64,000 nt of DNA. Source: Candidatus Poribacteria bacterium (lineage in GTDB: Bacteria > Poribacteria > WGA-4E > PCPOR2b). Made by a program: the position numbers and the translations under genes. The DNA is taken from the NCBI GenBank assembly GCA_965215015.1, contig OZ244042.1, positions 1,536,001-1,600,000 of the forward strand, in the 5' to 3' direction. This document shows, in pieces, positions 1 to 64,000 of the stretch. Each line of letters starts with the position of its first letter. Positions within the stretch are counted from its first letter, which is position 1. The notes below the pieces were generated by a model. It was not told the origin of the DNA, searched no databases, and was given only the letters and a program-made list of their open reading frames with translations.

Positions 1-35
1 AAAAATGACGTATTGGTGGAATCCGTAAAACGGTT

Positions 36-238
36 GGCTCATATAATAAAGAAAGTGCAAAACGCAAAGCACGTGAAACGTGAAAACCATTGGTTCATTA
101 GTGCAGTCGGGCTTGGAAGCCCGACCTACGGGGCTTATAAAAAAATGCAAAACCCGAAGAGAAATTGTAGAGGTGGGGTTTCCCGCCCCTACTTGTCAAA
201 AAAATCGGTTTCCGTTGCACGATTTCTTAAGATGGGCT
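36..238. mobile_element. Non-autonomous TIR element, family A (GGCTCATGTTAA-type ends), carrying REP-like hairpins
   Basis: Starts GGCTCATATAA and ends TTAAGATGGGC; the interior closely matches 24548-24725 and includes CGGGCTTGGAAGCCCGACCTAC. Confidence 0.6.
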
Positions 239-288
239 AAACAGTTAATGAGGGACGAACAACGAATAGAAAACACAGGAGTTTCCTC

Positions 289-1317
289 ATGAAACGCTTT
301 TTGCTTCGGATGCTTGGACTTGGATTCACGCTAAATGGGTTACTAGTTGCCTCTCTGATTAGCCTTGCGGAAGAGGGGGAGTGGTCAAGGAGAGCTGATA
401 TGCCTTTTCCAAGACTCTTTTTCTCAGTCAGTGCAACTGACGAACTGGTTTTCGTCATCGGCGGTATGCTCGCTGAATCGATCGCGAGAGTTGACACCTA
501 TGACCCAGCGACTGACACATGGACACAGAAAGCAGACATGCCAACGGCACGCGCGGGAATTGCTACCGCTGTTGTTAATAGGAAGGTGTACGCCATTGGC
601 GGCTGGAACAATGAGTCCCCTGCACTTTCGACCGTAGAAGAGTACGATCCGGCAACCAATACGTGGACACAGAAAGCAGACATGCCAACGGCACGGGTGT
701 TTTTCGCAACTGCTGTCGTCAACGGAAAAATCTATGCTATTGGGGGCATCGCAACAAACTTCGGCCCAGTGCTATCGGCTGTCGAAGTGTACGATCCAGC
801 GACTGACAAGTGGACGCAGAAAGCAGAGATGCCAAATCCTCGGTCAGGGATGTCTGCCGCGGCGATGGGTGGGAAAATCTACCTGCTTGGCGGTGTGTCT
901 AACATACAAGGCCCCACGCTTGCAACCGTTGAGGAATACGATCCCATAACTGAAACTTGGGTGCCAAAAGCAGGTATGCCGACGAAAAGGACTGCCCTAG
1001 CAGCCGACGTGCTTGGGGGGCAAATCTACGCGATTGGTGGCACTGCTGTTGTGCAAGGGCCGGGGCTAGCCACAGTTGAAGGGTATAATCCCGTGAGCAA
1101 TACATGGTTGAAGGAAACAGATATGCCTACTCCGAGAGTGTTTTTGGGGGCGGGTGTTGTGAACAACGAAATCTATGCCGTTGGTGGAGTCGCAGCAGGG
1201 TTAGGTCCAGCCATTCTACCCGCCATGGAGGCATTTGATACCGGCAGGCTGGGTGTCGAAGGAAAAGAAAAGCTGCTAACGCTGTGGGGACAAATCAAGG
1301 AAAGGCATTTGAGATAA
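289..1317 (+). CDS. Secreted Kelch-repeat beta-propeller protein with C-terminal TWG-type motif
   Basis: Signal peptide; six GG...E.YDP...W...A.MPT.R Kelch repeats; ends LGVEGKEKLLTLWGQIK. Confidence 0.9.
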   Translation: MKRFLLRMLGLGFTLNGLLVASLISLAEEGEWSRRADMPFPRLFFSVSATDELVFVIGGMLAESIARVDTYDPATDTWTQKADMPTARAGIATAVVNRKVYAIGGWNNESPALSTVEEYDPATNTWTQKADMPTARVFFATAVVNGKIYAIGGIATNFGPVLSAVEVYDPATDKWTQKAEMPNPRSGMSAAAMGGKIYLLGGVSNIQGPTLATVEEYDPITETWVPKAGMPTKRTALAADVLGGQIYAIGGTAVVQGPGLATVEGYNPVSNTWLKETDMPTPRVFLGAGVVNNEIYAVGGVAAGLGPAILPAMEAFDTGRLGVEGKEKLLTLWGQIKERHLR

Positions 1318-1931
1318 TGATGTCCAACGAAACGGCCGAGACAACCGATGTTTCCAAGAAACGGATGAAGAATCTCTTTGTTGCCCAATTTGCAAAACCA
1401 TCGGACTTAGAGGAAATTAATCTGAGTCAATTGACGCCGTTTCAGCGGGCACTGCTAATCATCGATGGAACAGTTACCCAGTTCATCGAAGCCTATACAT
1501 TCTCTCCGATTGAAGTTGCGCTGCTCCACCAAGAGACGCAAACCCTACCCACCGATCATGTTTGGCTCGACGCTAAAAAAGGAACGGAAGTAGTTGTCCG
1601 CCACGTGATGCTGCAAACGGGGCAAAAGGACGGCCAGCAGCCGACTGTCCATGCCTACGCAACCTCAATCATCGTACTGAATCGAATCCCACAAATTATC
1701 AGAGAAGGCTTGACGCTCAAAGGTCAAGGTTTGGGGCAATTATTACAGCGCAGCGGTTTAGAAACCCGACGCGATCTGCTGTGGTGGGGACTCGAACGCC
1801 CAAAAGATTTACCGGCGGTTCTCCTTCATTTAGAAGGAAAACCGTTCCTCAGTCGCACTTATCGTATTGTCGCTGACGGACACCCCATTATGTTAATCAG
1901 CGAACAGGCTCCACTTGATGGATACGCCTGA
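1317..1931 (+). CDS. Chorismate pyruvate-lyase-like (UbiC/DUF98-type) protein
   Basis: LLIIDGTVTQFIEA, YATSII, GLGQLL and SRTYRI...PIMLISE motifs; ATG overlaps the upstream TAA. Confidence 0.7.
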   Translation: MMSNETAETTDVSKKRMKNLFVAQFAKPSDLEEINLSQLTPFQRALLIIDGTVTQFIEAYTFSPIEVALLHQETQTLPTDHVWLDAKKGTEVVVRHVMLQTGQKDGQQPTVHAYATSIIVLNRIPQIIREGLTLKGQGLGQLLQRSGLETRRDLLWWGLERPKDLPAVLLHLEGKPFLSRTYRIVADGHPIMLISEQAPLDGYA

Positions 1932-2111
1932 GAAAACGAGAGAACGAGAATCCATTCACGAATCTACGCTAATTTTTTATGATTCGCGTGGATTAGCGGA
2001 TGCGTTATCTCACTTTGCCGCTTTCACACTTGCAGCTTCTACGCTCCCTTGCCTTCTCACAAACTCACTCCCTCGTTTTTCCCAACGTTCAATCCGAATC
2101 CCCATGATCCC

Positions 2112-3218
2112 CTATTGCAGTCTTCCACGTCCCAGAAGGGGCCAAACCGTCTCGACGATGCCCTCGCGGATACCATAGATTTCGTCGTGTAATGCAACGG
2201 TAACATCTGAGTAGCCGATAACAAACTCAATTTTGTCTCCGACACGTGGCGTTTCACTCGGTTCTGCGAGTTCAACCTTTCCATGCTCCGCCGACAGCCC
2301 CACTGATGTTACACCCGAAATTCCGACAGGAACTGGATCCGCTGCACCTTCACTCATGGTCTTTCTCCCGGCATCGCAGATAATCCGCGTGGGGGCAGGA
2401 CGGCTTGTAACTGTGGCGAGGACTGTAAGGGCGTACGGGTGATCGACGCCAAACTGATTGCGATAGATAACGTCGCAAAAAATGCCGCCACCCGCTTGAA
2501 TTTCTGTGATACCCGGCTGGAAAGCACTGATCCAGTAAGTTCCCGTTCCACCACAACTGATGATGTCGATGGGCATCCCTTCGTTCCGGCATTTCTGCGC
2601 GGTGTCCGTGACGGATGTCAGGGCATCGTCAATCATCCGCTTTTTCTCCTCTATATCTGGGATGCGAAGCGCAGTTGATTCCCAAGTAAAGAGACCGGCA
2701 AGTTGCACCCCTTCCCTACCGTGAATCTTGCGAGCCAAGGCGAGAGCGGGTTCTCCTGGATCTACACCGGCTCGGTTCATACCCGTGTTGATCTCAATGA
2801 CGAGGCGAACACGAACTCCCTTTTCACGGGCTGCACGGTCAATGGCTTCTACATGCTCCTCACAGTCAACAGCAACCATGACATCCGCATGTTTCCGTAA
2901 ATTGACTAGACGGGCAACCTTCTGCGGCCCAACAACTTGGTTAGCGATTAGGATGTCCTTCACACCGCCGGCAGCCATAACTTCCGCTTCACCCAACTTG
3001 GCGCAGGTGACACCGAGGGCACCTGCATCTATGAGTTTATGGGCGAGTGCCGGACTTTTCATTCCCTTTGTATGGGGGCGCCAATTAACCCCGGCTTCAT
3101 GAATAATGGTTGACGCCATCCGGTCAATGTTGCGCTCCATCGTTGGCAAATCAATTAGGAGCACCGGCGTGTCCAGCTCTTCCTTACAACAACCGACGAG
3201 ATTCGTGTGTGCTATCAT
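2112..3218 (-). CDS. DSD1/D-threonine aldolase family PLP-dependent enzyme
   Basis: LDTPVLLID, RPHTKGMK (PLP lysine), CAKLGEAE, CDAGRK and SAEHG motifs. Confidence 0.85.
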   Translation of the reverse strand: MIAHTNLVGCCKEELDTPVLLIDLPTMERNIDRMASTIIHEAGVNWRPHTKGMKSPALAHKLIDAGALGVTCAKLGEAEVMAAGGVKDILIANQVVGPQKVARLVNLRKHADVMVAVDCEEHVEAIDRAAREKGVRVRLVIEINTGMNRAGVDPGEPALALARKIHGREGVQLAGLFTWESTALRIPDIEEKKRMIDDALTSVTDTAQKCRNEGMPIDIISCGGTGTYWISAFQPGITEIQAGGGIFCDVIYRNQFGVDHPYALTVLATVTSRPAPTRIICDAGRKTMSEGAADPVPVGISGVTSVGLSAEHGKVELAEPSETPRVGDKIEFVIGYSDVTVALHDEIYGIREGIVETVWPLLGRGRLQ

Positions 3219-3302
3219 AACAAACCCGCAGTCTTCACCTCGAATAATCGAGATGACCCATGCGGACTCCTTTCTTTTTAAAATGTGAGTTCTTCTTACG
3301 TT

Positions 3303-5294
3303 TTACGTTCCACATTTCATACCGGCTTCAAGTGTTTCGACAATTGCATCCACATCGTAGACACAACCTCCCCATGTCCCCCCACCGACGCTCTGGAGTG
3401 CCGCCCATAGACGCGTATCGTCCGGCAGCAAATCGTCAGGGGAAAGGTCCATACGTGCGGACCTCTCTGCTAGGACCTGTGTACCTGCCTCAACACCGAA
3501 GTTCTGGTCTCCATGCCCGACCAAATCAATGCTCCCTTCAAGTCGATTCCGATCGATACAAATTTGAATCTGATCGCCATCAATCAACTTGCCGATAGGT
3601 CCACCTGCTAATGCTTCTGGCCCAACGTGTCCGATGCACGCGCCGGTTGATACGCCGGAGAATCGCGCATCGGTAATTAGGGCGACATGTTTACCGAACG
3701 AAAGATGCTTGAGCGCGGCAGTAATTTGGTAAACCTCTTCCATACCGGATCCCATTGGACCGCGGGAGCAAAGCACCATTACTTCCCCCTGCCTAATCTG
3801 ATTGTCGTCATTACTTTTGAGGGCCTGAATCGCGTCGCGCTCGCGCACAAACACACGGGCCGGTCCCGTCATTCGGTAGACGCCGTCCTCATCAACAACG
3901 CTGGGATCAACCGCGGTGCTTTTGATGACAGAACCCTCCGGCGCGAGATTCCCACGTGGAAAGGTGACCGTGCTGGTCAGTCCACGCGCCTTTGCAACAT
4001 CCGGGGTCATAATCACGTCGTCCGGATCGATTCCATCTCGATCCATCAAGAGATTTCGCACCCGCTGACGGCGCTCCGACTTCTCCCACCAGTCGAGGTT
4101 CTGCCCAAGGGTTTCGCCTGAAGCGGTGATAACATCTTCATTCAACAGTCCTAATGCTCGTAAATGCAGCATCACTTCAGGAACACCACCCGCTAGAAAG
4201 ACCTGAACCGTTGGATGACCAACAGGACCATTGGGCAGAACATCAACGAGGCGAGGCACTTGCCAATTAATCTCCATCCAATCCTCCACAGCTGGACGAC
4301 GAAGTTTTGCCGCATGTGCGATGGCAGGAATATGCAGAAGCAAGTTAGTTGAACCTCCGCAGGCAGCATGGACAACCATCGCGTTCCGCACCGCTTCATC
4401 TGTCAAAATATCGCTCATCTTGAGCCTCTTTGCGTCGAGGTTGACCAAGGCGCGGGCAGACCGTTTTGCCATATCTGACCAAATCGGTTGGCCCGATGGC
4501 GCAAGCCCGGAATGCGGTAGCGTCATCCCTAGCCCCTCGGCAACAACTTGCGATGTTCCGGCGGTGCCAAGAAACTGGCAGCCACCCCCCGGGCTTGCAC
4601 AGGCTTTACAGCCGAGGTCAGAAGCATCCTGCAAGGAGATCTCCCCATGTGCAAAACGGGCACCGATAGACTGAATCTTGCCTGCGTCTTCACCTTCGGT
4701 GGGAGGCAGCGTCACACCGCCGGGGACTAATACACACGGCAGGTCGCGCATCGCAGCAATTGCAATCATCGCCGCGGGCAGTCCCTTGTCACAGGTTGCA
4801 ACCATCATCACCCCTTTGCGCGTCGGCAACGACCGGATGAGGCGTCGAAAGATCATTGCGGCGTCGTTACGATAAGCGAGACTGTCCATCATACCAGGGG
4901 TGCCTTGCGTACGTCCGTCACACGGATCCGAGCAGAATCCAGCGAATGGGATCATACCAAGTGCTTTGAATTCGGCCGCGGCTGCCTCCATTAACAAGCC
5001 AACTTCCCAATGCCCGGTGTGATAACCAAGCGCAATTGGACTCCCGTCAGGTGCACGGATACCCCCCTGTGTGCTCAGGATGAGGAACTCTCTCCGATTG
5101 AGTTCACCGGGAGCCCAGCCCATACCTGTATTATGGCTCCAGCCAAAGACATCTCCACTCGGCAAATTGAGTAACATCTCCGGTGTCAGTGGCAGACTGC
5201 CCTCAGGACCGGGCGAATGGGTTTCCAAATCGTAAATTGTAGAATCGTTAGAATCCAGAAGTTCGTCGAAATTAATAGCTTTCTTAGAAGCCAT
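3303..5294 (-). CDS. YjhG/YagF-family sugar-acid (D-xylonate-type) dehydratase, IlvD/Edd superfamily
   Basis: [31 protein letters not shown] and [11 protein letters not shown] motifs. Confidence 0.9.
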
Positions 5295-5347
5295 ATTATA
5301 CCTACTTTCGTATCAAAACAGGAGCCTATGCCATTGTGGTGTACACA

Positions 5348-6079
5348 TCACAGTGGTTTGCCGCGCAACGCCTGCCGACATTGCATTAAACCGTTACCAG
5401 TCACATTATACGCAAAGGTGTTCATCCGTCGAGGCAGATCCGAGGTGTTAGCGGCAGAGCCGTGAATAATTAGTGCGTTGAAAAAGACACCATCGCCCGG
5501 CTCCATCTCCACTTGGACAGCATCGTCGCGTTCGTGATAGTGTCCCGGCAAGAATACACCAAATGTCTGTTGACGCCGTTGGTGCGTCTGCAACCCCCAC
5601 TTATGGCTGCCGGGGACAAACTGGATGCAGCCATTCTCCCGCGTTGTGGTATCAATTGCGAGCTGGCAGTTCACCATCAATGGACGGTTATCGTCCCGAT
5701 TCCAATAGGCATAATCCTGGTGCCACGGAATTGCTGTGCCATCTTTGGCATCTTTGGGAAGCAGCTTGCTGTGATATAGTGAAACGTCGGGACCAATCAT
5801 CTGTTCGATAATGTCCAGCATTGTATCTGAGCGCAAGATTTTGTTCAGGGTCGGGCTTATTAACTCACTGTTCATCAGCTGCTTAAGGCGTGGAGGTAGG
5901 CGAGGGTCATCAAATTCTTCCCAAGAAAGACCAACCCCCTCGACCGGTTGTTCCGCCATGCGATTGTGGATATCTTTGATATCTTCACGGATTTTTTCCA
6001 TATCTTCAGGCGAAGCAAGGGCTTTTTTCAGAATAAAACCGTTCTCATCATAAGATTGTTTTTCTGCAGAGGTGAGCAT
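5348..6079 (-). CDS. PhyH-family Fe(II)/2-oxoglutarate dioxygenase
   Basis: PWHQD, NGCIQFVPGSH, distal HGS..N...R. Confidence 0.9.
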   Translation of the reverse strand: MLTSAEKQSYDENGFILKKALASPEDMEKIREDIKDIHNRMAEQPVEGVGLSWEEFDDPRLPPRLKQLMNSELISPTLNKILRSDTMLDIIEQMIGPDVSLYHSKLLPKDAKDGTAIPWHQDYAYWNRDDNRPLMVNCQLAIDTTTRENGCIQFVPGSHKWGLQTHQRRQQTFGVFLPGHYHERDDAVQVEMEPGDGVFFNALIIHGSAANTSDLPRRMNTFAYNVTGNGLMQCRQALRGKPL

Positions 6080-6099
6080 CAAATCTACTCCTTTCTATA

Positions 6100-6127
6100 G
6101 TAGGGAACGTAGATTTGCGTTCCCTAC
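6100..6127. repeat. GTAG-headed REP-like palindrome
   Basis: GTAGGGAACGTAGATTTGCGTTCCCTAC; near-identical copy at 32596-32623. Confidence 0.7.
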
Positions 6128-7527
6128 GAGGCTTGGGCAAACTGAAGATAGATAGCATAGAATCCCAGCCCAATCATTGCAAGGAAGCAGATCCAAAGCA
6201 CAACATCGGACTTCCCGCCCGGCGCAACGCGGCGGTCGGTACGGAAATATCGCAAATAGATTGTATTGCCTGCGACAAGCGGCATCATCATCGCTCCAAT
6301 CGTGCCACTGATAGTGAGCATCCAGACCGGATTCTTAATAAAGAAATAGCACAATGACTGAATAGTTGGTGCAGCCACCGCCCAGATTTGTCGGACGCGG
6401 ACTCTCGCTTTGTAGTCATTGGAATCAATTACGCCAATGACACCCATTACGTCAGCAATCATTCGTGAACCACCGCCGAGCCCTGAAACCACCGTTGAAA
6501 AAAGCACAAAGAAGCCTCCAACCATAAACAGCCACCACGCCCATTGACCTAACGTCTGTGTGTACATGTTAGACAGAGTACTGAGCGTATCCAACCCATC
6601 GGGCATCTGCCCCATGCGATTCAGGACGCCAGCACCCAACATGTAAAAAGGAATCGTTGCAAAAGTCAGGACAATTAGCGTCAATACCACATCGGTCTGC
6701 ATAACGCGAATCCAACCACGTGCCCGGTTTACCCAGCCTTCGCTGTCATCGGTCGGGCCGGTGAAGCGAGCATAGCCTTTTTCGGTGCACCAGTAGGTGT
6801 AGGCCATCGACTCACCGGCGTTGACGCCGGTCCCGCCGTAAGCCGCCAACGCAGCTGCGATTGCAAACGCGGGGAAATTAAATTTCAGCCCAGCCCCTAC
6901 ATCCGACCATGTGATGGCAAACTCTGTGAATTGTAGCAGAATTGCACATGCTAACGTGATGAAGGTGAAGGTCACTACCAGAAAAGTCAACAGCTTTTCG
7001 AGGAAGCGATAGGTGCCACTCAGAATTAAACTCGCAGTTACTGCGGCGATGATAATCGTCCACCATCTTGAATCCATAAACGGCATCATCATGCTCATCG
7101 CCTGCCCTGCACCCCCATAAATTCCACCACCGCCCATGAGACCGGGAATCTGTTGCAGGAACCATAGTACAATAAACCAAGATATTTTGCTGCGGAAAAA
7201 GGGAATCGTACCGGGGATGTCGTTGAAAGCAGCGAGAGCAGTGTTACCCGATGAGACAGCGTAACGCCCTAGCTCCGCCTGCACAATGCTCTTGCCCCAG
7301 CAACTGAGTAGCATCCACCAGAGCATCACAAAACCAACCGTCGCGCCGAGGGTTGTCGTAAGAATAATCTCCCCCGATCCGACCACGGAACCGACCAGAA
7401 TCAATCCCGGTCCGAGAAACTTAAGCGTATTCCAAAAACCGACGGGAGGTTCTTGGATATATTCGCTCCGAAGGGCATAGGGATCTTCGGTGTCTCTCTG
7501 TACATTTGTATCTTCGTTTTCTGTCAT
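6124..7527 (-). CDS. Nramp-like (APC superfamily) membrane transporter
   Basis: LGPGLILVGSVVGSGE N-terminal motif followed by about 11 hydrophobic segments. Confidence 0.8.
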   Translation of the reverse strand: MTENEDTNVQRDTEDPYALRSEYIQEPPVGFWNTLKFLGPGLILVGSVVGSGEIILTTTLGATVGFVMLWWMLLSCWGKSIVQAELGRYAVSSGNTALAAFNDIPGTIPFFRSKISWFIVLWFLQQIPGLMGGGGIYGGAGQAMSMMMPFMDSRWWTIIIAAVTASLILSGTYRFLEKLLTFLVVTFTFITLACAILLQFTEFAITWSDVGAGLKFNFPAFAIAAALAAYGGTGVNAGESMAYTYWCTEKGYARFTGPTDDSEGWVNRARGWIRVMQTDVVLTLIVLTFATIPFYMLGAGVLNRMGQMPDGLDTLSTLSNMYTQTLGQWAWWLFMVGGFFVLFSTVVSGLGGGSRMIADVMGVIGVIDSNDYKARVRVRQIWAVAAPTIQSLCYFFIKNPVWMLTISGTIGAMMMPLVAGNTIYLRYFRTDRRVAPGGKSDVVLWICFLAMIGLGFYAIYLQFAQAS

Positions 7528-7546
7528 AAATTCAATCCTTTCAATA

Positions 7547-7755
7547 TCAGAATTTCGGTTTCAATCCAGCGCGTTTGCACAACTGATTAGCGGTCATCCA
7601 ATCGGGATTTCTCGATGCTGTGGATGATATGCCACTATCATTTTCTGCAGTGCATCTTGAAGCATTTCCCGGCAATCTTCCCAAGTCCTTTCTTCGGTGA
7701 GTACTTCTCGCCATTTGACTAACTGTCCCATGTACCCGGAATCTATTTTTGTATA
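7547..7755 (-). pseudogene. Collapsed hicB-hicA toxin-antitoxin remnant
   Basis: 7755-7594 reads YTKIDSGYMGQLVKWREVLTEERTWEDCREMLQDALQKMIVAY (HicB-like); about 7603-7547 reads TANQLCKRAGLKPKF* (HicA-like C-terminus); the 5' end is replaced by a family A element. Confidence 0.7.
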
Positions 7756-7756
7756 T

Positions 7757-7846
7757 GGCTCATGTTAAGAAATCGTGCAACAGAACCGAGTTTTCAAAAA
7801 AAATCGGATTCTCTTCGTGTTTTGTACTCTTTATTTAATATGAGCC
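7757..7846. mobile_element. Family A MITE-like element, minimal 90-bp form
   Basis: Terminal inverted repeats GGCTCATGTTAA ... TTAATATGAGCC. Confidence 0.7.
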
Positions 7847-7895
7847 TTGTATATTTTGCAGTATAGATCATCAACATTTTATTGACTCCTTCCAA

Positions 7896-10583
7896 TCAAC
7901 CGATTGATGCCATTTCCAAATGTCCAGCCCACTGCGTCTGTAGTACCTGTTTCAACACCCGATGCGCGGGACGACTCAGATTTGGGTCCATTTTAGCGAG
8001 ACGATTCGCCTCTGACTTGGCAATTTCAAGCAAGGACGCATCCCTGAGAATATTGGCGATTTTGAAGTCTGGAAGCCCTGATTGACGAGTTCCGAAAAAT
8101 TCGCCGGGGCCTCGGATTTCCAAATCCACCTCTGCAAGCTCGAAACCATCGTTAGTCCGTGTCATCGCCTTGATTCGACGGACCCCATCGTCGGTTATTG
8201 GACCGCTAATCAGATGACAAGAGGATTTGTGTGTGCCGCGCCCAACGCGCCCACGTAGCTGATGCATTTGCGACAATCCGAACCGCCCCGCGTTTTCAAT
8301 CACCATAAGCGAGGCGTTTGGTACGTCAATCCCGACTTCGACGACGGTCGTGGACACCAGAATATCGATTTCTCTATTTTTGAAGCGACCCATCACGTCC
8401 TGTTTTTCCACAGATCGCATCCGTCCATGTAGTAACCCGACCCGCAGATGCGGGAACACATTGGCTTGAAAGTGGTCTGCCATCTCCGTTGCAGCTTTAA
8501 TATCTTCCAACTTCTCCGATTCTTCAACAAGCGGATAAACGATATACGCCTGTCGCCCCCGCTGGACCTCCTTCTCTATTCGCGCGTACAGTTTTTCGCG
8601 GTCTTTCTCTCTTACCCATTTCGTCGTTATCTTCTGCCGCCCCGGCGGGAGTTCGTCAATCGTGGACACATTAAGGTCTCCATAAATTGTTAGGGCGAGT
8701 GTCCGCGGGATGGGGGTCGCTGTCATGACCAAGACATCCGGGGTTGTCCCTTTGTCCCGGAGCGTCGCCCGTTGCATCACGCCGAAGCGGTGTTGCTCGT
8801 CAATAATTACCAGTCCCAGCTGATGAAACTCAACCCCTTCCTGAATCAGGGCGTGCGTCCCAACAACGACATGGGCCGAGCCATCGGCAATGGCAACGAG
8901 GGCTTCGTCGCGCTCCGATTTGGGAAGATCGCTTTTGAGCAAGACAACCTTCAACCCCAACGGTTCAAGCAATTCCGAAAGGTTGTAGGTATGTTGTTCA
9001 GCAAGGATTTCTGTGGGCACCATCAACGCCCCCTGATAGCCACTCTGAATGGCACATAGCAGGGCAACCGCCCCAACGATTGTCTTTCCAGATCCCACAT
9101 CCCCTTGAAGCAACCGATTCATCGCCTGCCCGTTCGCCATGTCGGACTTAATCTCCCTAATGACCTTTCTCTGTGCATTTGTTAGTTGAAAGGGCAACGC
9201 CTCAATAAACCGATCTAACAGTTCACCTTCGACCTGGAAAGCCATCCCTTTCTCCTCTACTTTCCAGTGTTGCCTTTTGAGCTCAAGTCCTAATTCCAGC
9301 AGGAAAAACTCGTCGAACGCCAACCGCCTTCGGGCTGCGTCTTTATGTCTCTCTGATGCCGGGAAGTGAACCTCTTGGATTGCTGTGCACCGATCTATCA
9401 ACTGATTTCGCTGCCGGACGTCCAGTGGCAAAATCTCTGGATAACCCCCTGCGTACCCGTCTATGACTGTCTTGGTCCACTGTCGAAGCATCCGTTGGGT
9501 CAGCTTTGCTGTCAGTGCATACTTCGGCACGATTCTGCCCGTATGAATAAGATCTGCGTCTTCCGCCTCGAGCACCTCAAATTCAAAATCGGTGGTCTGG
9601 ATTTCATTGTTACGACGGGTAAATTTGCCGCTCACAACAACCTGCGTGCCAACTTTCAGCAGATTCTTGAGATAGCCGACACGACGCCCAAAGTTGACCA
9701 ACTGTGCCACACCCGTTTGGTCATAGATAGCAACCTTCCCGACAGGTTGGGCATCCCTGCGGCTCGGCGTGAATTGGCTTTGATTGACTACCCCACCTTG
9801 AATTGTCTCGTATTCGCCGGTACGTCCCACTTCATAAATTGAGCGGAAATGCCCACGATCTAGATAGTCGCGCGGATAGTATTCCAGTAAATCGCGGACA
9901 GTCCGGATATTGAGTTCCGCTATCAGTTTTGCCGCTCGACGCGGCCCAATTCCACTGGCATACTGGATTTCCGTCTCTAAGAATTGCAGCGACGCCGGAT
10001 CGGTCGAGATGGGGACATCTTTAATCTGCACCTTTTCTGGAAGTATAGATTGTGTGTCAGGATGTGAAACATGAGACTCCGATGAATCGGGACGGTCCAT
10101 GAAACGTGAAGGGGATGACTCAACTGCCTCTGACGTTCTGCCCACCTTTGGATCGGTAGGAAAAAGCGTCTGTTGACCTTTGCTCTCCCCAGCGCGTTTT
10201 ACCGAAGGGGAAGGCATCTTTGCGGGTTGGCTAGGCAGCACCTGAAACAAGGGAAGGTCATCAGCTATTTCTGTTGCCGCAGGTTTTCTAGTAGGCGATC
10301 CCTTCCGATTTCCTGATCCTATTCCTTCAATCTGTTCGAGGGCGGCTTGCACGACCTCCCGCCGCTGCGTCGGCGATAAGGTCTTATAATCTGAAAACAG
10401 ATTCGCAAGCGAAGTTAGCATTTGCTGCTCAGCAGGGGTAAGCGTCAACCGTTGTGCATTCCTAACCCAAAGTTGGACATATGCACCTAATCCGTTAATC
10501 ACCACACTGTCTTTACAACCGCTCCGAATTTCCTGCTGAAACGGGCGTCGGATTATTGCTAGAATTTTGGTAAGCTCATTCAT
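7896..10583 (-). CDS. recG: ATP-dependent DNA helicase RecG with N-terminal extension
   Basis: MNRLLQGDVGSGKT, DEQHRFGV, MTATPIPRTL, QLRGRVGRG and GTRQSG motifs. Confidence 0.95.
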   Translation of the reverse strand: MNELTKILAIIRRPFQQEIRSGCKDSVVINGLGAYVQLWVRNAQRLTLTPAEQQMLTSLANLFSDYKTLSPTQRREVVQAALEQIEGIGSGNRKGSPTRKPAATEIADDLPLFQVLPSQPAKMPSPSVKRAGESKGQQTLFPTDPKVGRTSEAVESSPSRFMDRPDSSESHVSHPDTQSILPEKVQIKDVPISTDPASLQFLETEIQYASGIGPRRAAKLIAELNIRTVRDLLEYYPRDYLDRGHFRSIYEVGRTGEYETIQGGVVNQSQFTPSRRDAQPVGKVAIYDQTGVAQLVNFGRRVGYLKNLLKVGTQVVVSGKFTRRNNEIQTTDFEFEVLEAEDADLIHTGRIVPKYALTAKLTQRMLRQWTKTVIDGYAGGYPEILPLDVRQRNQLIDRCTAIQEVHFPASERHKDAARRRLAFDEFFLLELGLELKRQHWKVEEKGMAFQVEGELLDRFIEALPFQLTNAQRKVIREIKSDMANGQAMNRLLQGDVGSGKTIVGAVALLCAIQSGYQGALMVPTEILAEQHTYNLSELLEPLGLKVVLLKSDLPKSERDEALVAIADGSAHVVVGTHALIQEGVEFHQLGLVIIDEQHRFGVMQRATLRDKGTTPDVLVMTATPIPRTLALTIYGDLNVSTIDELPPGRQKITTKWVREKDREKLYARIEKEVQRGRQAYIVYPLVEESEKLEDIKAATEMADHFQANVFPHLRVGLLHGRMRSVEKQDVMGRFKNREIDILVSTTVVEVGIDVPNASLMVIENAGRFGLSQMHQLRGRVGRGTHKSSCHLISGPITDDGVRRIKAMTRTNDGFELAEVDLEIRGPGEFFGTRQSGLPDFKIANILRDASLLEIAKSEANRLAKMDPNLSRPAHRVLKQVLQTQWAGHLEMASIG

Positions 10584-10588
10584 TTCGA

Positions 10589-10760
10589 TTCTGTTGACAT
10601 TTGATAGATTGAACCAATTTGATGCACCCCGATGAGATCAGGATTCAGAACAACCTGAGACGACTGCGGATTTCTGTCGGTCAATTTTCCAAAATCGACA
10701 GTAGCTGTCGAGATATGAATATAGACCGACAAATTGGGCGAGCACGCCCAACCTACGAAT
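10589..10760. repeat. Family B dispersed intergenic repeat (partial)
   Basis: TTCTGTTGACATTTGA...GATGCACCCCGAT...GGATTCAGA...TTCCAAAATC...TGTCGAGAT is shared with 18413-18560, 37097-37167 and (reverse) about 52190-52290. Confidence 0.7.
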
Positions 10761-10823
10761 GATTGACATTTTACAGATTGCTAATTAGCGACAGCAAAAT
10801 GTCATCACGCCCTAGATAACGTA

Positions 10824-11876
10824 TCAATGCCCCGGCGGAAGCGGCAGATCCACACGCACATTTCCGCGCTCTTGCGACTTGAGGAATCCGATGATAATCT
10901 CGACCACTTTCTTCCCTTCCGATGCAGGAGAGAGCAACTCACCGCCGTTTTCTATCACTCGAATGAGCTCCTCGACACAGGCAGGAATACCGATTTTCAT
11001 GTGTGATGGTAGATCGAGGAGTTCAGATTTGCCGGGGCCGGACGACAAAGCCACTGTGTTTTCCACATCCAGACGTCCCTCCTCGCCGATAACCTCAAGG
11101 CAAAAGCCACTCGCCTGCCCCTTCGATCCATTCACAAATGCACGGACACCGTTCTTAAAATGGATGTATCCACTGCCACCCGGGTCGCCAGCAGGGCTAC
11201 GTCCACCATCTCCGCGATAGGAAAAGTAATCCTCAAAACCCTCGTCTAACTCTGCGAATACCCACGCCGGCTCCGATTCAGCAAAGAAACAGATACCGTC
11301 AATCAGGTGCGTACCGTTACGGAACAACATGGCTCTCGGCCCGCCCATGTGACCAATGATGCGGCGAACACCGCCGATTGCCCCTTCACGGATTGCTTGA
11401 CGGGCGCGATGATAGGCAGGCCACCACCGCCGCGTGTGATCCACTGAAATTGGTACGCCTTTCGCCTCACAAGCGGCAATCATGCGATTACAGTCGTCAA
11501 CCGTGGTGGCAAGCGGTTTTTCGCAGACAATGCCCTTTATTCCGGCGTTTGCTGCGTCAACCACAATATCGGTGTGGCGATTGTCAGAGGTGACAACACT
11601 GAGGATGTCAAGGCTCTCTTTTTCAAGCATCTCGCGGTAGTCTGTATAGGTCCGCACGTCAGGAAGCACATCGCCCCACCGTTCCCTAAACTGGTCAAAT
11701 AGCTCCGTTTTCAGTTCGCATACCGCGACCAGGTCTGTGTGCGGAAGTGCTGCGTAAGATGCAACATGCGAACCCGGCATCGGGGTGTTCAGCACCAACT
11801 GTGAATCCGCCTCCAAGCGATTTGCTGCAATCCCCGTTAGCCCTACCACGCCGGTTCGGTATCTCTTTTCTGCCAT
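10824..11876 (-). CDS. Gfo/Idh/MocA family oxidoreductase
   Basis: N-terminal Rossmann-like region, CEKPLA and GTHLID motifs. Confidence 0.85.
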   Translation of the reverse strand: MAEKRYRTGVVGLTGIAANRLEADSQLVLNTPMPGSHVASYAALPHTDLVAVCELKTELFDQFRERWGDVLPDVRTYTDYREMLEKESLDILSVVTSDNRHTDIVVDAANAGIKGIVCEKPLATTVDDCNRMIAACEAKGVPISVDHTRRWWPAYHRARQAIREGAIGGVRRIIGHMGGPRAMLFRNGTHLIDGICFFAESEPAWVFAELDEGFEDYFSYRGDGGRSPAGDPGGSGYIHFKNGVRAFVNGSKGQASGFCLEVIGEEGRLDVENTVALSSGPGKSELLDLPSHMKIGIPACVEELIRVIENGGELLSPASEGKKVVEIIIGFLKSQERGNVRVDLPLPPGH

Positions 11877-12103
11877 CCCTGATTCTCCTTATCAGTTTGT
11901 GTAGAATACGTTCCCCTCATTATACGTAATTGAGGAATGTTGGTCAATACAAAAACAATCCTCAAAGCATAGAGACAACGTTTTGGCATTGAGATCCATT
12001 TCAGATTGTGCAAGCAGTTCAATTTGCCCCTTGTCGGCCACGATTGGGAACCATTGGCAAAATCGCGTCCCATTTATTTTTGCATGAATTTCATTTTTTA
12101 GTA

Positions 12104-12165
12104 AAAAAAGAGCTAAACTTTTTGAATTGAGCGCAATATAATAAGTGTAGGCGGAATTAATCCTG
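12104..12165 (+). promoter_or_regulatory. Cassette promoter block, copy 1 (TAAACT-N17-TATAAT)
   Basis: 62 nt identical to 13973-14034; diverged copy at 15177-15232 upstream of the sigma gene. Confidence 0.6.
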
Positions 12166-12237
12166 CTAAATTGCAAAGAGCCTACGAGTGAAGTGATGTT
12201 TTGAGGCGGTCTGAGTGGCTGTCCTCAAATATAATAA
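12165..12237 (+). pseudogene. Sigma-factor 3' tail remnant plus conserved downstream hairpin
   Basis: GCTAAATTGCAAAGAGCCTAC..GAGTGAAGTGATGTTTTGAGGCGGTCTGAGTGGCTGTCCTCAAATATAATAA aligns with 15896-15980. Confidence 0.7.
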
Positions 12238-12306
12238 GGGTAGAGGCAGTCGAACCATCTGTCGCCTCTCACATTTTCACCTCGTTTTACCAGGAGGAGA
12301 TTCATC

Positions 12307-12846
12307 ATGACACGCCTAAAGCAACACCCGAAAGCATTTGTGTTTGTCAGTTTGTTAGCACTGGCATTGGTACTAACCGGCACTGCCATCTTTGGAGCAG
12401 CGAGGGGGGGTACTTTTAGCAGCGATGGATACAGCGGAGCTTGGGAGGTCTCGGTGTACAATTTGTCCTATAACCCCGACACCTATAGAACAAGCAGTAA
12501 CCATCGATATCTCCTCGAAAACGACGGTGAGGAAGGGAAGGTCCTCAAGCGGAAGTATACCTTTAGCCATCAATTGGTCACACCGGAAGGCAATCTAATC
12601 TACGACGCAAACGGCAATCCCAAGGTAGAGCGGGTCGAATCAGCTATTGGGGCACCGTTGCCGCCGGGGGCGTACCAGGAGCATTCGGAGACCCTCGGTG
12701 TAAGTGTTGCTGATTTAGCCGATGGCACCATGTTTAAGATTCGAGCGTATACGCGGCTTACTATCTATAAGGCCACGCTGGGAGCTCCCCTAGCTCAACC
12801 AGAGGTCGATGAAGAGTCCGCTGTATTTACAAAGGAGGAGGAGTAG
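12307..12846 (+). CDS. Secreted hypothetical protein
   Basis: SD AGGAGGAG; basic then hydrophobic signal peptide; no recognisable domain. Confidence 0.7.
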   Translation: MTRLKQHPKAFVFVSLLALALVLTGTAIFGAARGGTFSSDGYSGAWEVSVYNLSYNPDTYRTSSNHRYLLENDGEEGKVLKRKYTFSHQLVTPEGNLIYDANGNPKVERVESAIGAPLPPGAYQEHSETLGVSVADLADGTMFKIRAYTRLTIYKATLGAPLAQPEVDEESAVFTKEEE

Positions 12847-12848
12847 CA

Positions 12849-13814
12849 ATGCGTCTGTCAATTCTCGTGATCAGCTTTTTGCTGGTCACGAGCACCCTTC
12901 AGGGCAAAATTGTCTTTACTTCCTCTCGAGACGGAAGTGGTGAAATCTACGTGATGAGTTCATACGGGAACGGTCAAACGCGCCTGACGGACAATGAAGA
13001 AGCTGATAGTTTTCCAGTCTGGTCCCCCAATGGTCGGCAGATTGTATTCAATAGACTGACATACAATAGAAAGGGGGATAGGAACAACGAGGTTTACCTG
13101 ATGGACGCCGATGGCGGCAACCAGATTAACCTGACTCATCATCCGGCGTTTGATAGCTTTCCCGACTGGTCTCCCGATGGTTCGCAGATTGCCTTTCTGA
13201 GCGATAGGGATGACAGGGGTAATCCTAACATCTACGTGATGGATGCCGATGGTGGCAACGTCACACAGATAACGCACCTCGAATGGGCGGGTCCCCCGAT
13301 GTGGTCTCCTGACGGGAGGTCTATCGCCTTTCAAGTGAGCATAGACCGACAAGGACAGCAGGTCTATGTGATGGACGCCGATGGGAGCAACCGATGGCAG
13401 GTGTCAGCACCGCTCCCCAATAGGACGATGTACTGCCAGGGTTGGTCTCCGGATGGGAGACAGATTTTGTATACGGGGTTCCTGGGTGGTCTGGTAATAG
13501 ACTCAATGGTGATGATCGCGACGCTTTCTCTGAAGCGGCGTAAGGCAGTTAGGCATGAGCAGGTGCCGAAACCGGACGAGCTGCAAACGACAGGTTGTGC
13601 ATGGGGAGCTGATGGAAGGTCAATTCTTATTACTTTAAGAAAACCGGGTGAGAAAAAAGGGGATATTTACCGGTTCAGTCTCCCAGATGGGCCGCTCACC
13701 CAGTTGACCGATCATCCTGCTGCTGATTACGCTCCTAGAGAATGGAATCCTCGTCTGTCGGTTTCGCCACGGGAGTTGGCTCCCAAGCGTTGGGTGGAGA
13801 TTAAATCGAACTGA
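12849..13814 (+). CDS. Secreted TolB-like (PD40) beta-propeller, copy 1
   Basis: Repeated IYVMDADG...LT...P.WSPDG..IAF units; signal peptide; ends LSVSPRELAPKRWVEIK. Confidence 0.9.
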   Translation: MRLSILVISFLLVTSTLQGKIVFTSSRDGSGEIYVMSSYGNGQTRLTDNEEADSFPVWSPNGRQIVFNRLTYNRKGDRNNEVYLMDADGGNQINLTHHPAFDSFPDWSPDGSQIAFLSDRDDRGNPNIYVMDADGGNVTQITHLEWAGPPMWSPDGRSIAFQVSIDRQGQQVYVMDADGSNRWQVSAPLPNRTMYCQGWSPDGRQILYTGFLGGLVIDSMVMIATLSLKRRKAVRHEQVPKPDELQTTGCAWGADGRSILITLRKPGEKKGDIYRFSLPDGPLTQLTDHPAADYAPREWNPRLSVSPRELAPKRWVEIKSN

Positions 13815-13868
13815 CCTCATCACCGAGGGGTTGGGTTGCCCCCAATCCCTCCCATTCCTTAACCCTTT

Positions 13869-13960
13869 GGCTCATGTTAAGAAATGGTGCAACAGCCTCC
13901 GAGTTTTTTCGGAAAAGCTCGTTTGCTGTTCGCGCTTTGCACTCTCTTTTGACATGAGCG
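13869..13960. mobile_element. Family A MITE-like element
   Basis: GGCTCATGTTAA ... TTGACATGAGC inverted ends. Confidence 0.7.
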
Positions 13961-13972
13961 TCATTTTTTTGC

Positions 13973-14034
13973 AAAAAAGAGCTAAACTTTTTGAATTGAG
14001 CGCAATATAATAAGTGTAGGCGGAATTAATCCTG
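13973..14034 (+). promoter_or_regulatory. Cassette promoter block, copy 2
   Basis: Identical to 12104-12165; joined directly to the RBS of the second propeller gene. Confidence 0.6.
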
Positions 14035-14053
14035 GTAAAGAGGAGGAGTAGCA

Positions 14054-15019
14054 ATGCGTCTGTCAATTCTCGTGATCAGCTTTTTGCTGGTCACGAGCAC
14101 CCTTCAGGGCAAAATTGTTTTTACTTCTTATCGAGACGGCAACGGTGAAATCTACGTGATGAGCTCATACGGAAACGGTCAAACGCGCCTGACGGACAAC
14201 GAAGAAGCTGATGATTTTCCAGCCTGGTCCCCCAATGGTCGGCAGATTGTATTCAATAGACTGACATACAATAGAAAGGGGGAGGGGAACAACGAGGTTT
14301 ACCTGATGGACGCCGATGGCGGCAACCAGATTAACCTGACTCATCATCCGGCGTTTGATAACTTTCCCGACTGGTCTCCCGATGGTTCGCAGATTGCCTT
14401 TCTGAGCGATAGGGATGACAGGGGTAATCCTAACATCTACGTGATGGATGCCGATGGTGGCAACGTCACACAGATAACGCACCTCGAATGGGCGGGTCCC
14501 CCGATGTGGTCTCCTGACGGGAGGTCTATCGCCTTTCAAGTGACCATAGACCACCAAGGACAGCAGGTCTATGTGATGGACGCCGATGGGAGCAACCGAT
14601 GGCAGGTGTCAGCACCGCTCCCCAATAGGACGATGTACTGCCAGGGTTGGTCTCCGGATGGGAGACAGATTTTGTATACGGGTTTCCTGGGTGGTCTGGT
14701 AATAGACTCAATGGTGATGATTGCGACGCTTTCTCTGAAGCGGCGTAAGGCAGTTAGGCATGAACAGGTGCCGAAACCGGACGAGCTGCAAACGACAGGT
14801 TGTGCATGGGGAGCTGATGGAAGGTCAATTCTCATTGCTTTAAGAAAACCGGGTGAGGAGGAAGGGGATATTTACCGGTTCAGTCTCCCAGATGGGCCGC
14901 TCACCCAGTTGACCGATCACCCTGGTTCTGATTACAGTCCTCACGAATGGAATCCTCGGCTGTCGGTTTCGCCACAGGGGTTGGCTCCCAAGCGTTGGGT
15001 GGAGATTAAATCGAACTGA
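14054..15019 (+). CDS. Secreted TolB-like (PD40) beta-propeller, copy 2 (tandem duplicate)
   Basis: Same length as 12849-13814 and near-identical, with an offset of 1205 bp. Confidence 0.9.
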   Translation: MRLSILVISFLLVTSTLQGKIVFTSYRDGNGEIYVMSSYGNGQTRLTDNEEADDFPAWSPNGRQIVFNRLTYNRKGEGNNEVYLMDADGGNQINLTHHPAFDNFPDWSPDGSQIAFLSDRDDRGNPNIYVMDADGGNVTQITHLEWAGPPMWSPDGRSIAFQVTIDHQGQQVYVMDADGSNRWQVSAPLPNRTMYCQGWSPDGRQILYTGFLGGLVIDSMVMIATLSLKRRKAVRHEQVPKPDELQTTGCAWGADGRSILIALRKPGEEEGDIYRFSLPDGPLTQLTDHPGSDYSPHEWNPRLSVSPQGLAPKRWVEIKSN

Positions 15020-15072
15020 CACCCTCACCGAGGGGTTGGGTTGCCCCAATCCCTCCCATTCCTTAATCCTTT

Positions 15073-15164
15073 GGCTCATGTTAAGACAGAGTGCAACAGC
15101 CTCCGAGTTTTTTCGGAAAAGCTCGGTTGCTGTTCGCGCTTTGCACTCTCTTTTGACATGAGCG
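15073..15164. mobile_element. Family A MITE-like element (part of the duplicated unit)
   Basis: Near-identical to 13869-13960. Confidence 0.7.
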
Positions 15165-15176
15165 TCATTTTTTTCT

Positions 15177-15232
15177 AAAAAAGAGCTACACTTTTTCAAT
15201 TGAACGTAATATAATAAGTCTAGGCAGACTTA
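15177..15232 (+). promoter_or_regulatory. Cassette promoter block, copy 3 (diverged; TACACT-N17-TATAAT)
   Basis: AAAAAAGAGCTACACTTTTTCAATTGAACGTAATATAATAAGTCTAGGCAGA aligns with copies 1 and 2. Confidence 0.55.
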
Positions 15233-15277
15233 ACTCAAAAATGATGGGAACGAACCAACTTTTCTGTAGTAGGAGGA

Positions 15278-15946
15278 ATGATCATGATACAACAACGAGG
15301 TCCACACAATTCGGGAAAGTGCCCGTTTCATATCGATCCTGCATCGCCCTTATCCGCAGAAAAATCCATCGATCGCTGTGTGGCGTGTGTCACCTGCGGG
15401 AACCAACGACTTCAGAGCTTGAAAGAGGACTTTCGTCAAATAGCGTATCAGACAATCCTTGAAGAGAGACCAAAGTATGACCCGACACACCCAAGTGGTG
15501 CGAGTTTTATCACGTTTATTCGTTCCCGGGTTTGTGGCAAACTCCGGGATCAAAGAAAGAAGCATCTCAAGTCGATTCCGTTTCTAGTCCTTGAGGAATC
15601 AAGTCGCCTTGAATCCCAATCTTATTGGGCAGACGCGCCACAACCTCCGAACAATCCATTGGTTGATGGGTTGGTAGCCGATGCGTGCCAATGTGAAGGC
15701 GTCAGTGAACAGGTGGTTCGCAGGGTTGAGGTTGAGCAATTCGAGCGGTTGCTTCCACAGCTCCTAGAGCGTTTGTCCAAACAGGAACGGAGGACCTTGA
15801 AGTTGAAATTTTTTGAGGGTTTCACGACAGTTGAGATAGCCGAAGTCCTTGGTGTGACGAAGGGGCGTGTGAGTCAAATCAACAACGCAGCACTTGCTAA
15901 ATTGAAAAGAGCCTACCTTTACTCATCGAGTGAAGCGATGGTTTGA
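15278..15946 (+). CDS. FliA/WhiG-like (group 3 sigma-70) RNA polymerase sigma factor with Cys/His-rich N-terminus
   Basis: Region 2-like YDP..SGASFITFIRSRVCGKLRD; region 4 LSKQERRTLKLKFFEGFTTVEIAEVLGVTKGRVSQINNAALAKLK. Confidence 0.85.
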   Translation: MIMIQQRGPHNSGKCPFHIDPASPLSAEKSIDRCVACVTCGNQRLQSLKEDFRQIAYQTILEERPKYDPTHPSGASFITFIRSRVCGKLRDQRKKHLKSIPFLVLEESSRLESQSYWADAPQPPNNPLVDGLVADACQCEGVSEQVVRRVEVEQFERLLPQLLERLSKQERRTLKLKFFEGFTTVEIAEVLGVTKGRVSQINNAALAKLKRAYLYSSSEAMV

Positions 15947-16154
15947 GGTGGTCCGAGGGACTGTTCTGAAAAATAATAAATGCCAAAGTATATGCTAAGA
16001 TTAATTATGGTAGTGCCGATTCTGGCCCCTGTGGTCATAACATTATCATAAAACATGTTGGCGATAGTGTCATTTAAGGTGTCGTAAGTGCTTAGGTCAG
16101 TGTTTATGATAGAAAGGGCAAATGGCAGTTCAAACCATCAGCTCACACCGCAGC

Positions 16155-16194
16155 AAAAAAGCCCCATCTCTTTGATCCGGATGGGGCTTTTTTT
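16155..16194. terminator. Bidirectional intrinsic terminator
   Basis: AAAAAA-GCCCCATC-loop-GATGGGGC-TTTTTTT. Confidence 0.8.
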
Positions 16195-16317
16195 GTGCGA
16201 CAAAATGGCTTTAATTTTTCAGTGAAATTTGATACACTTGGGCAGGATTAAAGGATTTTTCTCATTATCTCGAAAATCGTGTTACTCCCAACCGATATTG
16301 ACAATTGGAGGAGACTG

Positions 16318-16962
16318 ATGAGTTTTGCTATCTACGATTATCACACCGACATTCGCAACGTACTGATCACCCCACAGATTCGCTCCCGTTTTTTGCGGAT
16401 GGAGCCCGGTCAAGTCGCCGATATTCACAGCCATGACTTGGGACATGAAATTTTCCTAATCCTCGAAGGACGGGTCATATTTGAGATTGGTGACGGGGTT
16501 GAGAAGCTGGGGCCCGGTCAAATGTGCGTTGCGCTAGCCGACGAGGTGCACCGAGTGCGCGTAATCGGGGACGAACCGATGATTATGTACCTTTCGGTGA
16601 CACCCCATATCCATCCGACCCATACCCCGCGGACGGAGGACGGAGAGCGACTGCCGCATCAGTTCGCACCGCCCAACGCCTATAACCTAGCGGAGGACAC
16701 AAGCCAACCCATTGAGGAACTGATTGATCACCACGTTGAGGTCGCTGAGAGTCTTGCGGAGGCAGCCCAAACCTGTGCCCGCGTTCAGAAAGAGATGGGT
16801 GCCAAACTCAAGGGGATTCTCGCTGATGGAGATAATCGCGCTGCCGTTGCAGCGCGGAAAGCGATGTGGGAGGGTGTCTATACGATGTTCAAGAAGGTTT
16901 ACGAATTTGGCGAAGTATGGAACGAGCTTGCGCCACGGGCGGCAGAGAACGAACCGGAATAG
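16318..16962 (+). CDS. Cupin domain protein with helical C-terminal extension
   Basis: HSHDLGHEIFLILEG...LGPG...DEVH cupin motifs; SD GGAGGAG. Confidence 0.8.
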   Translation: MSFAIYDYHTDIRNVLITPQIRSRFLRMEPGQVADIHSHDLGHEIFLILEGRVIFEIGDGVEKLGPGQMCVALADEVHRVRVIGDEPMIMYLSVTPHIHPTHTPRTEDGERLPHQFAPPNAYNLAEDTSQPIEELIDHHVEVAESLAEAAQTCARVQKEMGAKLKGILADGDNRAAVAARKAMWEGVYTMFKKVYEFGEVWNELAPRAAENEPE

Positions 16963-17043
16963 CAGGGCTTTTGTATGGTGAGGGTATACCGCCCCTGGAT
17001 CTTGGATTTGGCAATCCAAGCTGAGCGAAGCAGAAAATTGGTT

Positions 17044-18244
17044 TTATTCCAGGTTTTCCGCACATCTTGTATCGGCACCAACAGTGAGCACCCCTCCTAC
17101 CAGATTTCCATGACAATGGTTGGCAACGATGAGGTTCCTATCACTCGTCCCACTTTCTTCAATGCCGTACGCTTGCGTCTGCACGGACCGATCATCAAGG
17201 CATCTGTTGCCGGTGACCGTCATCCCGGTGACATCTATCAGGGCGATTCCGCTATATCTGCCGGGTTCCTCCTGTGAATTGTTTAAACAGATATTGCTGT
17301 TGATTGCATTATCGCTGCCCCGAGAGGCCTCGATGCCGTGCCGACCATTGTTGACACAGGTGTTGTTGGCGACCACGTTGTACTGGTCGCCGCCATCTGC
17401 CAAGCCCCCGATGCCATGCCGCCCATTGCCGTAAAAAGTGCTTTCGCTGACAACAGAGTGGCGGACATACATACAGAAATAGAGTCCATCACGACCATTA
17501 TTCCGCCCGATGTTGTTCGCCCAGAGGCTGTGCTGGACGGACGTACCGGGGTGGAAGCCGTGTCCTAAGCAGCCTTCGGCGAGGCAATCGCTGACAATCG
17601 CCCCGACACCTCCCTGAACGCTTATGCCATCCGCGGGCCAATGTTGTACGACACATCCTCTCACCCGGGCGTCTATTGTCCGCACCAGATGAACAGCAGA
17701 CACAGTAAAGTCCACGAAAACACGCTGACCGGTTGTGTTGCCGCCATCAATGCAGAGCGATTCCAATTCACAACCGCGCTCTTCCCAACCCACGAATGCT
17801 GAGAAAGCGTGAGCAACCATGCCATTTCGGTCTGGATGGCAGGGGCGATTGATGGGTCGATCCAGATGGAGCCTGTTTTCACTGATGTCCACAATGAAAG
17901 CATGTGTGGCGTACCAACCATATTGCGCCGTATCGAACACGGTGACTTCCATGCCAACGGCGAATGCCGATTCGTTTTCAACGTGGACAGCAGTCTCACC
18001 TGCCTGGGCTTCGCTCATAAGTAGAGAGGAAACCTCTGGTGCACGAGCGATGCGACTGGATTGCCCGGTGCCGCGGATAGTAACGTTAGAACGCAGCCGT
18101 ACATGACGGTTCAGGGTATATACCCCTGGTGGTACCCAGACAATGCCCCCCACTCTTGGGGAGGGCATCAATCGCCTCTTGAAGTCCGGAAGTGAAAGAG
18201 TCTTTCTCGTCAAAATCGGTCACATTTTGAGTGGCTGCTATCAT
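17044..18244 (-). pseudogene. Right-handed beta-helix (pectate lyase-like) protein, frameshifted in a G6 tract
   Basis: ATG at 18244 gives MIAATQNVTDF...GLQEAIDALPKSG, which joins GIVWVPPGVY only if one G at 18146-18151 is removed; many NN.C.NNG..GI repeats follow. Confidence 0.75.
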
Positions 18245-18412
18245 GATTCCTGTGCCCACTTTTTTTAAGTATTATCCGCGAATTGCATATATCGCCCCGC
18301 TGGGGTTACGTTGGTTCATCTGTGCAATTACTGAACTTTTAAGCTAATGCCCCCTTGAACCCAATGGGTCATGGTACCGAGGTTACGGCATAGGGGTATA
18401 CCTACTACTAGG

Positions 18413-18735
18413 TTCTGTTGACATTTGACAAATTGAACCGATCTCCGTCCGAGGGTTTTCAATCTGATGCACCCCGATAAGATTGGGATTCAGAGGAACT
18501 TGAGACGCTTGCAGACTTCTGTCGGTCGAGTTTCCAAAATCAACAGGCTTATGTCGAGATTGGATGAGATGCCGCGCATAGGCTTGACAAATCTACTGCA
18601 CAACAGAATACCAGACACTATGAGGCGATAATCCTGGCTCAATCGGCCCGGGACATTGCGCTAGAGGCCGGAGGTTTATGGATTGGATATGTCTATCCAA
18701 GCGGAACGGGTTTATCAACTAGCTACTTGGGTTAT
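18413..18735. repeat. Family B/D composite repeat (long copy)
   Basis: Aligns in reverse with about 51985-52290 and ends CAACTAGCTACTTGGGTTAT. Confidence 0.75.
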
Positions 18736-18741
18736 TATATA

Positions 18742-19533
18742 TCAGAGCTGCTCATCACTGACCCTCTGAATCCAGGCCCGCGTCCACTCAACGGTTTCTA
18801 ATTCTAAATCGCAGATACAACTGGCGAGGAAAATCATGCCATCAATACGACCCTCCCGGAGCCATTGCAGCCCGATTTCACACTGATGCTGCATCAAGTC
18901 GACTGGCATCGGTTGACCATTGCCGTAATCGTACATGTAGCAGCCGAGCACTTTACGGGACGACGAGGCAATCTCTTCAGCACGCTGGAAATTTTTCTCT
19001 AACCCCACCAATTGCTCAGCAGCCCATGTCCAGAAGGTGACGACATCACAAATTTCCAAATACGGACCGACAGGATGTTCAAGCTGGTGGTTGTAGAGCA
19101 CAACCCACAGATCTAATTTCCGCTCCGCCACGGTTAGCTGTTTTTGAATGGCATTCAGCGATTCGACACTATGGACAGCGACCTTGCCCGTCGCCGGATC
19201 ACTGAAGAAATCGTCCATCATCACGCCGGTAAAATTCGGGAATTTTGCTGCTAGATTGCGCGCTGCTTCCACTTCGTAATTCTCGGTGGCACCAGCTGCA
19301 CCAACGATGGACCAGACTACCTGTTTCAGGGGGCGAAACGCTAGCGCGTACTGTTCAAACGGCGGTTGCGGTAGATCATGATAGCGCACCAATATGATAT
19401 TCGGCACGTTAAGATAAAAAGCACCCTCTGCCGGTGTCATTCGTGAAGGTGCTGTCAATCCATATTGATCATTGTGGCTCCCGGCATCATGCCCCCAGAT
19501 CCACAATTTATCCCTCACAATACCATTTCCCAT
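18742..19533 (-). CDS. Hypothetical protein (possible TIM-barrel hydrolase-like)
   Basis: 263-aa ORF with SD AGGAGG; GVMMDDFF motif; function not assignable. Confidence 0.6.
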   Translation of the reverse strand: MGNGIVRDKLWIWGHDAGSHNDQYGLTAPSRMTPAEGAFYLNVPNIILVRYHDLPQPPFEQYALAFRPLKQVVWSIVGAAGATENYEVEAARNLAAKFPNFTGVMMDDFFSDPATGKVAVHSVESLNAIQKQLTVAERKLDLWVVLYNHQLEHPVGPYLEICDVVTFWTWAAEQLVGLEKNFQRAEEIASSSRKVLGCYMYDYGNGQPMPVDLMQHQCEIGLQWLREGRIDGMIFLASCICDLELETVEWTRAWIQRVSDEQL

Positions 19534-19593
19534 TACGTCGCCTCCTTGGGTACCTTACCCTCACTTTTCATCTTCTCTGAAGGATGGCACTGT

Positions 19594-20457
19594 TTATGGG
19601 GATTTCTTCTCTGCAAAGACGGGATTTTCCAGCAGCGTTTGCACTTCGTAAATTGACCCTCCTCGCTCAGCATACGGTTGAGGGATACGAATAGGGGTGG
19701 GGACGACACGCGGTTGATTTGTGGGTTCGCCACGCAGCACGAAGGATTTGAAGGTATTCCAATCCGTACCAGCTATGGGCCAAGCGTCAAGGGCGCAATA
19801 CTGGAGCAATAATAAACGACGGGGCACCCTGGAGTTATTGGGTGCGGAGCCGTGCAGCATACGAACGTGGTGAATCGAGATACCGCCGGCTTTGACTTCG
19901 ACAGGAACAGCACTATTCGCACTAAAATTGGAATCTGTTACCGCACCGACGAAGACACCATTCTGATGATGGTCATAGGTTGGCCCTTTATGGGAACCGG
20001 GAATAACCATCAGACAGCCATTTTCCAGCGACATATCGTCAATGGCTACACCAACTGCCAGCAGGTCGTCGTTGGTATAAGGATAGAATGCCCAATCCTG
20101 ATGCCATTCGACAGGACTGCCGAATTCGGGGTATTTCATGTTGAGTTTATGCCCATTATGGCTCACACCGGGTCCAATCAACTGCTCGACGATGTCGAGA
20201 AGGCGTTTATGGCGCAGTGTTCGATCATAGACAATGTGATGCAGAACCGGATTTTTGATCCGGCGCACGCGCGGGTTTTGTGGAGTATGCCCCGGTTCAA
20301 GGTCAAACACATCGGTATGTTCAGTGACCTCACGGGATTTCTCAACAAACTCATCTGTAGTACGCCGAAGGTCAGCAACCTCTTCCACCGAAAGCACATT
20401 TTCGACGCCGAGATAACCATTTTCATGGTAAAAGTTAATCTGTTCTTGGGTTAGCAT
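19594..20457 (-). CDS. PhyH-family dioxygenase
   Basis: EWHQDW, NGCLMVIPGSH and HGSAPN...R motifs. Confidence 0.9.
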   Translation of the reverse strand: MLTQEQINFYHENGYLGVENVLSVEEVADLRRTTDEFVEKSREVTEHTDVFDLEPGHTPQNPRVRRIKNPVLHHIVYDRTLRHKRLLDIVEQLIGPGVSHNGHKLNMKYPEFGSPVEWHQDWAFYPYTNDDLLAVGVAIDDMSLENGCLMVIPGSHKGPTYDHHQNGVFVGAVTDSNFSANSAVPVEVKAGGISIHHVRMLHGSAPNNSRVPRRLLLLQYCALDAWPIAGTDWNTFKSFVLRGEPTNQPRVVPTPIRIPQPYAERGGSIYEVQTLLENPVFAEKKSP

Positions 20458-20681
20458 TAGCAGCTCCCTTCAGTTAAGCAATGTTGAGGGTAACCGTTCA
20501 GTCGAAAGATGGTGTCGGTAAATTCTGAACGGCTAGGTTGAGGTGTTCAATTTATCTTGAACTTTATGAATATGCAATAGGGAAAATTCTCCAAATTCCA
20601 CACGAAAATCGAGATGTGAATCTCGATTTACAAGATTATAGATTGAGAAATCTGGGCTACACGTGCCTGATAAATTATGTT

Positions 20682-21740
20682 TCACGCATCTGCTCTGGTC
20701 ACTAGTTCAACGGCATTACCCATCCGAGCAGATGCCATACCAGCCAACAAAATCTCAGTAACATGACGTGCTGCGTAAACGTGCGACAGTGGGGGTTGCC
20801 TGCCTTCGCGGATGCATGTTGCAAAATGGGTGTGCATATCGCCGAGGTCAGCGTCTGAACAATCAATCGCTTTCAGGTCCACAGGTGCTGTTTCGCGGGT
20901 GTAAGATGTCGGCGTCCATTGACTCAACGCAGCCCCATCCTCCCCCGGCAGTGTGAGTTTGCCCCCTGTGCCGTGAATACTTGCCCCCCATGTCCGAGCG
21001 GGATCACACCAACTTGTTTCGGCGGTGACGATGCCCCCCGATTCCATTTCGAGAACGAGGGTTGCCACATCTTCCAACTCAGTTGGCTTATCAAAGGTGG
21101 TCACGAAACCGATGACACGCTTGAAAGTTCCTAACATTGTAACCAATCCGGAGACGGCATAGACACCCATATCGAACAGGGCTCCAACGCTCGCTCGTTT
21201 GGCATCAAAGAACCAGAGATCGTCATCCTTTTCATCAAAAATATCCCGAATCTCTGCGTAGTAGATTTCGGGACCGCCGTGACTGCTTCGGAATCGCGCC
21301 CCTGAAACCCTGCCTATTGCACCCTCCGACAACAGTTGCCGTGCCTTGTTGATGGATGCACTTACGTGAGGGAGGCACATCACGGTCAAGCGGCTTTTTT
21401 CTGCCTCTTCCACAAATTGGTTCGCTTCGTCCATATCACCACACAACGGTTTCTGCATTAGGACATGCTTCCCTGCCTCCAGTGCTTTGATTCCCCAAGA
21501 CACATGGAGCGGATGCGGCGTGCCGACCAAGATGGCATCGAGTGAGTCATCTGCCACAATCAAATCGTAGTCCTGTGTCCAACCTGGGATGTTGAACTGA
21601 TCACACTGGTGCTTGAGTCGATGCTCCCGCCTGCCGCCAAGGAGAGTAACCTCAAAATCATCCTCAGCAACGAGAGCAGGAAGATGTAGCCGACAAACAA
21701 TGCCGCCGGCACCGATGACACCCAATCTGATTTTCGCCAT
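20682..21740 (-). CDS. Gfo/Idh/MocA family oxidoreductase
   Basis: GVIGAGGI, KHVLMQKPL and GALFDMGVY motifs. Confidence 0.85.
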   Translation of the reverse strand: MAKIRLGVIGAGGIVCRLHLPALVAEDDFEVTLLGGRREHRLKHQCDQFNIPGWTQDYDLIVADDSLDAILVGTPHPLHVSWGIKALEAGKHVLMQKPLCGDMDEANQFVEEAEKSRLTVMCLPHVSASINKARQLLSEGAIGRVSGARFRSSHGGPEIYYAEIRDIFDEKDDDLWFFDAKRASVGALFDMGVYAVSGLVTMLGTFKRVIGFVTTFDKPTELEDVATLVLEMESGGIVTAETSWCDPARTWGASIHGTGGKLTLPGEDGAALSQWTPTSYTRETAPVDLKAIDCSDADLGDMHTHFATCIREGRQPPLSHVYAARHVTEILLAGMASARMGNAVELVTRADA

Positions 21741-21761
21741 GTCCGTCCCTCTTCAATTTAT

Positions 21762-22037
21762 TCAGTTACCCTGCCCTGAAGGGACGGTGCTTGTTTGAAG
21801 CGTCCGCCCAACGGGGCCGACCTGGTTTCGCGTTTCTTTTCCCCATAAACCGGGAGGTTTCGGGGGCATTTGTTACCACTTTTCACGTCAAGACAACACC
21901 TATTGGGCCTTTGTGAGGGGCTTTTCTGACTCACGAAAGTATTGAGAGTTATGGACTCTATCACCGTCAGAGGTGGTCAAATACGATTCAATGCCAATAG
22001 TTGTTTTGACCTCAACTGCTAACACATCAGGGATTTC
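21762..22037 (-). mobile_element. IS200/IS605 TnpB remnant with right-end hairpin
   Basis: Reads KTTIGI-ESYLTTSDGDRVHNSQYFRESEKPLTKAQ*VLS* (TnpB RuvC-I and bridge helix-like, with stops), then CAAGCACCGTCCCTTCAGGGCAGGGTAACTGA. Confidence 0.75.
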
Positions 22038-22077
22038 GACGAGGTTACGGCATACAGCGTATGCCTATTACTAGCTA

Positions 22078-23268
22078 TTAATCGAAAAAGTCTTCGTCAC
22101 CCTCAGGGAGATACTGCCTTGTCGCTTCTTCGTTGAGATCGACCCCCATGCCGGGGCTGTCCCAAACCGTGATGAATCCCTCCTCAACGATGGGATTCGG
22201 CAGCCCTTCGACTATATCGTACCACCACTTGGGGTTTCCGACTGGATACTCGAAGGCAATATAATTCTGGGGCAAGGTCGCCGACATCTGAACGAGGGCG
22301 GCAAGACCGATAAGCCCATCGCCTGTACCGTGGGGTGCCATAAGAATGCCGTGCAGGTCTGCGAATTCTGCAACCCACTTCAACTCTGCGATGCCGCCGA
22401 TGTCACATGGATCGGGACCGATTATATTCACAGCGCGTTTTTCGATCAGGTCTTTGAAGTTCTGTCGGAGGTAGATTTGCTCGCCGGTGTGGATCGGCGT
22501 CGATGTGCTTCGTGTTACCTCTCGGTAGAGGTCTGCTAAAACGTACGGCACATAGTCGCCGGTGATCATGTCTTCAAGCCACATCACATTTAGCGGTTCC
22601 ACAGCCTTCGCAAGCCTTATGGCGTCAGGGACTGTCAACCCAGGCCCACAATCCAAAGCCAGACCAACCTCGTCTCCCAAGACAGATTTCATCGCCTCAA
22701 CGCATGCAATTGTATGTTTCAAGCCACGTTCGGTCATAGGGCCACGACCTGTTCCAAAAGCCCCTTTTTGCATTTCACCATAGAAAAAGTCCGGCACCTC
22801 ATGTGGCATTCCGCTATGAAATGCAATTCCTTGCTTGATAATGGTGAATCCTTCCGGGGCGGCTTTCATTTTTTCCATATTTGCAGCGTAGGCTTCCGGG
22901 GAATTTCCGCCCATTGGAAATCTGACCGCACCATTATAGACTCGAACTTTGTCCCGGATTTTACCCCCCAGCAGCTTGTATACCGGAAGACCTGCTGCTT
23001 TGCCGGCAATGTCCCAGAGTGCCATCTCTATCGCACTCACTGAGCTCCCCCACGGCTTAAAACTTCCCAATCGGCGGATCTTCAGCATGACCCGCTCCAC
23101 GTTCGTGGGATCTTCTCCGACAATGTGCTGCTTGTAAAACAGAATATGAGGTTTCAGATAGTGTTTACTGGCTTCCACCTCCGCCAGCCCGCTGATTCCC
23201 TCGTCGGTTGTTATGCGAATTACGGGGTTGTTGCCCAAAACAGTGCATTTTAAGTCTGTAATTTTCAT
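22078..23268 (-). CDS. Mandelate racemase/muconate lactonizing enzyme family (probable acid-sugar dehydratase)
   Basis: SAIEMALWDIAGKAAGLPVYKLLGG, WLED, TGEQ and APH motifs. Confidence 0.9.
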   Translation of the reverse strand: MKITDLKCTVLGNNPVIRITTDEGISGLAEVEASKHYLKPHILFYKQHIVGEDPTNVERVMLKIRRLGSFKPWGSSVSAIEMALWDIAGKAAGLPVYKLLGGKIRDKVRVYNGAVRFPMGGNSPEAYAANMEKMKAAPEGFTIIKQGIAFHSGMPHEVPDFFYGEMQKGAFGTGRGPMTERGLKHTIACVEAMKSVLGDEVGLALDCGPGLTVPDAIRLAKAVEPLNVMWLEDMITGDYVPYVLADLYREVTRSTSTPIHTGEQIYLRQNFKDLIEKRAVNIIGPDPCDIGGIAELKWVAEFADLHGILMAPHGTGDGLIGLAALVQMSATLPQNYIAFEYPVGNPKWWYDIVEGLPNPIVEEGFITVWDSPGMGVDLNEEATRQYLPEGDEDFFD

Positions 23269-23421
23269 TGATATAAATTTCCTTATGCGCGAAACATGAA
23301 AACAATTTGTCCACGGGTTCATCGGTGCCTGGGTTTACTAGTATATTAATGAGCCCTTGAACTCAATAGCCTCACCAACTTGCATCAAAGGTTATGAGGG
23401 ACGTTGGGTAGATATTGAACC

Positions 23422-24516
23422 CTACCACTCACTCGGAATTCGGGCGTGTTCGGTGTAGGATTTGACGATATTGATAATCAGTGCAATATCGTTGCGGGCA
23501 TCAATGACCGATGTACGACAGGGAATCCCCTCGGTGATGCAAGCATGAAAGTGGCGGATTTCGCGGCTGAACGCGCTCTCCCATACTATCGCCGGTTCTT
23601 TGAGAACTGTGGTGCCATCTGCCTCAATCTCATGCACTGTGACCGTAGAGAGGATACCGCGCGAAAATCCTGTCGGATATTTGACAATCACGCGCTTGGT
23701 ATCGCCATAAACCTCTAGCGTTTCCTTGAAGTCCCATAAGCCCGGAATGGCTGCCCATGTATAAACGAGACGTACTTCGTTTGGGTATTCAAGTATCGTA
23801 GTGATACCACGTCCACCATTCCACAACTCTGTGCTGGCTACCGCCTCTGGCACACCGAGCATGGCACGGAAGCCGTAGAGGTCATGGATGCCACTGCCTG
23901 AGAGTGTGGAGAAGGCACTCCTCGCAGCGTCAGGTACATCCCCAATAGCATCTTGATGCGCTTTCGCCCCATCTTCGCTCGCCTCACGCATTGCGTCTGG
24001 CGGAAAGTCATTGAACCGCTTAATCCGAAAATTACGGAGGTGCAATTCGTTACCACAATGCAGGTGATTTGCTTGAACGAACCGGATGTCGTCCATCGTG
24101 TCAACTTCGCGTTTTGCCAACTCAAATGCGGGGTCGTGCACTTTCATGTACCCTGCTTGGCCAACCTTCCCCGACGCCTGACACGCAGCACTGATAGCAT
24201 CTGCTTCCTGAGTGGAGAAACAAATTGGTTTCTCAATGAAGACATGCTTCCCCGCGTTGAACGCTGCCATCGCTACCCTTGTCTTCGGATCAGAATGACA
24301 GAGCAGCACAGCTTCTACATCAGATGTGAGGAGGTCGCGGTAATCTGTCACATAGCGAGGAATATTGAAGGTCTCGGCAACATACGCTGCGGCACCCGGT
24401 GACACATCGCAGACGATTGACACCTCAAATTCGTCCTGAAGTGCTTTTAAGTTCGGGAGATGATGGACCTGAGCAATTGCGCCACAACCAATGACACCGA
24501 TACGTACTTTTTTCAT
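23422..24516 (-). CDS. Gfo/Idh/MocA family oxidoreductase
   Basis: GVIGCGAIA, KHVFIEKP and GIHD motifs. Confidence 0.85.
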   Translation of the reverse strand: MKKVRIGVIGCGAIAQVHHLPNLKALQDEFEVSIVCDVSPGAAAYVAETFNIPRYVTDYRDLLTSDVEAVLLCHSDPKTRVAMAAFNAGKHVFIEKPICFSTQEADAISAACQASGKVGQAGYMKVHDPAFELAKREVDTMDDIRFVQANHLHCGNELHLRNFRIKRFNDFPPDAMREASEDGAKAHQDAIGDVPDAARSAFSTLSGSGIHDLYGFRAMLGVPEAVASTELWNGGRGITTILEYPNEVRLVYTWAAIPGLWDFKETLEVYGDTKRVIVKYPTGFSRGILSTVTVHEIEADGTTVLKEPAIVWESAFSREIRHFHACITEGIPCRTSVIDARNDIALIINIVKSYTEHARIPSEW

Positions 24517-24547
24517 ATAATTCTCCTGTTGAAGACCTTTCGATTGG

Positions 24548-24725
24548 TTTATGTCAAAAGACAGTGCAAAACGCGAAGCGCGTAAAACGTGAAAACCATT
24601 TGTTCATTGATGCGATCGGGCTAGGAAGCCCGACCTACGGGGCTCAAAAAAAGGGCACAATACCAACAGCAACCGAGCTTTTGTTAAAAACTCGATTGCT
24701 ATCGCGTGATTTCTTAACATGAGTC
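24548..24725. mobile_element. Family A element with REP cargo
   Basis: GTTTATGTCAAAAGACAGTGCA ... TTCTTAACATGAGTC; interior shared with 36-238. Confidence 0.6.
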
Positions 24726-24756
24726 TTCCGATTTTGCACTGCAAGAGTCGTTGTTC

Positions 24757-24902
24757 GCTCATGTAAAGAATGAGTGCAACAGAAACCCTAGGGCCTTGCC
24801 TCTCCTCTTGGTTGCCATCCCTTCCCCCGCTTGCGGCGGATTACTGGAGGGTACGAAGGCGCACTTCCTCTTCGTGCTTTACACTGTCTTTTAACATGAG
24901 CC
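24757..24902. mobile_element. Family A element with a different cargo
   Basis: GCTCATGTAAAGAATGAGTGCAACAG ... TTTTAACATGAGCC. Confidence 0.65.
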
Positions 24903-24905
24903 TCG

Positions 24906-25685
24906 TTATTTAGCGCGGCACGCCGCAAAGAAATCCTCATTCGATGCAGTGAAGCCACACTGCTGCTCAACCTCCCGAATGGTGATTTCAGTGGTGAAAA
25001 GCTGGTCAACCGTATCCGGGAACTCCACACCCGTAGTTGCGTCACGAAGAAGGACGATGTTATATCCCCGCCGAGTCATCGCACGGATGCCGTAGTCACG
25101 ACCCACTACGCACCAGTTGGTCGCAAAACCGACATAAATAAGGTGTAAGATACCCCGCTCCTTCGAGAGCTCGTGGAGTTGCTCCCCCGTTGCGATTACG
25201 AAGTCCTCGTCTTCTACTTCGATTGACGGAGACATCGCCAATTTTTCCGCAAGATGGTTCCAATGGATACCAATGCTCGGAGGTTGATTGCGCGGTCCGC
25301 GGTAAGCAGCGTATTCACCAGTCCGACTCCGAAACTCTGCCGGGGGCCAATCGGGTTGAGGCTGGACTTCAGGAGGAGTATGTAGACTAAGTTGCGGGAA
25401 TTGCCCGGCGACCTCCGGGCAGGGAGCATGTACAATTGTCAGTCCTGCCTCACGGGCGGCGTTTAGCGCGGGAACAATTGCATTGACAGTTACATTCTTT
25501 GCGCGCTCTATCCAACTCTCAATGAAATGTACATTCCAGACATCAACCAGCACAAGCGCAGTTTGTTCGATAGGTAGCGGCATTGTAATTTCGCGTCGGA
25601 TGAAGTTTTCCTCTCGACATGGCACCTCTATGGGGGTACTGTCCTGAAAATATCGGACACGCAGATCTAGCGTTTGCATGTTCAA
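24906..25685 (-). CDS. Isochorismatase-family cysteine hydrolase
   Basis: TALVLVDVWN, GFATNWCV and LLRDAT motifs. Confidence 0.8.
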   Translation of the reverse strand: MNMQTLDLRVRYFQDSTPIEVPCREENFIRREITMPLPIEQTALVLVDVWNVHFIESWIERAKNVTVNAIVPALNAAREAGLTIVHAPCPEVAGQFPQLSLHTPPEVQPQPDWPPAEFRSRTGEYAAYRGPRNQPPSIGIHWNHLAEKLAMSPSIEVEDEDFVIATGEQLHELSKERGILHLIYVGFATNWCVVGRDYGIRAMTRRGYNIVLLRDATTGVEFPDTVDQLFTTEITIREVEQQCGFTASNEDFFAACRAK

Positions 25686-26054
25686 TTTCCTTTTTGGAGG
25701 TCGCTAGGCAAACAACTTTACCCAAAAACACCCGGACTCTAACGCAATGTGCCGGGTGGGTTGAGCTAGGATTGTAGTACTATAGTATCTGGTATTCTGT
25801 AGCACAACGTTGTTGGTATCTTGGGGACTAAGAAACCCCGATAGATCGGGATGAAGAAACATATACTCACTCTAAGCGGTGGGTGGTTCAGGAGGGCAAA
25901 ATTTAGGGTGGGAAGAGATTAAACGGATAACCTTGTGAAGGTTTGGAGATACCTAGAACCATTGCGCGATATTTCCGGCTCAATCAGCCCAGAATATCGC
26001 GCAACAGTCCAGGTGCTTCAAGGTTTAAGTTAATCCAAAAAATTTAACAAGATG

Positions 26055-26951
26055 CTACCGACTAAAATTCTCTCGGGTGTTTCTACTCTTGAGGGCACCC
26101 CAAGTTGTGGCAGCTTTCCCTTTCGGGCTAACAGCAAGTGCACCTTGCTCAAGTCCGTCATCAAAGATGGTCCGAATTTCGTCCTCAGTCAATGCACGAT
26201 CGAACAGCGCGACATCGTCCATAGACCCGTTCAGATTACCGGTATCATTTGGACGGGTAGCGATGATGAACGGATCACCGGCTGCCTTGAGATCTGGTAG
26301 TGCGTTACATGGATCATCTCCGTTTGGACTGTCCCCATCAAAGCATTTCTCCTGCCCTTTTTTCCCATCCGTGTAGACGAGCAGGGACGGTTGCTGCCAG
26401 AGTCCAACGACATGATGCCATTCGTTATCTGTGAGGAGGTCGCGTGGTGCTTGTGCATCAGCCCATTTGCAACATCCATCGGCACCGAAAACGATACGTG
26501 CCGTGTCTCCTGCGCCATGGTTGAGTTCCCAGACGATATTCCGGCTCCCATCTCCGCCCGGAAATGATTCGTTTGAAAACAGACGTTGATTCCCTCCCGT
26601 GGTTTGTGCCTTAACCCACAAAGATATGGTGAACTCGTCGAAGGCATTATAGTTCTGCGGATTCGGGATTGTGACGTAATTGAGTTTTCCATCTACAGCG
26701 GGAAACTTCAGTGCCCCACCAAACTTGCCTTCCTCCCTTTTCACACCGTCTGCGGTGAAGTTGTTGATTTTGCCGTCCTCGTGGTGGCCACTTGCATCAA
26801 CGATTGCATCGCCATCTGTCTCGTCAAAGAGCCATATCCCTACGATATCCTCGTCCGCAAGCTCAATTTTGGTATATCCTGGATGAGTGAAGACCAGTCC
26901 AAGAACAGCAAGACTGACACACGCCAGGGTCAATGTTACCATCGTGTTCAT
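26055..26951 (-). CDS. Secreted LamG/ConA-like domain protein with C-terminal TWG motif
   Basis: VGIWLFDE, GKFGGALKF, FTISLWVK, WHHVV and GSMDDVALFDRALT motifs; ends LAVSPKGKAATTWGALK. Confidence 0.85.
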   Translation of the reverse strand: MNTMVTLTLACVSLAVLGLVFTHPGYTKIELADEDIVGIWLFDETDGDAIVDASGHHEDGKINNFTADGVKREEGKFGGALKFPAVDGKLNYVTIPNPQNYNAFDEFTISLWVKAQTTGGNQRLFSNESFPGGDGSRNIVWELNHGAGDTARIVFGADGCCKWADAQAPRDLLTDNEWHHVVGLWQQPSLLVYTDGKKGQEKCFDGDSPNGDDPCNALPDLKAAGDPFIIATRPNDTGNLNGSMDDVALFDRALTEDEIRTIFDDGLEQGALAVSPKGKAATTWGALKSRNTRENFSR

Positions 26952-27048
26952 TCGTGAACCTCCTGATATTTACTAAGTGGATGCTGAGTCGCTCCAGCAG
27001 AATCAAGAATTTGGCGGCACATTGCCGCCCCGTCTAACCTGTAGTTTC

Positions 27049-27433
27049 TGACGTACTCCCACACCCTAAAGAGTGGGGATTGTCATCCGTTCCCGATAGG
27101 ATGTCGAATTGTGCGATCGACACGGATAGCGAACCAAAGCCCGACTTACATCTGCTACTGCAATGGACAACGCCCTGCCCACTCCCCAAGCAGTTCATTT
27201 GAACCCCAGGGGGACATCGGTGAGACCGAACTCATGACAACACGCTCCCGTCGAAGCGTGGGAAAACCGTTGCGGATTTTACACCGGCTCACTGTTTTCA
27301 GTCGCGCGGCCATCCCTTAAAGCAATTATACTCTATTTTATTTACAAATTCAACCGTTTTTATATATCAACACACCCCGGTTGACTACAGCCCCAGTCTA
27401 AAGGCATGGGGTCTTATCAGCAAGATTCGATAA
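27049..27433 (-). mobile_element. Non-autonomous IS605-type element with both end hairpins and no transposase or TnpB ORF
   Basis: Left end TTATCGAATC..GACCCCATGCCTTTAGACTGGGG; internal TTGAAT-N18-TATAAT promoter; right end AATCCCCACTCTTTAGGGTGTGGGGAGTACGTCA. Confidence 0.65.
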
Positions 27434-27474
27434 TGTTAGCATTTTTTAGCAACTATTGCAACTATTTTTTGATT

Positions 27475-29211
27475 TCACTTCCCGTTGGGTTCTGCAATTT
27501 GGATAACTTGATTGACTGACATTGCCTCCATTTTATAAACACGCCCACTCGGAAATGTTGCGATGATTTTATCAATAACCGTGTGACTCCCTAGACCGAA
27601 ATGAAGAGCGAGCGCGTTTTGGCACAGGTAGCCGGAGCCGCTTTTCACTTCAGCCATCTGTGAAACTTCCCCGGTAACGACCTCGATCCGTGTCCCGATC
27701 CCCGCCCGGTTACTTGTAGTTCCCCGGATGAGCACTTTTACCCAATTGTTCCGATTGCCGCCATCGTTTCTGAGAAGTTGCGGCTTTCTATCGCTGTTGG
27801 TGACCAATATATCAATGTCACCGTCATTATCATAATCCCCGAATGCAGCCCCTCGGCTGGGTGCCTTTTGGGATAGATCGAGCCCAGCATTGGCAGTGAC
27901 CTCTTGAAAAATCCCACCCCCTAAATTTCTGAAAAGGTGATTGACCTGCGCGTAAGTCGTCTCAGGGTTGAACAACTCGACATTGCCAAAAATATGCCCG
28001 TTAGCAATAAATATATCCTTGGCACCGTCGTTGTCGTAGTCGAAGAAACAAACCCCCCACCCCAAAGATGCGTAGGTGCTTGCGCCTGTTCCAGAGATAT
28101 AAGAAGCGTCAGAAAAAAAACCATCTCCGTCATTGTGGTATAGGGCCGCCACGTCGTCCTGAAAATTGGTCACCATAATGTCCAACCGGCCATCATTGTC
28201 ATAATCCCCAAAGTCAACGCCCATACCGTTTCCCATCTCGCCATTTTCGTTCAATGCAACACCCGCAAAGAAAGCCATATCAGAGAATGACCCATCGCCG
28301 TTATTGTGGAAAAGGTGGTTCTCATTGGCGTCATTCGCGACGTAGAGGTCAGTGTAGCCATCGCTGTCGTAGTCTCCCCAGACAACTCCAAGCCCTCTGC
28401 TCCGCGGTTGGTAAACACCCACCGTTTGGGTAACTTCCGTATAGGTTCCGCCGCCATTGTTTCGGTAGAGAATATCCGCTTCGCCGACGTATTCCTGTGG
28501 CTTGCAATATGTGCGCACCCCTTTATTCTTGCAGATTTTGTTTTTATCCAATTGGAACTGAATATAGTTGGTCACATAAAGATCTAAATGACCATCATTA
28601 TCATAATCCGCAAAGGCGCAAGACGCTCCCCAACGTGTATCTGCAACATTGGTTTGGTCCGCTACATCGGTGAAAGTCCCATCTCCATTGTTGTGGTAGA
28701 GACGGTTTTTTCCAAAATTGGTCACATACAGATCGAGATGCCCATCGTTGTTATAATCCCCAACACAGCACCCAACGCCGTAACGTTTGTCTCCAACCCC
28801 GGCAAGCTCTGTTACATCGGTAAAGGTACCGTCCCCGTTATTTCGATAAAGGTGGTTCGTTGGTGGCTTTTCTGATTGAAAACCGGGGAGGCCCGCCCCA
28901 TTGACGAAATAGATATCCAGATGCCCATCGTTATTGTAATCAAAAAATGCTGCCCCTGAACCGAGCTGCTCTACGAAGTAAAACTCGCCGCTGCTGCCAT
29001 TTGTATGCTTAAAGCCGATGCCGGCTTCCGCAGTTACATCAGTGAAAGTTGGTGTTTGGGCTGCGAAAGTTAGAGAAGCAGATAGCAAGAGGATGGGAAG
29101 ATAAAACGTGAAACGTGAAACGTAAGGCCTATTGCATATTGTATAAAATAACATTTCCCCCACTCTTCCTCTCCTTCGATTCTTCCTGTTTACCTTGTTC
29201 TGTTTTCTCAT
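27475..29211 (-). CDS. CRTAC1-family protein (FG-GAP repeats plus ASPIC/UnbV domain); the true start may be downstream, near 29154
   Basis: Many DYDNDG.LDLYV.N and NNGDGTFTDV repeats; C-terminal GSGYLCQ...LHFGLG. Confidence 0.9.
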   Translation of the reverse strand: MRKQNKVNRKNRRRGRVGEMLFYTICNRPYVSRFTFYLPILLLSASLTFAAQTPTFTDVTAEAGIGFKHTNGSSGEFYFVEQLGSGAAFFDYNNDGHLDIYFVNGAGLPGFQSEKPPTNHLYRNNGDGTFTDVTELAGVGDKRYGVGCCVGDYNNDGHLDLYVTNFGKNRLYHNNGDGTFTDVADQTNVADTRWGASCAFADYDNDGHLDLYVTNYIQFQLDKNKICKNKGVRTYCKPQEYVGEADILYRNNGGGTYTEVTQTVGVYQPRSRGLGVVWGDYDSDGYTDLYVANDANENHLFHNNGDGSFSDMAFFAGVALNENGEMGNGMGVDFGDYDNDGRLDIMVTNFQDDVAALYHNDGDGFFSDASYISGTGASTYASLGWGVCFFDYDNDGAKDIFIANGHIFGNVELFNPETTYAQVNHLFRNLGGGIFQEVTANAGLDLSQKAPSRGAAFGDYDNDGDIDILVTNSDRKPQLLRNDGGNRNNWVKVLIRGTTSNRAGIGTRIEVVTGEVSQMAEVKSGSGYLCQNALALHFGLGSHTVIDKIIATFPSGRVYKMEAMSVNQVIQIAEPNGK

Positions 29212-30392
29212 TTATCCTGTTCGGCTATCGCTTTTTGGATTGATTTCTGACGTGCTACATAGTCTGGATCACTGGGCTGTAAGTCAAGAGCTTTGGTAAT
29301 CGCTTCGGCGGCTTCCACGTATCTTTGCGCTTTATAAAGGGTGTAAGCAAGGGTATCCCAGTAGGAGGCGGTCGGTTTCAATTTAACCGCCTTCGTCGCA
29401 AGTATAATCGCCTCATCTATTTTCTTTCCACTCTCGGCATAGAGCCAAGCGAGTGCGTTACAAGCCGGTGCAAAATTGGGTCTAAGCGCGAGGGCAACCT
29501 CAAATGATTCAACTGCCTTCTCAATTTCATCCTGCTTGTGGTAAATACTGCCCAGTTGATAGTGACCTGCAGCGAAATTGGGTCGAATCTCAAGTGCTCG
29601 TTGAAGATACTGCACTGCGGTTTCCAAATCATTCTGCTGAAGGGCAATGGCACTGAGTCGGGCATAAGCGGGCGCAAAAGCGGCATCCATGTCGAGGGTC
29701 CGCTGAAATGCTGTTAAGGCTTCATCGATCTCTCCCTTCTTCAACGATCGCTCTGCGATATTGAATCGTTCCTTTGCTTTAATCTCCCGGAACTTTTCTA
29801 ATTGACGTTTTCCCTCGTCCTGCTTTCCCAGACGGAAATAGGTATTCGCGAGTTGATAGTAGGCACCTGCGTAATTTGGATAAAGGGCTATCGCCTTCTG
29901 ATAGAAGGGAATGGCTTCCTTAAACTTTCCCTGTTGGGTCAAGAGGTAACCGAGTTGAAAGTGTGGTAGGGAGAGCTCGGGATCTAATTTGAGGGCAAGT
30001 TGATATTGGGGCTTCGCTTTTTCAAAAGCACCTTTCCTAGCATGGATTAAGCCGATTTGGTAGTGCCCGAGTACTTTTAAGCCGTATTGCGCGGTCAATG
30101 AGTTGGGGTCAAGCTGTAACGCAATTGCGTAGGATTCAACTGCCTTGTCAATCCACCCCAATCTGCTGCAGGCAATCGCAAGTTGAACATGTACCTCAAC
30201 GTCTCGCGGGTGAATATTGAGTGCCTTCGAGAGATGTTCAACCGCTTTGAAAAATTCGCGTTGACTCGCGTACAGATTTGCCTTTTGGAGGTGTGCCTGA
30301 AATTCGGACTCTGAATAGAGGGGGAAACTGGACAAGTTCAGGAAAACAGGGACAAAGAAAAAGGAGATCCACCTGCTATGTAAGTTGACCAT
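29208..30392 (-). CDS. Tetratricopeptide repeat protein
   Basis: Repeated AYYQLG...KA..Y.KAL.L.P TPR units. Confidence 0.9.
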   Translation of the reverse strand: MVNLHSRWISFFFVPVFLNLSSFPLYSESEFQAHLQKANLYASQREFFKAVEHLSKALNIHPRDVEVHVQLAIACSRLGWIDKAVESYAIALQLDPNSLTAQYGLKVLGHYQIGLIHARKGAFEKAKPQYQLALKLDPELSLPHFQLGYLLTQQGKFKEAIPFYQKAIALYPNYAGAYYQLANTYFRLGKQDEGKRQLEKFREIKAKERFNIAERSLKKGEIDEALTAFQRTLDMDAAFAPAYARLSAIALQQNDLETAVQYLQRALEIRPNFAAGHYQLGSIYHKQDEIEKAVESFEVALALRPNFAPACNALAWLYAESGKKIDEAIILATKAVKLKPTASYWDTLAYTLYKAQRYVEAAEAITKALDLQPSDPDYVARQKSIQKAIAEQDK

Positions 30393-30577
30393 CTGACGTT
30401 ACCTCAGCACGATTACTTATTTCTTGTAGACAATTGCGTGATTTTTTGGTAAACTTGTATAAGAGTTTTCAGATTCTATTGCGAGGATTCCGCGACAAGA
30501 ATCGCAAAAGTTATCGGTTGCTCAACGAGGAGGGTACAAAACTCTCCTATACCAGACTTTAGAAGGAGAAATTCAAT

Positions 30578-31459
30578 ATGAAATTGTCTAACAGAACTAT
30601 CCTCACCCTCACGCTTATCATGGTGCTGACATACTCCATAGCGTTTGCCGTGAGTCCGGTGAAAGACCCCGTACTTTACTTTAACCCCGTAGAAACTCGC
30701 CAAGATAAGGGGGACAACGCTTGGAAGAATGCCGGTAGTGTTGGCGGTGAAGTTAGAAAGGGCGATGGCAAACCAACCCTTGAAGTGGGCCCCATTGAAA
30801 TTCCATCGATCGGTCTTAAAGCGGACAATGCTGCGTGGTATACCGCAACTCGGGCTAAGACAGTTTTCGCCAACGAAGCGGAGGACCGCAACGCACCTGT
30901 TGTTAATCTCGAAAGCTTCACTATTGGACTCCTTATGCGGGTGAATGGTCCATATTTCGCAGAGGAGAACATCATTATAGGCATACAAACCGAGGGGAAA
31001 GTACCCCCTAATGCACATGAGCAGGTTGTTCGGATATGGTTAGATGTCGCCGGTAAAGGCATCGTCCAAAACGTAAGTATCGCCCAGAACGTTATACAAG
31101 CCCGTCATGACTTCTCGAACAGGCGAAACAAGCTGAAACTTGGAGAGAACGAATGGCACTGGATTCACATTGTCTTTGAAAGTGGCACGAGTGTGACCAC
31201 CTACCTCGATGGTAAAGAGGCCGCCTCCCACGCCACAGAAGTAAAGTGGGATCCAGCGCACGATCTGAAGCTTCACGGCATATTTACCTCTAATTTTGAT
31301 GTGCAGCAGCGAACCTGTAACTGCTCAATCGCTATTTATCGTGTCTATGACCGGCCGCTCAGTCCGGACGAAATTAGCAAAAATGTGAGAAACTCCTTGG
31401 CGGTTGACCCGGCTGGCAAGCTCGCCGTCACCTGGGCTAAGATGAAGCGTGGATTTTAG
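30578..31459 (+). CDS. Secreted LamG/ConA-like protein with C-terminal TW motif, paralog 1
   Basis: Signal peptide AFA; FTIGL, WHWIHIV and RVYDRPLSPDEI motifs; ends LAVDPAGKLAVTWAKMK. Confidence 0.75.
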   Translation: MKLSNRTILTLTLIMVLTYSIAFAVSPVKDPVLYFNPVETRQDKGDNAWKNAGSVGGEVRKGDGKPTLEVGPIEIPSIGLKADNAAWYTATRAKTVFANEAEDRNAPVVNLESFTIGLLMRVNGPYFAEENIIIGIQTEGKVPPNAHEQVVRIWLDVAGKGIVQNVSIAQNVIQARHDFSNRRNKLKLGENEWHWIHIVFESGTSVTTYLDGKEAASHATEVKWDPAHDLKLHGIFTSNFDVQQRTCNCSIAIYRVYDRPLSPDEISKNVRNSLAVDPAGKLAVTWAKMKRGF

Positions 31460-31586
31460 TTTGGAGATTTTTTCGATAGGTTCTCCCCAGACTTTTCGCT
31501 AATTTCTCAATGCCTGTCTAATTAAGCCATTAACTTACGGACAGGGGATATTAACCTCCCACAGTATCCATCAGGAGGAGATTAAA

Positions 31587-32489
31587 ATGAAAACGGCTAA
31601 CAGTACTATTCTGAGTGTGGCACTGATTATGGCCCTTATCTCGCCCATGGCGTTTGCCGTGAGTCCAGTTAGGGACCCCGTGCTCTACTTTAACCCCATG
31701 GCAACGCGCCAGCAGAAAGGCGACAATGCGTGGCGAAACGCTGGCACGGCCGGCGGACAGCTAGAACGAGGGAACGGCAAGCCGAACCTTGAACACGGCA
31801 CTATTGAAATTCCCTCAATTGGTGTCAAGTCGGACAATGCTGCATGGTACACCGCAACTCAGTCCAAGGAAGTTTTTGCCAACGAAGAGGAAGACAAAGA
31901 CGCGCCCATCGTCCATCTTCAGGATTTTACCATCGGGCTCCTTATGCGAATAAATGGGCCCCTTTTCTTAGAAGAGCATCAAGTTTTTGGACTTCAGACC
32001 CAGCCGTGGGCTCCTATTAAAGATGGTTGGAATGCCGGAGCACCGAGAGATCAGATCGTTCGGGTATGGCTAGATGCCAACGGCAGTGGGATATTCCAAA
32101 ATATAAGTATCGCCCAGAACGTTGTGCAACATCGCCAAGACTTAGCGAAGCGGAAAAACAAGCTGAACATCGGGCAGAAGGAATGGCACTGGGTGCATAT
32201 TGTCTTTGCAAGTGGAAAGAGCATAACAATCTACCGAGACGGTGTTGAGGTTTCCAACAATCCAACCGAAGTGACGTGGGATCCAGCACACCAAATGCTA
32301 CAGCACGGTATATTTACTTCCGCTCACGTTGAACAGCAGCGAACCTGCAACTGTTCCATCGCTATCTACCGAGTCTACGACCGGATACTCAGCCCAGACG
32401 AAATTAACAAAAATGTGAGAAACTCCTTGGCGGTTGACCCGGCTGGCAAGCTCGCCGTCACTTGGGGCGAGATGAAGCATGGTTTTTAG
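31587..32489 (+). CDS. Secreted LamG/ConA-like protein with C-terminal TWG motif, paralog 2
   Basis: Co-linear paralog of 30578-31459; ends LAVDPAGKLAVTWGEMK. Confidence 0.75.
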   Translation: MKTANSTILSVALIMALISPMAFAVSPVRDPVLYFNPMATRQQKGDNAWRNAGTAGGQLERGNGKPNLEHGTIEIPSIGVKSDNAAWYTATQSKEVFANEEEDKDAPIVHLQDFTIGLLMRINGPLFLEEHQVFGLQTQPWAPIKDGWNAGAPRDQIVRVWLDANGSGIFQNISIAQNVVQHRQDLAKRKNKLNIGQKEWHWVHIVFASGKSITIYRDGVEVSNNPTEVTWDPAHQMLQHGIFTSAHVEQQRTCNCSIAIYRVYDRILSPDEINKNVRNSLAVDPAGKLAVTWGEMKHGF

Positions 32490-32595
32490 TTGGCTCATTG
32501 GCTGTAAGTGTTGGGTTTCACTGATACTGCGATTGGGATTCAGAGCAACTTGTCTGTAAAAAACTCGGTTTCTGATGCTTCGAGCTAAGCAGCTG

Positions 32596-32623
32596 GTAGG
32601 GAGCGTAGATCTGCGTTCCCTAC
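32596..32623. repeat. GTAG-headed REP-like palindrome
   Basis: GTAGGGAGCGTAGATCTGCGTTCCCTAC. Confidence 0.7.
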
Positions 32624-32752
32624 GCCTGCCAAACGTCCCCTTTTTTATCAAGGTGGCAACCCGGGGGACTATACCTCCGTCGCCCCGTTGGGGCTGTGTA
32701 GGTAGTGCTAGGAAGCTCGATCCACAGGAATAGTGGCAGCTCTTGAGATATG

Positions 32753-33739
32753 CTATACACTCCCTTTGGGACGTCCGACGAATGATTCTGAAACAGCGTC
32801 CAGCTGTTCCCGGATGGAATCATCAAGTGTCCAACCGACGGCACCACTATTATCGTTCAGGTGTTCGATTGTGTCAGCACCGCTGATGGCGACTGTGATT
32901 TCGGGATGCGAAAGCACCCAAGCCAAAGCCAATTGTGCAGGCGTTTTTCCCAATTCATCAGCGAGTTGTCTAACGGTAGTTATAACCCGCGCGGAGCCTT
33001 CTTCCATCATGCGTGGAAACTCAGCTCGGTTACGTGTCGCAAAAAGAGTTCCCGACGGCGGTGGACGATCTGGTGAATAGACTCCGCTAAACAGACCGAC
33101 CGCCAACGGACTAAACGCCATCGCACCCAAGCCCATATCCCTCACCAAATTAAACATTTCACCTTCCATTTGACGATTCAGGAGGTTGTATAGATTCTGG
33201 ACGCACATGTACGGCGTTACGTTGTGCTTGTCCGCAATCCAGAGCGATTTGCAAACCTGCCACGCCGCATAGTTGCAACACCCAACGTAAAGTGCCTTAC
33301 CCGCACGAACTATATCGTCCAACGTCCGTATTGTCTCCTCAAGCGGCGTCAATTCATCGAAGCGATGGACCAAATAGATATCAACATGGTCTGTGTCTAA
33401 CCGTTTGAGCGATCGGTCTACTTCACGCATGATGTGATACCTCGATAAGCCTTCATCATTTGGACCTGATCCGGTGGGCGCAGCGACCTTCGTGGTAATC
33501 ACAACATTATCCCGCTTTCCCTTCAATGCCCTGCCTAAAATCACCTCTGAACGTCCCTGATTGGCTCGATCATCCATGGGCCCGTACCAATTGGCACAAT
33601 CAATGAGGTTAATTCCAAGTTCAAAAGCGTGCTCAATCACCCTCTGGGCTTCTGCCTCGTCGGGCTGTCCCCTGAAACCCAAGCCGAAAGCCAGCTTGCT
33701 TACTTGAACACCGGCAGTTCCAAAGTTCACATATTCCAC
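32753..33739 (-). CDS. Aldo/keto reductase
   Basis: GINLIDCANWY, SLKRLDTDHVDIYLVH, FSPLAVG and TPAQLALAWVL motifs. Confidence 0.9.
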   Translation of the reverse strand: MEYVNFGTAGVQVSKLAFGLGFRGQPDEAEAQRVIEHAFELGINLIDCANWYGPMDDRANQGRSEVILGRALKGKRDNVVITTKVAAPTGSGPNDEGLSRYHIMREVDRSLKRLDTDHVDIYLVHRFDELTPLEETIRTLDDIVRAGKALYVGCCNYAAWQVCKSLWIADKHNVTPYMCVQNLYNLLNRQMEGEMFNLVRDMGLGAMAFSPLAVGLFSGVYSPDRPPPSGTLFATRNRAEFPRMMEEGSARVITTVRQLADELGKTPAQLALAWVLSHPEITVAISGADTIEHLNDNSGAVGWTLDDSIREQLDAVSESFVGRPKGSV

Positions 33740-33779
33740 AATTCTGTCTCCCTTTGTTGAAATTTTTGCAATCTATATT

Positions 33780-35717
33780 TCAATACCACGTCCCCCCGTT
33801 CAAATAGATCATATATGTCTGCTGCTGTGTCAGGACGCCGTAAATCATCCAAAGCCCCCCGGTGATAAAATCTCCCAAAATCAGACCGAAAAAGAAGGGG
33901 ATGGAGCGTTGATACCCTCTGACCTGACCGACCCGCAAAATAATGGCTTTTACCGTCCAACTGATGAGAAAGGTAAACCAGAAGTAATCGATGGCAAAGC
34001 TAACGGCAAGTGGGTAACCGGCAGGATGAAGGGGCCACCAAAAGAAGCGAGTTCGTAAAACATGAAGAACTACAACAATCGCCATACCAACGCCCATGAA
34101 CGTGGTACGCGGTACGTCGGTCGGCATTGGGTGAAATAGCCAATTTTCTAATCGGGTCCAAGCCGTATTGGCAACCCAAGTCTTAAAGAATGACACCCGC
34201 GCTGCCGCACCGTCTCGGTACATCATGTCTAGGTTTGTCCACATCCCAACGATGAGTGCCACAGCTGCCCCAATCATCATCGCAATTATCAGTCGACGTC
34301 CATTGATGCGAGCAACTTCAGCCATCTTGAGCGGTTCAAACTGATTTGGCATCGCGTGCGAGCGGTAACTCCGATTGAACCACTGATAGAAACTCATTAC
34401 GGTTAAACTGCCCCCACCCCAAGTCAGCGTTCCGAAAGCGGTTACCATCATGTCAGCAGGATGGTTGAAGATACCATGGGGTGCCCCAAACTCCGCTCGT
34501 AAACGGGTGACAGCGATAGCGATAGCGAAATAAAGCCCAAAGAAGACTGGAATGGCTATCACCGACATGCCCGCCTGATGGGAAAAGATAACCAGGAATA
34601 AAAATCCGCCAACCAGTCCGAGCAATGCTGTTCGATAGCGCATCGGTTCATCGGCATCGGCAGATGATTTTTCAGAAAACGCTGTCCGAAAAGCAAAAAT
34701 CAGATGCCTACGTGTTACCCAAATAGCAATGAGGCACATGCAGATCCATGCGCCGGCGGATTGTTCGTAAAAGTATGGGAAACCGGGGAGCGTGTCCAAT
34801 CCAAGGTAGCTACTCAACACACGGCTGAATTGGCGTATTAAAAAAAAGAACCAGCAGGTAAAGGAGAGGTCTAGCGGCAGAAAAAAACCGAGGCCAATCA
34901 TGAACGGATAGAAGGATATCATCGTATTTGACATCGCGTCCCACGGCTTTTCGGTGAGCTGTCTGCCAATAAAGTGTAGTTTGAGATGAAGGTATGGCAC
35001 AGACGGGAAAAGGACGTGTAACCCGTTCATGAGGTCTAAGACGAAAGGGATAGAGAATCCAACCCATAGCAAGCCATTCCGCAAAAAATTCGACGACTGT
35101 GCCATCGCTACCGGGAGCTGGATAATTGGAAATGCGAGCCGTTCCGTGTGCACCCACTGGCGACGAACGAGAGTATTGATACAGTGGAGCATGAATAGCA
35201 AGACCAGCGTGAACACCGTCCAGACTGTCATCGGACGCAGCCATGCTTTGAAGTGTTTCGGCTCATAAAAGGAGGAATCCCCTTCGTAGTATCCGGTCAA
35301 TACGGGATCAGGTGTGCTGACTGTGAACCAGGGCGGGATGTAATGGAAAAAGAGTTCCTTCCACTCATTCTCTTGGGTCGCGAATTGGTAGGGGTGGAGG
35401 CTGAGGGCAAATAGATCCTGCAACATCCCATACGACGCGATGGAGGTTGAAATCACAATCATCGAGTAGATGGTGAGGAGTTCTCCGGTGGAGAATTGAA
35501 TCCGTGGCCACAGTCGCAATATACCGTTGTTGAACACGACCAGCCAAAATAAGATAAAGATCGGATAGATGAATATCGGCAGTGCAGTCGCTTCCGCTCG
35601 GTACTTCATCTCCGTAATTGTCACCCAATAGACATTGAAGGCGACAAGTGCCAATCCGATCAGGATGGCACGTCCTGTGGCCCCTTTAGACCGCTGCTGC
35701 GTTTTAATTTCTTCCAA
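33780..35717 (-). CDS. Polytopic membrane protein (DUF6785/OPT-like putative transporter)
   Basis: More than 15 hydrophobic segments; RRQW...ERLAFPI and WWPLHPAGY motifs. Confidence 0.7.
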   Translation of the reverse strand: MEEIKTQQRSKGATGRAILIGLALVAFNVYWVTITEMKYRAEATALPIFIYPIFILFWLVVFNNGILRLWPRIQFSTGELLTIYSMIVISTSIASYGMLQDLFALSLHPYQFATQENEWKELFFHYIPPWFTVSTPDPVLTGYYEGDSSFYEPKHFKAWLRPMTVWTVFTLVLLFMLHCINTLVRRQWVHTERLAFPIIQLPVAMAQSSNFLRNGLLWVGFSIPFVLDLMNGLHVLFPSVPYLHLKLHFIGRQLTEKPWDAMSNTMISFYPFMIGLGFFLPLDLSFTCWFFFLIRQFSRVLSSYLGLDTLPGFPYFYEQSAGAWICMCLIAIWVTRRHLIFAFRTAFSEKSSADADEPMRYRTALLGLVGGFLFLVIFSHQAGMSVIAIPVFFGLYFAIAIAVTRLRAEFGAPHGIFNHPADMMVTAFGTLTWGGGSLTVMSFYQWFNRSYRSHAMPNQFEPLKMAEVARINGRRLIIAMMIGAAVALIVGMWTNLDMMYRDGAAARVSFFKTWVANTAWTRLENWLFHPMPTDVPRTTFMGVGMAIVVVLHVLRTRFFWWPLHPAGYPLAVSFAIDYFWFTFLISWTVKAIILRVGQVRGYQRSIPFFFGLILGDFITGGLWMIYGVLTQQQTYMIYLNGGTWY

Positions 35718-35768
35718 TCACAATCTCCATCTTCACGAATAACACGAATGCACTGATTTCAAATGTCC

Positions 35769-36746
35769 TCATGCACTCAAGGCTCTTCCTTCCCTGGCTG
35801 ATTGATAGATTTTCTCCAACAGTGCAACGGTTCGACGCCCTTCCCTGCCATCAACTCTCAGGTCTCCACCTTCCTCAACAGCCTGAACAAAATCTTCGAT
35901 GATACTGTGAATAGGATTCTCAATTTGCTGGAGACGTTCCTCTAACCCTTGACCAAAAACACGTATCGCTCCACCAAGCACGTCGTCAATCAGAATTCCA
36001 CCTTCAGTTCCATGCACTTCCGCGCTGAAATAGACGCTGGTTGGAAAGGTTGTTGTCCCAACAATCACCCCCTTGGCACCACTCTTGAAATTCACGATTG
36101 CAAGCCCGATGTCCTCGGTTTCAATGCGGTGATTCATAATTGCAATCTCACCGTAGACCGATTCAAAATCGCCCATGAACCAAGAAACGAGATCGAGTAA
36201 ATGTGCTCCCTGATTCGCCAGAGAGCCGCCGCCATCCATCGCCCACGTCCCACGCCAACCTCCATTGCGCTCAAAATACTCGTCGGCTCTGAACCACTTG
36301 AAGCGAACTTCGCCTAGAATTGGCATACCTAGCCATCCACGTCGAAGAGCTTCCGCGACACGGTAATTGGTGTCTACATAGCGGCTCTGATAATCAACAG
36401 CTAGCTTGACACCTGCTTCGTCGCAGGCAGCGATGAGGCGATCACAGGCTTCGGTCGAAACGTCCATCGGCTTGGTAGTAATTACATGCTTCCCCGTCTG
36501 TGCCACGCGGATGCCGAGTGCTGCGTGGGTTCCACTTGGCGTCATCACCATCACGCAGTCGATATCGTTCCGCCCCAAGATATCATCCAAATTCGGTGCC
36601 CACTCCGTGTCAAGCTCTTCAGCAATCCGCTTGGCAAGGGTTTCATTCAAATCGACAACACATTTCAGTTCAGCACCTTCGGTGTTTTTAATCATCCGAG
36701 CGCGGCCGCTACCTACGCCTAAACCCACAACTGCGAAATTGACCAT
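35769..36746 (-). CDS. Gfo/Idh/MocA family oxidoreductase
   Basis: AVVGLG, KHVITTKPM and WRGTWAMDGGGSLANQGAHLLD motifs. Confidence 0.9.
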   Translation of the reverse strand: MVNFAVVGLGVGSGRARMIKNTEGAELKCVVDLNETLAKRIAEELDTEWAPNLDDILGRNDIDCVMVMTPSGTHAALGIRVAQTGKHVITTKPMDVSTEACDRLIAACDEAGVKLAVDYQSRYVDTNYRVAEALRRGWLGMPILGEVRFKWFRADEYFERNGGWRGTWAMDGGGSLANQGAHLLDLVSWFMGDFESVYGEIAIMNHRIETEDIGLAIVNFKSGAKGVIVGTTTFPTSVYFSAEVHGTEGGILIDDVLGGAIRVFGQGLEERLQQIENPIHSIIEDFVQAVEEGGDLRVDGREGRRTVALLEKIYQSAREGRALSA

Positions 36747-36788
36747 ATTGTAATCCTTTTGCGTAACAAGTCGTGCGTCAATACCTTG

Positions 36789-37197
36789 TAGGAGTTACGC
36801 ACTTGAGTTTGTCGTAACCCCATTCAACCCGCATCACGATAGACCATAAATCGCCCGACAGAGTAGTAGGCATTACCCCCCCCTTTCCGCTTGCAGGGCA
36901 CCCCCCTCGCATCCCCCTGCAAGCGTAGGGACGAAGGAGGGGGCACGCGGAGCGTGCTTGCTACTTTGGGATTCACTGTAGCTTCCCGATTCATCGGGCG
37001 TTGCGAGGCATCTTCACCCAATCTATAAGGGTGGTGCAGAGCCTACCCTCGACGAAATCGGGGTTGCCTGAACTGCCAAATGCATCCACATAGGTCTTCT
37101 GTCTGTCAATTTTCCAAAATCGAGACTGTGGACATTTGGGTGTCGAGATATGAATCCCGACCTACAAGGCTTCGATGGGTCAACTGCGTAAGTCCTA
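36789..37197. mobile_element. Family C composite element (TAGGAGTTACGCA...TGCGTAAGTCCTA ends)
   Basis: Inverted ends; interior REP-like hairpins shared with 50639-50952, plus a family B piece. Confidence 0.7.
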
Positions 37198-37416
37198 ACC
37201 TTGATTCGTTGCAAAACCTACAACCCCCATCATCTGATGGAGACTAGCGGCCCCCCTCTGCAAGCCAGATGATTAGGACTGTGATCTTCTCTGCTATTTA
37301 CGCCATAAATGCAAAGTTAAAGTACACAACGATGAGAAGACATATTCTCATAATATATGAAAAGTGTATTGTAGCACCTTCTTCCATCGTTGACAAGTGG
37401 AAAAAATAATCTTATA

Positions 37417-37462
37417 ATAACGCAAGTTGCTAGATTTGGAAGTAATCTAGCAAATGGGTTGA
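37417..37462. repeat. Collapsed family D element (palindrome)
   Basis: ATAACGCAAGTTGCTAGATT-TGGAAGT-AATCTAGCAAATGGGTTG; same end sequence as 51985-52450. Confidence 0.5.
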
Positions 37463-37684
37463 TGACAACCTTGGGATTATTGCAAGTTTCTTGTGTAATC
37501 CAAATGACACTCGGTTAAAAATAACCAACGATAGACGTGATTTTGCTACAAGCCTCTAAAGTGGGATAGACAGTTTTTCATTGAAAGAAACTCGTAAGCT
37601 GTGCTATAATCATTCTAGCTTTGCACACCAAACCTTAATCATATTGCACTATTTTCTTTCATAAAACTATTTTGACTATCTGAA

Positions 37685-38638
37685 ATGAGAGTGAGACACA
37701 AATTGAAGAAAAATCAATCAAAGTCACCGAAAAAAGACACGGAAATCGCCAAAGCACCAACTGATTCGCTTGTTGTGGCATCCAACCCAAAACAACCACT
37801 TCCTGCTCTAGCAAATATAGCTAAACCCGAAGGAGGCTTGTTCGGGAAATGGAAGCGTAGGGGGAATCCCAAAGCAGAACAGATTAGACAGATTGCCCTT
37901 AACAATATCAGTGCTTTGCCAGAAAATGAGGCGCGGATGTTGTCTGGGGTTTTTTCTCTTTCGAGGACAGTTGTACGAGAAATTATGGTTCCCTTGTCGG
38001 AAATCGTAGCAGTTCATATTGCTACACCGATTGAGCAGGCGAAGGCAATGGTGCAGCGTTCCAGCTATCAATATATTCCGGTCTATGAAGAGCGGATAGA
38101 TCGGTTGACAGGCATTGTGAGCATCATGGATTTTTTGTACGCCTCGCCCGAAACGAGCGAACTCAATTCTTTCGTAAGGACTGCATACTACGTTCCAGAA
38201 ACAAAGCTGATAGGTGATTTACTTGAAGAGTTGCGGCTCGCCACAGAGCCCGTAACAATCGTTATCAATGAACATGGGAGCTGTGTTGGATTTGTAGGGT
38301 TGGAAGATCTTCTTGAGCAAATTGTGGGTGAGATCCATCATTCCCGTAAGCGGCAGCCCCTACACGTTGAAGCACTTGGGAACAATTCATGGACATTTGA
38401 TGCACGGACGCCGATTGATATCGTCAACGCAACGTTAGAAACGAATATCCCCAAAGACGACTACGATACGATTGGGGGGTTTATGCTAAAAACCATTGGG
38501 CGGCTACCGGAACAGGGCGAAAAAGTGGCTTATGATGCCATCGAATATATTGTTGATGAAGTTTTTGACTACGGTATTACTGTTATCCACGCCAATCGGA
38601 AGGTGTCGTCGGTTCTCGACGAAAAACGCAGGGACTAG
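37685..38638 (+). CDS. CorC/HlyC-family CBS-pair protein without the N-terminal transmembrane domain
   Basis: VREIMVP, IPVYEE, YYVPETK, LEDLLEQIVGEI and YDTIGGF...GRLP motifs. Confidence 0.85.
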   Translation: MRVRHKLKKNQSKSPKKDTEIAKAPTDSLVVASNPKQPLPALANIAKPEGGLFGKWKRRGNPKAEQIRQIALNNISALPENEARMLSGVFSLSRTVVREIMVPLSEIVAVHIATPIEQAKAMVQRSSYQYIPVYEERIDRLTGIVSIMDFLYASPETSELNSFVRTAYYVPETKLIGDLLEELRLATEPVTIVINEHGSCVGFVGLEDLLEQIVGEIHHSRKRQPLHVEALGNNSWTFDARTPIDIVNATLETNIPKDDYDTIGGFMLKTIGRLPEQGEKVAYDAIEYIVDEVFDYGITVIHANRKVSSVLDEKRRD

Positions 38639-38807
38639 GCGGTTGGCACTGGTAAATTAGCGAGCTCGTGGGGACGAAGTTATTCGTTCCGTTTTGGTGC
38701 CATTGAAATCGTCACGACACCTCCACCTCCGTTTCATACCTCACATATGACGCAGTCCTCAGGACGCACCATATATTGATTAACAGAACACTCCTCTCCG
38801 ACAACAC

Positions 38808-39974
38808 ATGCCCAAAGAGCACTGGCTGGAATCCGAATTAGACCAGCTCAATCAAGCCGGGCTCCGGCGATCATTACGTTCCGTCACCACAGCACCAACA
38901 GGGCGCATCTTACTTGATGGACGGGCGGTCATTCTACTTGGATCGAACAACTATCTCGGTTTGAGTGTCCATCCAATGGTGACTGAAGCTGCAGCAACAG
39001 CAGCGCGGGAATACGGGACGGGCGCAAGTGCTTCCCGTCTCATGTCAGGCAATTGCAATCTTTACGCTGAGCTTGAAACAAAGATTGCTAAAGCGAAGGG
39101 AACGGACGCCGCCCTCGTTTTCGGTTCAGGGTATTTGGCGAATATTGGCACAATCCCTGTGCTGGCAGGTGATGACGATCTCATTCTTAGTGATGCCCTC
39201 AATCACGCAAGCATTATTGATGGCTGCCGCCTCAGTCATGCGACAAAACAGATTTATCGGCATTGCGATGTCGAGCATCTAGAGTCACTACTAGCTCAAT
39301 CGACGAAATTCAGACGCAGGCTCATTGTGACCGATGGGGTGTTCAGCATGGATGGTGATATTGCACCACTTCCTGAAATCTGTGCACTGGCAGAGCAACA
39401 CGATGCAATGGTGATGGTTGATGACGCACACAGCTTTGGGGTGTTAGGAGAAAGAGGTGGGGGGACACTTGAACATTTCGGATTGGAGAATCGTGGAGTG
39501 ATTCAGATGGGAACGTTGAGCAAAGCAGTTGGCGGCCTAGGCGGATATGTCGCTGGTAGTGCTGTCTTGATCGATTTCCTAATAAACCGAGCGCGGAGTC
39601 TCATCTTTACAACAGGACTTCCACCCGCAACGTTAGCTGGTGCTGCGGCAGCAATTGATGTAATCCGTTCTACCCCTGAATTATGCCAACGGCTATCATC
39701 GAATGTTCTTCTGCTCAAACACGCTTTGTTGGAAAGTGGATTCCAGCTCCTACCGAGTGAAACCCAAATTCTTCCGCTGCTCCTCGGCTCTGCAGAGGTC
39801 GCATCACGTTTCGCTGAAGTTCTGCTTTCGCACGGTGTATACGCACCTGCTATCCGGCCGCCCACGGTGCCGGAGGGGACGAGTCGGTTACGGATTTCTG
39901 TGATAGCATCTCACACGACTGAAGACTTAGAGACAGCACTTGAGGGGTTTGTGGCAGCGCGAGCTGCCATGTAG
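38808..39974 (+). CDS. bioF: 8-amino-7-oxononanoate synthase
   Basis: SNNYLGL, SGYLAN, SDALNHASIIDG, DDAH, GTLSKA and AIRPPTVPEGTSRLR motifs. Confidence 0.9.
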   Translation: MPKEHWLESELDQLNQAGLRRSLRSVTTAPTGRILLDGRAVILLGSNNYLGLSVHPMVTEAAATAAREYGTGASASRLMSGNCNLYAELETKIAKAKGTDAALVFGSGYLANIGTIPVLAGDDDLILSDALNHASIIDGCRLSHATKQIYRHCDVEHLESLLAQSTKFRRRLIVTDGVFSMDGDIAPLPEICALAEQHDAMVMVDDAHSFGVLGERGGGTLEHFGLENRGVIQMGTLSKAVGGLGGYVAGSAVLIDFLINRARSLIFTTGLPPATLAGAAAAIDVIRSTPELCQRLSSNVLLLKHALLESGFQLLPSETQILPLLLGSAEVASRFAEVLLSHGVYAPAIRPPTVPEGTSRLRISVIASHTTEDLETALEGFVAARAAM

Positions 39975-40067
39975 ATCGATAGCAGCACCCACTCCAAGCA
40001 GCATGATTAGCTGAACCGTTGATATGAGTAAGTAGAAACCACTATAAAGACATAGCGGCGATGTCCT

Positions 40068-40808
40068 TTAAAATCCACGCGATAGTTCAATCTGATTGAA
40101 TGACATAATCTCCGGATGACCGTGCCCAGCAGAGACTTCTGCATTGCCGGGGCGTTTGCACAAACAAGTTTGCAGCCCGGCGGCGCGGGCTGCCTCTAAC
40201 TCAGCGGGTACATCACTCAAAAAAAGAATCTGCGGCGGCGGCAGACCAAAGCCTAGGGCAATTGCCCGGTAACTCGCTGTTTCTTTTTTTGATCCGGTAG
40301 TCGTATCGTAATGGTCTTGAAATAGGTGCAGCATGTTTCCAGCCACGGTATGCCTAAAAAACAACTTCTGCGCTGCAATGCTCCCGGAGGAAAAAATTCG
40401 GACATTACATCCGGCGTTGCTCCACGCTTGTATTGCAGGCAGGACATCGTCGTAGACGTGCGCCCGCATTTCGCCACTTTCAAAACCGGATTGCCAAATT
40501 AGGCCCTGAAGTGCTTTCAACCCCGTCGCTTTGACATCGCGGTCCATCAACCGAAGGACCTCTGCCCGGAGCAGTTGCTGCTGTTTACCTACTTCAATCT
40601 CGTTACCACACCACGTAACGAAAGATTCATAACCTACGTCTTTAGCAATCAGATCACACACCTCGTTCAATGCCGCCGATCCCCAATTCGTGCACAAGTA
40701 TTTATCTAATTCACGGCGCACGAAAGGGAACATCACATCGTAGACAAAGCGGACCGATGAGGTCGTGCCTTCGATATCGAGCAGGATTCCAGATCCGGAA
40801 AATTTCAT
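40068..40808 (-). CDS. mtnC: Enolase-phosphatase E1 (acireductone synthase)
   Basis: LLDIEGTT, KATGLKALQGLIW, SSGSIAAQKLFF and ILFLSD motifs. Confidence 0.9.
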   Translation of the reverse strand: MKFSGSGILLDIEGTTSSVRFVYDVMFPFVRRELDKYLCTNWGSAALNEVCDLIAKDVGYESFVTWCGNEIEVGKQQQLLRAEVLRLMDRDVKATGLKALQGLIWQSGFESGEMRAHVYDDVLPAIQAWSNAGCNVRIFSSGSIAAQKLFFRHTVAGNMLHLFQDHYDTTTGSKKETASYRAIALGFGLPPPQILFLSDVPAELEAARAAGLQTCLCKRPGNAEVSAGHGHPEIMSFNQIELSRGF

Positions 40809-41389
40809 CAGACTTGCACCACGGGCTCAATGTCGCTGGTAGAAGACAGGTAGGCCGGTCCCATGCAGACAGGTGTATAATTCTCATGGACGGGATTGTC
40901 AACATAGTGCGGTGTCCAACCCGACATGTCCTCAAACAAGCGGATGCAGCGGATGGTGCGGTCTTCGCACAGGTCAAACCAGTGCTGAGTCCCGGTTGGT
41001 ACGCTGATTAGGTCGCCGCTCTCCACCTGGATTGCAAATACAGGTGCATTATCTGGATGAATGTGAAAGAGGCCGCTGCCTTTGATAGTGAAGCGAACTT
41101 CATCCTCGCTGTGTGTGTGTTCTTTGTTGAACTTTGCCAACATGGCAGCCAAACCGGGCGTCTCTGGCGTGACATTAATTACATCCGCCGTCACAAACCC
41201 ACCCTGTTCCTTGAGGTGCTCGATTTCCGGGGCATAAGCGTCCAGAATTTCTTCGTTTGTCGCTTCGGGACTGATGCGCCTCTCTACCTCCCACTTTTCA
41301 TACGAGATGCCGAATGGCTTCAGAAATTCGATAATCTCTTGGTGATCGGTGATTTCTCGGTTTTCGTCTTGCACTCGAATACGAGCCAT
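40808..41389 (-). CDS. mtnD: Acireductone dioxygenase
   Basis: [25 protein letters not shown] and IRLF...GW motifs. Confidence 0.9.
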
Positions 41390-41409
41390 GATGCTCCTCC
41401 TTACCTGAG

Positions 41410-42087
41410 TTAAAGGTTGCTTGCTGAAACCCGCATCGCCCCGGCAAGTGTTAAATGCCGAGCGATGCATTCAAATAGAAACTCAAAAATTTCGATGTGT
41501 CGTTTCGCTTCGTCCAGATCGCATCCCCATGTATATAGACCGTGTCGCCGAATTAAAAATCCGTGCTGAATAGGAGGATCGGAATGCTCTAAGCATTGGC
41601 GAACCTGTTCGGCTAGCGCGGGGATATCTTGTGTATTATCAAAGACCGGCACCCACTCAGAATGCTCATGGGTCATTACGCCGGCAAGTCCTTTGAGCAT
41701 TTCATAACCTTCAATTCCAAAACCGTTGTCCAAAAAATAAAAATCTGAAAGCAGTGTCCCCCAGATGGAGTGTGTGTGCATCACCGCCCGGACATCAGGT
41801 TGTTCAGCAATAGCGATATGTAGTAGCGTCTCCGCAGATGCTTTCGGCTGATCAGCGACGATGGGGAGACCGTCGCCACCCACGCGCACAAAATCGTGTC
41901 GTGATAGGTTGCCTTTATCTTTTCCGCTTGCGGTAATTAGCAACTCCAGTGGCTCATGATAAATCACCACACTGTAATTACTACTGGTACCGAGCGACCA
42001 GCCACGAGTGTGAAACTGGTTGCCAACCTCGCGTAGCGCGTCTATCTCTTTTTCAAAACCCTTAAGAGGTGTCCCGGATAGATTCAA
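41410..42087 (-). CDS. mtnB: Methylthioribulose-1-phosphate dehydratase
   Basis: [31 protein letters not shown] and HGLYTWG motifs. Confidence 0.9.
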
Positions 42088-42166
42088 GGCGTTCTCCCTA
42101 TGGCCTACGGTTACAAGATGTAATGCAGTGTTTTGGGCATTCTCTGTTTTTTCTTTGACAAAAAAA

Positions 42167-42266
42167 CAGGATTGGGTAAAATATTGTAACGCATTTCGCG
42201 AAAGACATCAACCGAAAGCAGCACCCGGAGAATGTGGGCAGGCGCGAAATCAAAGCATTTCTAATT
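42167..42266 (+). pseudogene. Possible integron-integrase N-terminal (SAM-like) fragment
   Basis: DWVKY..AF, then after a frameshift NRKQHPENVGRREIKAFL, resembling IntI W.KRFI.FH.KRHP..MG..EI.AFL. Confidence 0.4.
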
Positions 42267-42305
42267 ACCGAATTCATCATACAACCCTGAGTAGGAGATA
42301 ACATA

Positions 42306-43115
42306 ATGGACTTAACGCGACAGGACATCCACCACTTTCAGGAACAAGGGTATCTCGCCATTCCCGAATTTTTCTCTTCACGCGAGGTGAAAGCGATGCA
42401 GGTTGAGCTCGACCGCCTGTTTCGAGACGGCTTGTTGCGTAACGTCGCAACCGATGGGGACGGAAAAACACACTCAACCACACAGTTCAATTTCCAGATC
42501 TGCCCGATTTACCACAAGAGTCACTTCTTCAGGGCAATGCCGTTTGATCCTAAAATTATCAAAGCGGTAACACAACTCATCGGGGACCGGATTATCGAGC
42601 ATCTGGATCAGATTTTTTTGAAACCTCCCCATACTGGTTTACCTACCAATTGGCATCAAGACAACGCCTACTTTAGAATTAGCGATCCTTTGCGTGGCAC
42701 GGCAATGTGGACAGCTCTCCACGATGCGACGATTGCCAATGGGACGCTTCGCGTTATTCCCGGTTCTCATCGGGAACAGTATGAACACTCCCGCGACCCC
42801 CACAGCGATCATCACATCCGATGTTACCCTCCAGAGGAGCGCGCCGTATCCCTTGAGTTGCCCGCGGGAGGCGTCGCATTTTTCTGCTATGGCACCGCTC
42901 ATGCAACCGGTCACAACAATACCGCCAAACCGCGTGCCGGCTTGGCGATTCATTTCCTGCATACCGATTATGCTGAACCGCAGCTAGTGGAGGAAAATCG
43001 GACGACCCGTCCCTACTTGACAGGCATAGAAACAACCGGCGGTATCAAAGAGTATGGTGTCAAGGTTGAAGGAACCTGGGAGCAAGAAGTGGCCCGTGTG
43101 CTCGCCTCTGATTGA
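42306..43115 (+). CDS. PhyH-family dioxygenase
   Basis: NWHQDNAY, NGTLRVIPGSH and HAT..N...R motifs. Confidence 0.9.
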   Translation: MDLTRQDIHHFQEQGYLAIPEFFSSREVKAMQVELDRLFRDGLLRNVATDGDGKTHSTTQFNFQICPIYHKSHFFRAMPFDPKIIKAVTQLIGDRIIEHLDQIFLKPPHTGLPTNWHQDNAYFRISDPLRGTAMWTALHDATIANGTLRVIPGSHREQYEHSRDPHSDHHIRCYPPEERAVSLELPAGGVAFFCYGTAHATGHNNTAKPRAGLAIHFLHTDYAEPQLVEENRTTRPYLTGIETTGGIKEYGVKVEGTWEQEVARVLASD

Positions 43116-43361
43116 AACTATAGCGGCACCTATGTAGCGATGTCTGTCCACCTGGATCTGAATCGAGCCTGTAATCCTGTGGCGCAACATTGCTGGTATC
43201 TGATATTGCACAAACAAGACACACGGATAGAGCAATTGAACCAGCTACTTGCTATGCAGACAAAGCAAAATAGCCAATTATAGCACAACTGCCACTACCT
43301 CGTTAAACGATAGTAGAGCGTATCGGAAAACTATTCACAAAGTTCAAGACTCACGGGGCAT

Positions 43362-43432
43362 AAAAAAAAGGGTATCTTAGGCGGATTGTTAGCGGCTTGA
43401 AGCCGTAAGCTAACAATCTCCCAAGACACCCC
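43362..43432 (-). terminator. Long-stem intrinsic terminator
   Basis: GGGTGTCTTGGGAGATTGTTAGC...GCTAACAATCCGCCTAAGATACCC followed by T8 on the minus strand. Confidence 0.7.
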
Positions 43433-43456
43433 CTTGTTCTCATACTGTTGGGATTG

Positions 43457-43782
43457 CTACAGTGCATCATCGGGATGAGTATGACCCGAAGACACATCAC
43501 CAGAAGGTGCCCCTCGACGCTCCCGCTCAAATCGACGAGCCTCTTCAGGGTCAGACTTCTTCAGACGACGAAGCCCTTCCTCCGTGCCGTACTGGTCTAT
43601 CAACTGTTGCGCCTTATCGGTATTGTGGAAAGGGTTGTGGGGCTGTGGTTTATGGAATAGCCAATCGCACCCCCAGGCATCTGCCTCTACCTTATCGGCT
43701 TGAAAAACGGCTATCACCAAAAAACACCAGTTAAAACAACGACAAGTAAAAGTATTGCTGTGAACCTTCGGGCAGTCAACAT
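43457..43782 (-). pseudogene. Secreted small protein, frameshifted in a T6 tract
   Basis: SD AGGAG plus ATG at 43782 gives MLTARRFTAILLLVVVLTGVF; one extra T at 43719-43724 continues LVIAVFQADKVEA-DAWGC...QYGTEEGLRRLK. Confidence 0.6.
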
Positions 43783-43811
43783 AAAAACATCTCCTGTAAG
43801 TAACGAGAAAT

Positions 43812-43854
43812 AAAAAAAGGGGAGTGTCCAAATAATTCCGTTAAAGACACTCCC
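43812..43854 (-). terminator. Terminator-like hairpin in the leader between the sigma remnant and the cargo gene
   Basis: GGGAGTGTC-loop-GACACTCCC-C-TTTTTTT. Confidence 0.65.
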
Positions 43855-43947
43855 TAGTCTGTAGCGTTTGCGCTACCATTCCGCATGAGCCTATTATTTT
43901 TCAGGATAGTCCCTCGGATATTTTTCAGGACAGTCCCTCGGACCGCC

Positions 43948-44240
43948 TCAAACCATCGTTTTACTCGATGAGTAAAGGTAGGCTCTTTTCAATTTAGCAA
44001 GTGCTGTATTGATGATTTGACTCACGCGCCCCTTCGTCACACCAAGGACTTCGGCTATCTCAACTGCCGTGAAACCCTCAAAAAATTTCAACTTCAAGAC
44101 CGTCCGTTCCTGCTTGGACAAACGCCCTAGAAGCTGTGGAAGCAACCGCTCGAATTGCTCAACAACCCTGCGAATCACCTGTTCATTAACGCCTTCACAT
44201 TGACGCGCATCGGCTACCAACCCATCAACCAATGGATTGG
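43948..44240 (-). pseudogene. 5'-truncated second copy of the FliA-like sigma factor (region 4 only)
   Basis: NPLVDGLVADA...GVTKGRVSQI...AKLKRAYLYSSS is near-identical to the C-terminal half of 15278-15946, with the same 3' hairpin. Confidence 0.85.
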
Positions 44241-44251
44241 GCGGTTCAAAT

Positions 44252-44524
44252 TCATGTTTTTTTTTGGAGTTGGGCAATGGAAAATTCCCAACTCCTTTCT
44301 GGTATCTTCAATTCAGGGTTGTTGACCACATCAGACAGATCTTCATCGTCATCGTCCTCAGTCCAGTGCATAAACTCGCTTTCCGCTTGCTGTTGTTCTG
44401 CCAGTACTAGCTGCGTCTCTGCCTCTACCAGTTCAATGTCGATTTCATAAAGCTCTTCAGCATCAGACAGATCTTTATCCTCCACCTCTGGCCAGCGAGG
44501 GGTGATTGGCTTTTTGCTTTTCAT
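44252..44524 (-). CDS. Small highly acidic hypothetical protein (possibly fused to sigma region 4 across an A9 tract)
   Basis: 90-aa E/D-rich ORF that ends just after the A9 run at 44257-44265. Confidence 0.45.
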   Translation of the reverse strand: MKSKKPITPRWPEVEDKDLSDAEELYEIDIELVEAETQLVLAEQQQAESEFMHWTEDDDDEDLSDVVNNPELKIPERSWEFSIAQLQKKT

Positions 44525-44672
44525 CGCTAATTTCCTGAATCGCTATGCTCCCTCAAGCAGTCATAGAACGCTGTATCCGCGCTTGCTGCTTTTTTTTCTA
44601 TAGCTGGATTCGTGTGCCCCTATAAATCTTGGGGATACACCCATAAAGGATTTTTGATAACCTACTTATACA

Positions 44673-44982
44673 TTAACCGGCACTTAAACAGTTGCTTGGA
44701 CATGGTTCATCTACATAGAAATAGTCCCCATATGTCGTACTCAGGAGCGTATTAATCTGCCAAATGTTGTAATCACCACAATATTCCCAGGTCTCGAAAT
44801 ACGCGGTAACGTACCAGTGCCAGTTGATTCTTTGATACTTGACACGTTGGGCATATTCTCCACTAGTATAACATTGCCAGGTGTTGGAACTAGAAACTTC
44901 ACCTGCTCCTCGTGTGGTTATATAATCTGAGGCTGTGCCTTCCTCCAATAAGTTATCATCGCAATAGGAGGGAGGCCACTTG
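44673..44982 (-). pseudogene. 5'-truncated Cys/Tyr/Trp-rich protein fragment
   Basis: Open frame with secreted-protein-like composition, no signal peptide, abutting the integrase fragment. Confidence 0.4.
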
Positions 44983-45126
44983 TGTAATTTCATCAACGAC
45001 CGGAAATCTCCCCTGCTTGCGGGGGAAAAAGGGGGTATTCCTTTCCAGCCATTTGACCGCTGAGATGGTTTGGCTAATCGTTGCTGGTGACTTGCCCTGT
45101 TGGTGCAGGGGCGTGATGTATTCCGC
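44983..45126 (-). pseudogene. Tyrosine recombinase N-terminal (SAM-like) fragment
   Basis: AEYITPLHQQGKSPATISQTISAVKW resembles the integrase core-binding motif Y...L...GKSPATI....A. Confidence 0.55.
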
Positions 45127-45282
45127 TATCACATACTCGCTATTATAACCGTCAATCAACGCTTCAGCGCAAGTGAGGTCGTGCTGTTGACCTGCTGTCA
45201 ATATAAAGCGGAATGGATAACCTAAGCCATCAACAGCGATGTGAATTTTGGTTGAAAATCCACCCCGACTGCGTCCTAGTGC
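45123..45282 (-). mobile_element. IS5-family transposase internal fragment
   Basis: ALGRSRGGFSTKIHIAVDGLGYPFRFILTAGQQHDLTCAEALIDG...VIA is the classic IS5 signature. Confidence 0.85.
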
Positions 45283-45286
45283 TTAC

Positions 45287-46195
45287 TCAAATCGTAGGCT
45301 TCACCGAAAAAACTCGGTTTCTGAGTCTTTTCCCACCAAGGTCGCAACTCAGGTTATTTTTATGCCCTCGTTGCTTCAATTGACGGATGAAATCAACCTC
45401 AAGCTGCCGGTTATGTTCGATCGTCCACTTCCTTGCATCACTCCGATTGCCTAAATAGAAGCGCGAACCTACCAAGCAAATCCCCACCGCATCCACATAA
45501 CGTTCCTCACGTATTGAATCCACTAATAGATAGAGCACAACTGCATTGATTGCACTGGAGATTAACCCGTCTTCCAGCTTGCCGGCGTAAATCTGTCCAG
45601 TCCCCGGCAGAACGGTGGACATCCATTGAGCCAGCCGGGGAGACTTGAAGGGCAGGGGGGTGTTTGTATAAGTTATGTCAGCAAGCTGAGCGGAAACTTG
45701 ACTGAGCGGAGTATCTGGTTGAAGCTGTTCGACTGTGCGGAACTCCGCTATCGCTTTAAACCAAGCCTGCTCATGAATATAACACCAACCCCGTAGGTAT
45801 CGTGCCTGTGCTGCTGTCTCCCCGCCCGCGTCTGCACTAGCAATCTGAAAAAAAGTCGATCTGGCAGTCGAATAGTTTTTGGCATCAAAGTCCGTCCTGC
45901 CGAGCATCAATTGCGCCTGAAGGTAAAGCGGGGTATTGAGAGAATTTTGCTTAATTTCCTCGAACTTCTGCCGAGCCAATTCTCGGTTCCCTTGATGATA
46001 ATAGCTCAATCCAATCCGGTAACGCGCACGGTCTGCCTTAGCTGTGTTAGGTTGATAAAAAAGCAACCGCTTGTATTCGAGGATTGCGGAGCGATAAGCG
46101 CGTTGCTCGAAAAGATGATCGGCATAAAGGGATTGACGCATCTCAAATTGGGGTTGAACGATGGTAAGCAGGGAAACTAAAAAGTAAGAGAGCAT
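45287..46195 (-). CDS. TPR protein (BamD/YbgF-like) with C-terminal LPGxGQIY membrane segment
   Basis: TPR helices; KSPRLAQWMSTVLPGTGQIYAG. Confidence 0.75.
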   Translation of the reverse strand: MLSYFLVSLLTIVQPQFEMRQSLYADHLFEQRAYRSAILEYKRLLFYQPNTAKADRARYRIGLSYYHQGNRELARQKFEEIKQNSLNTPLYLQAQLMLGRTDFDAKNYSTARSTFFQIASADAGGETAAQARYLRGWCYIHEQAWFKAIAEFRTVEQLQPDTPLSQVSAQLADITYTNTPLPFKSPRLAQWMSTVLPGTGQIYAGKLEDGLISSAINAVVLYLLVDSIREERYVDAVGICLVGSRFYLGNRSDARKWTIEHNRQLEVDFIRQLKQRGHKNNLSCDLGGKRLRNRVFSVKPTI

Positions 46196-46278
46196 CGACA
46201 AATCCCCCAACGAAAAGTGGTTGAGAATGGGAAGGAGGGCTGGTAGATAATTCGTTCCTCCAATCGCGCTCACAGATG

Positions 46279-47226
46279 CTAAAAGCGAGCACCTAACAAC
46301 ACAAGGACTATATCGGATGGCTGTCGATCTGAAGTGCTGAACAGATCGGATTCAGAAATCTGTCTTCGGAGTCCATCTCGGAGCTGATTTTCGTATTGAT
46401 GGTTAAAAGTCTTCGCGGACTGCAAGCTATCATAAACGTTGTTAAAATAAAAAAATAGTCCGATGATACCCAGCGGAATCGCAACCTCGTAGCGTTCCTG
46501 ATGGGTATAGTAAGCTGTTCCCGCAGCAGTCGTACCGACGGTCAATAGGGAAGACACTCCCGCCGAATAACGCCCACTATAAACTTGTCCAAGCCCCGGG
46601 AAAAATGTCGAAAGTAAGCCAGCGGTAATAGGAGACCGGCGGGGAAGCGATTCTGCCTGTTGAGCTATACGTATTAATTGATCGCTCATTTCCGCGAAGG
46701 GTGTTTGTGAGTATGTCGTCCGAATCTGCTTCCACTCCTGTACTGCAGCTGTCCAATCTTTTTTGTCCATATAGATTGTTGCAATAATAAACTGTGCACG
46801 GGGTGCTAACTTGCTCTCTGGATAGTCCGATAAGAATTGCCGGAGCGATGCAATTGGTGCGGTTTGATTGCCACTCAGAAGCTGGCATTGTGCGATATTT
46901 GATCGGGCACGTTCGACGAATGGGCTTTGTGGATAGTTCTGGATTAATGATTGATAAGCTTCTATTGCCGTGTTCAAACGCCCAGCATTCTGATATGCCG
47001 CAGCGATATGGAGTTGAACAAAGTCTGCTTGGGTTGTATTCGGGTAAAGGAACAGGTAACGTTGATATTCATGCACAGCATTCAGGTAGTCCCTTTCTCG
47101 AAAGAGGGATTGCGCGAAACCCAATAGATTATCAGCATTAACGTTTTGTGAATGGACAGGGGGAGATATGAATAGAGGGAGACAGCAGGAATACCAACAG
47201 AGGAGTAAAAAAAATCTCAATTTCAT
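46279..47226 (-). CDS. Exported TPR protein (BamD/YbgF-like), paralog of the downstream gene
   Basis: Signal peptide; YP.S..A..A TPR-type repeats; RSPITAGLLSTFFPGLGQVYSG. Confidence 0.75.
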   Translation of the reverse strand: MKLRFFLLLCWYSCCLPLFISPPVHSQNVNADNLLGFAQSLFRERDYLNAVHEYQRYLFLYPNTTQADFVQLHIAAAYQNAGRLNTAIEAYQSLIQNYPQSPFVERARSNIAQCQLLSGNQTAPIASLRQFLSDYPESKLAPRAQFIIATIYMDKKDWTAAVQEWKQIRTTYSQTPFAEMSDQLIRIAQQAESLPRRSPITAGLLSTFFPGLGQVYSGRYSAGVSSLLTVGTTAAGTAYYTHQERYEVAIPLGIIGLFFYFNNVYDSLQSAKTFNHQYENQLRDGLRRQISESDLFSTSDRQPSDIVLVLLGARF

Positions 47227-47320
47227 ATGGGTATTAGAGTAAACAGTTTACCGGGAGAAAGTTCCGGCTCAGCTTGAGGGTCGAAGGCGTGTGCTTTTAT
47301 TAATTCAGTCGAGCACCCCC

Positions 47321-47992
47321 TCAACCTGACGAAGCTGCTTGGCGTAAGACGTGGATTGCGCGCTGGAGATTATCACCCCCGAAAATTGCGGTGCCAGCCA
47401 CTAAAATTGTTGCGCCGCAACGCCCAACCAACGCGGCGGTTTCTTGGTTGATTCCACCATCAACTTCGATTGCGACGTTCAGTTTTCGAGTTTGAATCAG
47501 CTGCGAGAGTCTGTCAATTTTATCGAGCGTGTCCATTTGGAACGACTGCCCACCGAATCCCGGTTCAACACTCATTGGCAGAACCAAGTCAATATCACTG
47601 AGATAGGGTTCGACCGCTGTTACGGGTGTCTTGGGACGCAGAGCGATGCCAACTTTGACATCACAGTTTTTAATTTCATCGATAATCATCGGGAATTGTT
47701 CCGCTAGTTCAATGTGAACGGTGATAAGATCTGCGCCCGCATCAACGAAGGCATCAATATACGCCTGCGGTTTAGTGATCATTAGATGCACATCAAAGGG
47801 CAGATCCGTATAGGACCGGATTGACTTAATCAGCTGAGGTCCCATTGTTAAATTCGGGACGAAGTGCCCATCCATCACATCAAGGTGGATAAGGTCTGCC
47901 CCTGCTTCAGCCACTCGGCAAACCTCCTCACCGATTCGGCTAAAATCTGACGCAAGCATGGAGGGTGCGATCATAATTTTTCGTTCCAACAA
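47321..47992 (-). CDS. rpe: Ribulose-phosphate 3-epimerase
   Basis: IAPSML, HLDVMDGHFVPNLT, DVHLMI, MSVEPGFGGQ and EVDGGIN motifs. Confidence 0.95.
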   Translation of the reverse strand: MLERKIMIAPSMLASDFSRIGEEVCRVAEAGADLIHLDVMDGHFVPNLTMGPQLIKSIRSYTDLPFDVHLMITKPQAYIDAFVDAGADLITVHIELAEQFPMIIDEIKNCDVKVGIALRPKTPVTAVEPYLSDIDLVLPMSVEPGFGGQSFQMDTLDKIDRLSQLIQTRKLNVAIEVDGGINQETAALVGRCGATILVAGTAIFGGDNLQRAIHVLRQAASSG

Positions 47993-48065
47993 TTGCTCAC
48001 CTCACAATGTCCATCTAATTTTTGCCAATCCTATCCATTTTGTGGTGAAAACCGTTACATCTTGC

Positions 48066-49049
48066 CTACCAATCAAACTCCTGCCTTTTGACTAGCACGT
48101 TGCCTTCGTAGATTCGTATTATTGCGTTACCCACAACGCGCATCGGTGGCCTCTCGACCAGCGTACCGGCCTGATACAATCCATCAACAACCGTGATTAA
48201 CCTTTCGCGTTCATCCTCAACGACAATCCGTACCCGTTTGTGAGACGCACCGGTTGATGAAACTCTATGTTTTATTTCCAAATAACCTCCCCTGTCTGCT
48301 CTCCTTAGCTGTGATCCGCTAATTTCAAAATTGACAGTCTGCCCAACCCGCAGCAGTTCATCCATCCTCGGCTGATGACTGATAATCTCACCTTGATCAA
48401 TTTCCGGGTGTGGTCTATAAACCAATTCACCGATTTGGAGTCCATGTGATACAAGTAAGGAACGTGCCTCATCAATTGGCATAGAGCGGAGGTCGGGCAT
48501 TCGCAACACTTTTGAGCGGATACCTAAGCTTAACAGCAAATGAACTTCGCTGTCATACGGGTGCAGCGTAGCTGCCTGAGGGGTTTGTGCGATAACAGTA
48601 TTGACCTCTGGATACTGATCGGTGTGGACCGCTGCAACCCGTCCCCGCCGCAATCCAGCGTCTGTGAGTAACAGCTCGGCATCGTTCAGTAACCTCCCTG
48701 TAACATTAGGTATCGGAACTTTTTCACTACCCGAACTCAAAGTAAGCCGAACGGGTTTGTTCAATTTAATCTTGAAATTCGCCGATGGCTCTTGCTCAAT
48801 CACTTGCCCCTCTGGAAACTCGGAGCTCGGTTTCTGTTCCTGCACTGGATCAACTACCAATCCTGTGCTATTAATAAGCTGCACTGCTTGTTGATAACTT
48901 TGTCCTATTAGGTTGGGCACAGCAACTTCCGGGGGGCGGACTTGACGCGGGATGAACCAAAAGAGAAAAACCAACCCAATAACACCAATCACCCCGAAAC
49001 AAATTAGCGCGACTTTGATGACAGCAAATAATATGGCATTTCGGCGCAT
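48066..49049 (-). CDS. Membrane-anchored PASTA-domain protein (three PASTA repeats)
   Basis: VPNLIG, IPNVTG and MPDLRS repeats with G.VI.Q.P. Confidence 0.85.
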   Translation of the reverse strand: MRRNAILFAVIKVALICFGVIGVIGLVFLFWFIPRQVRPPEVAVPNLIGQSYQQAVQLINSTGLVVDPVQEQKPSSEFPEGQVIEQEPSANFKIKLNKPVRLTLSSGSEKVPIPNVTGRLLNDAELLLTDAGLRRGRVAAVHTDQYPEVNTVIAQTPQAATLHPYDSEVHLLLSLGIRSKVLRMPDLRSMPIDEARSLLVSHGLQIGELVYRPHPEIDQGEIISHQPRMDELLRVGQTVNFEISGSQLRRADRGGYLEIKHRVSSTGASHKRVRIVVEDERERLITVVDGLYQAGTLVERPPMRVVGNAIIRIYEGNVLVKRQEFDW

Positions 49050-49059
49050 ATTCGACCTA

Positions 49060-50091
49060 TTAATCTATTGACGTTTCTCTATGAAAGAGTCGATCGCCTG
49101 TTTTCACCCGATACCCGTTTATAAAGGCACGAGCGTCTATTTCCTTTTTGTTTGCAGGTTGGACGCGATCTAACCGTAAGTGCTTGTCTCCCGATCCGTT
49201 GGGGTTATTTGGTCGCTCAATCTTATCTGGGGCACCCTTTCCGGTAAAGACGATAAGTTCTTTATCAGACGTGACTTCGATTGTACCGTTGGGCAGTCCC
49301 GCAGCATTCAGATAATCGATAACAGTACAAGCCATTACTTTTAGACGGAGGTCATCACCTGTAGGGGCCTTGTCTGTTTTTAGCCACGTATACGCACCAG
49401 GCCAAATTGAGACGCCACGCACCAGATTACGAATCTTATCTGCCGGCTGATTCCAATCAATTAGACCCACCTCCTTGGCGAGTCGGGGAGCATGGGTTGC
49501 TCGGACATGATCTTGGGGTTGATGCGGCGGTGGACCATCTGAGATACGCTCTAACGCCTGAATCAACAAGGCTGGTGCCAGATTCGCCAATCGGGCTGAA
49601 AGGGTGGCGGCATCATCCGAGGCATCAATTGGCAGACTGTTTTGCAGAATAATATCTCCTGTATCTTCCCCTTCATCAAGTAGCATAATCGTGACGCCTG
49701 TTTCCGTTTCACCGTTAATGAGTGCCCATTGAATTGGAGCGGCACCTCGATATTTCGGGAGGCACGAAGGGTGCACATTGAGGCAGCCATAAGGCGGCAG
49801 TCCTAACACCCCTTTAGGAAGAATCTGACCGAAGGCAACAACGACAATTACGTCGGGCCGAAGTTCTTTGAGTGCTTGAACAGAATCACGATGTCGAACC
49901 CGCTCTGGTTGATAAATTGGGAGATTGTGTGCAGCGGCGACAACCTTAACGGGGGTTGGGGTAAGTCGCTTCCCTCTACCACGTGGACGGTCTGGTTGTG
50001 TTACAACACCAACGATCTCAAACCGCGCCGCAATCAATTTTTCTAAGCTCGGGACAGCAAATTCACTTGTTCCCATGAAGAGAATCTTCAT
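49060..50091 (-). CDS. fmt: Methionyl-tRNA formyltransferase
   Basis: FMGTSEFA, VVTQPDRPRGRG and NVHPSCLPKYRGAAPIQ motifs. Confidence 0.95.
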   Translation of the reverse strand: MKILFMGTSEFAVPSLEKLIAARFEIVGVVTQPDRPRGRGKRLTPTPVKVVAAAHNLPIYQPERVRHRDSVQALKELRPDVIVVVAFGQILPKGVLGLPPYGCLNVHPSCLPKYRGAAPIQWALINGETETGVTIMLLDEGEDTGDIILQNSLPIDASDDAATLSARLANLAPALLIQALERISDGPPPHQPQDHVRATHAPRLAKEVGLIDWNQPADKIRNLVRGVSIWPGAYTWLKTDKAPTGDDLRLKVMACTVIDYLNAAGLPNGTIEVTSDKELIVFTGKGAPDKIERPNNPNGSGDKHLRLDRVQPANKKEIDARAFINGYRVKTGDRLFHRETSID

Positions 50092-50602
50092 TTTCGGTCA
50101 CCGTCTTTCCAGATGATTCCGGTTGAGGTTCAAGCAGTTCTTGATCTTCGGTACGTAGCAGATCGGTAAAAAGAATCCCATTGAGGTGGTCAATTTCATG
50201 TTGCAATACCCGTGCCATTAGGTTGCTTGCATCAAACTCGATTTTGTTCCCAGCCGGCAGCAACCCCTCCACCTTCACAATCGCTGCCCGCCGAACCATC
50301 CCTCGCACCCCCGGCAAGCTCAGGCACCCTTCTTCACCTAGCTCTTCGCCGACGGTCAGTGTGATAACGGGATTAATCAACGCAATCCGTGGATATTCCG
50401 GGTGGTGTCTTTCAATGTCAACGACAATAATCCTTTTGGACACGCCAACCTGCGGTGCCGCCAGACCAATTCCTTGCGCTTCGTACATCGTCTCAAACAT
50501 ATTTTCGATGAGCGGATGTAGATCTGCGTTAATTTCTTGAATAGGGGCAGCCTTTTGGCGCAAGACAGGTGCGTCGTCAGTTTGGATCTCTAAAACAGCC
50601 AT
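50063..50602 (-). CDS. def: Peptide deformylase
   Basis: GIGLAAPQVG, EGCLS and QHEIDHLNG motifs. Confidence 0.95.
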   Translation of the reverse strand: MAVLEIQTDDAPVLRQKAAPIQEINADLHPLIENMFETMYEAQGIGLAAPQVGVSKRIIVVDIERHHPEYPRIALINPVITLTVGEELGEEGCLSLPGVRGMVRRAAIVKVEGLLPAGNKIEFDASNLMARVLQHEIDHLNGILFTDLLRTEDQELLEPQPESSGKTVTENEDSLHGNK

Positions 50603-50638
50603 AATGTAAGAGGTGATGCGTGAAATATGTATAGATTG

Positions 50639-50952
50639 TAGGAGTTATGCACTTGAGTTTGTGGGCGCGCGTTCATTGCACGTCTTTAAGGGCGTAGGCA
50701 TACGGCGTATGTCGTCACCCCCCCCGAATCCCCCTGCAAGCGGAGGGGCGGAGGGGGCCGGCACGCGGAGCGGGCCTACTACTGTCGGATTAATTGTAGT
50801 TGCCCGATTCATCGGGCGTCGTAAGTCGTATTGTCCGGTGATGAGTCACCCAAAGATACCACGACCATCGCGCCATAATCCTGGCTCAACTCCAGGACAG
50901 TCGCACGGCAATGTTTGGTGTTTCCTTTAAGTGCTCAACTACGTAAGTTCTA
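50639..50952. mobile_element. Family C composite element
   Basis: TAGGAGTTATGCACTTGAG ... CTCAACTACGTAAGTTCTA; shares internal hairpins with 36789-37197. Confidence 0.7.
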
Positions 50953-50985
50953 AATTGATTAAAGTCGATTTGGATCGCTAGCCCA

Positions 50986-51486
50986 TCAAAACAAAATGTG
51001 AACGAGCGGTAAGACAAATTGATCCGGTTCATCGGGGGCCCAATCATTCTGTCCGATATCTCGGATCGGCGGCCGCCGTGGAGGAGTTATACGTTGTGGC
51101 GAAGTAGGAATCAGCTCTTCCGAAGGATTTTTGTCATGCGTGTGCAGCCAATCCCACAAACCAATAAGGAAGGCTAACGATACCGCAGAGGCACCGATAA
51201 TCCTGAAATCTGTAGTGGAGAGCTCGGGTGCAAACTCATTTTGTCGAATCATTTGGATACCACGCACGCCTACATAGCTATGAATTGCTGTAAATGGTAG
51301 GGCAGTGAAGGTAATAATCTCAAAGCGACGCAATGCGCTTTCGTGGTAGACCTCTTCCTCTTGCTGACGAACGGGCGGCGTCTCCGCCTCCGAACCTTCC
51401 TGATATTGGGCCAAAACATTGGTCGTAATAATTGCGGTTAAAATCAGAACGACAAGTAATCTAATTTTCGATCTGTTTCGCTTCAT
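50986..51486 (-). CDS. Hypothetical membrane protein with signal peptide
   Basis: Overlaps the lspA stop; signal peptide and two hydrophobic segments. Confidence 0.65.
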   Translation of the reverse strand: MKRNRSKIRLLVVLILTAIITTNVLAQYQEGSEAETPPVRQQEEEVYHESALRRFEIITFTALPFTAIHSYVGVRGIQMIRQNEFAPELSTTDFRIIGASAVSLAFLIGLWDWLHTHDKNPSEELIPTSPQRITPPRRPPIRDIGQNDWAPDEPDQFVLPLVHILF

Positions 51487-51961
51487 CGTAATCTCCTCGA
51501 TGATGAAATAGGTAAATCATCAACAGGCCAGCACCGATACAGACAGCGGTATCGGCAATATTGAAAGTGGGCCACCAGAGGCCGGGCAGTCGAAATTGGA
51601 TAAAATCTGTGACCTCCCCAAGGCGAATACGGTCAATAAAGTTACCGAGGGCACCCCCAAGCAGGAAGCTGAGTGCGACCTTCATCCATGTGCTTTCGTG
51701 GAATTGCCTGTAATAGTAGGCAATGAACCCCATTGCAACAATCGAGATGAGGACTAGCGGCACGCTGTGCCCCGTCATCAGTCCAAATGCGGCACCGTCA
51801 TTCGTGTCATGGCGGAGGTTGAATATGCCCTGAATGATTACACGTTGACCATGATATGGGATATGTTGTTGAACCAACCACTTGGTGAATTGATCCACCA
51901 ATAATACAGGCAAAGCAATACCGACTAGAGGTAAAATTAATTTTAGTAGTTTTCTCTGCAT
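51461..51961 (-). CDS. lspA: Lipoprotein signal peptidase II
   Basis: DQFTK, NDGAAFG, GGALGNFIDR, VTDF and FNIAD motifs. Confidence 0.95.
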   Translation of the reverse strand: MQRKLLKLILPLVGIALPVLLVDQFTKWLVQQHIPYHGQRVIIQGIFNLRHDTNDGAAFGLMTGHSVPLVLISIVAMGFIAYYYRQFHESTWMKVALSFLLGGALGNFIDRIRLGEVTDFIQFRLPGLWWPTFNIADTAVCIGAGLLMIYLFHHRGDYDEAKQIEN

Positions 51962-51984
51962 TGGAAATGTCCTTGTATATTATG

Positions 51985-52450
51985 ATAACCTAAGTTGCTA
52001 GTTGATAAACCCGCTCGGCTTGGATAGACATATCTAAGCCATAAATACCCGGACTAAGCGCAATGTCCCGGGCCGATTGAGCCATGATTATCGCCCTATA
52101 ATGTCTGGTATTCTGTCGCGCAATGTGCTAGATATCTCGTGCAGTGGATTTGTCAAGCCTATGCGAGTTGCCTAATCCAATACCTGTAGGTCAAGACTCA
52201 TATCTCGACACAAGCCCGTTGATTTTAGAAAATTGACAGACAGAAGTCTGCAACCGTCTCAAATGGCTCTGAATCCCAATTTTATCGGGGAGGAGCGCGT
52301 AGATAGTAGCACAGGGCCTGCTCTTGATGAAATCGGGGTTTCCTAACCTACCAGCTACAGGTTGGAAACCTGTGCTACGATTGGATTGTAATTGTCAGGT
52401 GGTAACTTGAGTGGAGATTCCATGGATATCCAACTAGCAACTTGCGTTAT
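51985..52450. mobile_element. Family D composite element enclosing a family B repeat
   Basis: Inverted ends ATAACCTAAGTTGCTAGTTG ... CAACTAGCAACTTGCGTTAT. Confidence 0.7.
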
Positions 52451-52507
52451 GATAATAGACAGTGCTCAGTCAAAATTCGCCGCCGTTTTATTTCCATATT
52501 TCAAAAT

Positions 52508-54922
52508 TTACTCGTAACTCGTTACCTTTTGACCTATCCATTCCTCTAGCGATTGTGTCCAGTGTCCGTCCGCATCAGTCAGGTGAGAAAAGCGAACATG
52601 GGACATCCAATTTTTCAAAAAAATGCTCGACAACTCCGATTCATCGTGATGTTGGGTGTAATCCGGAGGTGAAGTAGGAGTTTCTTGCATTCGGATTAAG
52701 GCGTAGGTTTGTTCGGAAAAAAAAGGAATGATTGGCGCAAACCGTTGTATCAAGACATATAAAATCGCTGATAGTACTGTTTGGCGCGCCCTCTTTTCTA
52801 GCCCTGTTTCCAACGCATTGCAGTGGTCATCGAAGAATGGTTGAAGATTTGATTGGCAAAAGTTCCTTAGCAGATACCACACCTGATAAAAATCGCGGTC
52901 CTGATAGGCGAGGTCTACGGATTGCAACACTTTGGCGGTAGCGGACAATATCTGTGTATCCGATTTTGATATTGGCTCCAGAAGAGAGGCATGGGGGTCA
53001 AAATCCTCAAGATAACTCAATATCGTGGAGTACAGTTTTTGGATGGCGTTATATTCATGTTGACACTGTTGCAGGTGCATCTCCATTGATGACGGATTCA
53101 GATTGGGTTGCAGGCAGAGCAAGCGCAGTACATCCTTTGGATATTCCTCCATCCAGCTTTGGTTGACATCAACGGACTGGACATTTGAATAATCTCCTGT
53201 CAACTCCACATTCAACGGGGGCGCATCGGAGATAGCAATCGAAGTTAAAACAAACTGAGCAAACCATCTATGAAATTGATTCGAGTAAAAGAAGTAAACA
53301 TTAATCGGCTGAACATTATTTCCTTTGACTTCGAGATTGTTGATCGCGTTGAGCAGAACCGCAAAGCGTCCATCGAGGGTTGTAAATTCTTTCCGAAACT
53401 CTTTTCCATCACAGTTATGGCATAAGGTATTCGGAGGTAACAAATCTTCAGTATCTAACTTAAACCAGCTATCGGCTCCGCGACGACCGATTAAAGCACG
53501 AATGGCTTTGACAATTCGACCGTCGGAAAGCTCTCCCCCACATTTTTGGCACTGAAAAATAGGAATCGGAGTCCCCCAACCTCGGTGGCATGAAACAGAT
53601 GGAGGCGGAAGCTCTCGGACCGTTTGCTGTATCCAATCTCTATCTTTAGAGCTATAGTGTGTCAAACGTTCATCTGAACAAATGACACGCTTCCTCAATT
53701 GATTGTTGTCCAAGGAGAAAATCCATTGTTGAATAGGCCGAAACAAGGCAAGTGTATCACACATCCAACAGTGGGGTTGGTGCACATCCTCAGATCCTGC
53801 TGATATTAGATAGCCCCGTTTCTCTAGTTCAAAGGCAATGAACTTCCCCGCGTCGGAAACTTCAAGTCCACAAAACTGCTCGGAATCCTCTGTTAAACGG
53901 CCCGCATCATCAATAACTGATGTAATTGGAAATTGCAGGACTTGAGCGATTTGATAATCATAAGAACGGTGACCTGGGGTAAGAGGCCTTACCCCGGGCG
54001 GTGGTTGAGACATCATCTCCTCGCTCAATGCACTATCATGTTGAGAAAGATCCGGGATAACGACTACCGGTAGGGCTGTGCCTAGAAATGGATGGGCACA
54101 AATACAATCCGTCAGTACCTCAGCTGAACAGGTTTGTAATAGATTTAAGCTTGCCTGATGGTCTGGCGGAAAGCGAGTCGAGAGATCTTCGTCAGCAAGC
54201 AGGAGGATTTCACCACCTAACTCAGCAATCCAATATTTACTATCTGCCTGTAACCCAATGGCAACACTTCCAGCAAGATACCATAGATCTTGAAGCCATG
54301 CGAGCAGGTAAACGTCCTCGCCAAACTCTTCTAAGCCGATGCTGATGGGAAATTTGACGTATCCCGAATATGCCGGAGAGGGGTGAATTTTCATCTCATC
54401 CGCATCTAATACGGTATTACATTTCGGACACCAAGCCCCCAATTTTTGATCTTTATTTAAATAACCCGACTCTTGCAATGTACTAAAAGCATTGATAATC
54501 TTCGCTTCATCGCGTGAATCTAGACTTTTGCCTTTTTTCCAATCTCCAAAGATTCCAAGTGCCTGTAGTTGATTTTGCTGTTGTTCAACCTCGCGCTGGA
54601 ACTCACGTCGACACTGGCGGCGAAATCGGAGCGCATCAAAGGTGCCATCTTTATACTCACGATTCAAAGCCTTTGTTTCAACATCAGAAGTATAATAATT
54701 CCAATGCGGCACATACTTCACACCTAGTCCCTGCATCATGTTGACTTTAAGAAAAATGTCCTGATAGATTTTTCCTTTAAGCATATCCAACTTCAGGTGA
54801 TGGGTAGCTGTAGGCATTTCTCGAAGGATGTAGGGTGCCGATTCCGCCCGTTGAGTCAGTCGGGCATAGATATCAATATCAGCCCATAGTTCCAAGATTT
54901 TTTCTTCAGTCCTCATTTTCAA
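52508..54922 (-). CDS. Isoleucyl-tRNA synthetase-like protein with degenerate catalytic motifs
   Basis: Co-linear with IleRS (LGIFGDW, WCPKC.T.L, YVKFP, HPF, HCW.C, RGWGTPIP.F.C..C, APIIPFFSE), but HIGH and KMSKS are absent; lies upstream of lspA. Confidence 0.85.
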   Translation of the reverse strand: MKMRTEEKILELWADIDIYARLTQRAESAPYILREMPTATHHLKLDMLKGKIYQDIFLKVNMMQGLGVKYVPHWNYYTSDVETKALNREYKDGTFDALRFRRQCRREFQREVEQQQNQLQALGIFGDWKKGKSLDSRDEAKIINAFSTLQESGYLNKDQKLGAWCPKCNTVLDADEMKIHPSPAYSGYVKFPISIGLEEFGEDVYLLAWLQDLWYLAGSVAIGLQADSKYWIAELGGEILLLADEDLSTRFPPDHQASLNLLQTCSAEVLTDCICAHPFLGTALPVVVIPDLSQHDSALSEEMMSQPPPGVRPLTPGHRSYDYQIAQVLQFPITSVIDDAGRLTEDSEQFCGLEVSDAGKFIAFELEKRGYLISAGSEDVHQPHCWMCDTLALFRPIQQWIFSLDNNQLRKRVICSDERLTHYSSKDRDWIQQTVRELPPPSVSCHRGWGTPIPIFQCQKCGGELSDGRIVKAIRALIGRRGADSWFKLDTEDLLPPNTLCHNCDGKEFRKEFTTLDGRFAVLLNAINNLEVKGNNVQPINVYFFYSNQFHRWFAQFVLTSIAISDAPPLNVELTGDYSNVQSVDVNQSWMEEYPKDVLRLLCLQPNLNPSSMEMHLQQCQHEYNAIQKLYSTILSYLEDFDPHASLLEPISKSDTQILSATAKVLQSVDLAYQDRDFYQVWYLLRNFCQSNLQPFFDDHCNALETGLEKRARQTVLSAILYVLIQRFAPIIPFFSEQTYALIRMQETPTSPPDYTQHHDESELSSIFLKNWMSHVRFSHLTDADGHWTQSLEEWIGQKVTSYE

Positions 54923-54984
54923 TCACCGTTAGGGCGCAGCCATAATCTCAAGGATTCGAGAGCTCTGAATAGATGGACGCTTAC

Positions 54985-55257
54985 TTAAAAGGTTGCCCTA
55001 AGCATACTTTGCAGTATTCTTAAAAAGATTAATAAAATTAGTGGTGAAATGTCAATTCCCAAGCCCCCCGTCATGGGCCTAAGTGCTCGGCGAATTGGAT
55101 CTAGTGCTGGATCAACAAGTCGATTGGTCATCCAATAAAGTTGTCTTACCGCCATATTACCAGAGAGGTTCACAACCCAAGATAATATAACATTAGCAAA
55201 GACAATGATTGAGTAAATCCCAATCACTTCGGTTACGAGAGGTATCAACACTTCCAT
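54985..55257 (-). CDS. yggT: YggT family membrane protein
   Basis: ILSWV, LVDPALDPIRR and IDISPLI motifs. Confidence 0.85.
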   Translation of the reverse strand: MEVLIPLVTEVIGIYSIIVFANVILSWVVNLSGNMAVRQLYWMTNRLVDPALDPIRRALRPMTGGLGIDISPLILLIFLRILQSMLRATF

Positions 55258-55281
55258 AGTCGAGATCCCTTCCAATCTCAC

Positions 55282-56097
55282 TCAATTTGCAAGTTCTTCA
55301 GCACGTTGTGTCGCGGCACTTACGGCATCAGCGATAATCGCGCGTAGGCGTCCACTTTCCAACGCATATAGTCCCGCTGCTGTTGTTCCCCCCGGTGTCG
55401 TCACTCGGTTTTTGAGCACCGCCGGATGTTCGTCTGTATCCTCAAGCATTTTGCACGCTCCGAGCACAGTTTGTAGAGCCAGTTGATATGCGTCGGGACG
55501 GATCAGTCCGACCTGTACCCCCGCATCGGTAAAGGCTTCAATGAATAGGAACACAAAAGCGGGGCCGCTACCGCTTAAACCGGTAACGGCGTTCAGATGT
55601 CTCTCCTCCATAACTAGCGACTTACCCGCAGCGTTGAAAATTGCTTGCGTTATAGCGAGGTGCTCAGCTGTGGCTGCACTTCCCGCCGCTATCGCGGAGA
55701 TTGCTTCTCCTACAGATGCTGCAATGTTTGGCATCACACGGACAATTGGCGGTGGCGGAGAGGTGAAGTAAGATTCTAATTGGGCTGTCGAGACACCAGC
55801 TGCAATGGAGATAATCCACTGGGACCGAGATTGGAGGGTAGCAGCAATCTCTGGGAAGATATCTGGCACGTTATTCGGCTTGGCTGCATATAGCATAAAG
55901 TCCACATTTTCTACCAGTTGCGGGATGTTTTCTGCACTGTTGACTCTTAACTCCTCGCACAGTTGGTCAACAAGAGGGCGATAGACATCTGTTATCCAAA
56001 CCTGTTCAGGCGGCAATAAATCATGCACAACGCTTTTGACAATCGCCCCTCCCATATTGCCAACGGCGATAAAACCGACTCGAAGTGTTGTATCCAA
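55282..56097 (-). CDS. proC: Pyrroline-5-carboxylate reductase
   Basis: GNMG, ISIAAGV, RVMPN, TGLSGSGPA and VTTPGGTT motifs; TTG start after GGAGGAG. Confidence 0.9.
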   Translation of the reverse strand: MDTTLRVGFIAVGNMGGAIVKSVVHDLLPPEQVWITDVYRPLVDQLCEELRVNSAENIPQLVENVDFMLYAAKPNNVPDIFPEIAATLQSRSQWIISIAAGVSTAQLESYFTSPPPPIVRVMPNIAASVGEAISAIAAGSAATAEHLAITQAIFNAAGKSLVMEERHLNAVTGLSGSGPAFVFLFIEAFTDAGVQVGLIRPDAYQLALQTVLGACKMLEDTDEHPAVLKNRVTTPGGTTAAGLYALESGRLRAIIADAVSAATQRAEELAN

Positions 56098-56101
56098 AGT
56101 G

Positions 56102-56821
56102 CTATGCTCCTCCCAATCTGATCGGGACCTTTTCTGCTCGCTCTCCAAAGATTGCTGTGCCAACCCTAATGAGATTTGCACCTTCCTCAATGGCAACCTC
56201 AAAATCATTGGTCATTCCCATTGACAGGTTATCCATCTCAACGTTCGGAAACTGCTGGGCGATGATCTTCTCTCGGAGTTGCCGCAGCAATACAAACATC
56301 GGACGCACCGCTTCCGGGTCTGGCAGAAAGGCCCCGATTGTCATCAGTCCTTTGATTCGGACATGGGTGTAAGGGTGTGCACTTTCAATGAAGTTTAGCG
56401 TCTGATCCGGTTCCAGACCGTATTTGCTGGGTTCAGCGGAGGTGTTGACTTGAATCAGTACCTCTGTCGCGCGATTCAACCCAGCAGAGCGTCGATCGAT
56501 TTCAGCAAGGAGGCGAGGACTATCCACGGAGTGGATGAGATCAAAAATCTGTAAGGCTTGTTTCACTTTGTTCCGTTGCAAATGGCCAACTAGATGCCAC
56601 TTCACAGGATGGTCAATCTGGGGGTATTTACCTTGTGCCTCTTGGACGCGATTTTCACCGATGTCTGTAATTCCTGCGTCAATTGCCTCTACAATTAGGC
56701 TGACAGGCTTGGTTTTAGATACAGCAACGAGCCCTATTGAAGCTGGGTCGCGTCCAGCACGTGCGGCAGCCGCAGCAATCCGATCTTGAATCCGTGCAAG
56801 ATTTTCGCGAATAGAAGCCAT
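56102..56821 (-). CDS. yggS: PLP homeostasis protein YggS
   Basis: LVAVSKT, GENRVQE, GHLQRNK, LSMGMTNDF and RVGTAIFG motifs. Confidence 0.95.
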   Translation of the reverse strand: MASIRENLARIQDRIAAAAARAGRDPASIGLVAVSKTKPVSLIVEAIDAGITDIGENRVQEAQGKYPQIDHPVKWHLVGHLQRNKVKQALQIFDLIHSVDSPRLLAEIDRRSAGLNRATEVLIQVNTSAEPSKYGLEPDQTLNFIESAHPYTHVRIKGLMTIGAFLPDPEAVRPMFVLLRQLREKIIAQQFPNVEMDNLSMGMTNDFEVAIEEGANLIRVGTAIFGERAEKVPIRLGGA

Positions 56822-56922
56822 TGTCTTCCTCCCACAAAAGCAAATTAACAGAGATGTGCGAAACCAGTAAATAATAGCATATTTCAAGAAGCAATTGCAA
56901 GCGCAACCTGTCGGTCAGTGTT

Positions 56923-57852
56923 TCAACTTCCGACCTTCCAGAGACTTGCTGAGTCATAGGCTTCCCCACGCTTAGGCAGAAACTGGCGCAGATGTCGCCC
57001 ACCCAATGCAAATCCGGCAAGTCCCGGCATCCCCCGATCTTCATTCTCAACACAGAGAACATAATCATATCCCGACTCAAGCAGTGCCCCGATGATTGTT
57101 CCCCAATTCAACTGTCCGCGTCCGGGAACACGATACTGCCACCACCAGTTCCCGATGATTCCTTGACGGAAGCGCATCTGTGGACTGACTTCGCAATCCT
57201 TCACATCAGCATAGTACCACTTGCCAGAAAACATGCGGATAGCATCCTCTGCTGGTAAAATTCCCATCCAGAGCCAGTGGGACGGATCACAAGATAAACC
57301 CAAGTTATCGGAAGGAGTTGCGTCGAGAATGCGTTCCCACATCTCCGGATTACAGGCGATGTTACCCATTCGTACCGCACAATCGAGCGCAATCTTCACG
57401 CCTTTCTCCTCCGCAAAACGGATGACCGGCGTCCACATCTCCCTGAACCTGTCCACTAGTTCAACTGATCGATCGCCCGGGTTTCCGGGGTCCGAGGAAA
57501 ATTGTCCATAAAAATGCCAACTGACTGGGCTGCCTGCGTAGGTCACGAGGACTGGTGCACCGAGGAGGCTTGTTGCTTCGATAGCCCGTTTGAGATTTTC
57601 GCGAGCGGTTTCGCGCGCTTCGGGATCGTCGTCCAGCAGATTGTTGTGGGCACTTAATGCGGCGAGATAGGTATTGTGCATCTGCAAGGTTTCATTGATC
57701 TCATCGCCCCCTGTTCGTAGGATATGCTCGGGATCAAATGTCCCACTGGCGTTAGGACGAATTGCATCGAAACCGTTTTCCTGTGCCCAGTTGGCACACT
57801 CTTCGAGGCTCCATGCCCCTCCGCCTGCACCCGTACTAAAACTGATGTCCAT
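56923..57852 (-). CDS. Sugar phosphate isomerase/epimerase (xylose-isomerase-like TIM barrel)
   Basis: DPSHWLW, VKD, RVPGRGQLNW and CVENED motifs. Confidence 0.8.
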   Translation of the reverse strand: MDISFSTGAGGGAWSLEECANWAQENGFDAIRPNASGTFDPEHILRTGGDEINETLQMHNTYLAALSAHNNLLDDDPEARETARENLKRAIEATSLLGAPVLVTYAGSPVSWHFYGQFSSDPGNPGDRSVELVDRFREMWTPVIRFAEEKGVKIALDCAVRMGNIACNPEMWERILDATPSDNLGLSCDPSHWLWMGILPAEDAIRMFSGKWYYADVKDCEVSPQMRFRQGIIGNWWWQYRVPGRGQLNWGTIIGALLESGYDYVLCVENEDRGMPGLAGFALGGRHLRQFLPKRGEAYDSASLWKVGS

Positions 57853-58034
57853 AATTCCTCCTCTTTCCGTGAAGGCTTTAGGTTTAGGATGCCACATCAC
57901 GCCCCTGATTAATTGGCATCCAAAGCAATCGTTTGTGTGGGGTACTGAACTACGAGTAGTTTTCTCGATTCATTGTGCATCAATCCAATGTGACACACAT
58001 GTTACCCCGCTAGGACTTTAAGTGGCAACTTGAG

Positions 58035-58886
58035 TTACCATACCATATCCACAACAGATAACGCCATGAGTACCAAACTCACCATGCCATTGAGTGTGAA
58101 GAAGGCAAGATTGACCCGGGACAGATCGTTCGGCTTGACGATGGCGTGCTCATAAATCAAAATGATGATAACGACTCCAACGCCGACTAGATAGACAATG
58201 CCAAGATCTGTTACAAGTGTAATGCCGATTAGTAAGGCAACCATTACTACATGGAGCACTGACGAAATCCATAATGCCGGTTTGATTCCGAATCTCGCAG
58301 GAATCGAATGTAGTCGATGGGTGCGATCAAAATCGAAATCTTGACAAGCGTAGATAATGTCAAACCCCGCTGTCCAAAGCAGCACCGCTAATCCGAGCAG
58401 CATGGGTGTCCAATCAAACTGACCTTTGATGGCAATCCACGCGCCGATCGGCGCAATTGCGAGGGAGGTTCCGAGCCACAGGTGGGAAAGGGAGGTAAAG
58501 TGCTTGGTGTAGGAGTATCCCATAATTACTACAAGTGCAACAGGTGAAAGTGCAAAGGCAAGTGGGTTGAGGTTATATGCAGCGAATACAAGCAGTGCAG
58601 CAGAGACAAGTGTAAACCCCCGCACTGTTCCCTTTGCAATTAATCCGGCAGGAATGGCTCGCATCTCTGTGCGTGGATTCGCTTTATCGATTTCGGCATC
58701 CGCAAGGCGATTGAACGCCATGGCGCAACTTCGCGCACCGACCATGGCGACGAGTATCCAACCGAGCTTGTCTAACGCTGGAAAGCCGTCCGAGGCGATG
58801 AATGCGCTCATAATTGCAAAAGGCAGCATAAAGACTGTGTGCTCAAATTTAATCATATCTAGGATAATTTTAATTTTTCGGAAAAT
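58035..58886 (-). CDS. UbiA-family polyprenyltransferase (MqnP-like); start is either ATT 58886 or ATG 58856
   Basis: MIKFEHT, AMAFNRLADAEIDKANPRT and AGFDIIYACQD motifs. Confidence 0.85.
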   Translation of the reverse strand: MFRKIKIILDMIKFEHTVFMLPFAIMSAFIASDGFPALDKLGWILVAMVGARSCAMAFNRLADAEIDKANPRTEMRAIPAGLIAKGTVRGFTLVSAALLVFAAYNLNPLAFALSPVALVVIMGYSYTKHFTSLSHLWLGTSLAIAPIGAWIAIKGQFDWTPMLLGLAVLLWTAGFDIIYACQDFDFDRTHRLHSIPARFGIKPALWISSVLHVVMVALLIGITLVTDLGIVYLVGVGVVIIILIYEHAIVKPNDLSRVNLAFFTLNGMVSLVLMALSVVDMVW

Positions 58887-58975
58887 TGTGGCTCACCTCC
58901 CTTTCAACAACAAAATCTGGTGCTGTCAGTATAGTGTATCATCTTTCAATTGTCAATCCATTTTTCGTCTGCGGA

Positions 58976-60025
58976 TTAGGCCATAGAAAAGACAACCCCT
59001 AACGCCTCATTCGGGGTTTGGATGAGTTTCTCGCACGCATCGGCGGCCTGATCGATTGGAACGATATCGGTAATCAACGGCTTTACCTTTAGCTTGCCTT
59101 CAGACATGAACCGAAGCACCAATGCCAGATTCCGTTGTGTGTGCCAATGGACGAAAACCGGTGGGTAATTTGCACCATGTTCATAGGCTTCGTCATGATA
59201 GCCGGGCCCCGTCCGGGCTGCGCTGATTACATCCACATTTCCAATGGCGGCGGCAAAGCGATGCGTAATGTTTGCACCACCGACAATAACGATGCGTCCC
59301 ATCTTATGTGTGTCAGGTGTTATCTTGAGCATATTGCGGATCTGGCGAAACGCTTCCGTGCCATCGCCGCCGAATGCAATAATTCCGCAGTCCATCCCAT
59401 GTCCGTTTGTGAATTTTTCTGCAATTGGCACCGGGTCATTATCAGTCAATTGAATTGGCAAATCTATACCAGCATCCTGTGCAATCTTCACGCGCTGGGG
59501 GAAGCGATCTAGCCCCATGGCATACGCACCGGCAATCTGTGCAATTTGACAGGAAAGCTGTCCCACCAAACCAAGGCCCGTTACGACAACATTTTCGCCA
59601 ATTGCGATGCGTCCGCGTTGTACGGCGTGTAAGGCTGTCGCAGCAAGGTGATTCGACGCCGCTTCCGCATCACTCACATTCTCAGGAATCTTTGCACAAA
59701 GATTGTGTGGTATACAGGCGTGCGTTGCGTGCAGTGCGTACCCGCCCCCCATACCCGACACGCGGTCGCCAATTGAGAACTCGCCGCAATCCCCTTTGGT
59801 CCCAATAACGACACCAGCGTTGCTATAACCGAAGGGACGCGCGATTGGATTCGGTGTTGGAGTTGCGCGTCTGTCCTTAACCCCGCCGAGTCCGGAACCA
59901 GGGCTTACCATCGAAGCACCGACCTCAACCAGCAACTGTCCGGACTTGAGTTCAGGGATGGGTTGTTCCTCCGTCCAGATTTTTCCGTTACTATCCATCA
60001 CAACAACTTTTCTTGTTTCGCTCAT
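58976..60025 (-). CDS. MDR-superfamily (zinc-binding ADH-like) oxidoreductase
   Basis: VSPGS, GYSNAG.V and VVVTGLGLVGQL motifs. Confidence 0.8.
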   Translation of the reverse strand: MSETRKVVVMDSNGKIWTEEQPIPELKSGQLLVEVGASMVSPGSGLGGVKDRRATPTPNPIARPFGYSNAGVVIGTKGDCGEFSIGDRVSGMGGGYALHATHACIPHNLCAKIPENVSDAEAASNHLAATALHAVQRGRIAIGENVVVTGLGLVGQLSCQIAQIAGAYAMGLDRFPQRVKIAQDAGIDLPIQLTDNDPVPIAEKFTNGHGMDCGIIAFGGDGTEAFRQIRNMLKITPDTHKMGRIVIVGGANITHRFAAAIGNVDVISAARTGPGYHDEAYEHGANYPPVFVHWHTQRNLALVLRFMSEGKLKVKPLITDIVPIDQAADACEKLIQTPNEALGVVFSMA

Positions 60026-60044
60026 GATATATTCCTTTTCCACG

Positions 60045-61433
60045 TTATATTTCATCTTGCTTGTCCAAAGCGGCAATCCAGCTGCTCGCTTTATCCAGCG
60101 TTTCCTGGTATTCCGCTTCGGGTTCAGAATCCGCAACTACCCCACCGCCGACGTGAAAGTAGGCGCGTCGATTCTTGAGGATGCAGGTCCGAATTGCGAT
60201 ATTGAAATCCATCGCCCCGTCAAACCCGAAGTAGCCAATTGCCCCGGTATATACGCCGCGATTCGTCGGTTCAAGTTCATCAATTAATTCCATCGCCCGA
60301 ATCTTCGGTGCCCCGGTGATCGAGCCGCCGGGAAAACACGATTTCAGGAGATCGATTCGGTCGGCGTCCTGCCGGAGCGTTCCCCTGATGGTTGCAACGA
60401 GATGGTGTATGTTGGAATAACTTTCGAGCGCAACGCGTTCCGGCACATGGATAGATGCGATTTCGCAGACGCGTCCGAGATCATTCCGCTCAAGGTCCAC
60501 AATCATCAACAGTTCGGCGAAATCTTTTTCGCTATGCAGCAGCTCGATCGCCAGTTTCCGATCTAACTCCGGTGTCAAGCCACGGGGTCGTGTCCCTTTG
60601 ATTGGACGGGTTTCGACGGTTCGACTACCTGGTGAAAAATGGAGAAACCGTTCAGGAGACGCACTCAGAACCTGAAAATCATCACAGTGGAGGTATGCAC
60701 CATAAGGAACGGGGCTTAACTGACGCAAGCGCGCGTATAGCTCTGCGGGCGGCAAATCGCTAGAGATTGACAATCGTTGCGATAGATTGACCTGATAGAT
60801 GTCGCCTGACGCGATGTAAGCCTTGGCGCGTTGCACAGTGGAGAGATAGTCTGCTTTGGAGAAGTTAGATCTAATCGGAGATTTCGCGAAATGTGAAACG
60901 TGGAACCTGAATTCTTCACAACGACGTTGAGAGCAGCGATTTTCAGTTTGGAGAATTGAGTGGAGTTTTTCGACCTGCAGTTGATGTTGATTGGCAGAAT
61001 CTTCGCTGGTATTGGATCGGCATAAATAGACCTGATTGGACAGATGGTCAAATACAACGCTGACATCATAAAACGCAAAGTAGCAATCCGGCAGACTGAG
61101 GTCGTCGTGTGTTGTTGTGGGTAGCTCTTCGACGAAGCAGCGGAGTGGATACCCTAAATATCCAACCCCACCGATAAAGGGTAGGCCGCCGGTCAGCGAA
61201 CATGACTGAAACCGATTCAAAATTTCCCGGAGCGCGTCAAACGGATTGCCTGATCGCTTTTCAATCCGGTCCGTCCAATTCAGCTGCAGATCTGTCCCTT
61301 TGCTGCGGAAAATCAGGAACGGCTGCGAACCGATGAACGAGTAACGTCCAAGTCTTGGGGCATCCATGCCACTATCAAGGAAAAAACTGTGCGGTTCATC
61401 AGCCAGCAGCCAAAAGAGATCAAAAGCTGTCAA
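60045..61433 (-). CDS. pabB: Aminodeoxychorismate synthase component I
   Basis: GDIYQVNL, SASPERF, TRPIKGTRPRG, MIVDLERNDL and FPGGSITGAPKIRAM motifs. Confidence 0.9.
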   Translation of the reverse strand: MTAFDLFWLLADEPHSFFLDSGMDAPRLGRYSFIGSQPFLIFRSKGTDLQLNWTDRIEKRSGNPFDALREILNRFQSCSLTGGLPFIGGVGYLGYPLRCFVEELPTTTHDDLSLPDCYFAFYDVSVVFDHLSNQVYLCRSNTSEDSANQHQLQVEKLHSILQTENRCSQRRCEEFRFHVSHFAKSPIRSNFSKADYLSTVQRAKAYIASGDIYQVNLSQRLSISSDLPPAELYARLRQLSPVPYGAYLHCDDFQVLSASPERFLHFSPGSRTVETRPIKGTRPRGLTPELDRKLAIELLHSEKDFAELLMIVDLERNDLGRVCEIASIHVPERVALESYSNIHHLVATIRGTLRQDADRIDLLKSCFPGGSITGAPKIRAMELIDELEPTNRGVYTGAIGYFGFDGAMDFNIAIRTCILKNRRAYFHVGGGVVADSEPEAEYQETLDKASSWIAALDKQDEI

Positions 61434-61521
61434 CTGTGTCTGAATCTCTTCGAGAGTAGAAACAATGCTGGTCGTGGTTCAGCCTACCTTTCTTGCTTGG
61501 CGATGTAGGCAGCAGGAGCGG

Positions 61522-62583
61522 TTATAGGTTATCCCCAAAGAGGAGTGATGTATCCTCATTGGTCATCGTTTCAACCCGGTTTTGTGCATATTTGCAATAT
61601 TCTGGGTTAATATCATAGCCGATGAAATGCCGTCCAAGTTGTTTACAGGCAACAGCTGTGGAACCAGACCCGATGAAGGGGTCTAACACGACATCGCCAG
61701 GGCGTGTGAGAAGGTACAAAAACTCCTCAACAATTTTTACGGGATAAATTGCCGGATGCTTAATTCCTTTAATTGACTCAACGGAGTGCTCTAGCACATC
61801 CCGTTTGAGTTTGTTGCCTCGTAACCGAATAAGCGTGAAACCTTTTTTTTTAATCTGAATCTTACGTCCGCCCTCCTGCCCGCCAAATGCCTCTGCGTGG
61901 ATACCCCGAATTTTCATCCGTAATCCGGCGATTTCGCCGCGGCGAACTTCTTGGATTGCCTTTTCCAAAGCAAGACGTGCGTTATGTTTTTCGCTTTCGG
62001 ATAGATCTGATTGATTAATCAACTCGAAATACTTCTGCCCCACATTCATCCCTTGCGCGCGCAATTTTTGGGGAGTAGCCTCGTTTGCCATGAACGCATC
62101 GGGATTGTAAAAGTAGTCCGCTGTCTTGACGAAATGGAAGAACGGCTCGGTGCTGCTGACCAATCGGCGTCGAAACTGACGCGGCGTTGGATTTTTCTTA
62201 ATCCAAGTCACATCGTTGACCAGTTTCACCAATCCTGTTTCCGTCGCCCTGATCGCAAAGCGGTACGGCACAAGGAGCAAGCTACTATCTTCGTACTTAT
62301 CCCCCAAATTGAACACAAGGCTTCCATCATCTGCCACAACGCGCACGCACTCACGGAACAAGGATAACAAGCTATCAAGATATTCCTCCAAACACCCCTC
62401 GTTGCCCATACCCCCACCGTAGTCGCGTTGTTGGAAATAAGGGGGTGAAGTAATAACGAGTTGAACAGAGTGATCCGGGAGTTGTTGAATCAACTCTATA
62501 TTATCACCGCGCAAAATCTGATCGAGCGGGAGGTCATCGGTAGTGTTTCTATATTGCAAAATTCTGCCTCTTAACACAACCAA
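61522..62583 (-). CDS. Beta-class DNA methyltransferase, probably N4-cytosine; orphan
   Basis: Motif IV TSPPY precedes HPAIYP and motif I VLDPFIGSGST. Confidence 0.9.
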   Translation of the reverse strand: MVVLRGRILQYRNTTDDLPLDQILRGDNIELIQQLPDHSVQLVITSPPYFQQRDYGGGMGNEGCLEEYLDSLLSLFRECVRVVADDGSLVFNLGDKYEDSSLLLVPYRFAIRATETGLVKLVNDVTWIKKNPTPRQFRRRLVSSTEPFFHFVKTADYFYNPDAFMANEATPQKLRAQGMNVGQKYFELINQSDLSESEKHNARLALEKAIQEVRRGEIAGLRMKIRGIHAEAFGGQEGGRKIQIKKKGFTLIRLRGNKLKRDVLEHSVESIKGIKHPAIYPVKIVEEFLYLLTRPGDVVLDPFIGSGSTAVACKQLGRHFIGYDINPEYCKYAQNRVETMTNEDTSLLFGDNL

Positions 62584-62596
62584 GTAGAGGTTATTT

Positions 62597-62956
62597 TTAG
62601 CTCATATCTACAACCCAAATCGCTTCTCGCATCACTGTTGAATAAAATCTTCGCTGGCGAAGTTCGTTCCATTCTGCCTGAGTATAGATTAATAGATCGA
62701 CAGGGACCGGCAGTGCTGTGACATTCCAACTGACACTTCGTCTTTCAAAAGGCAGGTCGGAGTGTTTGACAATGACGAGGAGATCGAGATCGTTTCCTAC
62801 TCCCCAATCTCCCCGTGCGTAAGAACCAAAATAGCCGATGCGGACCACATCTTTTCGGTTTTGATTGATGTGTTCTGCCCAACGCCGCACCGCTCTATCA
62901 ACGGTTTGCGCGTCCGGCCATTTGAGCACGGGCGAATTCAATAATCTCACGGGCAT
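62597..62956 (-). CDS. Minimal nucleotidyltransferase (MNT) antitoxin
   Basis: GS-x10-DLD motif (FGSYARGDWGVGNDLD). Confidence 0.85.
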   Translation of the reverse strand: MPVRLLNSPVLKWPDAQTVDRAVRRWAEHINQNRKDVVRIGYFGSYARGDWGVGNDLDLLVIVKHSDLPFERRSVSWNVTALPVPVDLLIYTQAEWNELRQRRFYSTVMREAIWVVDMS

Positions 62957-63302
62957 GTCGAATTGCCACCTCACTTTGCAGTGGACCGTAGTGTTCAAAG
63001 GGAGCACCTGTTGAATGACCATTCGGATAACGGGAGGGAATATAAAAGTTATCCAAAACACGTCCCTTTTCAACCAATAGCTCTGGCACATCAATGGTTT
63101 CCGGTAACTCCTCAATTAGCTGGGCGATGACATGGCCCCACGCCTCCTGTCCAGTGTGGGGGTGTAAAGCCTTGATCGCTTTCTCTGCTGCCTGTTGTGC
63201 AGCGAAACACGCCCACTCATGTCGATCGGCATGAGTGGAATCCATCGCGTGCTCAAAATCTCTGTCAGCTTGCCTCAACCAGTCTAGGGCGCGATTTGGC
63301 AT
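62898..63302 (-). CDS. HEPN domain protein
   Basis: WL.QA..D, CFAAQQAAEKAIKA and YIPSRYPNGH motifs. Confidence 0.85.
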   Translation of the reverse strand: MPNRALDWLRQADRDFEHAMDSTHADRHEWACFAAQQAAEKAIKALHPHTGQEAWGHVIAQLIEELPETIDVPELLVEKGRVLDNFYIPSRYPNGHSTGAPFEHYGPLQSEVAIRHAREIIEFARAQMAGRANR

Positions 63303-63314
63303 TATTCTAATTCT

Positions 63315-63890
63315 TTATGGATGCTGTCTATAAAATGAAAGCGTTGTGCCACCATACTGTTCTTGGCGACTTAAAACCAGCTCATCTAGTATCAAAGACT
63401 CGGTCCAATCGGTCCCCTGAACCTTCCGATGTTCAATAACGAGCACCCCGGCTGGCGAAAGTAGACCTGCCTCCGCGATCTGCCTCAAGCAGGATTCGTG
63501 AATCTTAGAGGCGTATGGCGGATCAAAGTAAATGAGGTCAAACTTCGCTTTATGTTTGCCGAGCCGGGCAAGTGCTTTCTGTGCGTCAAGGTGGATGACC
63601 CTGACATGCGGATGCTTGCGGCCAAACCCACACATTTCAAGATTTAACCCGACAACCCGGATGCAGTGATAATTGCTATCAATAAAGGTGGTGGATTTTG
63701 CGCCTTGGCTCAAGGCTTCGAGACCGATGCTTCCAGTTCCTGCACAGAGGTCAAGAAAATCGGCACCGACAACCTGTTCACCAAAGATACGAAATAACGA
63801 TTCTTTGACGCGGTCGGCAGTGGGTCGAACTTCTAATCCTTTAAGTGTTTTTAAGCGTCTGCCTTTGAATTTTCCAGCGATGACTCTCAT
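63315..63890 (-). CDS. rsmD: 16S rRNA m2G966 methyltransferase
   Basis: MRVIAGKFKGRRL, RPTADRVKESLF, LDLCAGTGSIGLEALS and DPPY motifs. Confidence 0.95.
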   Translation of the reverse strand: MRVIAGKFKGRRLKTLKGLEVRPTADRVKESLFRIFGEQVVGADFLDLCAGTGSIGLEALSQGAKSTTFIDSNYHCIRVVGLNLEMCGFGRKHPHVRVIHLDAQKALARLGKHKAKFDLIYFDPPYASKIHESCLRQIAEAGLLSPAGVLVIEHRKVQGTDWTESLILDELVLSRQEQYGGTTLSFYRQHP

Positions 63891-64000
63891 CCTGCAACCT
63901 TGATGACGCTTTGAAACTTGGTAGGTAATGTAACAGTAACACAGGCAGATTATACAATAGCGACCTTTGCACGTCAACCCAAAACCGAGAAATGCACATA

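Follow-up and report, generated by a model that had tools for sequence, protein, structure and literature searches.

The gene that lies before lspA in the 64,000-nucleotide stretch of Poribacteria DNA analyzed here (the window) raises the question of what keeps a reading frame co-linear with isoleucyl-tRNA synthetase (IleRS) open when every catalytic motif of that enzyme is gone. The favored answer, to which a probability of roughly 0.82 is attached, is that the gene is a selected, non-catalytic relic of a type-1 enzyme (IleRS1), that is, a pseudoenzyme, which would act by binding and in an accessory capacity beside a working IleRS2.

The original prediction of an uninterrupted 804-aa open reading frame agrees with the frame listing, in which a single open frame counted from a TTG occupies the minus strand. 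Since an ATG at residue 3 (window position 54916) is found in 19/19 sequences of the genus and the TTG is not conserved, the true length of the protein is probably 802 aa. The features referred to below are as follows, in window coordinates.

52508..54922, minus strand: putative IleRS1-derived pseudoenzyme, whole open frame, 804 aa from TTG
52508-54916, minus strand: likely coding sequence of the pseudoenzyme, 802 aa from the conserved ATG
54428..54922, minus strand: N-terminal half of the Rossmann (HUP) catalytic fold, aa 1-165, with the predicted dead HIGH and dead GWDxHG sites
54782..54793, minus strand: codons 44-47, K-L-D-M at the class I HxGH position, from the alignment to 8c9e and motif tables
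53768..54427, minus strand: CP1/editing domain, aa 166-385, with WLQDLWY as editing peptide, flanked by the first zinc site
53303..53767, minus strand: second zinc site region, aa 386-540, with C458/C461 and C501/C504, invariant columns and DGRFAVL in place of DxWFDSG
53153..53200, minus strand: approximate site of the deleted KMSKS loop, aa ~575-590, from the alignment gap relative to 8c9e and motif tables
52688..53002, minus strand: anticodon-binding helical bundle, aa 641-745, from the Pfam Anticodon_1 match, holding the conserved QRFAPIIPF
52508..52687, minus strand: C-terminal tail and stop codon, short, poorly conserved, of low confidence
51962..52507, no strand: gap between the pseudoenzyme gene and lspA, 546 bp, filled with short dispersed repeats
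51461..51961, minus strand: lspA (signal peptidase II), Pfam Peptidase_A8, E 4e-42, downstream of the pseudoenzyme gene
54985-55281, minus strand: yggT, Pfam match, upstream and co-directional
55282-56208, minus strand: proC, Pfam match, upstream and co-directional
56102-56887, minus strand: yggS-like gene, Pfam match, upstream and co-directional

The family to which the protein belongs is evident from its alignments. Specifically, residues 5-742 align to chain residues 23-769 of IleRS1 8c9e, the best solved relative (E 4e-63), which bears out the predicted co-linearity, and the protein exceeds both Pfam gathering thresholds (tRNA-synt_1, PF00133, 104.2 bits against a cut-off of 22.7; Anticodon_1, PF08264, 36 bits against 25.1), results that together with an IleRS-like fold place it in the class I tRNA ligase superfamily. 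It falls outside the NCBIfam ileS equivalog TIGR00392, reaching 254.7 bits against a cut-off of 621.4; in a genome scan with the same model the frame scores 252.7 bits, likewise below the cut-off.

Residue-by-residue alignment reveals what has been replaced within this framework. The PPYANG..HxGH segment reads PTATHHLKLDM, with K44-L-D-M47 at the HxGH position; GWDCHGLP has become HWNYYTSD, the editing peptide WTTTPWT has become WLQDLWY, ISRQR has become VSCHR, DVWFDSG has become DGRFAVL, and EGSDQHRGWF has become YSNQFHRWF, of which only the closing Trp/Phe is conserved in the pseudoenzyme family. Alignment to 8c9e shows the KMSKS loop to be deleted, and the pattern K[MFIL]S[KR]S occurs nowhere in the protein. 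HxGH is absent from all 34 fetched orthologs and from seven outer-family sequences, and the residues that replace the lost catalytic and editing motifs differ from family to family. Retained are the CxxC pairs CPKC, CWMC, CQKC and CHNC, the PGH..DY element, and QRFAPIIPF; of the editing site (WTTTPWT, an Asn and the GTGxVHxAPGHGxxD element) only LW, the PGH histidine and, in part of the family, the aspartate are kept. Each substitution and each retained element named in the original prediction is thus recovered. A point that it did not raise is that the C-terminal zinc-binding domain (~120 aa in IleRS1) is also missing: the final 170 residues contain no CxxC, and what follows the anticodon bundle is a tail of ~60 aa in the place of the IleRS1 junction and zinc-binding domains. 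This domain is kept only in relatives from outer family f10 (G041, P0017) and in P0011.

The pattern of conservation has likewise been redrawn. Of 131 columns conserved in 51 canonical IleRS1 sequences, the pseudoenzymes keep 36, switch 6 to another conserved residue and leave 89 unconserved, while 17 columns, Q726/R727 among them, hold new family-specific conserved residues. The greatest loss in the fold is in the KMSKS/stem-contact region, at 0.52 of canonical conservation, and the anticodon bundle stands at 0.90. Among orthologs sharing 29-81% identity, 57 columns are invariant, including six of the eight zinc cysteines, the other two being at least 90% conserved. The first zinc site (C165/C168 and C385/C388) lies on either side of the CP1/editing domain, in which a new motif, VKFPxxxGxEEFG, is conserved; the second is accompanied by a conserved RRGxDxWF...LLP subdomain, with R475, R481, F487 and P496 as new family-specific residues. 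In sliding windows, the most constrained part of the pseudoenzyme is aa 1-165 (dN/dS 0.09-0.12), which carries the family motifs REMP and QDIFLK, and values of 0.24-0.32 are obtained over aa 211-330 of the CP1/editing domain. Structural modeling, suggested earlier as a check, gave a confident AF2 model (pLDDT 82.1, pTM 0.79, with pLDDT below 50 at aa 748-759 and 777-802), for which Foldseek ranks IleRS1 structures first (8c9f, 8c9e and 1qu2; E 1e-41 to 6e-39 over ~800 columns, probability 1.00). As modeled, the IleRS1 fold with two zinc sites is retained.

If this protein does not charge tRNA-Ile, another must. A scan of the organism's own 5.94-Mb genome recovers a second IleRS frame (G000:C1:3255448-3258804) at 677.8 bits, above the TIGR00392 cut-off, as expected from the earlier claim that the true IleRS is encoded elsewhere. 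It specifies a 1119-aa IleRS2 with GVHH, WTTTPWT and xMHKS, all invariant or nearly so across 21 genomes, and lies 1.7 Mb from the pseudoenzyme gene; IleRS2 is found in 164/176 genomes of the phylum and in 130/133 of the high-quality ones. According to one preprint (10.1101/2023.01.31.526100), GXHH is a natural, active motif of IleRS2, the same change abolishes IleRS1 activity, no IleRS1 carrying GXHH was found, and GVHH confers hyper-resistance to mupirocin. With respect to antibiotics, the predicted working IleRS2 of Poribacteria carries this hyper-resistance motif.

Orthologs of the pseudoenzyme (match E ≤ 1e-50) are present in 154/176 Poribacteria genomes, and each of the 34 that were fetched is one open frame of 735-896 aa. 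With the window genome left out, the gene is found in 24/28 genomes of family f1, 111/112 of f2, 6/7 of f4 and 0/11 of f3, and the outer families f8, f9 and f10 likewise carry degenerate copies. It is absent as well from genus g5 (0/4), and in 4/4 loci examined in f3 and g5, yggT runs directly into lspA. Because two clades have deleted the gene cleanly, its predicted function is dispensable and accessory. In a quick FastTree analysis of a fast alignment (91 rows, one row of more than 1100 aa left out), 20/20 Poribacteria rows and 9/9 other fully degenerate rows fall on the same side of a branch whose local support is 100%. This grouping speaks for a single origin; long-branch attraction could also draw degenerate sequences together. 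In other phyla there is a separate clade of IleRS1-like proteins that lack HIGH and KMSKS, with members named Armatimonadota and Bacillota; recruitment of IleRS1 may have taken place more than once.

The surroundings of the gene correspond to the ileS-lspA locus named in the original prediction. Specifically, lspA lies downstream on the same strand in 82/85 loci, the gene order is conserved in 82/85, the string in which the intact orthologs lie being yggS-proC-yggT-X-lspA-orf166-fmt (X being the pseudoenzyme gene), and synteny with the upstream yggT, proC and yggS-like genes extends to 77-82 of 85. In relatives, the lspA start lies a median of 28 nt from the stop codon of the pseudoenzyme gene, and at most 60 nt from it in 67/77 loci, many of which have a 5-nt overlap; the repeat-filled gap before lspA, with 52 matches within its own genome, is peculiar to the window genome. 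As judged from this arrangement, the gene is almost certainly co-transcribed, and often translationally coupled, with lspA. A permissive Rfam scan of 48-58 kb (E ≤ 1) returned no T-box or other leader, promoter-like and terminator-like sites across 50.5-57.2 kb are at chance level (9 against 9.5 expected and 8 against 6.5 expected, respectively), and biosynthetic-cluster context is absent at the locus. Four sequencing runs, all of DNA or contigs and from a single study, contain the stretch, and no RNA run is listed.

Across most of the phylum, purifying selection acts on the pseudoenzyme gene. Within the genus, median dN/dS is 0.196 (171 pairs), bootstrap 95% intervals for three pairs span 0.14 to 0.27, and neighboring genes range from 0.055 to 0.21; over the same 136 pairs the pseudoenzyme gives 0.196 and IleRS2 0.051, indicating that selection on IleRS2 is three to four times stronger. 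Beyond the family level, synonymous sites have reached saturation. As claimed at the outset, these data speak for selection rather than decay, and they bear directly on the view that the frame is a pseudogene, an IleRS1 leftover drifting neutrally whose stop codon has merely not yet been acquired. The loss of every catalytic motif, a dN three times that of IleRS2 and a deletion in two clades that had no visible consequence are all points in favor of that view; however, all fetched frames are open despite synonymous saturation between families, about 5.1% of single-base changes in the frame would create a stop codon, omega (0.19) is within the range of functional neighbors, 57 columns stay invariant where identity drops to about 30%, and the predicted fold is confident. 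The selection data have already refuted the pseudogene view, which retains next to no probability. It is also highly unlikely that the frame is kept solely to deliver ribosomes to a tightly coupled lspA, the protein itself being without a role. The short or overlapping junctions are what such a translated spacer would exhibit, but coupling needs only an open frame and not a conserved fold, zinc cysteines and an omega of 0.19 over 800 codons; moreover, 546 bp of repeats part the two genes in the window genome, and the clades that deleted the frame retain lspA directly after yggT.

Pseudoenzymes often regulate their active paralogs, and the co-occurrence of both genes in most of the phylum could be taken to mean that the active IleRS2 depends on the protein as an obligate partner or regulator. 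IleRS enzymes are monomers, though, the two genes are far apart in the genome, and IleRS2 subtype does not predict whether the dead copy is there: the same divergent IleRS2 occurs both in f1, which has the dead copy, and in f3, which does not, and the canonical IleRS2 of f2 and f4 is accompanied by it. Such a partnership is accordingly most improbable. Very unlikely, too, is that the protein is still an enzyme, aminoacylating or editing tRNA-Ile, or transferring Ile from Ile-tRNA as SbzA does, by means of non-canonical residues. The retained fold, zinc sites and PGH..D(Y) element of the editing domain, the 17 new conserved columns, and the existence of IleRS homologs with other chemistry, such as SbzA, mentioned in PMC9437257, would all be compatible with activity. 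Against it stand the loss of HIGH, KMSKS, the GWD aspartate context, DQ..GW and the Thr-rich editing peptide, with replacements that vary between families; a KMSKS region conserved less than any other part of the protein; a locus outside any biosynthetic cluster; and the intolerance of IleRS1 even to the HxGH-to-GxHH swap, as reported in 10.1101/2023.01.31.526100.

Taken together, motif loss, a dN/dS of about 0.19 and a separate IleRS2 scoring above the cut-off fit the operational definition of a pseudoenzyme, the inactivity being predicted from sequence, and therefore favor a pseudoenzyme over a decaying pseudogene. The history that would account for these data begins with an IleRS1 at the ileS-lspA locus, which would have become redundant because Poribacteria charge tRNA-Ile with the GVHH variant IleRS2 encoded elsewhere. 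The redundant copy would then have lost its aminoacylation site (HIGH, KMSKS, and the amino-acid and ATP contacts) and its editing site and, in the order to which the window belongs, the C-terminal zinc domain as well, while a folded protein with two zinc sites would have been kept under purifying selection and expressed alongside lspA.

The pseudoenzyme most likely works by binding rather than by catalysis. A residual tRNA- or RNA-related role, exerted through the anticodon bundle and zinc-knuckle surfaces, is a tentative suggestion for what is bound; a protein partner, with the pseudoenzyme as scaffold or regulator, is a somewhat doubtful one; and the remaining probability falls to something else. 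Several observations touch on RNA. Members of f2 have a Lys/Arg-rich N-terminal tail (12-14 K+R among the first 50 residues of 5/6 sequences shown) which, like the well conserved anticodon bundle, hints at RNA binding. The missing C-terminal zinc domain in the window's order, the eroded KMSKS/stem-contact region and the strongly acidic character of the window protein (pI 5.18, net charge -30, within a genus range of -30 to -51) speak against canonical tRNA binding. Two more specific ideas were rejected: a HisZ-like Ile sensor, because the residues of the pocket vary from one family member to another, and an inhibitor decoy, because the entire mupirocin/adenylate pocket is replaced. In its boldest form, which is unlikely as it stands, the binding account would make this an unrecognized phylum-wide pseudoenzyme family in which the IleRS1 scaffold of zinc knuckles and anticodon bundle, displaced once IleRS2 had taken over charging, was recruited for a new macromolecule-binding job and expressed with lspA; such a protein would, for example, sense or sequester tRNA-Ile, another RNA or a protein and so tune envelope or translation functions.

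In IMG these proteins bear the label "isoleucyl-tRNA synthetase" and in NCBI "class I tRNA ligase family protein", and matches in the ESM Atlas are to generic class I synthetase clusters only. When the metabolism of these uncultured bacteria from sponges and the sea is reconstructed from such labels, a dead enzyme can be taken for an IleRS, or gene duplications can be miscounted. Neither a catalytically dead IleRS1 nor the Poribacteria protein was found described in a literature search, with the proviso that supplementary IleRS lists may include such sequences, and the words pseudogene, inactive, truncated, paralog and Poribacteria are all absent from a 2026 IleRS preprint. From an evolutionary standpoint, the family offers a clean natural example of the fate of a displaced essential enzyme: catalytic motifs would be lost first, across the phylum, and the anticodon-reading zinc domain next, with the fold persisting very long at the ancestral ileS-lspA position despite the loss of motifs. 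For synthetase biology, it would add a bacterial class Ia member to the short list of non-charging synthetase paralogs, and it provides a defined protein in which to seek a new binding function.

Comparison with known systems places the pseudoenzyme closest to IleRS1 itself (TIGR00392; PDB 8c9e, 1ffy/1qu2), its best match by both sequence and structure (E 1e-41), with which it shares the domain order of Rossmann fold, CP1/editing domain and anticodon bundle, the internal zinc knuckles and a locus before lspA; unlike IleRS1, it lacks HIGH, KMSKS, the amino-acid and ATP contacts, the editing threonines and the C-terminal zinc domain. HisZ, a HisRS-like regulatory subunit of ATP phosphoribosyltransferase, is a class II protein that keeps its amino-acid pocket and has HisG as its partner. 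Like HisZ, the pseudoenzyme would be a paralog of a synthetase that has given up tRNA charging and works by binding; unlike HisZ, it has no conserved ligand pocket and no known partner. HisZ is listed in PMC9437257, which also describes LeuRS-I of the Sulfolobaceae, a full-length class Ia duplicate beside an active copy that has a disrupted CP1 domain, a divergent C-terminus, no tRNA charging and a role given there as unknown. The Poribacteria protein resembles LeuRS-I as a full-length class Ia paralog beside an active copy, with a disrupted CP1 domain, a divergent C-terminus and a predicted lack of tRNA charging. According to the same text (PMC9437257), LeuRS-I still makes leucyl-adenylate and binds tRNA-Leu, whereas the pseudoenzyme, a bacterial protein with IleRS1 as its proposed parent, has lost the adenylation motifs themselves. 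SbzA, described in that text (PMC9437257) as an IleRS homolog of the altemicidin/SB-203207 pathway, uses Ile-tRNA as an enzyme and is encoded in a biosynthetic cluster; the pseudoenzyme gene, in contrast, lies among housekeeping genes and specifies no conserved catalytic residues, and what the two would have in common is descent from IleRS and a job outside translation.

Judged from its sequence, the ileS gene beside lspA in this poribacterial genome encodes an IleRS1 that lacks both an aminoacylation site and an editing site, and the gene is nonetheless under purifying selection. This dead IleRS1 copy, its neighbours and the second IleRS of the genome (G000, contig C1) lie as follows:

Window 50986-51486, minus strand: 166-aa ORF, overlapping the end of lspA
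Window 51962-52507: gap between dead ileS and lspA
Window 52508-54922, minus strand: dead ileS, one unbroken frame of 804 aa counted from TTG
Window 55282-56208, minus strand: proC frame (308 aa)
Window 56102-56887, minus strand: yggS-like frame
G000:C1:3255448-3258804: IleRS2

Because 19 genus sequences conserve an ATG at residue 3 (window 54916) but not the TTG, the dead copy is probably 802 aa long. It exceeds the cut-offs of Pfam tRNA-synt_1 (104.2 bits; cut-off 22.7) and Anticodon_1 (36 bits; cut-off 25.1) and falls below that of the NCBIfam ileS equivalog TIGR00392 (254.7 bits vs 621.4). Among solved structures, Priestia megaterium type-1 IleRS comes closest (8c9e, E 4e-63), residues 5-742 of the dead copy aligning with 23-769 of that chain. 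This alignment, together with motif tables against canonical IleRS1, bears out each substitution listed in the original prediction: K-L-D-M stands at the HxGH position, GWDCHGLP reads HWNYYTSD, WTTTPWT reads WLQDLWY, DVWFDSG reads DGRFAVL, EGSDQHRGWF reads YSNQFHRWF, and the KMSKS loop is deleted. The elements said to be retained (four CxxC pairs, PGH..DY and QRFAPIIPF) were likewise all found. The protein ends ~60 residues past the anticodon bundle and its last 170 aa contain no CxxC, indicating that the C-terminal zinc-binding domain of IleRS1 is absent, a loss that the original prediction had not mentioned. HIGH and KMSKS serve adenylate formation, and the Thr-rich peptide serves editing. 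The first His of HxGH is reported to stabilise the transition state (10.1101/2023.01.31.526100). An AlphaFold2 model based on a 34-sequence alignment (mean pLDDT 82.1, pTM 0.79), low in confidence only at residues 294-300 (a loop) and, in the tail, at 748-759 and 777-802, predicts an IleRS1 fold: Foldseek against the PDB ranked IleRS1 first (8c9f, 8c9e, 1qu2; E 1e-41 to 6e-39; ~800 aligned columns, TM 0.57-0.62), with IleRS2 and ValRS next.

The isoleucyl-tRNA synthetase proper had been expected elsewhere in the genome, and a TIGR00392 scan of the single 5.94-Mb contig located it. Along with LeuRS-like and MetRS-like frames, three IleRS-like frames were recovered: a 1122-aa frame at C1:3255448-3258804, above the cut-off at 677.8 bits; an 890-aa frame scoring best as a ValRS-type relative; and the dead copy itself (252.7 bits). 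The first encodes a 1119-aa protein whose best solved relatives are type-2 IleRS (8c8w, E 1e-202), and IleRS2 is present in 164 of 176 phylum genomes (E <= 1e-120), including 130 of 133 of high quality. It carries GVHH instead of HxGH, an intact WTTTPWT and xMHKS at the KMSKS position, all invariant or nearly so across 21 genomes; xMHKS also occurs in two otherwise canonical IleRS1 sequences from the homologue search (P0057, P0060). G/AXHH is described as a natural, active IleRS2 variant that renders the enzyme hyper-resistant to mupirocin; an IleRS1 given this swap is inactive, and that study reports no natural IleRS1 bearing it (10.1101/2023.01.31.526100). The IleRS2 of families f1 and f3, exemplified by the G000 gene (locus L001 964-4320), is an unusual subtype, with GFDCQGLW replacing GWDTHGLP, ESFPGQFRNWF replacing E(G/A)IDQTRGWF, NPWLDAG replacing DCWFDSG and xMHKS replacing KMSKS. 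It shares only 44-47% identity with the examined IleRS2 of f2, f4 and f5, which have canonical motifs, and GVHH is common to every IleRS2 examined. This difference suggests that an essential IleRS2 was replaced, or changed quickly, within the phylum.

The argument that the dead gene is maintained rather than decaying holds among its orthologs, which are neither frameshifted nor neutral. An ortholog was found in 35 of 41 genomes (G000 and 40 relatives), and each of the 34 fetched loci contains a single open frame (735-896 aa); in the one remaining genome, G015, the gene is interrupted solely where its circular record was opened, and stops flagged in genome scans fall outside the frame ends, as they do for the window's own intact frame. 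Within the genus, median dN/dS is 0.196 (range 0.146-0.305; Nei-Gojobori, 171 pairs), with codon-bootstrap 95% intervals of 0.14-0.27 for three pairs. Over 136 pairs from 17 genomes the dead copy again gives 0.196 and IleRS2 0.051, and dN of the dead copy is 3.0 times higher. Among neighbouring genes, compared over 16-17 loci, values lie between 0.055 and 0.206 (AP_endo2 0.055, proC 0.075, yggS 0.098, lspA 0.105, def 0.114, yggT 0.151, fmt 0.166, orf166 0.206), with the dead copy at 0.193 in this comparison. Constraint is tightest over aa 1-210 and 300-390 (0.09-0.13) and loosest in the editing core (0.24-0.32) and C-terminus (up to 0.38). The 34 sequences, at 29-81% identity, share 57 invariant columns; six of eight zinc cysteines are invariant and the other two at least 90% conserved. 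Of 131 columns highly conserved in 51 canonical IleRS1, the dead family (14 sequences, one of them an unintended f10 member) keeps 36, has switched 6 and has lost 89, and 17 columns are newly conserved.

Among 78 related loci, record titles read Candidatus or uncultured Poribacteria for 75 and "uncultured bacterium" for three. A profile scan (E <= 1e-50) matched the dead copy in 154 of 176 phylum genomes; excluding G000, matches occur in 24/28 genomes of f1 (genus g5, 0/4), 111/112 of f2, 0/11 of f3, 6/7 of f4, 2/3 of f5, 7/8 of f8, 1/1 of f9 and 2/2 of f10, and are weaker in f5, f8, f9 and f10. Seven fetched sequences from f8, f9 and f10 lack every catalytic motif, the editing peptide nearest canonical being WIGTPWT in f10. 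Since the f10 sequence retains a C-terminal CxxC...CxxC domain, loss of the catalytic motifs appears to have preceded that of the zinc domain. In a quick FastTree of 91 rows, one branch (100% local support) unites all 20 Poribacteria rows with nine fully degenerate metagenomic proteins, opposite 51 canonical and 11 partly degenerate IleRS1, a topology that fits a single origin of the fully degenerate group, subject to long-branch attraction. The f2 orthologs (loci L034-L039) begin with some 45 additional residues in which Lys/Arg, Ser and Thr are abundant, and members of genus g13 also carry an inserted Lys-rich segment within the anticodon bundle, e.g., GKWKERKGKKRMEDWKNG in L037.

The operon-like position of dead ileS is conserved, as anticipated from the ileS-lspA order. 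The co-directional string comprises yggS-like, proC, yggT, dead ileS, lspA, the 166-aa ORF, def and fmt; 82 of 85 loci have lspA downstream and proC upstream on the same strand, and the exceptions are truncated loci. The spacing from dead ileS stop to lspA start is so short (median 28 nt; <=60 nt in 67 of 77; a 5-nt overlap in many f2 genomes) that co-transcription and translational coupling are likely. The 546-bp gap in this genome is an exception and consists of short dispersed repeats with 52 chromosomal matches elsewhere; its modules are ~50-100 nt, it bears imperfect terminal inverted repeats, and two of the 52 matches fall at other places within the window's span (C1:1554472, C1:1546627). 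The dead copy is dispensable in two clades: where it is missing, yggT is followed directly by lspA (4/4 loci examined), and tblastn (E <= 1e-3) of those loci found no remnant. The 166-aa ORF, which has no Pfam match, begins with a signal-like sequence and includes a hydrophobic stretch; 79 of 85 Poribacteria loci conserve it 3' of lspA. The proC and yggS-like frames share 107 nt; because the tblastn match to proC begins near residue 37-38 in most relatives, the real start of proC is probably ~36 codons further in.

We infer that the dead IleRS1 protein would act by binding. That its ligand is tRNA or another RNA has roughly one chance in three: the anticodon bundle stands at 0.90 of canonical conservation, the f2 proteins carry the Lys/Arg-rich tail, and LeuRS paralogs described as still binding tRNA offer a precedent (PMC9437257), but the zinc domain is gone, the KMSKS/stem-contact region is eroded (ratio 0.52) and net charge is -30 (genus range -30 to -51). 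A protein partner is only slightly less probable as the ligand, and some other role takes the remaining odds.

Neither literature searches covering papers without their supplements nor the main text of the 2026 IleRS preprint yielded an account of a full-length IleRS1 that is dead or of this family in Poribacteria. A second degenerate IleRS1 kind of ~930 aa (P0022, P0027, P0032, P0035, P0042, P0044, P0046, P0065, P0069, P0078, P0090, P0100) has lost HIGH and KMSKS, most members retaining GWDxHG, DVWFDSG and EGxDQxRGWF; eight of these proteins form their own clade inside canonical IleRS1 (98% local support), and named members are annotated as Armatimonadota or Bacillota "isoleucine--tRNA ligase". 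IleRS1 copies that are wholly or half dead may thus be commoner than recognised. P0029 (1441 aa) and P0094 (1469 aa) are IleRS1-like as well but very long, and may be fusions; their signature motifs are degenerate in part (IHVGI/RMARA and THVGI/TMSKL). Synthetase paralogs that do not charge tRNA are already known in HisZ, LeuRS-I and SbzA (PMC9437257), and the dead IleRS1 copy resembles them in kind.
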